The notes: a model not told the origin generated them from the letters alone. Positions 1-64,000 are shown, counted from the stretch's first letter. The stretch is DNA of 64,000 nt from Lingula anatina (GCA_051362555.1 CM120642.1:19096001-19160000), one strand, 5' to 3'. Numbers and translations are program-made.

Positions 1-223
1 TAGTGCTCTTATGTTCCAAACAAAGTAGCCCTTAGTCTCAATTCAATGAAATTCCAATTTATAAATCTTTAGACTAATGAACCTCCCGACTGTAAGGACG
101 CACCAAAAGCATAAATTAATAATAATAATAATAATATTGTCAGTAAGATGTCACTTTAAGATCGTCTTTGTAGGTACATATATCTATATGGATATGCACA
201 TTTTTTTCTTTTGGTTTCCTCAG

Positions 224-1003
224 AGTGGTTTCAGTATTGCTGACGAGATGTGTGTGAACTACGTCCATTACTATCCTAAAGTGGACCTGGAGGTGTGCAA
301 GAGTTCTATAGACCCGGGGGTGCTGTCAAGATACTTCACCTATATGAAAAAGTATATGCCTATTTTATCTTGAAAACTAAGGATTATGTTTTGTAAAAAT
401 GATTCTTTTCTTCCACCAACAAAGTTGATAAAGAAATTACTTGTAGTTCTCGGTTGCGTAAAATAAACTAAAACTGTTAGTAGGAGACTCCAAATAATCG
501 CTAAGAAAGTGGTTGACGTTGTGTAGCAGTGCACCTAAAATTTAAAAAAGTTAAAATCTTTTCCAACGATGACCCCAATCTTTTTTACAACGACAGTCAA
601 TAATTATAAACCATGCTACTCCTACTCAAATAACCCGATGACTTGTGAAAATCTATTAAAAAGGAGATTCTGATACCTGTAAAACAATTAAATAGCGACC
701 ACTCTTTGTGATGAGTCCGATTGCCGACTTGTATTTTGCACAGATTTTGTATATCAATTGAAAAATGAAAATTGTATTCACTTGAGCATTTGACCAACAT
801 TCTAGATTCTTCCAAGCGGACACGTCGCCGCAGAAGTCCCTAAGGGAAAATTATTCCTCCATACCTTGGACAAATGAGACGTCTACGCAGCTCCAGTCTC
901 TCTACGATAACTTTCCTCTGGAAGTGGAGTGTAGACGATCATCGGGGGAATTGTTTCCGGTAGGTACTGTAAGGCATCCATAGAATTTTGATGTGCTTCG
1001 ATT

Positions 1004-1060
<57 letters not shown>

Positions 1061-1258
1061 TTTTTTTTATATTAACCGCTTAACTGATTTAAAGGTACCA
1101 ACTTTTCCACCTTCCAGGGCACGTGGACAGAAGTTTCACAAGATCGAATCACCAAACCGTTTCACGCAGACGATGACCCGTGCAGCGAGGTGTCGCTGAT
1201 GCAGGATGCGGTCATGACCATTGAAAAGTCGGAACTTGATGAAAGGACTATGTATTAA
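224..1258 (+). CDS. DBH: Dopamine/tyramine beta-hydroxylase (copper type II monooxygenase), last three coding exons; 5' part lies outside the window
   Basis: Exons 224-351, 806-959 and 1118-1258 (TAA), GT-AG and phase-consistent. Translation: SGFSIADEMCVNYVHYYPKVDLEVCKSS...NYSSIPWT...LYDNFPLEVECRRSSGELFPGTW... The EMCVNYVHYYP..LE.CKS motif with the CuM-ligand Met matches the DBH/TBH C-terminus. AATAAA at 1382. Confidence 0.88.
1008..1060. repeat. Compound (CT)n(CA)n microsatellite in DBH intron
   Basis: Seen directly. Confidence 0.95.
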
Positions 1259-3906
1259 CTATGGAGCATCGTTTTCCTCTTCCTTTGGGCAGTGGGCGAC
1301 GTGTATTTGAATTTGATCGTAATTGAAATTTGAAATTCTTCATATTTTAACAGATACGATTCAATTTTAAAGGTGGTGGACAATAAATGTAGCCTAAAGG
1401 CGTTTTTCAGCATCTACCACACCGCATGCCAAAAAAAAAAAAAAAAAAGACAGTTATTTTAAAATTTTACATATACTGATGAACATCACTAGTTTTAGAC
1501 ACATCAACACTTTGCTAGTGAATAGTTTAAATGCTACATTGGAACATTTAACGGAAAAAGCATGGCGATGTTACTACATGTACTAGTAAATATTTTCCAA
1601 CAAGGGTCAAGGGCCTTCCTTCTTGCAACTCCCAGATTTTGATGTATTAACATTAATTAAAATACTTAAAAACCGATATTTTTTTTTACTTTATTTGAAT
1701 GGATTGATAAGTGTTTCAATAGACCCTAACTAATACATTTTAATGATGCGTCCAAACTCTTCTTTAAAAAACTTAAAGCTTAATTTTTTCATCATATCAG
1801 GTGATATAAAGCGAGGTAGATATATTTACATTTGAACCTTGCATATTTTTTGAAAGAAAATATATCAGTTGGTACAAAAAACATATGGCTCTTAACACAA
1901 TCATTATCAAAATAATATACTTTCTTGAAAAAGATATTGAAATGGTTCAAATTTGGGAGCATTGACGCATTGATGAAAATATTGTTTTAGCGCTGAAGAG
2001 TACGCTGAAAACACGCAATGACACGTTTTAGTTCTAGAGCTGTCGCATAAAAGTACAGGGTAAGGAGTGTACCAAAATATTTTCTTTGAAAAGCTTCACC
2101 AATTAGGAACTTTCAGACTTGATCTTATTTGCATATTGTACATAATTTGAAGAGAGAACAGTATCGATAATTAAAATGGAACGAGGACCAACATTTTCAC
2201 AAGACAACAACGAGATATTTCGCAGATAAAAATTAGTATTTTATTCAAAATGAACAGATAAATAACAAAATGTGCTCTTGGTTCATATATACGTGTGCAA
2301 AGCAAGTTAAAACATGAGCATTGTGTGGAACCAGAATAAAGACAGATAAAACATCTGACAGTGGACGGTAAGTTGCATGTGCCAAATAACTTAACAATAT
2401 AAATGTCATCAGTAAAGTTTTTAATAGTAGTTAAGAATATAAATCCAAAAATCGATATAAAATGACACTGAAACCAAATATATAAGATTTTCACTTCTTT
2501 GAGTTTAAGTTCTGCAGTAACAGCAAAGCCTGCAGTAAATGATCTTCTCCAGCAATGTTGGAGGTAACAACTTGTAGAAAATACCCCCCCCCCCATTGCA
2601 GGTACAGATATTAACATACCAAATCACTCTATAATTATTTCACAACCACAATACAATTCTTCTTGTAGGATGATATTGGCCATTTGTTGAAGTGGGTAAA
2701 AAAAGGAAAAACTCCCTATAGATGAAACATTTGTTAACATCAAAGAGGAGGCCTTCTCCAAAAATTAACATCTTATCCATAAACAGCCAACTCCCACATA
2801 CATACTCAACACATAAACAGTCAACTCATTATATTTCAGACTTCTGTAATTGTTGCAGTCAAACATAAATATGTAAGGGAAAAATGAATATCTGTATGCA
2901 AAACAATGGCAATCACAACAAAAAGCAATTTGCTTAAAGGGGACTGTCTGCCCTAAACTTTTAAATTAATTATCTAATTTACCTAAATAAAAAATTAACT
3001 TTCCTTAGGTATAATATTTACTTATCCACATCTCATGCTGTTACAATAATAGTGGCTGCAATTTCTATTCACATGTGGGTAACTGCAACTGGATGTAAAA
3101 AAATATATAATAACAGAAGTGAAAAACAAACAGAACAACATTCTTTAATTAAAATGGTTTTTGACCAGATTTTTAATAAAATGTGCTGCTGAAGAGACAT
3201 GAGAAAGATTATTCTTCTAAAGAGTACAAATTTCTTAAATGTAACCTCATACAATGCATTGACATTCAAAGCAAAAAAAAAAAAAAAATAATAATAATAA
3301 TAATAAAAAATAAAATAAAAAATAAAAATAAATAAATAAATAAAATAATAAACAATAATAATAATATTGCCGAAACAATTACCTTTACCAATATTTCAGC
3401 AAGTATTTTTACACGAATATTTTGATTGAATGCTATAAGACTATGATATTGCTTTTGCTGAAAGTCCACAAAACAACATTCAACAAAAAACAATGTTTGT
3501 ACAAAACTTAACTGTAAGTACAGTCATGGTAATATCCTTCATAAATGAGCAACAGTTCATTTGCTAAAGAGTAGAAATAAAATAAATGCAATTTTATGCA
3601 TTATATTGCAAGTAGTGCCTCTTACTGTACATATACCCCAGTAGATCTATATACACACACCTAAGAGCAAGTAATGAACACTCATTTATACTGACTAGCA
3701 AAATATTGCAAAATTAATCAATTTGAAACCATTACATATTGTTTAAATACACTTAAATATTCACGTATAAGATATTAATTGAAAAATAAATAATTTATGA
3801 CATGCAAATATGACATTGTTCAAAAGGCATGGCATATTTTAGTTTTGAAGTTTGTTATTTGAATATATACTGTAATCTCCACATTTGGTATAAAAAAATT
3901 TGCAAT

Positions 3907-3980
<74 letters not shown>
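3907..3980. repeat. (TG)n(TA)n microsatellite in the putative whirlin 3' UTR
   Basis: Seen directly. Confidence 0.95.
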
Positions 3981-3981
<1 letters not shown>

Positions 3982-4521
3982 CATATCTCTGTTTTTGTGA
4001 CAAAAAGTATTTACACACAAAAAACAATCAAACGCCATGAAAAATTAAATCTCTATACCTCAAAGATTATTCACATTGAAACTTTTTGTTACATTTGTTG
4101 TATTGGTCCACAGTTGTTATACAAATCCTTATGTACGGATTATCTGTGATAATCTCATAATTGCTATCTGCCCAGGAAAAAAGGGTCCATAAATAGTTAT
4201 TATTAAAACACGGCATAACTTCCCTACTCCTTACCCTTACCATAAAGAAAATCACAAACTGTAATTGTTACACTTTATAAAAGACATCAAACCAAAATTT
4301 ATTCTTAATATGAATAATTCAGTACTCACAACCTTAAGGTTCTGCACAACCATCAAATGCTTTTACACAATTTATTGTTGAAAGAAACCGAAAATAATTT
4401 TAACTCACATTCCTTAAAATCAGGCTGTTTTCTGTTATGCATTTTTTGCTGATAAGAAACAAAATGACTGAGCAGGAAAAAAATTGTTTTTATAATTCCA
4501 CATTTTTTCTGGTACTGTTCT

Positions 4522-7500
4522 TTATTCTGTGACTAAAAATTCCACTTGTCGAGTTGACCTACTTTTAAAGGCCTCGGCAATAGTTTTGGCAGCACCTCTG
4601 TGTTCCAGACCTTCAAGACGCCGCCCATTTACGGCAAGGATAACTTGACCTACTTTCAAAGCTCCACAATCACTGGCTGCACCACCAGGCTGCTCAGAAA
4701 AAAAAAAAGGAACATAAAATTATGCACCTTACAAAAAATTGTGAACCTATGGTATTTAATTCAAACTGGAAGTTAAGTGTATGTCACTTTTTAATTCAGA
4801 ACCACTTTGCTTAAAAGACAGGAACTACCATCTTATCTTGACCACACCCTTTTATGCAAATCAAATGTCACATGACTCATGACTGACGTAACACATACTT
4901 GTATTGTAATGATACGTGGGAGGGGCTGCCGAGTATTGGCCCCGCCCTCTATAGCAATTCCCAGGGTTGGCTTGGTCTTGTGTACTATAACCAACTTCTC
5001 TCTGCCTCCATCTCTTGTGCTGGCATCAGACATGGTACTGCTTGGGGTCTAAAGGTCAAAACACATACTGTTTATTTTTATATAAGAGAGAGATCTCATT
5101 TTACTCTACTTCTAGTCTAAGGACTATTAGTACATCCATACCCATAATATAAAAAAAACCTCAAAAAGCACATATGTCCACTATAGCAGCTCAATTCTCA
5201 TTACCATTTCATATTATAATCAAAGGACCAAAACCAAATCTATTTGATTGTAAGTTTGCCCATTTTTGACCTATCCAGAAAATGAAATAAAAATACACCA
5301 GTATCTTTTTGAGTTTGGAGTTAAGTAAAAACCAGCAAAGGCAAAATCATAAGTGCCTTGGTGAAGGTCATAAATATATAATTTATACATAAATGAACTT
5401 AAAACATGCCTGAGTTTATAGATATACCCAGTAAAGCCAAGCATTTTTTTAAGTTAAAAAAAAAAGCTATATTCATGTTTTTGAAGTACTAAAAAACACT
5501 TACAGCATTATAATGTGTTTGTTTTCGGAGTTCCAGAAGCTGTTCGCTAGACTTTTTCTTCTGTACTACGCTTCTCTGTTGTTCCTTTGGCACGTGCTGA
5601 AAGAGATTTTCATTTATCAAAGGAGCAATCAAAAGTAGGATATAGAAGTGCCTTGGACTCCACATAACTTTGGGACTAGAAAACTAATGCAGCTATTACA
5701 CCAAAATTAGGTTTAGTCAATGTTGAAAGTTACAGATAATTTAGATTTCTTATTTAAACTTCAAGTTGAATTGCAGACTTTATGATTTTGACCAATGATA
5801 TGATGTTGGTCTATCATTAAACAAACGACTGGTCCATCACATATATCATACTGCCTAACTCAAAATATACCACAATCACATTGCCTCTTATTGCATAATA
5901 TTTAAAACATAACTTCATTAGCTAAAATCCATAACAGTCTGTGCTAGGACGGACTTTTGACTTAAGCTCTGTTGTCTAGTGGAAAGCCTGAAAACAATTT
6001 TTAAAAAGTGATTTCACCCAAGTCACTTACATGCAAGGGGTCACTGAAATACCTCTTGGACGGTTTGTCATGGTCTGGGCTCATCTAGAAGAGAAATGGC
6101 ACACACAAATTAAACTGTAAAATTGTCACATCATGCTCTATTTAAATATATAAGATGTCATTATTAAAAAAATCACTCCCAGTGTGTGAATTCATGAAGG
6201 TATAGAAGAATGTTATGAAAATCACTTTGTAAATAGACATTTTTGTCATACAAAAAACCTAACTGTTAAAGTCTGCTCATAAAGGGGTATATTAGACTGT
6301 TAAATTGGACCAACTTGTGTCATCTGATTACAGAATGCCGGTGTACCATGAAAATCTGACTCCCCTAAAATGTGACTCCCCAGTCAGATTTTCATTATGA
6401 AAATGTGACTCCCCAGTCAGATTTTCATAATGAAAATCTGACTCCCCCTATGAAATTTTGACTTCCCCCCAAAAAAACATTCATAAATCTTATTTTATTT
6501 TGAGTATATGACTGTGATCCTGTAGCATGTAAAATGGTTGATAGATTGGCACATTTTTGTAGTTTGCAGTGAAATTTTTCATAAAAAAATGAGAAAATTA
6601 AAAATGTGCACATAATGAAAATCTGACTCCCCCATGAAAATTTGACTCCCCTACAAAAAACATTTATTAATCTCTAATTAATTTAGTATATGACTGTGAT
6701 CCTGTAGCATGTAAAATGGTTGATACATTGGCACATTTTTTGTAGTTTGCAGTGAAAATTTTAATGAAAAAATGAGAAAATTAAAAATGTGCACATAATA
6801 AAAATCTGACTCCCCCATGAAAATTTGCCTCCCCCGCCATAAAACTTCATAAATCGTATTTTATTTTGAGTATATGACTGTGATCTTGTAGTATGGAAAA
6901 TGGATGATACATTGGCACATTTTTTGTAGTTTGCAGTGAAAATTTTAATGAAAAAATGAGAAAATTAAAAATGTGCACATAATAAAAATCTGACTCCCCC
7001 ATGAAAATTTGCCTCCCCCGCCATAAAACTTCATAAATCGTATTTTATTTTGAGTATATGACTGTGATCTTGTAGTATGGAAAATGGATGATACATTGGC
7101 ACAATTTTTGTAGTTTGCAGTGAAAATTTTAATGAAAAAATGAGAAAATTAAAAATGTGCACATAATGAAAATCTGACTCCCCCATGAAAATCTGACTCC
7201 CCCTCCACAAAACTTCATAAATCTTATTTTATTTTGAGTATATGACTGTGATCTTGTAGTATGGAAAATGGATGATACATTGGCACATTTTTTGTAGTTT
7301 GCAGTGAAAATTTTAATGAAAAAATAAGAAAATTGAAAATGTGCACATGGTTAAAAAATTGAGAGAAAAAAAGGAATAAAACACATGAAAATAAGAAAAA
7401 TTAAGGATTTGTTTTCTAACACCAAATGGCATCAAACTTTCAAATAATGACAAAATATCCATCTCTATGCAAACTATGTGGAAAACAGTGGTATGTGACT

Positions 7501-10500
7501 GAATATAAAATAGGTCCTTTTCTCCATGGGAGTCCAAATCTCATGGGTGTAAAAATAAAGATTTTCATGATTTCTTTTTCATGCTTTCACTATTTTATCA
7601 TCAAACCTTTAAATATTTCCAATATATTTTTCATAAAGTATCCTAAAAGAAAAGGTGTTGAAATGATCATCAAATATTAAATATCTTTTTCATAGGGGAG
7701 ACAATAGGCGATTAAGTGGACATTTTTAATTTTCTTATTTTTTCATTAAAATTTTCACTGCAAACTACAAAAAATGTGCCAATGTATCAACTATTTTACT
7801 TACTACAAGATCACAGACATATACCCAAAATAAAATAAGATTTATAAAGTTTTATGATGGGGGAGTCAAATTTTCATGGGGGAGTCAGATTTTCATTTTG
7901 TGCACATTTTTAATTTTCTTTATTTTTCATTAAAATGTTCACCTTCAAACTACAAAAATGTGCCAATGTATTCTCCATTTACATACTACAAGATCACAGA
8001 CATATACCCAAAATAAAACAAGATTTATAAAGTTTTATGATGGGGGAGTCAAATTTTCACGGGGGAGTCAGATTTTCATTATGTGCACATTTTTATTTTT
8101 CTTATTTTTTCATTTGAATTTTCACTGCAAACTACAAAAAATGTGCCAACGTATCATCCATTTTACATACTACAAGATCACAGTCAAATACTCAAATAAT
8201 ATAAGATGTATGAAGTTTTGTGGTGGGGGAGTCAAATTTTCATGCGGGGAGTCAGATTTTCATTATGAAAATCTGACTGGGGAGTCACATTTTCATAATG
8301 AAAATCTGACTGGGGAGTCACATTTTCATGGGAGTCAGATTTTCATGTTACACCGGTTTAAAATGGTCCTGGTCTGAATACATCCTTAGATTTTTCGAGG
8401 CACCTTAAGACATTTTCAATCAATTTAAACTTAAAATCTGACTTACTCCACTTTGACTAGATGAGTCTGTAGTGATGCTGTCAATGCTCGGTCTTCTGTG
8501 TAATCTTGTATTCCGCCTGTTGTAATATTCCATTGATCCATTGAGACCTGTAGTTCTATCATTAGTGTGAACATAATCTTTTGAACCTGCAGTTCTTCCA
8601 GTGCTCTGAGGTCCCAAAAAGTTAATCTCATTTCTGCCGTCATTTTGTAAGTTTCGGGCATATCTGTTCGTAAATTTATTATGACCTTGGGTGGCCTTAG
8701 ATATGTTTGGGGAAGAAAGCCCAGAAGATTGTTGCCTCTCACTATTTCTTAATGTAGAAAGAGTTGAATCTCCATAACTAGTGCTAGTATTCATGTAACT
8801 TCCACTATCTTTTTTATCAATTGGATGCTGGTCACTGCTAGGCAAGAGTGTGCTATTTGTTCCATGTCCACCACCGGGCATTCTTTGGTTCGGACCAAGA
8901 GCCTTGTGGAATTCATGCTGACCTTGAACTGACCTCTGACCTTGATTTGTCCTTAGTTCTGGCTGAGGGCTTGGAACTCTGTATTTACTGGCTGAATCAG
9001 TAAGACCACTGTCAGGCTCAAGGCTGCTGTCAGTATAGTTGTTATGGCTTTGCTGTAGCAGGCTAGGTCTTTGATGCAGCCCATTGTGTTGTTCAAAATT
9101 TGGAAAGTTCCGATTTTGATTTTGGCCAGGCCAATGCGGATTATTTGAGTTATGCACAACTGGAACAGAACTTTTATGTATTGCATTGCCTTTATCAGCA
9201 TAAAGATGAGTATTTCTTTGTGGACTGGGACTAGCCCTTCTTTGGTCCTTCCCATGGTTATTGGGAACGTGTCTAAGAGGACTTCTTTCTCGTTTGTGCC
9301 TCTCTTGGACTCCATTGCCATTTTGCCCTGGTACTTGTAAAAGATTTGCCTGCTTATGGTGGTTTTCTATATTTTCTTGTCTCCATTCTGTGAAAACATT
9401 ACTGCGTTTACCCTGATTTTGGCTTGTTTGATTTTGTACATCATTTTGTTCTGAGTATGCTTTGCCGTCTGCTCGTTTACCCTGTTCTATGTAACCCTCC
9501 TTTACCCCATTCTGTTCAGGCTGTCCTCTCACACTGACTGGCACAGACTCATTTATTGTAACAGGTCTCTGGGGAGAAATGGTGACCCTGGAAATAGTAA
9601 TGTTTATATTTATGGTGACAATCATAATAACACATACCCATGTTACTCTGAAAATAAATACAATAGATATAATGTGATTTTTAATAATGCAGCAAATATA
9701 GAAGACTTATCTACAGGTCTTAATCCAGTAAAAGTGTTTATTTTTTCTTTTGACATTCAAAATTATTGTAAGTTGTTAAACTTTGAAAAAACACATGAAA
9801 TGAAATGTGATACACTGATAGCTGTTTAAAATCAGTTTTCAGTTGAGAGCAATCACAGGCTTGAATGTGGAAAACTATTATATCAAAATTGGCCAATTTC
9901 TTCATAAGCCTTATTATAATCAAGACCAACCATTTCCAGATTTGAAGCAAATTATGATGTTCCTGGGTATAATGTAGTACTTATTTTGGAAGGCAAGGGC
10001 TGGGCGGTCGACTACTGTAGGGGCTGTGTTATTGAACATTTCCAGCATATGATATTTGGCATATTTACTAAGGAATGTCAGGGGCAGATGGGGTTTGTCT
10101 TCAGCGTCTTCTGGAAGATGGTCATAATTTTTAAGTTTACATTAAGGGGCATCTAATTTTTTTCTGTGGGAAGATAGTCAAAAATGGAAAACAGATCAGC
10201 AAACTTAACTTAATTTGGAAGACTGTCTGAAAATATACATGGATCTGCCCCTGAATGTGACAAAATTGTGTCAATAACACAGGTTAAAACTAAATGTTAT
10301 GGTTGACTTTTAAACATAATGAGCCAATATCATTATGCAATTATGCATATAGGTGCAAATAGGTTAAAAGCCTTATAGGATCTCTTTAACACGCAAATGT
10401 GCAAACTAATTGTATATGTCCATGCAAAGTCGACCATGCAACCACACCTGTCACTCGGCAAATATTCGCATGCAATCATGACTTACAGTCCTTGAAACCT

Positions 10501-13500
10501 CCCTGTCTGAACACTGTATGCATTTATGCATGTGCACATACAGATGTATTTTTTCTACACATTCACATACATGTATGTGTGCAACACTGCTTTTTAGTGT
10601 AAGATATGTAAAATAATAGTATAATATAAATCTAAAAATTATTCTAAATGTGCATTTTTTTTACAAGAATGCACAGACCAGGAATGAAAAAGTGCATTAT
10701 ATCAGTTGCAAATTTCCCCACTAATATGAGGGAAATAGCATGAACACTTTTTCTTTATTTCCTTGTGTTCAGACAAGAGATCCTGGTGAGGCAAATAATA
10801 CAATGCCATGTTTGAACTTTTTGTATTTCATTGGGTACTAAGTAATCATGCAAGCTAAGCAACAAATCTGAAACCTACAAGACAAAGTGTTATCTATTTA
10901 TCATTAAATGTGTAGCAATATGACATATATTTCACTAAGAAGCAAAATATGACATGTTAAATCAGTAAATATCAAAGATCAACCAAAAACATGTAAACCA
11001 ATAAAAATGGAAATCACTAATTAAGGTTCAAAAAAGAATCTGACAGATTTTACGTAATTGTGCAATAAATTAATACTTAACAATTAAAATTCAAAACTGT
11101 CAATTAATTTTTCTGTTGACATATCCAAATAATGCTTAATGCCAAATATATTTTTAAAACTCTGACTGAGACCATATAATCTCTCAGTCAGATTTTCATA
11201 TTTGTATTAATTATAATAATTCCTTAAAAAACTGAGGGATAGTTTTGTAGAAACTATTATTGCTAAAAAATAACTTGTGGGATAAATTAATTATTCTTTT
11301 CACACTGTATAATCTGTTAGGAATTTTCAAAGCTTGCAACAAATTTCTTTACAGAGCAGAGCTGCTGTGTATGCATACTTAAAGTTACTTGAACAAACAC
11401 AAAATCATTTTTGCTGTCAGATCATTTTTGAACAGTAAAATTTAAACAAAACCCTGCACACCAACCAACCTCTTCTTCTTGCCTTGCCCACTGGTTGATA
11501 TGCTACTACGGCAAAATAAAAATGAGAAGAAGCAATCTACTAAATGCAGCCCAGTGTAAAAAATCTCTTAAAATGTTTTACTAACAGAAAAACAAATTAA
11601 AGAAAGAAAACACTGTCACTAAATATGTTTCTCACGATGCTTTAAAAGATTTAACTACTAAATGAAGTAAAGAGAATCAAGATTATTATTACAGATGCTT
11701 CATAATATTTGTCAAAAAATACTGTTTGACAAAAATAATAATAAAAAATAAAAGGTATGGTTAAAATCCAAACAACACATTATATTACAAAAACATTATC
11801 TAATTCCATTCTAATATTAAAAACTGTAAATACCTGGTGATGATATTGAAATATCATCACCATGTATTAAAAGATATGCCATTCACAGTTTTTTTTTTCA
11901 ATTTTTAATTGAGAAGGGTAAACTATATTGATAAAGATTACTGAAAGAGGAGATTTGATTTTGTCACTTCTGTTAAAAACTAAACGATAATGTTTTCGAC
12001 ATGTATTTAAAGACATTTCATTGCTTATTTTATCATCATTTTTTCACCATTTTCTGGTGGCAAATAAATAAACAAAAAAATAATAATAATAAATAAATAA
12101 TAAGTATGTTATCCTAAATGATCTGCAACAAGTCAGCCTGAAAAAGTTTTAGGTGTCTTTTATTTTACAATAATTTGACTGATTTAAAAGAATTAAATAT
12201 ATGCTGTCCAAATTAAAATGTACCTGCTATTTTGTTGGTTATTGAGATGTCCATTGAGCTGGTCAAGCCTTCGTCCACCACTGATGAAATGACCATTCAG
12301 GTCCACTCCACTATCCTCACTTAATGCTCGGACTTCTTCAAATTTCTGTTGCAATGAAAAAAAAAAATTATAATGAAAATAAAGATTACCAGGTTTTATT
12401 CCAATTGAATGCTTCATGTTACTTTATGTTTGTATTTTCCTTTTCAAATCAATTGATTCAAATATTAATTTGTAAGGAAAGTAATAAATAATATAGAAAA
12501 TGATATACTTTTACATAGAAACAAAAAAAAAACATCAAAGACTTAAATATCCATGCATAATAATTATCTTCAGTAAAAAAACCTTTTCAAACAGCATTGC
12601 TCCCTAAAAAGAATATCCATGGTCTCATAAAGTAAACTAATTATAAGGAAAAGACAGTATTTACGTATGCAGTAAATAATTGCATCTCCTTTGTAACTCA
12701 AATTGGATAAACTTTGTAACTGAATAAATTTACCTTTCTGCGTGCCACATGTGATCTAGATTTGACAGGTGTACTGGTGTGGACGGCATGAATATCTGCA
12801 GCAACTGTCATATTTCCACTTCTACTAACCCCTGGACTTGGAGAACGCCTACGCTGCTGTGAAAGTGTAGGTTCCTGCAGAAATTGGGTCATTTCACTAT
12901 GTGAAACTGATCATTTATATACATTTATACATTCCTCCGTATGGTTAAATCTGGTATAATCAGCGCCCCTTCTGTAGAATCTAAAATATATCCTAACTAT
13001 GTCGGTTCATTTTCATTTATCTTCATTGAATTTGTATGAATATTTGTTTCACTGTATATATATTAAGTCTCAATGTTTGTAAATTTTCACCAGTGCCAAA
13101 TATTAACTAAATGGACAAGAATCTTTTCCTTACACTGGGTGAGGCATTTATACCATTTTATATCTATTCAACGCACCATTCGTAAATAATCTGGCAGTCC
13201 ATGAGAGTCATCAGGAATTTCTTCAATAGCATCATGGTGGGCATTAACAGTGTCTACCTTAACCTGAATACAAAAATGTTATCAAGTACTAACACCTCCA
13301 TAAAATGATAAAAAAAAACTATTATAAGAAATATGCAGCAATTAATCTTAATATGCTTATAATTGTATGCTATCAAATCTGATGAAACAAATCACAGGTA
13401 CATAAATATTCAATCAAAAGTCAAATTCTGATCATGGCAAAATCAAACTTCATCCTTTACAACTCTTAATGATAAGAAAATGTCATTATGTGTCCATTAA

Positions 13501-15490
13501 ACATTGCACTGGCATAACATATTCCTTTGTGAAACAAACATGGTTACAGTTATTTACCTTGACATGTGCAGGCAGCTGTTGTGGAACTGTAGGTGGCACC
13601 ACAATGTGACTGAATGATCCATCTACAGAGTCCTATGATTGGAACCAAGAAGTGTTATTTAAATTCAACAGGACAGCATTCAAAAATTTTAATTCATACT
13701 TAAGTTGTCAGTTTCTTAATTGTACAGGGAATTTTGATTTACTCAAAAATCTAATGGTCTGTATTTGTAACCTACCTCACAAATGCAAACTAAAACAGTT
13801 ACCTATTAAGTCTTTGATATACATTATACTTCATAAGCAATCGGTCATATTATTTTTACAAAAATTGTGTATTTCTAATACTATGCAGACTACAACACAT
13901 TCTCTACAAGCTAGCACTAGGTGTTCAAATACATAAAAACAATTATACAATGTATCTTCAGGAATACATCTAAAAAAACGTGAATGGTACATGTACATCC
14001 ACATTATATGCCAAAGTACGTCAAAATATTTTTTAACCAAGTTTCATTTCATTTGGAAGCTATCAGCAGATTTTTGGCAATTTACATATTTTAGTGGCAC
14101 TAATGTACATTTCCTTGATCTCACATTTCTTAAGCCAACAGCCAAAAGCACAATTTTTTTTGCCCAAAAAAATAAAAGAAAACATTAAAAATGTTCTGAT
14201 AAAAAGAAACTTTCATCTCCCTAAAAATTAAAACCAATAATGACGTTAATTAAACAACAAAAAGAAAATAGTTAGTAAAAGGAACAGATATTGTTAAGAC
14301 GTGGTACAATTATACGTACTTTGGCAGACGTACTGGAAAAACCAGTGTAGCTGGAGAGAGAGCTGTCAAAGGAGTTTTCGGACATGCCGTCCGTCGTTGT
14401 ATAAGGGTGGGAATGATGGGACTACAACAAAAAAAGCGAAGTATGTTACAAACACAGTAGGCATGCAGCATTCTAAACAATTTCCATAAAATAAAAAGTT
14501 TCATATTAATTAATTAATTATCAAATGAAATGACAGTGGAGGATTTTTTCATTCCTTTTCAGTTGGAAATTGCTATTGTGAGAATTTGATTAATATCAAC
14601 CGAAACTAATAGTAAGCTCTATCATGTATTCATTTCCTCAGTTCAGATTGATCCAAAACACAAAGCTCAGTTACAGAAAACCTATATGAAATTAAAGTTA
14701 CTGTACTAGACAGAAATCATGCAAATTATGCAACTCCATGCACTCACAGTGTATAACTGTACCTCTGCCATAAACACTATGATTAGTATCTTACAAGCTA
14801 AATGTTTAAACATTAATATATTGCAAGTATAATACATTGTCAATTAGTTAAATAAAGGAACTTTTCACAAGCATGCCTCTTGATAATTTCACATCACGCA
14901 GTAGATTTTTGAGTACTGCACCAGTTTGCAAGGTCATAACATCTAATGGTGGTAAGGGGGTAGGGGTGGGGTGGGGTGCGTTGAGGGAGGTTACTCCCTT
15001 TGAGGCTTTCCAAAGTACCAATCAAAATGAATCCAGTTAAATGGCCACGTCAAGTATGGGGTTTCTGTTTAGGTGACTCTCTTACTTAATAACCAGGCTA
15101 GTAAGTGGTCAATCTCTCAAACTGAAGCAGTTTAGAAAATTCTACTGCTCAATGTAAAAAGAGCCTTAGGGACCATTCTCATACCATATCGTACTAGCAG
15201 GACTGATCTGTCTCGGAGAGGTTTCTAGCTAAATTGCATTTAGTTTAAGCGTGCACAAAAGTTAATTACCCCTCCCCCCCCCCCCCCCCCCCCCCCCAGC
15301 AGCTTCAGTGGGTGTGACAGACATTTAAGCCACTTAAGCTGAATGCAATTTAGCAAGAATCCCCTCAGAGTTAGGTCAGTCCTGCTAGTATGACATGTTT
15401 ATCGAAATCCAGTCTAAGTCAAGCAACATGCCAGTAGTACACAAGTTAATCTAATGCAGTTTAGTTCACTAAAATCAGTATTAGGGGTAC

Positions 15491-15522
<32 letters not shown>

Positions 15523-15898
15523 CCTTCAAGTCATCTACATCTCTCCTTAAAACAAGAGCATCAAACCTGTCAATGTCCTTGGGAGCTATCAGACCCCTCA
15601 CTTCTGACATCAGAGAAAACTAAAGTAAGATACAAATAAAAAATTGACAACCCATGATGATATACAGTACATGAGTGTTAAGCTGACTAATCAATTAAAG
15701 AATACATTTTTGTAACCAATCTAAATATCGTTTGATAAGGTTCATAGAAAGATGTTCATTCTGAGTACAGAAAGTATCAGATACTTTCAATTTAAAAAAG
15801 AAAGTAAGTATTCTTTCACTGCTAGACCTCAGAGTTTCTCCCATTATCTAATATTCTTCGGAATATCAAAAAAAAAAAAAATAATAATAAAATAATAA

Positions 15899-15945
<47 letters not shown>

Positions 15946-18900
15946 ATTAATTAATTAATTAATTAATTAATAAATAGAAAAATAAATGATGACCAACTTG
16001 CCTTGGCCTGTGTATTGAGCAGTTCAAAAAGAGCCAAAGCCAGGGCCTCCACACCAATATGGCCTGTGTTGTATTCATTAAGATAATAGTTCATGGTGCC
16101 ACGTTCATTGTCGTTTAGCAGTTGCCGTGCTTGTTCTTCTATCATCCCCCGCTGGGCACTATGCATAGTGTTATTCAAGATGAGCTGAGACCCTGCCATC
16201 CGCGTAAAAACAGACTGAAATAGGTTGAAGAGACATGGGTGTGATTTATTTGAGACAGGTCAGCATGCAAGACCAAGCTCATGCTGACATTAACAAAATG
16301 ACTGAAATAGTAAACTGTTTCTGAAGACAATGTCTTTTCATAGTCATTACACAAAAACAATGTATATAATTGTCATTACAAAAATAAATAAATACTAAAT
16401 TATCATTATTATAATAATAAAAATATATCACCTTTAAGTTATTAATTTTTATTAACACTGTATAATAAAACTATACTATTGAACTGCACCTCTTGTTTGC
16501 TGTCAACTTGGTCTTCCTGAGGAGTTTTTACACGCAATGAGTTAAAGCCATTGGATAAGGCACTGAAATAGTACATATTAAGAAAATCTTCAGGAACTTC
16601 AAAAAGTACAAAACTGACCAAGAACTCACTTTTTAATTTTACTAAGCTTTTCAGACAATTTATCAGAAATGCTTAGAATAAACTGCTGTATTGTGTAATT
16701 TTCAACATAAATTTAATGGCTCACTTGCATCTGTGCTAGGATAGAAGATAAATCTTTTGGGTCCTAGATCTGTGTTTTCACAAAATAATAAGAACAAGGG
16801 ATATTGGCTCGCCCAGGCATTTTCCAAATAATATGGGAGAGACTATGACAAATACACAGCTTTCAAACAATCTGTACCTGCTGGGTCTGGAAGGACTCCG
16901 TGATTGCTGCAGCTCCCTTCCCACAATCCATTGCGTCTCATCAATGGTGGTTCTAGCATACGGCAGACGTCCCACATCCTTTACAGTCATAATCATGTGC
17001 TTTGAAGCCTTCAGGACTTTCACTGCATTAGCATGAGATATATCCAGGAAACTTTCTCCATTTACGTCCAGAATTTGGTCTCCAACCTGTAATGCAAAGA
17101 CAATAACCGGAAGTGTATGATAAAAAAATCTAAAACTAAAATTCAGTTTTAAATTATACAAGTTAGATGCAATATTTGGATATCACGCCCTCCTCCGAGA
17201 TGCTTAAAAAAGATAATTGAGACCAGAGAAGATGATGTATTGTGAAAGAGGGTTGCTTTTCATCAGAAACTGTACTAAAATTAATCTTTAAAATGGTAGG
17301 CATATAGAAGTGAAAAGTGAAATGTTGTACATACCTAACACAAAAAGTATTCTGTACAAAACCTTTATTCTCCTGGCCCATTTACTTATAGTTAATATAT
17401 AATTTTGTAAAGTTTTCCATTCTCCACTCACCTTGAGTCCAGCATTTTCAGCCACAGACAAAGGGTCCACTCCAGTAAGATATATTCCCAGTCCAAACTC
17501 ACTCCCTCCACGTATCATTAGCCCTAAACTCTGTCCTGATCCAACGACTACATTCACCTGTATAATGTAATACCAACACTTGCAACAAAGGGCCTGTGAC
17601 CCTCGACCATGTGCCATGTTTATTCCCACTGCCGAGTCACTGCTCACAACAGTGGGTCCATACACTGACATTTTTAAAGGAATATGCCAAGAGTTACCAA
17701 GCAGAGCAACCCTTCATTTCTTCTCTTGAATAATTTTGTTATAAAATGTATAAAATATTCAATGTACTGTTTCAAAATATGTTAAAATTCAACTTAAAGT
17801 TTATAATCATTCTGTTTGTGAAACAGTTTTATCCCTTTTCTTATATGAAACTAATCTTAGACAAATAGCAATAAGGTTTTCAGTTTTGTTTCCTACTAGA
17901 GACCTTCTGGATATTGGGACTTTTTTATTTGAATGAAAAGTTTATCACAGTACAGCAATGTGCACAGAATTAGCTATACTCTAATCTACCAGATATGAGA
18001 CTGCTATTTAGTGAAAAAGTCAGATAAAATGGTATGGGGTCAGGGAGCAGTCTAGTCATATATTATAATTGGCTCGCAAAAAATTCAGAAATCTGCCGAA
18101 ATATCCCACCCCTGATCTAGCGTAAAAAAAAAAAAAAAAAAAAAAAAAAACTGGCAGGAAAATACTATGATTATAATAATATTTTCAGATTTTGTTACCT
18201 TTCTCTCATCTCCACACTTCAGTAACATAAGCCCACTCTTCCTCTCCCCCTTGGCCTCATATCTCCCCGCCTTCTCAACTTCTGGGGGTGGGGACACAGG
18301 CCTCCCCCTGGGGTCCACCCAGGTGTACGTCTGGTGGACAACATAGGTGCCAGGGACACGCCCCACTGGCCGCACCTGGAGATCAAGTTTTTTGGCTGAT
18401 CTTATTATCTGAAAGAAAGAAATTTCATCTTTGAGTGTTGAAGTTAAAGACCCTTTTAGGACCGAAACACAAGCGGAACAGTTTCTGTTTTGCATCAATT
18501 TGACTGGTCACAGCATGTAATTATGGTACAGGGAGCTTACAGTACTGACTTAATCTTTTCAATGGGGAAAATTGTGAATATTTAAATCTATTAAAATAGA
18601 TAATGTATTTTTTATATAATAAATTTTTAAAATTTGAACGTAATCATACTGAATGGCAGCAACAAAACTGAAAAGCAGTCTACCCTTTAGTTCTATTCTG
18701 TATAATAAAAGCTCTACAAAATATGCTATACAGAAGTTATATAATTTTAAATTAATGATTCCATAATTATGTAACTGAAAGATTGATAATTTTTGTATAA
18801 ATTGAAAAGATTGGGTCAAAACCATATTCCTTTTCACAGCCCCAGTCAGTGTACCAATCAAAATAAATGATATTAAGCTGTGTGAAGTGCGGGGGCATTG

Positions 18901-21900
18901 TTTAAGTGGCAGCTCTCTTATATGATAGCAAGGCAATCTCTCAAAGTTGTCAATTTTTCAAACTGGTGTGATACAGAAAACTGCTGCATGAAGTGAAAGG
19001 ACCACTATATCACAAACAATGACTGTAATGCTCAATACACATTATCTTAATTTAAAAGTATTAAGTATATCTACAGAGTAAGCCACCAGTGCAAGACAAT
19101 TGATTTGACCTCAGACTATACAGAAAAAGATTGATTTATAAAAGCTAACAGTCTGATGAGTTTGGGCATTTTTTATGTCTTGATTAATATTTCACTCTCT
19201 GTAAGTTTCATCTTCATATTAGAAAAACTTGATGTAGACTGAGGCTTACTGTAATAGCTTTTGGAGGTTTGCTAGCACTGAACAGAAAAATGTGAATCAT
19301 TGCTGAGGATATATAAAAACAAGAGTTCCAGTTAATAATCCTACTTCAGCACTAGTTTCTACATTTATAGTTTTTAAAAATATTTGTTCAAAAAAGAGCA
19401 GGCATTTTAGAATCTGGAAATTCAACAAGGACAATATATGCAATGAAAATATATATGTCATCACTGTATAGGTAAGTTTAAAAAATGTATAATTTGCTTC
19501 TCCTGATCATGCACAATGTAATAATGCCTATGCATCATTTGTGTCTGTAAACAAATTTAAGTAAATGACAAATATTTTGTGTATATGTAGCTTATATATA
19601 TATTATTGCTTCTGGGTTTAGCACTGAAAAAACTATGCATATAGGTACCTTGTAACACAACATATGCATAAACATTTACATATATTTTTAAAAGGCCTTA
19701 ATGATTCAGCCAAGGGGTAACACATAAACATACTAATTTGCTTCCCCTATACTGTTTCTATAGGTAATATCAACTTTAATCAAGAATCATTGGTCAAATG
19801 CTTTGTATGTGTGTACAATCCCTGACAATAACCATATTATTCCAACCCAATTATTCAGCAACAAACTATTGATTTTTGTCGATAAATAATTAATTAGCTG
19901 AAGGTCAATCAATCCAGTCATGTTCGTTTTAGACTGAGGAAATCTAAGAGCAGTGGTAGTGTGGTGACATGCATAATATTACCAACTGATTGGGAAGTTA
20001 TCCACATAATATACCAAAAATATATAGATATAAAGAACTATAGAGTTTGAATATCTCCTTTATATAAAGGAGCCCCAGGTCCAACATAATGATATAATTT
20101 TAATGACTAGAATCAATTAATTAATTAATTACTGTGTTCAGAAATTAAAAAGGAAATACGTTTAGGAGTATTTTTTCTTTTCTTCTTCTTTTTTTTTTTT
20201 TTTTTTTGGTCCTGTTTACTCTTGATCAGATAATCCAGACATGTTGGTTTTGAAAATCCTGGCAATCCAGTCATGTTTGTTTTTTCTGAAAACCTTCTTT
20301 GCATACTAGTATATCAGTAACACATACAGGGAGTGTTTAGTACTTAACAATTAAGATTATCCTGAATATAGTTACTAGTACTGATAGTTATATATGGTGA
20401 CTTGATGAAAAATAACCAAATGCTTTCAGGGATTGGAATTTGTGGTTTGAATGCAAAAGGGTTAATGAAATATAAACCAATCAAAATGAAATAGGAAAAT
20501 TAAATTTTAGTATGTGTACAAATGCCAAAGTGCAGGCAGAAAAGATTTTTGGAAATGGTATCAAGTGAACCTTGTTGCCATTTGTATCAAAGCACAGTTT
20601 CAAAGTTTGCCTGAAAAGAAAATGCTTTAGATAGTAAACGTATAAGCTTAAAATTCCAATACCATGACATTTACACTATGAGTGCACTGAAGCAAAAAGT
20701 TGCTCTATTTACAAGGACATTTTAAGCTAATGCAACTTTTGAAATATATGGTGTCAGGTTCCCCGCTGAACAATATGCAAGGTCAAGCCTTCAAATACCA
20801 GTGAAAACAAAGCAGAGATTTTATACAAATCGTAGAAAGGACTGTGTATATATATTTGGTAACATTTTTATATTTAGCTTTTAAAAAGGTGAATAGAAAT
20901 TATTAGTACAGACCATATGAACTGACAAAATGTTTAGGAAGGAGTTCTTATTAACTGGTAAAAGGCTGTGACATATTAGTATTTGTCCTGACAAATACAG
21001 AATGTTCTTTTTTAATACTGATGAAATTTAGTACCACCTTTTGATCTAGATTTAGCTCACCTGATAACCGCAGCATAAAATACAGGATATGGACATAAAT
21101 GTACAATCATTTTATTAGCTTGATCAATAACTTTAAAACACAAGTAATCCATGTACATTGCTAGCACTGTAAAATCACTCCAAAATACTAACTGGGACAA
21201 TGCCAATTCCCTGACATTATAAACATGCCACAAAATAAACCCAATTTCTTGCATTACAAATTGATTACACACTTGAAAAAAAAAAGACAGACTAAGTTTG
21301 AATGGAGCTTTTATATAATACGGCCTCATTTCCCAGCAATTGATCAGAGTAAAAATTCTAAATTATTCATCATACTCTAGAATCTAGTATCATGTTAGCT
21401 GTCTTTAGTACATGGGACAATTTCCAAAGTGTTTAGGACGAGGGCCAAGTGAACGATTCTGTAAATTTAGAAAAACAATATGCTGCTTGAGGACAGGCAA
21501 ACAATAATTTTGACCATAAATTTAAAAGAAAATGACAAATGCTACCTGATATTTACTTTGCGTTCAAAATACAAAATAATAACAGAAAATAAATTTCAGT
21601 TCAAAAGCCTGTCATTACAGACCAATAATTATCACAGGTAATACAGGACTTTGAAGTGCAATGTACACACAATCATCCGATTATCCATTTTAATAAGATT
21701 GTTAAAGGCTTAACCTGTGTGACAACCAACAAATGGAAAGTAGACTATGAGCGCATTCTCAACGAATTAAGCCAGGCTTTACAAAGCCGGTGACCTAAAA
21801 ATGGCGGACGTACATGAAAGAAAAACCGCCTAATCTTTTAATAGTCTCTCCGCCTCCCCACACGTCGTCCCTGCAGGGTACAGTAATTAAATCGCGTCTC

Positions 21901-24900
21901 CGTTCGCCATGCGGAAGCTACCTGAGAAATATTAAGTGCGCATGCTCATCAGTTAAACTCGTGGTGAAGAAAGCATGGCGGCTGAAGGCGATCGAAGGAA
22001 AAAAGCTCTTCTGTTCTATTATCTTTGAAAACAGAGACGAAAAAGGAATAATTTGGCCCGTAGAGCAGCAATGAATCGACTATCTACGGAGATAATGTCA
22101 CCAGCGATATTCACGGAAATATTAATGTTCGGAGCCGAGATTTAATTACTGTACCCCGCAGGGACGACGTGTGGGGAGGCGTGTGAGAGGCGGAGAGACT
22201 ATTAAAAGATTAGGCGGTTTTCTTTCATGTACGTCCGCCATTTTTAGGTCACCGGCTTTGTAAAGCCTGGCTTAATTCGTTGAGAATGCGCTCTATGGAA
22301 TGTTGACAGAGTCTGTGAACGTATATACTCAATTTCATATTAATGGCAAGTTTCCCTCAAAGTCCCTGACCAGCATAGGGGAAGGTTTCCCACCAATCTG
22401 GGTTAGTTATACAGTGTTAGTTTAAATATAAAGGTTCCTTGAAGCACTAAGACATGTTGAATCTTTGGGTCCTACCAGTCTTGACCGATACAAGTATCTA
22501 GGTCCAGTAGAAAATTATGTCTAGTCATTCCATTATTAGGGACCAGCGACAATATTTAGAGACACCATTTTGAATTTGCAGTCAGTCTGGTAAAAAGACC
22601 TTCGGTTTGACAAATTTTTCGTAACTGTCTGTCCAAATGGCTGGCTGATTTTTAGAGTTTTATCTGGTCTGAAGTGGAACACTTGATCCTCCAAAATGAC
22701 CACCATAATTTAGAGATGACACCAATCTCATCAGTGTTGGCCCAATTATATGAGGAAATGTATTTCAAGAAAAAAATGTTCAGTAGGAGAAACATACTGC
22801 TTACATACAGATTCAGAGCTTAAAATAAGGAAGGATGTCCTGAATCCTGAATGAACATTTTCATGATGCATATGTATTTAAGTACAAATATCACAGGTAT
22901 ACTGTATATACATATACTAGTATGGAACTGCTTCTATGGGTCATTCAATCAATGGAAATGTCAAGGTAAAATTAACTGATTGATCCCTACCATCTGCTTA
23001 ATTAACAATGACAAATACAGGGGTGGGGACCGAAAGAGACACAGGAAAATGCTCTTAATGATGACAAACGAGTCATGGATGATGGGACACGCCCAATCTG
23101 CTTTCATGTCAGTACAGTTTTAGATTGGAAATTAGGTTATGTTCTCTGATAAAGCAATATATATATATCTAGTTTAAATTAGAACTATAAAGTGACACAA
23201 ATTGCAGTCTTATGGTAGATGTGTGTATGTGTGTGTGTGTGTGTTTGGGGGGAAGCAAATTTTAGGTTTAGCAAAATTTATTTTTTCTTCACAAAACTGT
23301 TAGGGCTGTAGGCTGCAGAAAGAGGAGGGCTGATGGAGGTATGATAAAGTTCAGTTTTTGGGTGCATCTGAATCTCTATGGAGGGGACCTCCTCATGTAC
23401 TTTTATAAAGAAAAAAAACTTTATCAAAGAAGCATCTAGGCTCCACCTCACAGAGATGGAGATTAAGAAAAATAATTTTTGGTGAATATTTATAGCAAGG
23501 TTTCAATCTTTACCTTTCTCAAACTACATCAGCAATATTGTCTCATTCAGCTAGTGTCTGGACAAGTATCACAACTGGTACGTATACAAATAACCTGATT
23601 GCATGTAATCATTCCTTCGACAGCTGCACTCTGTGATTGCACATCAGATATTATGAATCGCTTTCAGCATAAGGTTTGTGTCACATTTTGCAATAAAGCG
23701 TTTGCTAACAAGATTCCTCGGATAGTACAGTGTCATGTTCTAAAAAATCGTCTGTACAACAGCGTATATTGAAAAAAAATTTAGAAAGTGGCAAGAAGAA
23801 CAAAAAAAAAAAAAAAAGAAAAAAAGAAAAGAAAGAAAGAAAAAAAATAATAAAATTAATGTACTCCAGACTACCTTTACTCTTGTACATGTACTATGAA
23901 CTACTCAATAAAAAACATGCCCTTCCATGCAACAAAAGGGCAGAATGAAAAGAGAATAAAACAAGAAAATAAAACAAATATGTAACAGAAACAAGAATTA
24001 AATATTTACATGACTGCAGAAAATTTATCAATTGATCTTTATCAAGAAATGGACACTTGTAATCCACACTCTTGTCAACAGGACGTAAAAAACATCTCTC
24101 CACTTGCAACTGAATCACTTCCTGACAACCAACATAACTGGCTGAGTGATATAGCTGTATACACATGATTAATGGGCTACATTAATGTGATTGCACACTA
24201 CAAGATCCACTAGCAACATACAGTGGCTTAAGAGCATGGAAATCCTGTTCTATATCAAATAACAGAACACTGCTGTGGAACCTTATTGTATATATGTCAT
24301 TAATTTCATACACTGCAGAAAAGAAGGTAATGTACCCAAAGACCTGCACTTCACTTGACTTCAACCTTCAGGATATTTATTACACTGAAGGACTTTCAGT
24401 TCAGAATGGAACATTTTTCCCATTGTATGTGCAGTTTTTTTTTATTCTTATTGATCTCACTGGTGAAAATGCATAGGCAGCAAATAAAGATAGTGATAGA
24501 TTACAGATAATTAGAATTGCATTTTTAATAAAAAAATCTCACACATTTTTCAACATTTAAAGGCAGCAATCTTAATTTGACAAGTAATAATTTAGTTTTT
24601 TCCTTAGACTCATGTGAGATCAGATTAAAAAATAATAAGTGATGAAAGTGGTTGAGTTGGGTAAAAGACATAACTGCAAACAAACTGGGACCATCAAAAT
24701 CAAACAAAAATTAGCATATGGCATAAAACTGAAATTATATAGTAAACATTTCGTTCTAAATATTTTTAAGAAAGAAAAATTGTTACTCATACACCTTCCT
24801 CACCTTGGCTGCTTCCTCGTGCGTTATGTCAGAAAAGTTCACTTGGTTAGCTGACAATATCTGATCACCTGTACACAAGCCTTGTCTGTCAGCCAATGAC

Positions 24901-25523
24901 CCTGGCTCTACCTGTGAGACGTAAATCCCAATCCCATGCTCAGCACCACCACGAATACTCAACCCCCAGCCTTCATGACTAGAATTTTTCTTCAACGTCA
25001 CATGGTTAACAACATTGTTCTCACTTTTTTCCACGTCAAAGGTATTGTTGACCTGTCTGTATATTTTACTCTTCGGTGGTTCGCTTGGCCTTCTGATAAT
25101 CTCTGAGCTTTTTGTTCGCCTCATGCTGAAGGGTTGCTGTGATGGAACGCTGGAAGTTCTACGTAGGCCGCGTTGGTTCAAGTAGGGTGTGTTTAAAGGT
25201 ATTGATGTGATAGGATCATTGTACATATACTGGTCAAAGGCATCTTGGTCAGAATGTGGCATAACTTTCCGTAACAGAGGTATAATTTGTCTTTTTACAG
25301 AGTTGTCAAAGATGAGCTTTAGCGCTTGCACAAAGTCATACACATTACGTTTAGAATGATATACATTTAGTGCTTCGATGAAATCACTTCGGTCCTCCTC
25401 TTCCAAGAGAGTGTTGACGGCTTCTTGAAGACGCCTCACATTCACAGAAAGAGTCCTCTGCGGGGGAATTCTCACCGGTGATGGAGACCTAAGATAGGTC
25501 ATTTCATACTCGATGGATGACAT
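4522..25523 (-). CDS. WHRN: Whirlin (DFNB31/dyschronic) ortholog: HHD1-PDZ1-PDZ2-HHD2-low-complexity-PDZ3, about 1271 aa
   Basis: Phase-consistent exons 5'->3': 25523-24804, 18408-18199, 17557-17432, 17086-16878, 16562-16490, 16214-16002 (GC donor), 15619-15524, 14421-14320, 13632-13558, 13263-13177, 12874-12734, 12345-12224, 11505-11470, 9587-8447, 6084-6031, 5596-5504, 5048-4899, 4689-4522 (TAA). Motifs: LSVNVRRLQEA..YHSKRNVYDFVQ (HHD1), GLSIRGGAEHGIGIYVS (PDZ1), YTWVDPRGRPVSPP, LGLMIRGGSEFGLGIY (PDZ2), LFELLNTQAK/FSLMSEVR (HHD2), TLGIAIEGGANTRQPLPRIITIQPGG (PDZ3). Small exons in the low-complexity middle are less certain. Confidence 0.92.
6338..8356. mobile_element. Foldback-type (MULE-like) non-autonomous DNA element with inverted arms of about 184-bp tandem units
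   Basis: Termini CCGGTGTACCATGAAAATCTGACTCCC and GGGAGTCAGATTTTCATGTTACACCGG. Left arm has 5 units (starts about 6431, 6616, 6799, 6983, 7167); right arm has about 3 inverted units (7717-8270); unique spacer about 7350-7717. Flanks TACAGAATG/TTTAAAATG match 6/9 (possible decayed 9-bp TSD). No transposase. Confidence 0.85.
10079..10253. mobile_element. Short MITE with CAGGGGCAGAT TIRs and 5-bp TSD (hAT-like)
   Basis: CAGGGGCAGAT...ATCTGCCCCTG flanked on both sides by AATGT (10074-78, 10254-58). Confidence 0.75.
15169..15414. mobile_element. Palindromic MITE (PIF/Harbinger-like) with central poly-C tract
   Basis: Arms TACTAGCAGGACTGATCT...GCTAAATTGCATT and AATGCAATTTAGC...AGGTCAGTCCTGCTAGTA. 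Flanks TTA/TAA. Core shared with 33257-33471. Confidence 0.7.
15880..15975. repeat. (TAAA)n/(TTAA)n microsatellite
   Basis: Seen directly. Confidence 0.9.
21749..22293. mobile_element. Young MITE with about 150-bp near-perfect TIRs and 3-bp TSD (PIF/Harbinger-like)
   Basis: GAGCGCATTCTCAACGAATTAAGCCAGGCTTTACAAAGCCGG... is mirrored at 22130-22293. TAT flanks both ends. CpGs are retained within a CpG-poor intron. Confidence 0.9.
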
Positions 25524-25847
25524 GATTATTGCAATATGTTCCCAGAAGAAGCAACCTGGCTACCTTTTACACTCTACATATTTCACACCTGAAAATAAAA
25601 AAAAGTTGTTTCAGTTACAGGTTAAAAAGAAATCAAAACAACACAATTATGTGTTTTCAATAATTCGTATATAAAGCTAAAAAGTTTAACTACATATGGG
25701 TCGTCGACGAGAACTTTGAAAAGCTGTCTTTCATCTTAGCTCAAGTAAGTCGTCGAGTTTTTACATACATTTTGTTAGCGTTAGCATCGAGAGCCTCACA
25801 ATTAACCTTTAATTCATTAAAAAAACTTGCAATGTTTACACACGTAC

Positions 25848-26075
25848 CTGTGTCAAACCTCTCCAAACTTCCCAGCCGCCCAGCCAGCTTTCAAATCAAT
25901 ATTTCTTTTCACATCATTGGGGCACTTGCGCTTCAGGTTGCGCAGTCACGTGATCAAACATTGTTTCATTTCCTGTTCCTGTATCATTCTCCAAACTGTG
26001 ACCTCGTCTTCATCGATTGCTAAAACTCGTTTCCCAACTTTCCAGTAAAATTCGATTCAGCCGAAAAATGACGAC
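25848..26075 (-). promoter_or_regulatory. Putative whirlin non-coding first exon / promoter region
   Basis: Donor CAG|GTACGT at 25848 and acceptor at 25588 upstream of the ATG. CpG-rich; contains GTCACGTGA E-box (25945-25953). TSS not determinable. Confidence 0.5.
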
Positions 26076-26238
26076 AATCTGGTCGACACTGCAATATCTA
26101 GTCTATGTCAGCCTAAAAACTGACACCTTAAAAAATATTAAACATTATTATTATTCTTCAATAAATAAAGAAATAAATTGAAAAATATTTGACTTATTTT
26201 TTCTACTTTAAAATAGACAACTTAATTTTACACAGGAG

Positions 26239-26492
26239 CAGTGGCGGATTTAGGGGGGGTCAGGGGGTCCTAACCCCCCCCTTCGTTTTCTGGTCCCCTC
26301 TTGAAATTAGAATTTTGACTAGCTGAATCATGGTTCTACACCGTACCAAATGGCACCGTTAGCCCTCTAAAATAGGCCTACCAAAATTTTTCGGGGCCCG
26401 CCAAGTAGTGTGTGTGTGTGTGTGTGTGTGTTGGGGGGGGGGGGGGGTTCGGCTTCGCATCCGCGCCAGCCCCCCTTCAAATAATCCTGGAT
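26239..26492 (-). mobile_element. hAT-like MITE family (CAGTGGCGGATTT / CAGGGGCAGATCC termini), copy 1
   Basis: Starts CAGTGGCGGATTTAGGGGG. Internal TTGAAATTAGAATTTTGACTAGCTGA is shared with the other copies. Far terminus degraded. Confidence 0.7.
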
Positions 26493-26555
26493 GTATAATA
26501 TCAAATTCAAAAAATATTTTAGCATGGATTGGTTGATGGTTGCAGGTTGCATAGG

Positions 26556-26738
26556 CAGGGCAGATCCAGTATTTTTTGAAGGGGGGTCCGAGGATGCGAA
26601 GTCGACGCCCCCTTCGGATAAGAAGCCCACCCCGGCTTGGTATGGTTTAGAACTATAAATCAGCTAATCAAAATTCTAATTTCAAGGAAAGAAAATTATG
26701 TGTGATCTTTTCTTCAGAACCCCCTAAACCCGCCACTG
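26556..26738 (+). mobile_element. Same MITE family, copy 2 (inverted relative to copy 1)
   Basis: CAGGGCAGATCCAG...AGAACTATAAATCAGCTAATCAAAATTCTAATTTCAAG...CCCCTAAACCCGCCACTG. Confidence 0.7.
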
Positions 26739-27341
26739 TATGACGTGGTGCTATGGCGGGAAAGCTACTGAATCAATTCAAGTTTGGTCGCTTTTATTGA
26801 TGAGTCTGCCCGGAAAGTTCCTAGTAAGAAGACTTCATATGCAGAAGCTTCTTTGGTAGATCTTGGATCAAATGGAAACTTTAAACCTAGGCTTGTCAAG
26901 CAGAGGGCCAGTTTGGTTGTACATGTTTACATCTGCAATTACAATCGATAGCCCGGCTGCCGTACAGATGTAGGCTATATATATATTTCATCTCGCTCAA
27001 CGCCAGTCCCTGAACATAGTCTTATCTTCTGTGGTGAAGTTCAACCATGTACACGAGGCCTTGTTTGAGAAGACGACAAGGAACGTTCTGTGACATCGTT
27101 TTGTGCTGAGATTTAGTTTGGGTTCACCTATAACGTTAAACAGCACAACTGGATCAAAGGCGGCCCACACCTGGACGGTTTTGGTTTAAGCAAGCCCTGT
27201 AAGAAGAGGGAATCATTTCAAAACGTTCAAACGTGTAAAAGCTATTGCAACGATGCGAATTTTGAGAAAAACATATTTGACAAATAATTCTGCAAAGAAG
27301 ACACATTTTTGTCTGCTGAACGCGATATACAGGTGGTAAGA

Positions 27342-27620
27342 CAGGGGCAGATCCAGGATTTGAAGGGGGGGGGGTGTCAGTGATTTTTGATCGGGTTAGA
27401 AATTGCCCCTCTCGTGGTGGGGTTTGGGGCCCGCTAAAGGACCCAAAATATTTTGGTGTTTTAAAGGTCAAACGGTGCCATTTGGAACGGTTAAGAACTA
27501 TAAATCAGCTAGTTAAAACTCTAATTTCAAGGTGGGGAATATCAGTGTTATTTTTTCAGAAACCGAAGGGGGGGGGGGGGGGGTCAGGACCCCCCTTACA
27601 CCCCTCTAAATCCACCACTG
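27342..27620 (+). mobile_element. Same MITE family, copy 3
   Basis: CAGGGGCAGATCCAGGATTT...AGAACTATAAATCAGCTAG...CTAAATCCACCACTG. Confidence 0.75.
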
Positions 27621-28682
27621 TTAAGCCTAAATATCATTTGGATACAGTGTCATGATACAAAGACAATTTTGCATCAAATAAGACGTAAAAGCTAACTACA
27701 CTTCTTTCAAATAATCTGTGTAAAATAAAGCCAGTTTGAATACAAATTACCGTTGTATGTTTGGGACATATTTACATTTACAGTAGATCCACTTTATTCT
27801 CAACATTTGAATTAAAGGCATTAGTTAGATTTTAAAAATATCGAAATTCGATACGATGCACAATCGAGACTCGCCTACGAGACGAAAGCACGCAAGCCAA
27901 TAGGATAAATCTTAAAAGCATAATGGCGAGAGAAGCTAAAATTAATCTAGAAAAATAGTTTGGATCCAGTGCTTTGATTGAATGGATGAAAACAGTGAAT
28001 TTGACACCGAATATAATTGAAAGAGCTATGAACGTGCAACTGTTCGTTTTTAAGGAGCAGAGTCTGTAAAGAAATCTGCGCTAATAACCTAATATATAGG
28101 ATTCGTACACGTTGCAACACAGCTCAACTAACGCAATGAAGATATAATTAAGGTATAAGGGGACCATTCACAGTTAATTTTGTCGACCGATCTTATGCGC
28201 ACCAAGTCCACCGGGACTCTTGCTGAATGCCAAGAGATGAAGTAATGTTGCTATTCAAAGACAGAAGAACAACTTTCATTAAAACGGAAAACTGAATCTA
28301 TTATGGAATATTTTTTCATGTTGGTTGCAATTCAAAAAGGAAGAAAACACTTTCATTAAAATAGAAAACTCAATTTATTATAAAATATTTTTTCACATTG
28401 ATGAATCGAACATCTACTGCCTGGTGTAAAAAGAGATAATACAAGGTATGCTCACTTAAAAGAATCTTGCCAACATTACAGTGCTCAGAATGCATAGTTA
28501 CTGTCTTATACACAATTACTAATATAACGATAGAATGACAGTTTACAATGTAAATAATTTGATGGGAGTCTGTCCAAAACTATGCGAAGAATACCCGTAA
28601 ACGCGTAGATTTGACAACTGCAAATGTGCATTTCAAACATGGATCAAACAGCTAAAAATCACAATATATTGTAAAATGTGGA

Positions 28683-30707
28683 TCAAAACGATGCACAATA
28701 ACCAGAATAACAGGCCGACACTCCAGGCAGTTTATAAATGAAGTAACTTCCACAATTCTTGACCAGTATGGAGGAGGGATGTGCGGTTGGGATCCAGCTC
28801 CTGCAGCAGCCATATCTCCACGTGGCACACACACGGACTCGCGCCTCTGTACCCTTGACAGCAGGTACTGTCCCGTTCAAGTAAAGCGTCACCCCTGTCC
28901 CGCAGCCCTTGTACGGCGCACACTGTGAGTGGAGATTATTTAAAAAAAACATGAAAACGCAAAGACTAAGAGAAAAAGAAATACAAAAATACAATAACGT
29001 TGCTTGTTAAAAATGATACAGTAAAAATGAATGATCGTGACATACATTTACTGGAGTACAAATGCGCACATGACTTCTTGAGTACGAAAGTCAACGGTGT
29101 TTCAGAATTAAGCATACTTTAATTATTTGTTCATCTTTCGTTTATGGGAAACAGGACCGGTGTAACATGACAGAGTCCCCCATAATAGACTAAGAGAGTC
29201 CGCTTCCCATTCATTTGTACAGATAAGCCCTTGCCCTAATTTTTGACCCACTTGGGTCAGGCTATAACCATAACCATTATAACTATATGACTTTCTGTTA
29301 CACGGACTCAGTTTCGTTGCACTGGAGCAAAAGTTTTGATTGTAGGCCTAATACATGAAACTCTGGGCGAGACAGTATCTAAGAAGAACTAGTTTAGCAG
29401 CGGGCAAACAATGTCTACTCCATTGTAAAATGCCCCTCCCCTCCCCCAGCACAAAACAATCACACGCCTTCCTTCATACCCCCTTTCCCCCTACAATTTA
29501 ACGATATTTAACTGTAATTACTGGAAACTATAACCTTCACTATTAGCATGCCAATTCCAACAATTGAAGAAAGTTTCCAGCAAAAATTTAATTAAAAAAT
29601 TAAGAATATAAATAATACTAATAATAAAAATTATGGTAATCCCCAAACCCTATCCGCCCCAATCCACCAACAACCCTCACCTTATCGGCTAGTTTCGTTC
29701 CAGCTGGCGGCATGAAACGGTACCACTGGACGGCCCAAGCAGTATTGTAAGGGTTACTCGACCCATCGCAGTGTGGTGGGGAAAATTCCGTCTGTGTGTA
29801 TATATTCCTCCAGTGATCAGCCAGTACCGTGTAATTGTTGCATGGATCAACTAAATATAGAAAGGAACCCGACTTATTGAGGTTAATCAGGCCAATTGTA
29901 ACGGGGAATATTCAATTAAAACTGGATGGTAGGTCTTTAAAAACTTCCTCTTCAAAATAATAGGTACGTGCTAATTTTTCTGCAAAAAATAATTTTCTTA
30001 TGTTGAAGACTATTGTGTTTTGATAAGTAACCTTTAAATCTATGTGTGTGTTTCAACTCTCCAAGCGTTTTTTCTTACCTGTATCAGTCTCACTTTCGTT
30101 CCTGGAAGAGTTCGTAGCAACAGTGATTAAAGCTATCATTAAAGCAACATTAACCAACAGCGACACTACCAACGTCAATATCAACCCTCGACGGTGTAGC
30201 GTACAACGCTGACTCTTGTCGTGAAGTTCTCTGTCGGTGCTATCTTGAAGGTCCTTGGGTCTTTTGGTTTTACCTTTGCCATCATTGACAAGGTTTAAGT
30301 GAACGTACCCATCGTCTGATTGGCTATTGATTGGGCCAGATGTTGGCGTCAACGTAGAGTAAATTGCCTCACCATGGGGGAATGCTCCAGACGTTGGTTC
30401 CATATAGATTGGACTGTTTGGTATTGGTTCTGGCTCTGCTCGACTGAAGTTATGGCCTTAAAGAGACATGGAAATACCATAAACATAGTGACAAATTAGA
30501 CGTGAAACAAGAATTTCTTGCTTCTTTTCGTATCCAAAAGCGAGTGTTAACTTTTGCATGGATGACGCACCAGTCGTTTAACTATAACATAATAAAGAGA
30601 TGTGTTTCTTTCAACATTTATTTTATGGTTTTTTTCTTTTGTAACTTACTTTGGCCGCAATTTTCTGTATCATCACAGGGGACTTCATAGAGTGTTGAAT
30701 CTGCCAT
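28683..30707 (-). CDS. Uncharacterised type II transmembrane protein (about 281 aa) with Tyr-motif cytoplasmic tail and C-terminal UMOD/GP2/OIT3-like D8C (D10C) domain
   Basis: Exons 30707-30650, 30456-30079, 29850-29681 and 28922-28683 (TGA), all GT-AG and in phase; probable UTR exon about 30863-30911. Protein: MADSTLYEVP...PIYMEP...AIYSTL...SDDGYVHL...RRGLILTLVVSLLVNVALMIALITVAT (TM)...DPCNNYTVLADHWR...CD...WYRFMPPAG.KL...CAPYKGCGT...YLNGTVP...VCATW..GCC...ILVKNCGSYFIYKL....CYSGYCASF. Ten Cys in the GP2/UMOD pattern. Confidence 0.85.
29157..29305. mobile_element. Short element sharing termini with the 6338-8356 foldback
   Basis: CCGGTGTAACATGA at the left end and TGTTACACGG at the right end. 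No clear TSD. Confidence 0.45.
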
Positions 30708-30797
30708 GCTCACTTGCCTTGTTTATATAAAAAAATAATTAGTCATTTTAACAAAATTGATTATACTTTCCTTTTGATCTAACAAAAAATATCGCCA

Positions 30798-30839
30798 TAG
30801 AGAGAGAGAGAGAGAGAGAGATCTAGAGAGAGAGAGAGA
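30798..30839. repeat. (GA)n microsatellite
   Basis: Seen directly. Confidence 0.9.
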
Positions 30840-31369
30840 TTGATTGCAGTCATCCTGCTTACCTTTATCGTATTAAATATATGTTCGTGTCATTCCGTAT
30901 TCGTGATAAAACTACAACAGTTGTACATGTACGTGTAGACCTGTCGGTGATTGACGTTGATATCCTTCACTGCAGAGTTCTATATTTGAACAATACACTA
31001 GGGGGGTTAACCCAGACCTTGTCAACACTTCCAGTCAGTGGTAGTAGAAAAAAAAAAACACATTGTAGGCTAAAAGTAGTCACAAAAGGTTGATCTTGCT
31101 AAGCTAACAGTGAGGTGTGTTTTGTTAGGGCGTTTTGTTCATTATTTGGTGTGCCATAATCAATAGAAGTTTCAAGGTCATAAAAGAGGAAAAATATCAA
31201 TGCTAGTTTTTTCTTTCTTCTATTTCTGAAGGGGTTGCTGCTTCAATAATTTGATTTCCTTCCGCATTTTTTCGTTCAATACATACCGATTTTAGAACAA
31301 GTATACTTTTTCATAAGATTTACTTCATAGTGGTTATCTAATAAGTAACAGTATTTAAGTGCAGCTGTA

Positions 31370-32170
31370 GAAATGGTTTCACAAAAAGACTGCATAATTA
31401 TAATTATATTTATAATTACGTCATCGGCATAAATAATAATTTTGTTTACGGATTGGCGGTTTATAAAACCAGAAAGGTTGCAGGCCCATGACAGTTAAAA
31501 TTCACACAATGAAAATGCCAGTTGAGAAAAAATAAAAATTCACGAAACATTAATTTAATTTTATTAAAATGATCCCATCAAGCTGGTTTCTCAAGAGGAG
31601 CTGAATGTCAGTCTTCGTAATTTACAAAATATTAAGTAACACAGATTTCTTTTCATAGCGTTTGAAGTGGCAGTGTACGAATTTGATTGTGTAAATTTTG
31701 ATGCAATATAAAAGTGATTAACAGCATAATCACCACCGAATTTTAAATGACTACTATACGTTACATGGGCATTACTAACAGAAGGCTTCATGACCGTTAA
31801 GTACCACATTGAAAATGCCAATAGGTGAAAAATGAAGATTTCACAAAAAGACTGCATAACTTACTGAATAAGAATAGAATCAGACTGGTTTTCCAACTCG
31901 AGCTGAAGTGCAGTCATACCAGTCTCTTCTGTTAGTTTAAGAATCATTAGTAACATGCTTTTCACTTAAAAGTTAACATGGTGGCAGTGCCTGAAATGGG
32001 TTTACATCAATTTCTATGCAATCTTTACAGCATAATCTCACCAATTTGTAATGTAAGTATCATGGGTATTTAGAAAATGTTACTAGCAAAAGTTCTCAAG
32101 CCCATGTAAGTTCAAAGTTACACCTTCAAAATCCCTACATGTGAAAAATAAACATTTCACAAACAAACAC
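31370..32170. repeat. Highly diverged tandem duplication, about 300-bp unit, 2.5-3 copies
   Basis: Recurring anchors: CTGGTTT..GAGCTGAA (31583, 31884), GTGGCAGTG (31667, 31981), ACAGCATAATC (31721, 32027), GAAAAAT...TTCAC (about 31526, 31827, 32143). Confidence 0.6.
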
Positions 32171-33256
32171 AAAGTCAGTGAGAGTAACTTTTGGAAAAAT
32201 GGTCTGACCAAACTGATTCTCAAACTCTACCTGTATTTATTTCTGTAAGTTTGCAGACAAACGGTAAAGTGGTTTTCCACTTATCATGTTATCTCATTAT
32301 GTACACTGATGATGGCGATGACAGACACAAGTGCTGGCCATACATATACACACACAACTATTTGTACATGAAAATGCCTAGGGGCGGACACAGTGTCAAA
32401 CAAGAGAATACCAAGTTTGCATGTATGTTTTATTTATTTTTTGCTATTTCAACGACACCTGACCCAATCATGACCATGACAATGATATCACAACCTGATA
32501 CTGACCATTAGTGGCATCTGAACTGACAACTTCATCACCTTCCTTCTTAACATGACAATCTAGTTTTTAAAACTAATATTTGAAAAAGCCAATGAACGAT
32601 CTAAAACCAGTTTTCCTGCAGTTGGCCCACGATTTGGAATGGAAATTAACATGCATTTATTACTTTTTTAATTGGCAAAGTATCGGTCAGTATAAGGCAG
32701 AATCAAAATTCACAACTCAAAAGGGATGAAAAAATGCTCTGGATGTATAGCCCTTTGTTTAAAAACATTTAATACAACACACATCCGAATACACCTTTAT
32801 ACCAATATATGCCTATAATCTAAGGGCACTGAATTGTTGATTGAGCAAAGCCCTATTATATTATATCATATCATATCACATGCAACATGTCTTTAACCCA
32901 CAATTCCTTAAAATATTGCAAAAGTTTCATCCTCGAGAATGGCAACAAATCCACTGCAAATTCTGTCATTATATCAATTGACAAGAACGTACCACTAGAC
33001 TGTATATACAGAGCACTGCAAAACCTTACAGTGAAAATCTGTAAATACATCAAATGTATCTCACGTTAATCTATCCAAAATCTCAACATCAACATTAAGC
33101 AATTTTCCTAATGTGAAAAGGGCCTCATGGATTTAAAACTTATTAATGAAAGTGTTAAACAAATAACAGGCTGATAGTAAGATAAATGCTCTTAATTCAT
33201 TTACATGTATGTTAATGTAAACACCAGAAGAGAGAGAATTTTACTATTGAAACAAA

Positions 33257-33471
33257 GGCTGTATTCCCAGAGCTTTTAGATCAATCTATCCCCGCAGGGA
33301 GTCTCACTAGATTACTGTCAGATAATCCGGCTTAAATGTCCGTCCCGCCTACTACAAGCTGTAAGGGGGTAATTAACTTTCGTGTCCGCTCGGCTGACAG
33401 TTATTTAGCATGAACCCCCAGGGAGTTAGGTCGATCTAAAGTAGATTGATCTAATCTCTGGAAATGGGGTC
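33257..33471. mobile_element. Palindromic MITE (Harbinger-like) related to 15169-15414, in or near the DENND1 3' UTR
   Basis: Arms TTCCCAGAG..TTAGATCAATCTA and TAGATTGATCTAA.CTCTGGAA. AAA flanks both ends. Core GGCTTAAATGTC...GGGGGTAATTAACTTT is the reverse complement of the 15250-15330 core. Confidence 0.7.
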
Positions 33472-33538
33472 AAAGTGTCATAAGCAGTGAATAAAGTAAA
33501 ATTGAATAGTTTATTGTGAGGCATGACACCCATCAATA

Positions 33539-33574
<36 letters not shown>

Positions 33575-34306
33575 TGTGACCAACTTGAATAAAAACGCTT
33601 CTGACAAAATTATCAGACTTACATATCATGGTACAATCGAGGACTTATGGCATACTATAAAACAATCATTACATAGTCAATCTATCTTAAACTCTTCCTG
33701 TAATATCCTTTTTTAAAAAATTAAATAAGACCATCTCCTTGGAACAGTTGCAAATGAACACTTTTATAGTCAGAATGCGCTCACAAATTTAAGTCAAGGA
33801 AGTGAAGGTCCACAAAGGTCAGCCATTTTGGATTTGGCTGTATACACATTTGGAACATCTTTTAGTGAATAAAAAGGCTCATCTCATGGCAAGACATAAA
33901 ATTACATCCCCATCACATCAGTTTTATTTCATGCTATTACCCTTAATATTTAGTAACATCAAAATATCTAGAGATATTCTACAAATTCAGCAGTCCTTTT
34001 TTTCTGTTTCAATTCCAAATTTTCATCTCCAGTACTCGAGTTGTCCTTTGAGCATTATTATAACACTTACCACGAGTTTATCAATTTACATATTTTACTT
34101 GATATATAAAAATGCAGCACCTCAAATATTATATCACACATTCACATGGAACAATTAACTAGTCATAATTTTAACATAATTCTCAGCAAACAAGCTGCCA
34201 CCATTGGGCAGATATCAATCAAGTCCAGGCACCTTATGATGCAATATTCAACCATATGCTGCCACCTATTGACAAAATCTAAAATAAACAATCCAACTCT
34301 GATTGT

Positions 34307-37300
34307 TCAATCAAATTTCTCCCATGCTGGTTTCTCCTGCTGAGCACTTTTGGTAGCTGATGCACTCTTGATGTCTAACAAGTCTGCAAATGGATCCTTT
34401 TCCAGTTTTTCTCCAGGTTTCTGTGGCTGGAGCACAGTGCTACTGAAACTACTGTGTCCCAAGCTACTACTGCTACTACTGTATGGCCTAGGTCCATCTA
34501 CTCCTACCACAGAGTAAGGCCTTTGAATTCCCCCTGTTGCACTGCCAGTATTCAATCCTCTATAAGGCTGAGGGGCATAAACAAATGTTTTTCTATTGCC
34601 CACTGTGGAGAAATCCTTTCCAAATGCTGATGAAGAGGCTCCTGATGTCATAGGTCTGGTCTGGCGTGGAGCACCTTGGCCTGGAGAATACCCCATATTA
34701 GAATAATTATGCATCATAGACGAAGCAAAGGGAGTTTGACTTGACAGAGGGACAGGTTGCCTCATGCTGTACGGTAACCCAACCTGCTGCTGCTGGCTTA
34801 GGGCCAAACTACCAACTGAAGACATAGCAGGCCCAGCATGCATTGTACCAATGGCTGAACTTCCTGTTACATTACCACTAAGGTTAGTGTGATACCCAGC
34901 ATGCATTGCACCAACCTGGATACTACTACTTCCTGTCTGCCCACCAATGTTAGTTTTATTACCAGCATGCATGGGAGTGGGCCCCATATAATTTATGCTA
35001 CCCCAAGATGAGGACGAACCTGGTAATACTGGCGTATTAAAAGCAGTCTGAGGACCAAAAGCACTGCTGGTTGAGGATGGCATGGCCTGGAAGTTGAAAC
35101 TTGTACTGGTGGCACTGGTACTCTGGAATAGATCTTGGTCAGCATTAGGACTTGGTGTGGGACTGAGGCTGGGGGCTGGGCTGGGCTGTAATGTAAGGGT
35201 CCCCATGGTCGCTGGAACTGGCTGACCTTGAAGCTGTTGGTCGAGACTGGACTTGGTCTCAAGCTGAGTGGACAACACAGGAAAAGCAGAAGGCTGCTGC
35301 TGGGGTTGCTGAAGCAAATTAGGAGCAGAATGGACATTAGGAAGGCCCGGCTTATTACCTGCTTTATCAAAATTCAGGTTCCATTCTTTAAGTAGGTTCG
35401 TGTCGTCTTCTGTCAGCTTTGTGCTAACTCTGGTACCTTGACCTTCAACCTCACTTTGAGTCTGACCTTCACCTTGATTGGCACTACTCTGTGGAAGCTC
35501 TGAGGGGCCCCCTACTGGACTGAACTGGTTGGCTAGTAAGGGATCAAATAAATCATGAACGTTCACTGTCACCGGTTTTTGTGCTGTGGAACCTTGCACA
35601 TGCCCTGGACTAGTAGGATCATCGCTGTCACTTCTGCTAACACTCCGAGGCTTTTCGTAGAGAGATTTCCTGAAAGCAGGTGCCCTATTCAGGTTGATTT
35701 TGGTGTCCTTCGGATAGGCTGGTTTCAGACTGATCTTCTGAGCCTGATAATCATCTAAATCACTGTCACTTGTGTCAGCATGTCGCAAGCCATCAAATCT
35801 TTTTGAGAGTTCGTCAGGGAGTGGACTCGTCTGTTGTAAGCGTTCGTGATCACCAACATTCAAAGCAGGTCCAGCCTGGCTTGAACTAATTTCACCTTCA
35901 ACAGATTCTAGTTTAATTAAGTTATAGTCCACTGATTTGTCCCCATCACCTTGTTGAGCTCGTGATAAGCTGGGACTACTGTCACATGATACATTACTGC
36001 TATTGGTTCCCTCGTCTTTCTTTTTCCGTCTCCTTCGTGGTGCTGGTATGGGCGTGGTCTCGGCTGATCCTGTCTCTTCAGGAGTCCGCTTCTTTTTCGT
36101 AAGTTCCACAGACCTCTGCAATGTAAGGATCAATATGTAGTAAGAATCATTCCTGTTTTTTTTTCAAAACGAACAAATAATATATATATATATTTATTTA
36201 ATTTTATCTATACTAAATAATCTGTCTTTACACATGTTAAATCTATATATTTTTGCAATCTTTTATGTTAATAACAATATTATAAAGTAGGTGATATATC
36301 ACTGTTGGCTTTAATATGCTTATTATAAAACAGTACTTGACCGTCATAAATTGCAACAGGTGTCTTTACTGCTAATTTAAATGTAATGAGGTTTGTTAGC
36401 TACGAGTACGTGTGTGTGTGTGTGTGTGTGTGTGCGCGTGTGCGTACCTGAAGGATATAGACATGTTTACATATGGATATGATCATGTACGTATGTGGGT
36501 GTCTTAGTATGTGTGTATATGCATGTTTAGATTTATGGGTGTATATATTTTTTTCTTATACTGTATTTGTTGGTATGACAGAAATAAACTTTAAAAAATT
36601 TATCTGAACCACATAATTATATCATCTAACACCGCATTTCAATAAGTGAGACAACCCACAGGTAAGTGTGGTTTTACCAATCCCTTTGAATTTTGACACG
36701 AATGTAAATATTTCATAAAAGTTCATGAGACAGTTTATATATATCACAACACAACCCTCAAGCAAAAAGCTTCGCTCCACTCAATATAATAACCTTTGAT
36801 GAGATATAAATGCAAAAAACCAAATTGGCTATCCAATAATAAGCACAATGGGTCACAAATGTCATTAATAAGAAATAATTGCTTTCCATGGGCATGAATG
36901 TTTGGGTTGGCTTTCAATATGAAACATGTAAGTGGCATCCCTCAAAGATGCTACGATAACAAAGTTCGGTGAAATACCTTGTTTCTTGTCTCTTGTATAA
37001 AGATAGCAAAATAGTCCATCTTTTTTCATAATGTCAAGGCATAATTTTTCAACACTTTAACAAAAGGCCTTGATCATGTGACTGGTCAAACAGGGCTGAA
37101 AGGTCATGCCTCACAAGTAAAAATGTTTTGTCTTTATTATAATAGTAAGATTTACATTTTACCAATAACAATGAAACAAGGCAATTATTACATTCTTATC
37201 ATTGAGAACAAATGGAAAGCTGCACAGAGTGGTACACATCACACGAAATCTCACAATGAAAGCAAATTCAAAGCATCAAAATGAAAGTTTTGGTCAATCC

Positions 37301-40300
37301 AGTTGTTTTAAACTTAGGTAAAGATGGAATTTATTCATTGGAGGTAAAGCATGTCAGATGACATCTCTGACAGCAAAACTTCATTTAACTTGAAGAAGGT
37401 GATAAGGCAAAAATATGTTAGTCCAAGAATATGGTGCAGAAAAAGGGTGAATTATGCATTTTTACCTACAAGCATGAAATTTGGCACAGTTGTAGAGGAT
37501 TGATTTTTAAGCTATTTTAGATATATGGGCATGTCCAAAAATTCCAATATGGCTGCCAAATCCAATATGTCTGCCACAAATACTTCCTCAAATAAAAATT
37601 TCCAGTATATAGTCTTATAATGGTTTAAATATCATTTTATGGTTAAAAAATACCATGCTATAAATGAATCATCAATTTCAATATCTGCCTCTTTATGTTG
37701 ACTGCCATTTTAAATGTAAGCTCTAGTGTGAGATTCATTGATAATTCCATCTTTATCCCAAATTCTGAGAAGTGCAGTTACAAAGAAGCATGCCTAGTAC
37801 AGGAACCATCACCCACCACTACCTCATCCTCGGAGGAATCGGTCAGCAAGTCCTCCATACTGAGTGACCGCTGCAGGACGTTCTCAATGTCTGGGTCCTG
37901 AAGAAGGTCAAGGCTGATCCTCTTTGGGTCGTCTGGAAGAACCGAGTCGTCTGCCACCTGGTCGAGGGTTAGAACTCGATACTGCTTGGCCCTGGAGAAG
38001 GGCAGAGGAAGAAATAATATTATTTAAAAAGACACTTATGTGGCACCAAGTTATTAAATGTATTGAAAATGCCCAAACAAAGTAAGAACTTCCACCTTTA
38101 TAAAGACATTATATGTTAATTGTTAAGTTCCCCACTTAAATGTAAAGAGTCATTCAAGATGCAATATAACATGAGTTTCCCATCTTTTGCATGCAGAAAC
38201 AATTTGACCCAGACTAAAAGAAAATGCTGCTGAAATGAAAAAGGGCAGCTTTTTAACGATTCGCACAAAATTACTGGATGCTGAAAGAGAGAAGAGACAA
38301 CTTTAGGCATTTCACTTAAGAATCCTGCACCAAGGAAACAAAATAAAATCATGATGAACAGAATGTGTTGTTACCATATTTCCTAAATAAAACATATTGA
38401 TAACAACTAGACTTACCCTAGTACTTAGAATGAATTACAATCAAATTTAGTTGAGAATCCCACACCTCAACTTTTTGAGAAAATAAATTATTCTAATGCC
38501 AGTTTCAAAAATCAAAATGAACTAAAACAGGGACCCATATTTAAAATACCTTATCAACAAAATGATAAGAGTGATAGAAAAAAATTCCAAGAAAACGCAA
38601 ACTATGTTTATATTTATGAGACAGAACATCCCTAAGACCACTTAAAAACAGACTTTGCTAAAAAAAGGAAAAGTATGTTCAACTTATAAATCAATGACTT
38701 TCTTTACATAAAAACCAATACTCAACAGTTGCTACAATAACCACTAATTTTACCAGTCTTTATTCAATTTCAAAAGGAGCTCCAGTGACAAAACTATATC
38801 CTAGTGCTGAGTTAAGTCACCTTACCTAAATAACAACCATATAAAGTCTTAAAGTTAATACGTTTTATAGTGCTTTGACCAGTGAAAAAATCCCTGTTCA
38901 TGGTACTTCACATTAGTGCTTAATATGTTAGAACAGTGCACTTTTTAAAATTTAAAATCAAGATTGCAACAAGCTGTCTACTTAATATAAATGATGAATA
39001 TGATCCTGAGTTTAAGATATTGACCACCTGACATTTTCTGATTAAGTGTGGCTGGGTGTCTGTGTTACAATGTAATTAATACAATACCATGCAAACATGA
39101 TATTAAACATGCGCGTTATTTTATGGTAACGCAAAGGCAAGCATGAAGATGTCAATTGTCATTTGATTTCCCAACAAAAAGGACAAAAAAATACCAGAAA
39201 TGAAAAAAAATTAAATGAATAAATATTTATCAATGAAAATTCAAAGCTGGTTACTTGTGAAATTAAATCAAAGTTCATAGGTACAATTTCTATCAGAAGT
39301 TACAGCAAAGCTATCATAGAATTGTCAATCAAATTATTTATGATGCTGTCAAACAGATTCCGACTTCCAAAGTAACCGAGTGTGCCTAATTAGTAGGTCC
39401 TTCAATTAGTCACGATTGTAGACAAATAAATCACATTTTAGCACTACGCACCCCGTAAAATACATTCATTCCCACAAATAAATTAATAAATTAAGTAAAT
39501 AAGGTCATCCATGTGACCTCAACAACAGGGTAAGTTCATTCATCTACTTATAACTATAAAACCCCACTTTCTCTTTTTATACATATTTTTGATTTAAATT
39601 AATTAGGAATTGTTTCTAAGATATTGGTCCTTGAAGCAACAATTTTTAAAATAAACAATCTAAAAGTGTTTGCTTTGTAAGCAAAAAGGAAAATAATAAA
39701 ATAATTAAAAGAAAATATTTTTATATAAAGCGAATGAATACACTCTACAGGGTGCCGTAAGACGTTCAAGCAAATAAATTAAATCAAGTCCCAAATCAGT
39801 AATGAATTTTTAATAAATATATGTACCGCACCAAAAGTTGCATTTTGCGTTATCACCTGAGAAAGCGCAATCCTTTGTATCGCTGTGATGAGAGCAAATC
39901 AAGGTGCACATGATCTGATGAGTCATCATCGCTGTCTGACATTTGGAACGAAACAGGACTGGAAGGAAGGATAGATGCAGAGCGGGAAGGAAGTTAGACA
40001 AACGACAAACAACAATGCCAAACCATTAGAACAAAACACACTGAAATATTTGCTGCCTACAGAATTATATTACGATTTCTTTATTCCTTTCTATTCGTTA
40101 TTCCGTTACTCGATGCTACAGTTACTCAATCATTCAATTACTTTGCTTCATAGTGTACTCAACAACATTGAATTCAAAAAATCATTTCAATTAAATGTGT
40201 CATATAAATATGTCTGATAAATCAATAAATATTAGCCAGGTATTGGTTAATTTGAATCTAAAAAGTTTCTCACAGAATCCCCATACTAAAAAAATTCTGC

Positions 40301-43300
40301 TGGAATTGTTTTCAATTTTTCAAATTGAATTGAAGACAAACTTTCACTTTTTTTTTTTTTTTACATATTTGGCAAATGATTTGACAATATACCGTCCTAC
40401 GTAGGTTATACATCAAGAGTTTCCACAAAAAAAGCAACATTCAGCACAGAACATCTACTTTAGGAAAAGAGGGGAAAAAAGCATTCCAGTTTTTGACTCC
40501 ATATCATTAACTAATTCCTTATGCACAAAATAAAATCCCCACAAGACAAGAGGCATTTATCCAAGAAACATACCTGTGGTGAAATGCTTTAAAGTTTATT
40601 GATTTTTTTATTTAAACAATTTTAATCATATCATTTTAGTATTACATTTCTAATCTATAAGAGAGAACAAATCATTGTCATTATAGGTAAATATTATTAT
40701 TATAATTATAGTAATAAGATTCAAGCCAAGTCTGAATATTGCAAGGTAAAATAGGAAATATGCCGCTGACAGTACAGAAAAAAAGTTAAGACTCAGTATC
40801 CAGGCAAAACATTTATCTTGATCTTAGGAATAACAGAGGGAAACCCAATCAATCAATTAATCATTGCCAATCAATAAAGAAACCAATCTTTGACTCCTTG
40901 ATTGTTTGCTGCAAGATGTAGCTCTGGTAGCTAAATTTATGGAAGTATGGATATGAAAAAAGCACGCCAGGCAAGGGCACAGAAGCATTGCAATTGCAAA
41001 CATTCGTAAATAGGATTAATTGCATTCAATTATGCTTTGCTGAATATGAAGCAGTTAACTAACAATATGATATTATATAACTGGAATTCCATAATCCAAT
41101 CATCAGAGATTGCCATTCGATATTGTCATCTTTGAAAAAGCAAATGTGGCAAATGCTCAAGCATCATTAATAGCTAAGAAGTCCTCAAGCTTCAATTTCA
41201 AACCAATCACCTTTAATGCTCATCCACAACAGAAATATCCTGCTGATTAGTCAAAGGATTTTGAAGGACAATGTCTAGTTTTTGAAGAACAAGGTGAACT
41301 CAAAGGCGAACAATATTTCAAAATTTGTGAAGAATGTCACTCTTGCAAGTGCTTTTCTTGTTTTTGTCCAAGTAAATTGGTATGTAAACATATAATTTGT
41401 TGTCACAGCCATAGCCCATTAAAAAAATTATTCAATTTTCATTTAAATGCACTGTGAACATTTTCAATGAACTTTCACATTAAACAATATGAAAGCATTT
41501 TTCTCTCTCATAAAAATTAAAATTGTGTCGCCTATTTTTCAAATTACTAGACATTGCCTGCATTTTAAATTTGATTATCTTGACCTACTTTTCATAACTT
41601 GATCTCCGTCTTAATGCTGTTCTACCAGAGAGAGGCTTGGACAGCATGTTATCTGACAAACTAGGGGGTGGGGGTCTTGGAGGCTAAAGAATCAAACAAA
41701 CAGATATTATCAAGGTATCGACTTAGGTTAATTTAAATTTTAATTAAATTTAATTTTAATTTAATTAGTTTAATTTTAATTAAAACACAGACGTAAAAAT
41801 TGGAAGTCAAAAACAGAAAATAAAAAGCTAAAAGCTGTTCCTTTAATTTATTGTATTCTTCACTTTTTAATGCTTTATAATCATTTTTTAAATTGATGGT
41901 ATAACTGTCATTTCACGACAAACAATGCACAATATATCACAATGACAAATATAGCTGCACCAAAATCAGTTTCTGATGATGGCTGTCAACTTGACAGACT
42001 CTCGGACTCTACTTACCCTTTCTGTTCTTAACTCAGTGGATGGTATTATTGCTGGCTTGGTCTGGGTGTCATCCTACAATAAGAAGATACTATGTATCTA
42101 TCATATGACAGACAGACAGACAGACAGACGGACAGAACTGGGAGAGGGCTCAAAAGGACTTGGAGCTTCATGTTACTTATCAACTGACAATCATTTTGCT
42201 GGAAAAATACTATTTTCAATTTCTGATATTATTTTACCTTTCAAAAATAAACACCATTAAAAGGGTTCCTACACATCCATGTGTTTTCTTTGTTACATAA
42301 ATCTTAAAAACTGTGAATGTAATACAACGTGCAAAATTCAAAATTTGCTACCTTTCTGAAGTCTTCTATCCTGTTCCTAAGATCCTTGTAGGCCTTTTTG
42401 CTTTGAACCTTCACCTGTTGAATGTATAAAATACTGTTAACGGATGTGAACATGAAATATTTACTGAAAACAGTAAGTTTCAAAAATCATTTATTAATGT
42501 CATAGGCGTTTGTAACTGTAACAGTATAAAAAACATAGCCTTTATAATTGCAATTTTATTTATGCAGTGTCAGTCTTATAGTCTTTTCTTTTCATAAATA
42601 TTCTTCTAAGCAATAAAAGTGAATCCAAACATGGCTTTAAGTGATGTTAAATATTATAAATATGTTCAGAAGATAGGATTCAGGCAAGACTTCTGAAACT
42701 GTATAAAAATTGGTACTCCCTTTGACACATAGAACCATCACCAGTAATATCAAAGACTGGTTACCTAGCATATTACTGGCATGTTAAATCATATAATATT
42801 AAATAATTATATATTTTACTTTAAGCCTGGACATAGATTATAACCTATAATAGGCATAGTCTACTGGTATGTATAAAATAATATAGAGCATATTATAAAA
42901 TTCTACTTTTGCAGACATGCTGAAATTGTCAGTCCTATCGGACATGACCAATAAAAAAGTTTAAAGACCTGCAATTATTTCAAGCACTGGCATTTTTAAT
43001 TTAGGGTTGATTAGGTAAAAGTCCTCTAGTTTGGCAAATTTTTCATAACTGCCAGTAAAAACGTCTGACAGTTTTGAAAAGTTTTCAGCACGTCTATTGC
43101 TTTCTAAGATAGGTTTCTACAGAAGCAAAACTATCTGAAGTACATTTGGCCAAACTTGTGGTCAATACCATTTTACAATACAGTCCGCCCAGATGACCAA
43201 CCAGTCCAAGACAATTATCTACTTTATTTGGCAGAATTTTTTTAATAAACTGGTCATATCAGATAGGTATACATGTTAGCAGTTCTTTCATTTTTTTTTT

Positions 43301-46300
43301 TTTTTTTTTTTTTTTTATTCAGCTTTCCACTGTCTCATTTGATGTAATGTAATCAAGTGAAGCACTAAAATTTTAAGTCATGTACACATTTCATCTCCAC
43401 TTTAGTAATTATTTTGATTTAGACTTTAAAGTTCACCAAGATCAACTTGTCCAAAGGTGCCCTGGACTGAGAAGTTGAAGAAACAGACAGTTAAGGCAAC
43501 TAACATATAATCAAATCATGTCTTTAGACTATTTTGGCAGTGTTAAACAGCAGGTCAGTGTCACTAGAGCAGTAGCAATAATATATTAAGCAGTATGCTG
43601 TTTTCCAGTGAGACCTCACAGTCAACCTAAAAATGATTGTAACATTCAGTGCTGATCCATAAGTCAAAGTGACTTTCTCCGGTGTGATAAAGCAATCAAT
43701 TCAAACCTGATTGTATCAATAATCGGTGCTAAATACCACCTGCAAATATCTGCTGAAATTATGGCATTTTATCCAATCGACTGTTCTTTATCAAATGACA
43801 TCAATTGGATCTCTCTCTGACTAATTAAAGTGTAAATCAACCTTATATCCATCAAAAAAGCTATCATGCATTACTTCTAACATTTTTTTCCATAACAAAG
43901 GCATTTTTTATTTACTCACAATCAAATTTTGATGAACTGTCAGTCATTAGCATATATGAGCAAATAAAAGCATGTCTGATTCTGAACCAACACCACACTT
44001 TGCAACTATTTAAAGAAATCATAGCATACTTTAACCACACTAAATATAATTATTATGCCACAGCATATACTGTTAACTTCTTATGTACCACACTGTATGA
44101 GTTTCTTATACCACAGTATATTTAGCTATTATAACACATGCAGTATAATGAGTTCTTAAACCACAGTATATAGAGTTCTTATACCACAGTATACAGTGAA
44201 AGCAAGCTGCGACACTTACACTGCTGAAAGCATTTCTGACCAGAGGATTAGCCTGAAGGAATACAGTCAAGGTGATCACAGAAAAAGAGGACAAATGCAA
44301 CATTTAAACACTGAAGGATTGTCAGATGACCACTCAGATCTTGTTGACCAGTGGACTGTTTATTAATCTCCAAAAGGGGTAAATTTGACTGAATGTTTAA
44401 GAAATGTCAATACACACTTATTGAGGATAAATGATGTTGACTTTGGTATTTTGGAAAATTTGGAAAATTTCTAAAGGTCAGAGATAAGCTTTACTTCCAA
44501 ATCAGGAAAAGGGAATAATAATAGAAATCAATAATTGAAACAGACAGGCAGAGAAAGCAACTTTTGTAGAAAATACAATCAAAAGTCAAAGCCAACTGGT
44601 CATCAAAAATACACAAAAGCTTTAAAAAAATTGAAAATTATAAAAACTACATCAAGCAAGGCTTGACATATATTATTCAATGGTTTTAACAAAGAGCTCA
44701 TTCACATGCTATAAGCAACAATTTATTGTAGAAATTAAAAAAACAAACAAAAGAACCTGAAAAGTTTTACCTTGCTAGTAAAAACTGTCCACCTGTCCTT
44801 GCCTTCTCGTTTTATTTTCTTCCCTTGTTTCTATTAAATGAATTTAAATTCATAATTCATAAACAATCACATTCAAATTGATATACTACTAGTATATACA
44901 AATGAAAAAGAAAAAAATATATATTTTAATTAATTCAAACAATATTTCAGTTTTTACATACTGCAGAAAGATTTTCCAAGTTGAAATTTGGATCTTACAT
45001 CAGCAGAAAATGTTGTTCAATCAAATTATAGAGAAAGAGATCAACTGAATTGACAAAAAAAAAAACATTTTTCCCCCAAGCTTCTATTTTAATGATAAAT
45101 TTTGCTTCAGTACAGCAGCCCAGACCTTGATTTGCTCAAAACTGAACTCAGTGGTGATATACAGCCCATACCTTCATATTTCCCAGCCATTCTTTGTACC
45201 TATGTAAAGAACTGGCAGCATTCCTGTCCGCCCACATATTGGTCTCCTGTTCAAACTCATCGCTGAATCCTTCTCCGCCATTCAGCAAATCCAGCCTCTC
45301 ATTGATAAACTGGAATAAAAAATCACATTAACAACTTTGAGTTACTGTGTCAAAAATGGACCCCATTTTCTAACACAGTAACCTTAATGGGTTAAAATTG
45401 TTTCAACTTGGCACCAAAATGATCCAGAATATGTACACCTTACAGCAAAAGAAACCTTGTGACCAAGTACTTGATTTCTTGATACAGCATTTACAAGACC
45501 TAAATATGGTAAGTAACAGTTGTATTTAACACAAAATAATTTTCACATTGAAAAAAGGCAAATATTAAAAAATACAACAAATATCATATCAAATCCTTAC
45601 CTGCTGGAAAATCTGAAGCTGAAGCATTTTTTCCAGGAATGGCTGCATGCTTTGAGACCTTGACTGGACAAAAGCATCTGGGTCAAAGGTTATCTGCTCG
45701 CCCTGCCTAAACTTCAGGGCGTCTCTGTAATTACCTGAGAGGGTAAAACATAATACATTATATACTGACAAAAATCTATGTTACTTTTCGCAATCAACAG
45801 TATTAACTCTAGCTGTGTGCACTCAAAGATTATCTGAATTGTGACAGTGTCAGAATTGAATTTGGGGAATCCCAAGAGAAAGTACATGCAAGGTACAAAA
45901 TGCTTTCCTTTCACAAAATAAACACACCATTGGGTTAAGGATTTGAGATTTTTGAGATAATCTATTATTATTAACTATCAAAGTTGTAGATGATATTTGA
46001 CCTGTTTAACAAAAGAACATCAAAAATGGGTGTAAAATTTTAGAACAAATTTCAATCTCAAATTGGTTATAGTAATATTAAATGAAATATGTGCCCGTTT
46101 TATATCGAGAAAAACATCTAATGTTACAGCCCTAGGATCACTTTATTCCGGGGGACTTAAGTAATTACAGATTGCACTTGAACTAAAGTAGGCCAAATGT
46201 TTGCTTAAAATATTTTGGCTAAAGTTTATTTGTAAACCTAGCTCCTGGTACTTACCTATTAGTCCTACTAAAGCCTTGAGGAATGCCCTGGCCACTCCGT

Positions 46301-46666
46301 CACCTGTGATCATATGGTTCTTGAGTTTGTCAGCCTGCTGACTTCGTAATCTCTTCTTCAGGGAGGATACCTGGAAAATAAGTTTCAGAAGAATTTATTT
46401 GCAAAGAATGATTATGCCTTACACATTAATGCTAACATATTGTCAGCTGTTATTAGAAATGTACAATTACATTTTTCTTACTGCAAACATATCTTGAGTA
46501 TCTTTATGTGATCTTTCAAAAAAAAAAAAAAAAAAAAAAGTATCAGAATTTCTTCCAAATACTATGAGAAACTTTGCATAATTCTCATATCTTTCCTTAT
46601 TACAACACCCTATAAATTAAAAATTAACTGAAAATTATATTTGAAAAAAAAAAAAAGGAAATTATG

Positions 46667-46748
<82 letters not shown>

Positions 46749-49700
46749 ATATTATTTACAATTTCAGGTGGCAGTGTGGCGATGTCATCATGTTCTGTCT
46801 CTATGGTATTCTTGTCAGCGTCCAGCACTACTGCATCTCCAAGCTCCATCTTACGGGCTTTCTGTAAACACAAAACAAAATCATTTCATTTGAAATCAGT
46901 ACCTCTAAAAACAATATGACTTTTACGTTGAAACTCAAATCAAAATGATGATAATGGCATCTTATATGTAATAAATGAAGTCACAGAGAGAGATTCAAAA
47001 GATTCTTTCTTTTTTAAGTAAAACTATTTCATAACACTCAGCTCATAACTTTTTTCACTTATGGATTGGAAACATAAGTGATGAATAACAAAAGTCTTTC
47101 ACAAGAACAGAAAGAAAGGCAGTCAGATAAAAGTGTTAGAATGATTTCACCTACCTCCATCAGAGAAGCATGGATTCCTATTAAATATGGCATGGGAGCA
47201 CTGTAGAGAAAAAAACAGGAAAAATAGTATAAAATATTAATATTTAATGTACACTGGCAAACAACAACATACTGAGGTTATGGATAGACATTAAATATTC
47301 CAGCATGTATTTCAATAGTCATGAATAACTTGGTTCAATTTTATAAACTATTGTAAACTTCCTACTACAACAGCAGCCTTGTTTTGGTTGACATTTAAAT
47401 GGTTGAATTAGAACTTGTTTCAGGTATATGAGATTATCTAGTACAGTAAAATCATATGTTACCTGACATAGTCCAACAAATGCTCAGGTAATACTGGAAT
47501 GTAGAGGTGTTGCCTACAAGTAAACAAGACCTTTTTATTGAAGACAAAATAATCACAATTGTGTGTAGAAGTATCAGATGCATTACTTCTTATCATTATC
47601 ATTTTGATGAACATGTCACATAATTAATCTATGGTGAGAAGATATAGTTCATTTCCTATGCACTATGACTAGCAGGGAATATCCAACCATATGCATCTCT
47701 TCCCCTCTCCCCTCCTGATCTGTAGTAAACAATATCCTGACAAAAAGATTATCTTTAATTACAAAAATTATTACTGTTACCGTGATAATAATAATTATTA
47801 TTATCAGTATAATTCTCAGTCAATATCTAAATGTACATTGAATGTAAATTATAATAATAATTATTACTATTATCATTATAATTTTCAGTTCTTTCAGAAA
47901 CTGATGAAAAGTTTGTGTATTGTATATGGTCATATATAACCACATGATACTGAAATATCTGAAAATAATACAAGACATCAGCCCTGTTCTCATAGTCTTA
48001 ACTTACCAATGCATTGGATAAATAAGTGAAGCACACCCATGCACACAGGCCGTCAGACGGCTTAGCTTATTGGACGTAATCAGAATTCTTCTTTCGTAAA
48101 GCATACTGAAAAACAACAAAATATATCAGAAAAAGACATGCTGAAACTGTTGGTTCTATGAGTCATGACAAATAATATTACAAGCCCTGTTAGAAAACTG
48201 CGTTCAGCCACTCCAAAGAAGCAGCAATAATTTTAAAGGTACATACGAACCGAGCATCAGTGGAGCGTGGATTCCCAGTAACACATGTAAACCACTTCTA
48301 TTAGACTCTTATATGACTCAAATAAATTCGACATGCCAAGGGATAAACTGAATAGATCACTCGATCAGCCATAAAAGACCTTTAGACTGCTCCTTTCTTT
48401 AAATTTTTGGTTGTAAATTTAACCCACTTTTGTGACCTACTCTCCTGCCCCATTGACATACAGCTTAGAATGCTAGCAGAAAAATCCCTTCAAACATCAT
48501 TTAGGGTAAAATTAAACAATGCCTTTTGGTAATTCTCTTAGTTATACTACTTGAAACTATATGCTGGGATTTGGTTGGTTTTTGTGACAAAAAATTGACT
48601 TTGTATGCATCTTTAAGAGATGCCATTTTGGATTTACAATTCGTCCCATAAATATACTTTGGTTTGGCCAATTTTTCATAACTGCCAGTTGTTTTTAGTT
48701 TGAAAAGTTTTCTGTTTGTCTGTTAAAATCATGAATCAGCTCATAATACCGTAAATATTAAGTTTAGAGATCAATATGACAAAACCTTTATGAAAAGTAA
48801 GAAAAAAATAATCATCGAGAGAGTTTTCTTACTTGGCAAATATAACCATCATATTTGTAGGATCCACTGCATTGTAATATTCTGTAAGATTCCTCTGAAA
48901 ACAAACAAAAGCAATCAATGTAAGTAATCATTTAAAAAAAAAGTTTATTTTTTTAATTACTTTATTTGTTACAATGAAAGGTATTCTATAAGAACTGAGG
49001 ATGTCTATATTTATACGTTTAACCCCAACAACAAAAAGGCCTAGATATTACAATAAAGTTTAACTCTTTCAAACAATATAAAATATTATAAAAAATAGAA
49101 ATAAAAACTTACATTCTGAGGAATGGTTGGCAACCGGTTGATGTTAGGACTTTCAAAAATAAACTCCTGAAATGAAAAATGAATATCAACAAGTTAAGCA
49201 CACAATCATATTACTTTTATTTTTATTCATCAAAAACATTATAACCTATGCCTGTCTAATATCACTTATGTGCAGTAAACACATCCTGACGAAAAGGATT
49301 TTACAAAAATAAGTACAGTAATAACAATGTTTTTATCATTATAATTCTCAGTTAATATCTAAATGTGCACTTAATATACATATTAATCATTGTTATTACC
49401 AATTCAGAAATTGATAAAAGTATGTGTATTGTATATGGTCATACATAACCATATGATACTGAAATATTTAACAAATAATACAAGAAATCAGCATTGATCT
49501 CACAGCTGAGGGTTTCTACGAAAACAGCATTATTTTACTTCAACTGGAACTTAACTCGAGTAAAGAAATCAGGATACCATACTCACATGTTTATAGTCAT
49601 GGTCCTTTGACACAGCGATGATGCTATCCCCTGGTTTTTCAGGGGGCTGGTGCTCATGGAGAGCTTGAAGCAACGGAACAATATTGTTGTCCTGGTCCTT

Positions 49701-51959
49701 ATTCAAAATATCTGCTAGGAGGTTCAATAATTTATAGAAAATCTCATACCAGGGCAGGAAACTGTAAAAGATTACATGAGTTTTCTGATAAACAAAAAAT
49801 TTGTGTAATATTCTTGGTTATTTCTAATCAACAACTATTTACAAGACTTTCTATTGTTACAATAATTTTTAGACACTACAGTATTTATACAACAAATAAT
49901 ACTTTAAAAGCTTCTTATATAACAGAAAAGAGAAATAATATCCACATCTGTATTCACATTAGTATATGCATTAGTATCCATGCTTGTATCTGCATTCATA
50001 TCCACATTAGAAACCTATGTTTGTATCCACACTTAAGTACCAACCTTATTATACAAAGACAAGTTTGTGACCCGGCAGCGTGTCGACAGAAACCAAAGCG
50101 ATATTTGCTCTCGATGTCCGTGAATACAAAAGTAAAGTGATCTACCGCATGACTGAAATTGAAACAAATAATTAATTTCAAATTGTAATTATTCATTGTA
50201 TGTTAATTGGTTTTTATGAAATGTATGTGTATTCATTCAGGTAGTTAACGCCACTGATCATTAAGATAACATTAAGCTCAGCATTTTGCTGCAGATGCTG
50301 AAAACAGTCCCATAGCAAATGCTGAATTATGCTGGGACATTAAAACTGAATAAATTTCTTAAGTCATCAGTCATGGTATATGTGCACTTAGGGTCAGTAG
50401 GTTTTATCCCTGTTGTCCCAGGGTCATTGGCTATAAAGCTTGTGGTACAGACTACCTGTGTTACAATCAATTATTTAAGAGAAGACCAAACATATCATAA
50501 ACAAAAGGATAGCACAGCCTTGGTCTCTGTTAGACTTAGTCATAATTTCTACATTAAAAGTGCCACTTAATGGACACAGCTTATTGGATACATCAAATAA
50601 GTAGTATTAGAAACTTTAGCATACTTGACTGAGTTCTCCAAAAACCTACCTCTCAAAGTTACACGGGAAAGCAAACTTTGGGATGGACTGCAAAACTTCC
50701 TGTGAAATATCAGAATTGCACAAAAAAATTGCACAATTTATTATTAGCAGTGCAAAAATAAAACAAACACATTAAAAACTGAAAAGAAAGACATAATCAA
50801 GCAACACACTGCTACTTGAATGAAATCTAATTAAAGAGTCAATTTCCAGACTAACATTTTGACTTTTAAAAATCAATTAATATAGTAATTCATATTAGAC
50901 AATTTATATAGTAAGATATGAAACACTGACCTCATCTTCATAATTTTCAGGGTAAGTCTGAAGGACGAAAGGGGCTGTAAAAAAAGTTTTAACTATAATA
51001 ACAAGTAGACTACTGACAATGGAATAACCATCAAGTAGGATATTGTGTAATCTTTCAAACCTAGGCATCATTTATAGATTTATGTCAATTTTCCAAGGAG
51101 TTCACATGGTCAAAGTGATTGCTATACTTTATCAGTCAATTCAATTAATTCAATAAATATTTGATTAACTTGCTTTTGAAGTTTGTGAACAATTTTAGCA
51201 TATGACAACAGTTATGTCTTAGGTGACTCAAATCTGTCTTTTGTTTCAAATGCACTGCAAGAGTTGACTTAATACATAGCATTGGAAACACAATGTCACA
51301 TAAGCAATGTGCAATACAAACCTTTGCTTGATTCATTTGGTCTTGCAATTTCTGCAAAAACTTCAAATATTTTGTCAGGGTTCTCTCTAAAATGGAAAAT
51401 AATGCAACAATGTGAACTGCCATTTTAAACGGAGAAGCACGTGAGAAAATTTAAGCATTTTATTTCCTTATCCTAATTCTGATATATATTGGATAGTCCA
51501 TAAAAAGCTTTTAGGTCTTAAAACATATACTTAAAGGCATTAGTACACACCCCTATTTAGAGAAGTACTTCCCAACTGTGAGACGGGTGTTGAGATTTTA
51601 TCAATATCATGCATATTAAACTATCATCACATCACTTTCAATATCATTATATTGGCTTCTTCTAGCGACAAAGCTGCTGCGAGTTTGGGGGCAGAGTTAC
51701 AGTAATGAATATTATACACGCTATTGCAGAATACATCTAAATGAGGAGCCACTGAGCAAGGCAATAACCGTTAAACTGCTCGCCTTATCTCACCACTAAC
51801 TGAGTACAATCTGAGAAAGCGGCATGAAACCTGGGCGGACGAAAAAAGGTGGAGCCCAACATTCCATGATAAATAAATTAAGAAGTGAACAATTTTTGCA
51901 AAACTAGATGGATTCACATATTCATACGCACTACAGACTTACCTCAGACGAGAGCCCAT
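34307..51959 (-). CDS. DENND1A: DENN domain-containing protein 1 (connecdenn, Rab35 GEF), about 1215 aa
   Basis: Exons: 51959-51943, 51386-51322, 50974-50931, 50699-50650, 50152-50045, 49761-49587, 49166-49113, 48894-48833, 48105-48007, 47513-47463, 47200-47155, 46861-46760, 46370-46256, 45734-45601, 45309-45172, 44830-44771, 44252-44220, 42414-42352, 42073-42017, 41683-41589, (39958-39857 optional), 37991-37823, 36115-34307 (TGA). Motifs: [86 protein letters not shown], and terminal WEKFD (WxxF-acidic AP-2 motif). Likely co-ortholog of vertebrate DENND1A/B/C. Confidence 0.92.
46667..46746. repeat. (CA)n microsatellite, about 40 units, just inside a DENND1 donor site
   Basis: Seen directly. 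Confidence 0.95.
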
Positions 51960-52400
51960 CTTCTCAATGTGTATAGATCTTGCGCTAATTAGCCAGAGCC
52001 ATCTGATTAATGACGCATCCCCATTTCCTCAGGGTTCGGCCATCTTGACTATTGACCTCTCACTCTGACGAGGTCATATCAAATCAACGCATCTTTAGCA
52101 AATATACATTTCAATACGCACTCCCTGGTATATTTTTGCCATAAAACTAATAAATAAAAGTATATATATGTTCATTTGTCACAAATGATTATTTATTAGT
52201 ACCTTGTCATGATAATAACCTTGACCTTACCGATATTTCCGTACTTCGAATAGAAAAGAGCACACCTGTAGCAGTCGCTAGTATTTTTAGTTTACGTTTT
52301 TTCAGCGATGTTTTAAAGGTGACGTTTTGGATCACTGGGCATATAGGTCTGACGCAGCAGAGGTCCCGGGGACTTGAACTGTAACTGAGTGCTACCTGCG
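51960..52400. promoter_or_regulatory. Bidirectional promoter / 5' UTRs of DENND1 and the C1orf53 homolog
   Basis: Divergent ATGs at 51959 (-) and 52401 (+), about 440 bp apart. CpG-enriched. YY1-like AAGATGGCC on the minus strand at 52038-52046. Confidence 0.7.
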
Positions 52401-54735
52401 ATGTCTGTTGTCAATTCTCTTATGCAGATAAAATGCCAGAGCGCCAACAATCTAAACATTTTAAGATATTTTCACAGAAACCTTGCGCAGAGGAAAACAC
52501 TTCATCTGTCAACCCAAGGTCAAACATGGACAGGTGTCTCCGGGACTCCTGCTGAGTCCAAACAAAAATCACAAGGTCATACTGTATTACGGACATCACA
52601 GTCAGTATGCTCTTATCACCAGCACGCTTTGCAATCCCAAGGTACGCGACCAAGCGCGTGCAAGTTCGCGGTGATTCACATGGCAATGACGGAAGAAGAC
52701 TGGGACAGGATTGTCAATCCCAACCGGCTAACGGAGGTGGAGTACAGGGTGCACACGGCGCATATAGACGCTATACAGGTAAAGGATACTGAGATGATTA
52801 AAATGTGTAACAAAGTCTTAGTGTACTCTTAATTTTCAAAAAAAAAAAAAAAAAAAAATGTTTGTGCTGGCGTGCAATTATATTTATTTCATTTTTAAAG
52901 ATAATGGCATTTACAGCATGTTACATTAAATTCCAAGTTCAAGTTTCAATTTATAATGGATTATTTAGATCATTAATTTATGATGACGCAACTATAATTT
53001 AAGTGCACAACAAAGTTACTGGAAACTACATGTACCTGGCATGTATACCTCTATACCTACATGTACCTGGCATGTACAAGGCATGTATCTCTCTATCAAC
53101 AATTTGACATTTCCCTTAACATTTAATCTCTGTTAACTCAGGTTGCTAAAATGTGTATGTGGTTTTATCTGTATCTATATACATATATACTGTACTGTAC
53201 TGTACTGGTATGTAAGATCCAACATTCAATACAGCATGTCTGCATATTAGTTTAAAGAGCATTTGATGACCAGTGACTTAAACAGTTAATGCATAAGGAA
53301 TTGCTACAATACTCCATATACAGATACCTGTAATAAATTCAATGCATGAATAGTTTATTTTAACCTTTTTATATGTACTGCATGTACGTAGTATGTTACT
53401 TGCATTAATCATATATTCACTGTTACAGTAGTTGTGTTAAACACCTTTATTTATATGTTTGCATCCCTTGAAAGTAATGACTTAACATTAACACATGCCC
53501 AGGTATGTGCATTCACATTTTAAATTAGAGTGTGTCTGAGTAATTTGCATTCCTCCATGTAGTTGCCTCCAGCACTATGTTACCTGTTAAATGTCAGGTA
53601 CTGAAATTACCCATGCAGTAGCATTTATATATAATAGGTTATTCCCTTTATTAGCCTCTGCTTGCTGCCCCTTAATATATTATATTCAAAGGTCTGCTGA
53701 GTCTGTAACAATACATGAACATGTAACAGTCTCAGAGAGAAGCTTCAGTTTTTATTTATTTATTTATTTTGTAATATATTTTATGAAATTTCAATTACCA
53801 GGTATATAGTACATATACTTAATCATTAAGATATTTTGTATTTTACTTTACATCGGAATCTTATTTGTGCAGCACATACGGTATCTCAACAATTTAACCT
53901 TCGACTTTTACAGTAGTATGCTCATGAAAGTCAAACTGACTGTCAAACATTTGGTAGAGCACTTAATGTGAGATCCTATCTTTTTCTCATTTTTTGCATA
54001 CTGACCTTAAAAAACCAGAAAGGTCATAGGTGTAATTTGACCCTACTAGCTTATTACTGGACCAGGTAGTATATGTACAGTAAGTCCTGTCAGTGTACCA
54101 CTAAGTCTGCATTCACAACAATCAAATATGGTGACCCAGTTAAAAGCTTTCCTCATAATTCCTTCATAGACACTGAATAGATTCCCTGCGGGGATTACGC
54201 AACAAGCATTCAAGTTGGTCAGCCATATTTGATCCAAGGATCTGTCAGTCTGCAGTGAATGCAGCCTAAGTAATGGCATTTGGAAAGAATACAAAGCACA
54301 GAATATTGTTTTTATGCTTGTGCTGAATTTTGAAATCTTTTTATAATACCTAAGTTAACATCGAAATTTAAGGAGTGAGAAAAGGGGATCAATCGTACCA
54401 CAAAAGTATTGATTTCTTGATCTGAGTCTCCTTTTAAAGTACATCTACTATTATTGTCCCATGTCAGCTTTGAAGGCTTCAGGATATCTGCCAGATCCAA
54501 TCTCTGATATATTGACCCAACAATTTGGCAATTATTATTTGTTTTTAATTTACATGTGCAATTTGGTCAGTCAAGCAATTGTCCAACATTCTATGATTAT
54601 GTATTATTTCTTCATTCAAAACATTATCTAATATTATACATGTACCTGGATGGGATGTAGAACTATGACATGTTCACTGACTGTTAAAGACTGCACATGA
54701 TTTGAAAATATACATTAACCCAGAACAGGCATACT

Positions 54736-54829
<94 letters not shown>

Positions 54830-55385
54830 GTCAAGTTATAATGATTTAGATGAATACCTATAAAGTTTTGTTTCTACTGTTAGTTTAGAAATTGCATTTT
54901 CAAGATGATATTTTCCTGTCTTCAGAATGGTGACGAGATGTACACAGACCCCATAACTGGATTAATGGTGATGACCCGTCTAGCGCACGTCACCAGGGGG
55001 CAGTGTTGTGGAAGGGTGTGTAGACATGTGAGTAGGTCGATGGGAAGTGACATGCAATTTCTGTGCTAAGAATAATATTTATCAGGGTATAAAGAGAGAA
55101 GATTTAGTTGGTTGTCATATGTCGCTGTGAGATGGTGAATACTAGTTAAAAAATGCATCTCATTACCAGCTCCATATATGCTGGCATTCTGGTGTGTCTT
55201 TTAAAATTTGAAAAGGGGGGCAGGTTCTTTTTCTGAAAAAGGTGGACCTTTTAACTGTCTCTTACTTGTACAATTATTTTATTACAGTAATTTTTTTTTT
55301 TTTTTGGTTTCAGTGTCCTTACGGTCATGAGTTGGTACCAGAGCAAAGGCGAACGAAAGTGTTCAACTCTGCATTTTATATATGA
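52401..55385 (+). CDS. C1orf53: C1orf53-like protein (DUF5522), about 183 aa
   Basis: Exons 52401-52778, 54926-55027 and 55314-55385 (TGA). C-terminus VHTAHIDAIQNGDEMYTDPITGLMVMTRLAHVTRGQCCGRVCRHCPYGHELV...KVFNSAFYI carries the family's YxDPxTG..RGxCCGxxCRHCPY motif. Start codon is uncertain (52401 or a downstream ATG). Confidence 0.85.
54738..54825. repeat. (TA)n(CA)n microsatellite
   Basis: Seen directly. Confidence 0.95.
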
Positions 55386-57233
55386 GATTGTCACAGTGTG
55401 CTTGCAGACACTGTAGCGTACTAGCAGAGGCCAGCCAAGTGATCAGAAATCATATATGGAATGTTGTGGAAATTAAAATTCTCACTGGAAAAAAAGGGAG
55501 AAATATGCCATGGATAAGCCAGAGACATATCTGTGAATATATAGTGATAAATCAATCTGTGGCCCTGGTAGAGGGTGGGGTATGCTCATCCTGATTAACA
55601 GATTTCTGTTTATGAGCTGATGAAGTGATATATCTAAACATGTATTACTTTAAAGAAAATGTCATTTTATAGGTAAAAGTTAATGAGATAAAGTTGTGAT
55701 TTTTTTTACTTCTGTAAAATGACAATATAAATTTCTCATTTTTGTCATTTGAATCAACATGCTGCCATTCAAATTTGCAATAGTTGCCATAATTTTTATT
55801 TTTTAAAAAAAATCTTGTCACAAAGTTCTCAAAATAAATGGCACACAGCATTTCTGGGTTTATACATGTATAAATCATTTTTATACTGTTATTGCAAAAG
55901 AGCAACCATGTATAATTTGTGTTTCTCTTCTTATACAGAAGTTACAAAAAATAATACCAATGCATTGATATAAATAGTTTGTGTAGTATAGTTTTAGGTG
56001 ATTTCATAACCCCCACCCCACCATGTATTATGTTCAGATTCTTGATATTTATAACTGCTGCCTTTGCTTTTTCATTTCTACACATATATATATATGACAT
56101 GTTTGCAATATTGTTACTTATATTTTTAAGCTTATGGCATTTTTAGACATTTTTGCTTTATTTTTAAAGTTGATGAGAAAAATACTGTGAAATGGAGTAT
56201 ATTGGAGCTTTTCTGTTCTATTGCACAAATCAATACTCATTGAGCTGTATTCAGCTTTAGAAAAAACCTAAAAGTGTACTTATAAAAAAGTCTTTATATA
56301 ATAATCAAGTTATTTCAAGTTATAAAAAGCATTGGTGAACATATTCTTGCATATTGCGCAGTAGGCAGTACTGATAAGGCAATTACATATAGTGATAGGC
56401 TAGTGAGGTTGAGGTGTGCACATGTAAATTTCTCATTGCCTCAAATTATTGTCAGTATGCTCAAAATACATTTTCTTATGACCATTCGCCTTGTTATGAA
56501 CTTCTTGTTCATCTTTAGTTATGCGTTATCATATCAGCTTAATCACTTCAGCATAATTTTTTTTTACAAAAACTACATGCTTGGATTTTTTCCCTTTTTC
56601 TTGTTCATGGTTATATAAACTTAAAGAAACTAATATTACTGTCAAAATAATAAAATTCATTGTAGTTGGAGATTACAAGTTGGATGAAGCTCTGCATCAA
56701 ATATAACTGTTTTCATTATAAATGTTTCCATGTATGCATATACTTGTTATAGTGGTTTTAAAACTGTATTATTTTTAATAAGGTGCTTAACTATTATGAT
56801 TAATAAAAACTGTATGGTTTACATGACTTCGTGTTTTTATGAACAGTGAAATTCTATGTGAGCATAAGGTCTTTTCAATAATAAAGAAAATAAATATAGT
56901 TATTGCTAAGAATCATTTATTCATATAAAAGAAGTTTTCATCATATTATCATTTGCTTCAGAACAACCACAGCCAAAAATGGATCATTTGTTGGGGTAAA
57001 ATTAGTTTAAAAACTTCTGTCATAATCCTATAATTAAAAACTAACAGGACACTTCCTCTGATTGTACCTGCAGTATGTTAAGACTGCAGAGCCATTTTGT
57101 TCAAATTCACACAAAAAAAGTTACGTTCAATAAAAAACATTAAATTTCATATATCAGGCCATTATTTAACTAAGAAAATTAAGATCTTAAAACAACTGGA
57201 CCAGAATTAAATATGGCCATGAAATCTCCCATT

Positions 57234-59238
57234 TTAAATTTCTGGTTTCTTGTATTTACACTGAACCCAGACTCGGTACATCTTAATTTGGCGCCCCCTA
57301 TTGACCTGCAATCTCCTGTCTATCACATTCTGTACCTCTTCTAAACCAGCCTCGGTGAACAATTTCCGCAAGTCGTCCTGAGTAAAGAAATAAACCAGTG
57401 TTCCATCACCCCTGACATAAAAGTTTTCCCCAAGACAATGACCTTTCTTGAAACGCAGTTGTGCCAGATCGTATCTGCCATAATCCCTGAATAATATCAT
57501 TCCACCTGGTTTAAGGTGGGACACCAGACGCTGAATGGCATCCTTCATTTTATCTGGGTGAATAGCCGACAAAACAAATATCATTATGATTACGTCTAGA
57601 CTGTTTTCTGGGAATGGGAGCGGAGAAGAATCGTCTGTGAGATCATAGGTGAAAGCATGACATCTAGATGTGTCATAATCACGATGCTCTTTCACAATGT
57701 CAATGGCGGTGCTGGAGAAGTCGCAGCAATACATGAACAGCTCAGGATCATTATTTGCCTGAAGTACAGGGAACACGGTGTTACCAACCCCACACCCTAT
57801 TTCCAGAAATCGTTTCTTAGCACCATTTCCAGGATAATCTAGGAAAATATCGCTAGTCTGACAGGGACTTTTGAGAAAGTTTTCAGAAGCACTTCTTGTT
57901 GAATTACTTATATCATCACCTGCACGAACAGAATTACTTTCCTTTGCATGATCAACAGTTGATATCACATTTTCAGAATTTGGGTCAAGGTGAAGGTCAG
58001 ACATTTGAGATTTCTCCTCTGGATGCTCAACAGTGGAGGTTCTGCTTGATTTGCTTCCACCTTCTAAATTGTCATCAACAGAGGCCTCAACATCATGGGA
58101 TAGGAGATCCCTCTTGGATTTCTGCCTAGGTGTGCTGACAGTGCTGACATCTGGTGTGGGATTTGTAGTATCTGCCTGGAGATACACATTATGTAGTGAT
58201 ATAATTATGTGTAAACTGCAACAGTACAAGAATAACCACACTTAAATGCATCAAACTAGGCATAAGCTTGAGATGTTTCATATATTATGCAAGACCAAAG
58301 TAAAAAGACTACATTCCTTTACCTCCCTGCATAGTTACCCCTTAAAATCATTACCTCTCCTCACCATAATGATGTAGGAAAGTAAACTAATACAGGGACA
58401 TAACCAACATAAACTACACATTTCATAAGCATCAAACTTTATATTTATGATTATTAATTAATATTACATTATATAGTATTCCAAATTAGCAAATTACAGC
58501 ACTAAAACCTTATGTGCTTTCATCCACTGAAAATGATATCTTAAAACTATGGGAAATTACCTTCACTGGCATTCCACTTGGCCACTCCTTGGGTGCCAGT
58601 TCTGGAAACTCTGTGAACAACCAATGACGATCCTTAAAAAATCTGTTTTGGTGAATGCCATAGAAACCATTCCAGTATTCATTGGCCTCTGAGTTGTACT
58701 TGACTGAAATAAAAAAAAATCAAATTATTTTCACTCATCATTGGTTTGAGCAAGAAAAAAGTATGATGGACTGTAAGTTAGTTTGCCTCTCTTTCGCTGT
58801 GAAATCGAAATTACTTACTAGTACCAGTTACGAACTCTAAATGATGTTAAGTTCAAATGGTAACTGTGGATTATTTGATTCATACAATTGGTGATCATTT
58901 CTGTGCAGGTTTCATATGTGGTATGTTTGACACTAGTACATCAAACTTTTATAATTTTCTAGTCATAAGTGTAAAATATTAAAAACCTTTACTTTTAACT
59001 TCTTTATTTTCATTTGCTAGCTAATATCTTAAAACGCACAGAGTTATACTCTATGCAGTATAGACTTGCCTCTCCTTTCATCTTCCACAAGCTGCGCTGA
59101 ATTTTCAGCAACTTTTCTTCTGGCTTCGTCCTCTTGCTCATCATCCCACACGACATTGTCCCAGGCATTATGCTCAAAAACGTTCTTTGCATCTGTAAGG
59201 TAGCGGTTGCCAAACTGGGGGCGGGTATTCTCAGACAT
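57234..59238 (-). CDS. METTL2: tRNA N3-methylcytidine methyltransferase METTL2 (Trm140 family), about 417 aa
   Basis: Exons 59238-59070 (GC donor), 58703-58561 and 58175-57234 (TAA); probable UTR exon with donor at 60251. Motifs: RPQFGNRYL...[87 protein letters not shown]. Confidence 0.93.
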
Positions 59239-60927
59239 CTCTGTTGTGAAGAAAAAAGTTTATTCAAATCCATAAATATGACAAAATGTTTTTAAAAATT
59301 ACTGTGGAAGTCATGTTAATCAACTGTAACAGCTAAGATCAGAGTAACTGTTCTATAACCAAAAAAATAATAATAAATAAAATAAATAAATAAATATATA
59401 AATAAAAAATAAATATAATAGAAAATTAAAAAAACTCTGTTTAAGAAACTGGGCTATTAACACAAACTAAGACTTACTCTCTGCATGACAAAACATGGTA
59501 CAGCCTCTACACATGGCCTATAATTTTATAAGGTGTCTGTCTCAAAGTACATGGGGAATTCTCTCAATTATGGTAATTACACAAATTTTAATGGGAAAAA
59601 ATTTTCAACCTTTCAGATACATAATTTAGAAATCACTAAAATTATATTTCTTCATTCTATATGGTACTTGTGGTGCTTTCATGGTATAAAATAGAATTAA
59701 AGCCTAGGGAAAGTCGCAGTGCTTTTCAATTTTGTTGCTACCACCAACAGGAATGTTGTATAGGTTAAGAATTAATGACTTAAAAAACACAGCATCAGAA
59801 ACAAAATCACAATTTTCTCCATTGATAAGACTGAATCATTACTGTAAGCCCCTGAGATTTAAGCCTTATATGCTATAGGTATCTTATATTGCAGCTAAAA
59901 GCGATATACAATTTACCTGTGGTAAGGTTACCTATGGCACGTAAATCCGAAACACTTGAAAGGCTGCTTGTATGAAAACTTCTATTCTGAACACAACCTA
60001 AGGGACATAAATTTTAATTTGAATATTAAAAAAATTAGCTTCTTACTCTAAACATTATTACGTTTACAGAAAGATCAGATGACTCAAATAAATCCCAATT
60101 ATTAAAACAAAATTTCCTGTCACTTAAAAAACACATATTTTACTGGTACATTTCTAATGGCAAATCTGATAAATAAGATACTCAATAAATATACTAACTT
60201 AAAGACCAAGTATGAATATCAGTATATCAGTCTGTCGAGATTTTACGTACCTTATGACTTTCCACGCAAGATAACAAGAAATGGTGTCCCTTGGGGGATT
60301 TAGTCACTACTTAGAAACCAAAAACATATGTTTTCCCAACTCGACGCATATTCTCGCTTCACTTATCAACGAAGTTCAGCGAGGTCTACATGCCGGCTGC
60401 GGGGTTTTCCGATAGGTGGCAGTGCGGTGCACAGCTTAAAGACAAACTGGAGCACAGAGAACAACATTGAATGATAAACGTTAGATTTCCCTAAAATTTA
60501 ATAGACTAAAATGCTCTTAAAAACTAAGAAAGATGTTTTTGAAAAAGTTACAATGGTTTATAAAATAAAGAATTAAGACAAAGACACTTAATTAATGCCT
60601 TTAAAATATCCATTTCCTTTTACAATCTTACTAGACTTCATGTGTAAATATTATATTATTGTAGTATGTTTTTGCCCTTACCCAGTCGGCGAATAGCTGT
60701 AAAGCTAATGTTTCCTTTCAATTTATACCCGACATGAAATAAAATTTATTGTATTGTGTTGTATCCATTACATTTTTCACGGTTAAAAATTGTGTCGGCG
60801 GTGAAATGTGAAATATGTAGGCCTATGTATGATCAACTGATTGTGCTAGTAGTGCAAAAAAGAAAAAATCCAACCGTACACAGAAAACTTAACATGATTG
60901 TACAACAAGGAGTACTCGGCATAACCA

Positions 60928-61252
60928 CAGGGATGGATCCAGGATTAATTGAAGGAGGGGGGGGGGGGGAGGAGTCTGCGGATGCGAAGCCGACCTTACC
61001 CTCTCCACCCCCCACCCCCACCCCTTGGCGTGGGGTTCGGGGCCTGCTGAAGGGCCCCGGATTTTTTTGGTAATTTAGAGGGCGAAAGATGTCATTTGGT
61101 ACGGTTTAGAACTATGATTCAGCTATTCAAAATTCTAATTGCAAGAGGGGGACCATATTGGTGTGATTTTTTTTTTTTTTCAGAAATTGAAGGGGGAGGG
61201 GGGGGGGGGTCAGGATCCCCCCTAGCTGACACCCCCCTATAAATCCGCCACT
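60928..61252 (+). mobile_element. Same hAT-like MITE family as 26239-27620, copy 4
   Basis: CAGGGATGGATCCAGGATT...GGATGCGAAGCCGA...AGAACTATGATTCAGCTATTCAAAATTCTAATT...AAATCCGCCACT. Confidence 0.75.
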
Positions 61253-62249
61253 CCTGTTGATGTCATTTGGGGGATTTTCAAACCCATAGGTGTACCTTTA
61301 AGGTTGAAATTTTTGTAGTTGTGAATTTTTCAAACAATAACTCATTATTTGTTATCATTAATAAAAACTCTATTTAAAACCATTTGTAAAACAAAACAAA
61401 ACAAAACAAAAATCAAGTTTGATTTCATAGATATAAGCTAGGACTCTTGTTCATAAATGTTTTTAACACATGCAAAATAATGAAGGTAACGTAGGCCTAT
61501 ACCCAGCTTACACAGAACGTTTTGAAAACAGGGTTATATATATTGGTTAGACCATCAACAACTGTTAAGAGAACATTATTCTAACGTTCTACAATGCCGC
61601 TGTCATTACTATTCAGTATTGATCCGAGAAACGCTGCCAGTTAGTTGTATTAACGCATATAAATTTTGATGAAATTTTCAAATTATACACTTTTGTTAAT
61701 TTTAGCAAAAACACATGAACAAAGGATTTCATATTTTGCATCACTACAATCTGCACAACTTTAATCATCCCATCAAGTATTAAAACGTTCTAACAATGTT
61801 ATAAAAATAAAATATGTGTCGGTTATATTTACCAATATAGCAAACAGCAGTCGCGCCATACGCTGTCGATTGGGCATCAAGCCGAAATTACCGACATAAT
61901 GAAAAGTTTTAAAAAAAATCTTTAAAAGTAGACTTTAATTATATAATAAGGTTTATCAAAATTATTAAAAAGGTGTTTTCAAGTAATCCTGATAGTTCAT
62001 TAGCGTTTGTGATGAATTAATGAATTGTTTTATCTTCATTTTAGAAAATTCATGCTAATAAATTGCTTACAAGGTCAGCTTACACAGAAGTAGTCAAATA
62101 GTTTAGCAGTAACTGAAGCAAGTAGGGGTGAATAGTACGCCACGGTCATCTGATAAACAAGTTGGGGTAGTCCATTCAATGGGAGGGGTCTAGTGGAGAA
62201 AATCCACTCAATCTGAGGGATGCCAGGTAGTGTAACTCCATTCCAAATA

Positions 62250-62841
62250 AAGGGGTGTTTATTGGGGCGATGCCATTCCATTAGAGGGGTGGCAGGTGGG
62301 GCGATTCCATTGCAATAGAAGGGGTGGCAGGTGGGGCGATTCCATTGCAATAGAAGGGGTGGCAGGTAGGGGGAGCCCATTGCATAAAAGGGGGTGACAG
62401 GTGGGGCGAGTCCATTGCATTAGAAGGGGGTGACAGGTGGGGCGAGTCCATTGCATAAAAGGGGGGGTGACAGGTGGGACGAGTCCATTGCATTGGAAGG
62501 GGTGACAGGTGGGGCAAGTCCATTGCATTGGAAGGGGTGACAGGTGGGGCCAGTCCATTGCATTAGAAGGGGGTGACAGGTGGGGCGAGTCCATTGCATA
62601 AAAGGGGGGTGACAGGTGGGACGAATCCATTGCATAAAAGGGGGGTGACAGGTGGGGCGAGTCCATTGCATTAGAAGGGGTGACAGGTGGGGCAAGTCCA
62701 TTGCATAAAAGGGGGTGACAGGTGGGGCGAGTCCATTGCATTAGAAGGGGTGACAGGTGGGACAAATCTATTGCATTAGAAGGGGTGACAGGTGGGACGA
62801 GTCCATTGCATAAAAGGGGGGGTGACAGGTGTGGCGAGTCC
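62250..62841. repeat. G-rich minisatellite, 35-38 bp unit, about 16 copies
   Basis: Consensus GGGGTGACAGGTGGGGCGAGTCCATTGCATTAGAA with a variable G-run length. Confidence 0.92.
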
Positions 62842-63579
62842 TGTAATTATCCCAATTTGGTTCAGAGAACAGGAAGTGAAGAAATTGTTCTGTTACACCC
62901 TCAGAAATCAATTTTTTGGCCAATTTCAGTCGAATTCATTTATTAAAACTTACTTCATTTTAGCTTACATCCGAATCATCCCACCTTTTCATTATTACGT
63001 TCTAATTTCAAATTAAGTATTTATACTAAGAGTAGGCCGCCAAATTTAAACAATCCATGATAGCAAAAGCCAAAACCCGTCAAAATGGGACCCTCCCTAT
63101 ATGAGAAAATATAGGAAAATTATATCCAAACGAATTAGTTCCATATGCTATAGGGCAAAAATCTCATGTGAATTTTTTAATTTTTTAATAACCAGGAATA
63201 ACCAGAAATAAATTTTAAATATAAAATGTAAGTTGTTGGAAACCATTTAAGAAATTTTATTCCAGTGCGCTAAATCAGCTTGCAGGGTTTTTTTAAAAAG
63301 AAAATACTGGTCATTTTATAACTGTTTAAGATTTAGGTACCACAGAAAACCGTCAACCACAAAAACATTGACATTATTAATAGTTCAGATTGAATTTTAA
63401 AGTCTCAAACACTAAGAATAACTCGCTTTCTATTGATTACTACTATTCTTATCATAATAATTTCATAACAAAGTGAAAAATAAAACACCAAATTTCAAAA
63501 GTTTTTTTTTATTATTGAGTTTTTATATAAGAGATGTTTAGGTACGAAGGAGCGTGGGTTCCTGTGTGTGAAACAAAGG

Positions 63580-63633
63580 CTAGACTTCATAGGCTGCTAT
63601 CAGGTGGATGCTGTGCAGAATCTGGTTGAGCTC
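63580..63633 (-). CDS. Possible terminal coding exon of a gene extending beyond the window
   Basis: Good acceptor TTTATCTTTTCAG| followed by a GC-richer stretch (ELNQILHSIHLIAAYEV* in one frame). Frame and identity are unresolved. Confidence 0.25.
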   Translation of the reverse strand, partial: ELNQILHSIHLIAAYEV

Positions 63634-64000
63634 CTGAAAAGATAAAATAATGTTTACATGTTTGAACTAAACAGACAGGCTCTTTAAATTCTAATAATGC
63701 AAGTAATATCACGGGGCAGAAGGCAAAATAAATGGAATGGCGTGCACGTTTATTAACTAGTCTGATGTTCAGGTTCAGCTAGCGTAAAAGCAAAATTATG
63801 ATCTGAAATTAGTTAATGATATAACTATTTGAGGCCTCTTGTTAAAAAGTAACATTGATGGGACAGTCCGTTTCATTTGCAGGGTGGGTGAGCTTATTGC
63901 TACGACCGTTAATATATTCCTCTTGATATTGAAAGTTATAACAGCTGTTGTAGTACATAATGACGCATTTCAGAGAAAGAGATCATTTACAAATTCTCTT

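What the first reader, a model, noticed from the sequence alone, without database searches (positions are those of the whole stretch)
28683..30707. Candidate new innate-immune receptor: Dectin/CLEC-2-like hemITAM tail fused to a GP2/uromodulin decoy module
Seen: no signal peptide and an N-terminal tail of about 100 aa with four tyrosine motifs (LYEVP, IYMEP, IYSTL, SDDGYVHL). These are followed by basic RR, a single TM helix, a short stalk and a complete 10-Cys D8C/D10C domain with no ZP module. Established: Dectin-1 and CLEC-2 are type II receptors that signal to Syk through an acidic DEDGYxxL hemITAM. YxxP motifs bind Crk/Nck/Abl-type SH2 domains. In GP2 and uromodulin this Cys-rich decoy module is GPI-anchored or secreted and traps bacterial FimH via high-mannose N-glycans. 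Inference: a module known as a passive decoy appears wired to a phosphotyrosine signalling tail, giving a possible invertebrate pattern-recognition receptor. I do not know this architecture as described.
Basis: partly seen in the sequence, partly recalled or inferred. Interest (0 to 1): 0.8.

Follow-up and report, generated by a model that had tools for sequence, protein, structure and literature searches.

The report
Brachiopod receptor with uromodulin-type head
This is a real, spliced lamp-shell (Lingula) gene whose protein is predicted to cross the membrane once, with a uromodulin/GP2-type domain outside and a tyrosine-motif tail inside, so it likely works as a signalling receptor; database gene models put the same domain on other receptor types in sponges, corals and fish, so it is likely a general sensing module and not only a bacterial decoy.

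Summary
Four coding exons (28683-30707, minus strand) are joined in RNA reads. They give a 281-aa protein that differs at one residue from Lingula anatina RefSeq XP_013420102.1, an automatic 'OIT3' name. It has a 111-aa tail with four Tyr motifs, one TM helix and a complete 10-Cys D10C domain (GP2 7p6r, Z 17.8, rmsd 1.7).

Two corrections. It is D10C alone: GP2's beta-hairpin is missing, so it is not the whole decoy module, although the N65-equivalent sequon is kept. SDDGYVHL is hemITAM-like, with two of three acids, not canonical.

No orthologue was found, so motif conservation is untested. Among the best 150 of 1433 homologues only this protein has a long Tyr-motif tail, a TM and D10C. But D10C also sits on gene models of a coral receptor tyrosine kinase, six adhesion-GPCR-type proteins, fish type I Tyr-tail receptors and sponge/amphioxus type II scavenger-like proteins. 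'Passive decoy wired to signalling' is therefore recurrent, and I found no paper describing it.

Best reading: a lineage-specific, exon-shuffled phosphotyrosine receptor. Ligand, immune role and Syk coupling are unshown. New variant of a known kind; interest 0.5.

The parts
30863..30990 (-). 5' untranslated exon (upstream end approximate)
   Evidence: X6 read depth 6.1 and 2.3 in bins 30825-31026; joint 30726/30863 in 3 reads
30650..30726 (-). Exon with start codon (ATG 30707-30705, A at -3 and G at +4, in-frame stop upstream); codons 1-19; followed by a phase-1 intron
30678..30692 (-). Tyr7 motif LYEVP (YxxP); one X6 allele adds Tyr11 and Glu14 beside it
30079..30456 (-). Exon 2: rest of cytoplasmic tail, TM helix and stalk in one phase 1-1 cassette
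   Evidence: spliced at both ends in reads; phases
30395..30409 (-). Tyr37 motif IYMEP (YxxP)
30350..30364 (-). Tyr52 motif IYSTL (YxxL; not an ITIM, Ala at -2)
30296..30319 (-). Tyr70 hemITAM-like motif SDDGYVHL (two of three acids; also fits the YxxPhi sorting pattern)
30113..30181 (-). Predicted single transmembrane signal-anchor, residues about 112-134, after HRR
   Evidence: hydropathy and charge; helix with block pLDDT 89-93
29681..29850 (-). Exon 3: first half of D10C (Cys1, Cys2), N151 sequon at 29836-29828, extended Cys2-WYR loop
28683..28922 (-). Exon 4 coding part: second half of D10C (Cys3-Cys10), N218 sequon (GP2 N122 equivalent), stop codon
28686..29850 (-). D10C (UMOD/GP2/OIT3-like D8C) domain, residues 146-281, split by a phase-0 intron
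   Evidence: Pfam PF23283 above cut-off; Foldseek E 5e-12; VIA Z 17.8
28401..28682 (-). 3' untranslated region (lower end approximate; a polyadenylation-signal hexamer begins at 28379)
   Evidence: X6 depth 9-12 down to bin 28401, 0 below

Best explanation
This is a spliced, sample-specifically expressed Lingula gene for a predicted type II single-pass surface protein whose outer D10C domain likely binds an extracellular ligand, and whose clustering would let tyrosine kinases phosphorylate the four tail tyrosines and recruit SH2 proteins. The two distal YxxP sites would likely recruit Crk/Nck/Abl-type adaptors (actin, engulfment) and the two YxxL sites, chiefly the acidic Tyr70, a Syk/Shark-family kinase across a receptor dimer, as in Dectin-1/CLEC-2. 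It likely arose in the brachiopod line when a tail+TM cassette exon was joined, at a phase-1 intron, to a D10C copy from a Lingula expansion. Shown: gene, splicing, motifs, fold, exon phases. Predicted: topology. Inferred: ligand binding, phosphorylation, partners, origin by shuffling. An immune (microbe- or damage-sensing) role is the likeliest context but unshown, about 50% given this mechanism.
For: Splicing and expression; depth per 1000 M letters is 12.4 in X6 against 0.69 or less in the other 7 laid runs. Type II anatomy and upstream stop. Tyr motifs non-random; the [DE][DE]xYxx[LI] pattern occurs 2 times in 85,458 residues of the 149 homologues. Among the X6 differences listed none changes Tyr7, 37, 52 or 70 while 4 other tail codons vary (one run, depth about 6-16). 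True D10C fold. D10C is an ectodomain of gene models that clearly signal: coral kinase P0067, 6 of 150 with GPS + 7tm_2, fish type I tails with YxxI/L. It also takes the place of the ligand-binding head on collagen-stalk type II proteins of sponges (P0083, P0112). Tree: this domain groups with three other Lingula domains (95/90), not with other membrane-wired ones. hemITAM-Syk signalling is described in another lophotrochozoan, the oyster (PMC13027682 passages).
Against: No orthologue or tail homologue found, so there is no conservation test. 1283 of 1433 hits were not seen and no Lingula genome was available, so Syk/Shark in Lingula was not checked. The triacidic rule is not met and CLEC-2 needs its DED for phosphorylation (PMC3576117; single-residue mutants were inconclusive there). 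YxxL spacing is 14 residues, too long for an ITAM (spacing limit recalled). A proline-rich neighbour ORF has 8 of 15 Tyr with a +3 hydrophobic/Pro residue. No glycan-independent ligand of D10C appears in the papers read. The stalk is only about 12 residues and has no cysteine. D10C also occurs in VWDE and OIT3, which have non-immune roles. The other architectures are automatic gene models that I did not verify with reads.
Confidence: 0.45

Rival explanations
1. Glycan-bait pattern-recognition receptor: D10C only presents a high-mannose glycan at N151, a microbial lectin such as a FimH-like adhesin grabs it, and the clustering fires the hemITAM-like Tyr70 through Syk.
For: N151 aligns exactly with GP2 N65, whose loss impairs FimH binding (PMC8930769). 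DGYxxL matches Dectin-1/CLEC-2 (shuffle p 0.004). GP2 is cited as an M-cell uptake receptor for FimH+ bacteria (reference title only).
Against: The beta-hairpin proposed to protect the high-mannose glycan is absent. The sequon is in 98 of 351 homologous domains, common but not general. The strict hemITAM is not met. There are no infection data.
Confidence: 0.2
2. Endocytic or sorting receptor: the unphosphorylated YxxL motifs (Tyr52, Tyr70 with Gly at -1) bind AP-2/AP-3 adaptors and the protein cycles to take up a ligand, like a scavenger receptor, with little signalling.
For: YSTL and GYVHL fit the YxxPhi sorting pattern (pattern recalled). D10C caps class-A-scavenger-like type II proteins in sponges and amphioxus.
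Against: It does not explain the two YxxP motifs with I/L at -1 or the acids before Tyr70. The four scavenger-like homologues have 9-20 aa tails with no YxxPhi/P match, so a 111-aa four-Tyr tail is more than uptake needs.
Confidence: 0.2
3. Non-immune adhesion, matrix or developmental receptor: D10C contacts a host protein or matrix component and the tail links to Crk/Nck/Abl for cell shape or migration.
For: D10C occurs in VWDE (regeneration) and OIT3/LZP and on adhesion-GPCR models. Expression is strongly sample-specific, which fits a tissue or stage role.
Against: The acidic GYxxL is typical of Syk-coupled immune receptors. X6 alleles show clustered replacements in the ectodomain (A156T/D157S, P179S/Y180N), the second pair in an insertion that only 6-7% of 390 domains have. 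With 4 replaced and 6 silent codons this is not a test of selection.
Confidence: 0.1
4. A recent chance chimera with little or no function.
For: Singleton cluster, no paralogue in the window, near-zero reads in most runs.
Against: Intact frame in two individuals or alleles, clean splicing, all ten cysteines kept, mostly silent changes in exon 4 (4 of 4 listed) and non-random tail motifs.
Confidence: 0.05

Closest known systems
Dectin-1 (CLEC7A) and CLEC-2 (CLEC1B), hemITAM type II receptors (PMC3576117)
   Same: Predicted type II topology, N-terminal tail with acid-G-Y-x-x-L, no enzyme domain, single C-terminal recognition domain.
   Different: Head is D10C, not a C-type lectin domain; first acid replaced by Ser; tail much longer, with three further Tyr motifs (two YxxP); stalk about 12 residues; Syk coupling and dimers unshown.
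Oyster CgCLec-HTM / CgCLec-TM1 (PMC13027682 passages) and Botryllus FcoR (PMC12582321 passages)
   Same: Invertebrate receptors with hemITAM or hemITAM-like motifs; FcoR3/4B show the same substitution of the first acid (ADDVYAIL, PDDVYAIL) and several Tyr motifs per tail.
   Different: Their ectodomains are C-type lectin or Ig domains, and FcoR are type I.
GP2 and uromodulin decoy module (PDB 7p6r, 7pfp, 7q3n; PMC8930769)
   Same: D10C fold with all ten cysteines; sequons at the GP2 N65 and N122 positions.
   Different: No beta-hairpin, no EGF or ZP module, no signal peptide or GPI anchor; opposite orientation; a cytoplasmic tail; a longer Cys2-WYR loop (13 residues against a mode of 7).
Uncharacterised D10C membrane proteins in databases: Stylophora kinase XP_022781145, fish adhesion GPCRs (e.g. 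XP_036413141), Danio aesculapii XP_056312297, sponge XP_062500677 and Oscarella P0112, Branchiostoma XP_078576489
   Same: D10C as the ectodomain of a membrane protein; some type II, some with Tyr-motif tails or a kinase.
   Different: None of the 149 other proteins seen combines type II orientation with a long multi-Tyr tail; their domains do not group with this one in the tree.
RefSeq XP_013420102.1 'oncoprotein-induced transcript 3 protein' [Lingula anatina]
   Same: The same gene model, 280 of 281 residues.
   Different: The name is an automatic transfer from the D10C match; vertebrate OIT3 has EGF and ZP modules, which this lacks.

Membership tests
D10C / D8C_UMOD domain (PF23283) | Profile score above the curated cut-off | tested here: met
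   28.7 bits against 27
D10C / D8C_UMOD domain (PF23283) | Ten cysteines and the GP2 D10C fold | tested here: met
   Cys 149-278; Foldseek E 5e-12 to 9e-9 for the UMOD/GP2 rows; Z 17.8, rmsd 1.7, 122 aligned
GP2/UMOD decoy module | Disulfide-bonded beta-hairpin before D10C | tested here: not met
   No Cys between the TM and C149; structural match starts at GP2 residue 58; definition from PMC8930769
GP2/UMOD decoy module | Sequon at GP2 N65 or UMOD N275 position | tested here: met
   N151 aligns with GP2 N65; found in 98 of 351 homologous domains
GP2/UMOD decoy module | High-mannose glycan that binds FimH | not testable with these tools
   needs glycoproteomics and binding assays
GP2/UMOD/OIT3 proteins | Signal peptide, ZP module, GPI anchor or secretion | tested here: not met
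   no N-terminal hydrophobic stretch, stop three residues after Cys10, no ZP hit
hemITAM receptors (Dectin-1/CLEC-2 type) | [E/D][E/D][E/D]xYxxL in the cytoplasmic tail | tested here: not met
   0 strict matches; SDDGYVHL has two acids, 'hemITAM-like' in the usage of PMC12582321
hemITAM receptors (Dectin-1/CLEC-2 type) | Type II single-pass topology | tested here: met
   predicted from hydropathy, charge, upstream stop and C-terminal cysteines and sequons; no dedicated topology predictor was available
hemITAM receptors (Dectin-1/CLEC-2 type) | C-type lectin-like ectodomain | tested here: not met
   the ectodomain is D10C
hemITAM receptors (Dectin-1/CLEC-2 type) | Phosphorylation and Syk recruitment | not testable with these tools
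   needs experiment; Lingula Syk not checked because no genome is held
ITIM receptors | I/L/VxYxxI/L/V | tested here: not met
   Tyr52 has Ala and Tyr70 Asp at -2; consensus
Class A scavenger receptor layout | Coiled-coil and collagen stalk between TM and head | tested here: not met
   stalk about 12 residues, no Gly-X-Y run

The most novel reading that the evidence does not exclude
D10C is an unrecognised, ancient ligand-recognition domain of animals, comparable to SRCR, C-type lectin or fibrinogen heads. It has been wired independently to receptor tyrosine kinases (coral), adhesion GPCRs and Tyr-tail type I receptors (fish), collagenous scavenger-type receptors (sponge) and, here, a Dectin-like Syk-activating type II receptor in a brachiopod. 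The glycan-decoy role in GP2 and uromodulin would be a late specialisation, and this 281-aa protein would be the minimal model for finding the D10C ligand and its signalling.
Probability: 0.3. Interest if true: 0.75.

Novelty: new variant of a known kind. Interest (0 to 1): 0.5.

Why it matters
D10C was structurally defined only in 2022 and, in the papers I could read, is known as a scaffold for a decoy glycan in human GP2 and uromodulin, where it carries most kidney-disease mutations. A minimal natural receptor made of a tyrosine tail, one helix and one D10C gives a direct reporter assay for what the domain senses. The survey suggests a wider, apparently undescribed set of D10C receptors from sponges to fish. 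For invertebrate immunity it would add a new head to the known hemITAM-Syk logic. The importance is limited because the gene is so far a singleton in one species, the signalling logic itself is known, and neither ligand nor immune role is shown.

Tried and rejected
No whole genome was held, so no paralogue, Syk or tail-cassette search in Lingula was possible; within the window tblastn found only the four exons.

Homologue searches: the tail+TM exon returned only the protein itself (1 hit among 393 candidates); the whole protein gave 2 among 438; the alignment profile gave 8 among 2027; metagenome contigs gave 92 pattern matches and no relative; the alignment had no stretch conserved enough for that scan.

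ESM Atlas: whole protein, first hit a 295-aa mostly rotifer D8C cluster at 0.89, under the 0.9 bar and with no sequences given, so a lead only; tail alone, no usable hit by features.

Homodimer prediction of residues 100-281: no answer, score 0.09 against a mark of 0.32, alignment not used; not counted as evidence either way.

Rejected: cleaved signal peptide from a downstream start (only Met38, weak context and still 74 residues before the TM, and Met126 inside the TM); mis-joined exons; canonical ITAM (14-residue spacing); ITIM; complete decoy module; positive selection (too few variants; positions 156/157 are not unusually variable in the family). P0055, P0071, P0133 and P0144 also have a hydrophobic stretch 24 or more residues in, before the first D10C, but were not counted as the same architecture: an adhesion-GPCR fragment, two without Tyr motifs, and one with a single match in a doubtful N-terminal extension.

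Papers not held: Gerdol et al. 2018 on Lingula immunity (it may mention this gene) and Fuller et al. 2007. 'CLec-HTM' + 'Syk' gave 0 papers. No supplements were read; the alignments in the supplements of PMC8930769 could list invertebrate D10C proteins.

Full report
1. Observation. The minus strand carries four coding exons, 30707-30650, 30456-30079, 29850-29681 and 28922-28683, with GT..AG introns and an open frame of 281 codons. A search with exon 2 returned one protein, RefSeq XP_013420102.1 of the brachiopod Lingula anatina, named 'oncoprotein-induced transcript 3 protein'. It matches the window's product except at residue 11. Raw RNA reads were laid from 8 of 9 listed runs, 6-30% of each read. 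Run X6 shows all three coding introns removed (9, 14 and 22 reads), X5 and X2 add 1 and 2 reads, and the four runs list no joint. Exonic reads have their first mate on the plus strand, which in the usual stranded library means a minus-strand transcript. Exonic depth per 1000 million letters is 12.4 in X6, 0.15-0.69 in five runs and 0 in two. Expression is thus strongly sample-specific; the tissue is unknown. Short reads link neighbouring exons only; no read spans the whole transcript.

2. Topology (predicted). The ATG has an in-frame stop just upstream in both the genomic and the UTR-spliced reading and a strong context. The N-terminus is hydrophilic. The only strong hydrophobic stretch peaks at 112-130 (KD19 2.82), with HRR before it, net charge +2 before and -3 after. 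The ten domain cysteines and sequons 135, 139, 151 and 218 are C-terminal. The only other methionines before the domain are Met38 and Met126, neither of which turns the helix into a signal peptide. AlphaFold2 gives a low-confidence tail, a long helix 94-135 and a confident domain. No dedicated topology predictor was available.

3. Ectodomain. Pfam D8C_UMOD scores above cut-off. GP2 and uromodulin are the only significant PDB hits by sequence and by fold (7p6r, Z 17.8, rmsd 1.7, 122 residues, model 144-281 on GP2 58-180). PMC8930769 (first part of the main text and passages read) defines the decoy module as a disulfide-bonded beta-hairpin plus D10C, shows that the N65 glycan matters for FimH binding, and proposes that the module's architecture keeps the glycan high-mannose. 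The Lingula protein has N151 at the N65 position and N218 at N122, but no hairpin. Among 390 domains in the 150 best homologues, 351 have Cys1; 98 of these have the N65-type sequon and 27 a hairpin-like Cys pair upstream. So a hairpin-less D10C is the norm in this set and the sequon is common without being general. The Cys2-WYR loop is 13 residues against a mode of 7.

4. Tail. All four tyrosines of the window allele have L/I/V/M/P at +3 (shuffle p 0.0025; 0.005 from the pooled rate 1257 of 4755 in homologues) and I/L/G at -1 (0 of 200,000 shuffles, but that class was chosen after looking). A control tempers this: the proline-rich ORF at 34310-36163 has 8 of 15 tyrosines with such a +3 residue; three other window ORFs have 1 of 12, 3 of 9 and 1 of 12. 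[DE][DE]xYxx[LI] has shuffle p 0.0095. The strict hemITAM [E/D][E/D][E/D]xYxxL given in PMC12582321 (passages) is not matched; SDDGYVHL has the same first-acid substitution that paper calls hemITAM-like. PMC3576117 (abstract and passages) shows that removing all three acids of CLEC-2 abolishes signalling, while single mutants were inconclusive, so two acids neither pass nor fail functionally. Neither YxxL is an ITIM, and their 14-residue spacing is longer than an ITAM (limit recalled). That YxxP binds Crk/Nck/Abl-type SH2 domains and that YxxPhi binds clathrin adaptors is recalled knowledge. A weak internal repeat follows Tyr37 and Tyr52 (shuffle p 0.03). X6 alleles change four tail codons (C11Y, T14E, D78N, L89V) and none of the four motif tyrosines; in D10C four codons are replaced, in two adjacent pairs, and six are silent.

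5. Relatives. HMMER found 1433 representatives at E up to 0.001; the best 150 were examined, a set biased to multi-domain proteins. Only this protein has a long multi-Tyr tail, a TM and D10C. Of the 150, 14 have ZP, 6 GPS + 7tm_2, 1 a tyrosine kinase, 5 collagen repeats (3 behind an N-terminal anchor), 1 an anchor plus a fibrinogen domain, and 10 a single C-terminal TM with a tail of 20 or more residues, 7 of these with a YxxPhi/P match, counting the kinase and one ZP protein. Names were looked up for 30 of the 150: kinase in the coral Stylophora; adhesion GPCRs in Cyprinus, Prochilodus, Colossoma and Cirrhinus; Tyr-tail type I proteins in Danio aesculapii, Pygocentrus and Acnodon; collagen-stalk type II proteins in the sponges Oscarella and Corticium; the fibrinogen fusion in Branchiostoma. 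These are unverified gene models. In a tree of 36 domains from 27 hand-picked proteins, the domain groups with three other Lingula domains (95/90), apart from the sponge, amphioxus, coral and fish receptor domains; a fifth Lingula domain falls elsewhere and no one-clade test was run. Exon 2 (tail, TM, stalk) is bounded by phase-1 introns and D10C starts right at the second. That fits assembly by exon shuffling in the brachiopod line, which is an inference.

6. Mechanism. The best reading (0.45) is a phosphotyrosine-signalling surface receptor with D10C as a ligand-binding head. Clustering would lead to tail phosphorylation, adaptor binding at the YxxP sites and Syk/Shark-family binding at the YxxL sites. 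The reason to prefer a binding head over a glycan bait is comparative: the hairpin is missing, most homologous domains lack the sequon, and D10C repeatedly takes the position of a recognition domain in receptors. Rivals are a glycan-bait immune receptor (0.2), an endocytic receptor (0.2), a non-immune adhesion or developmental receptor (0.1) and a functionless chimera (0.05). Nothing here shows ligand, phosphorylation, partner or immune role.

7. Comparison and novelty. It works, if at all, like Dectin-1/CLEC-2 but is not a member: no lectin domain and no strict hemITAM. It contains a true D10C but is not a GP2/uromodulin/OIT3 protein. Invertebrate hemITAM-Syk receptors are known in oyster (PMC13027682, a review, passages) and hemITAM motifs in Botryllus. 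Ten full-text searches (listings and abstract starts seen) showed no paper on D8C/D10C in a signalling receptor or on this gene. Passages of PMC12212870 and PMC10140915 added nothing on it. Subscription papers, including the 2018 Lingula immune survey, and all supplements were not seen. Earlier AI notes from this scan (unchecked, leads only) report a reused ITAM tail+TM exon in mussels, hypervariable D10C families in sharks and D10C on bacterial lipoproteins; they fit the reading but are not evidence.

8. Verdict. Real gene, correctly described anatomy, an architecture I could not find described. New variant of a known kind; interest 0.5. The wider lead, D10C as a repeatedly recruited recognition domain, has probability 0.3 and interest 0.75 if true.

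Noticed in passing
window 30727-30862: The 5' UTR intron seen in 3 X6 reads reads GT..AT on the minus strand of the window's letters: a non-canonical acceptor or an allele difference.
   Followed up: no
window about 29190-29310 (intron 3): A dispersed repeat that draws partly matching reads from both strands in all 8 laid runs.
   Followed up: no
window 29825-29817 and 29752-29747: Clustered allelic differences in D10C: five substitutions within nine bases in 9-10 of 18-19 X6 reads, and a second cluster in an insertion loop found in only 6-7% of homologous domains.
   Followed up: partly
P0067 (Stylophora pistillata XP_022781145): Gene model of a receptor tyrosine kinase whose ectodomain is two D10C domains; I found no description.
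   Followed up: partly
P0016, P0017, P0029, P0044, P0055, P0117: Adhesion-GPCR-type models (the four looked up are from fish) with 2-6 D10C domains beside GPS + 7tm_2; related fish type I proteins end in acidic Tyr motifs (P0012, P0020, P0049).
   Followed up: partly
P0083, P0112, P0128, P0116: Type II anchor + collagen or long stalk + D10C in two sponges and an unnamed source, and anchor + D10C + fibrinogen domain in amphioxus: a class A scavenger receptor layout with a D10C head.
   Followed up: partly
P0002 and P0056 (XP_013415746.1, XP_013415745.1): The two closest relatives are Lingula models with consecutive accessions, a Thr/Ser-rich stalk and no anchor; they may be N-terminally incomplete and could hide similar tails.
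   Followed up: no
window 24783-25559, 34307-36163, 57234-58241 (all minus strand): Neighbours: a harmonin-N + PDZ exon (whirlin-like), a 618-codon low-complexity terminal ORF with no Pfam hit (DENND1-like ending, recalled), and a single-ORF SAM methyltransferase (METTL2-like, recalled). No immune cluster or paralogue in the window.
   Followed up: partly
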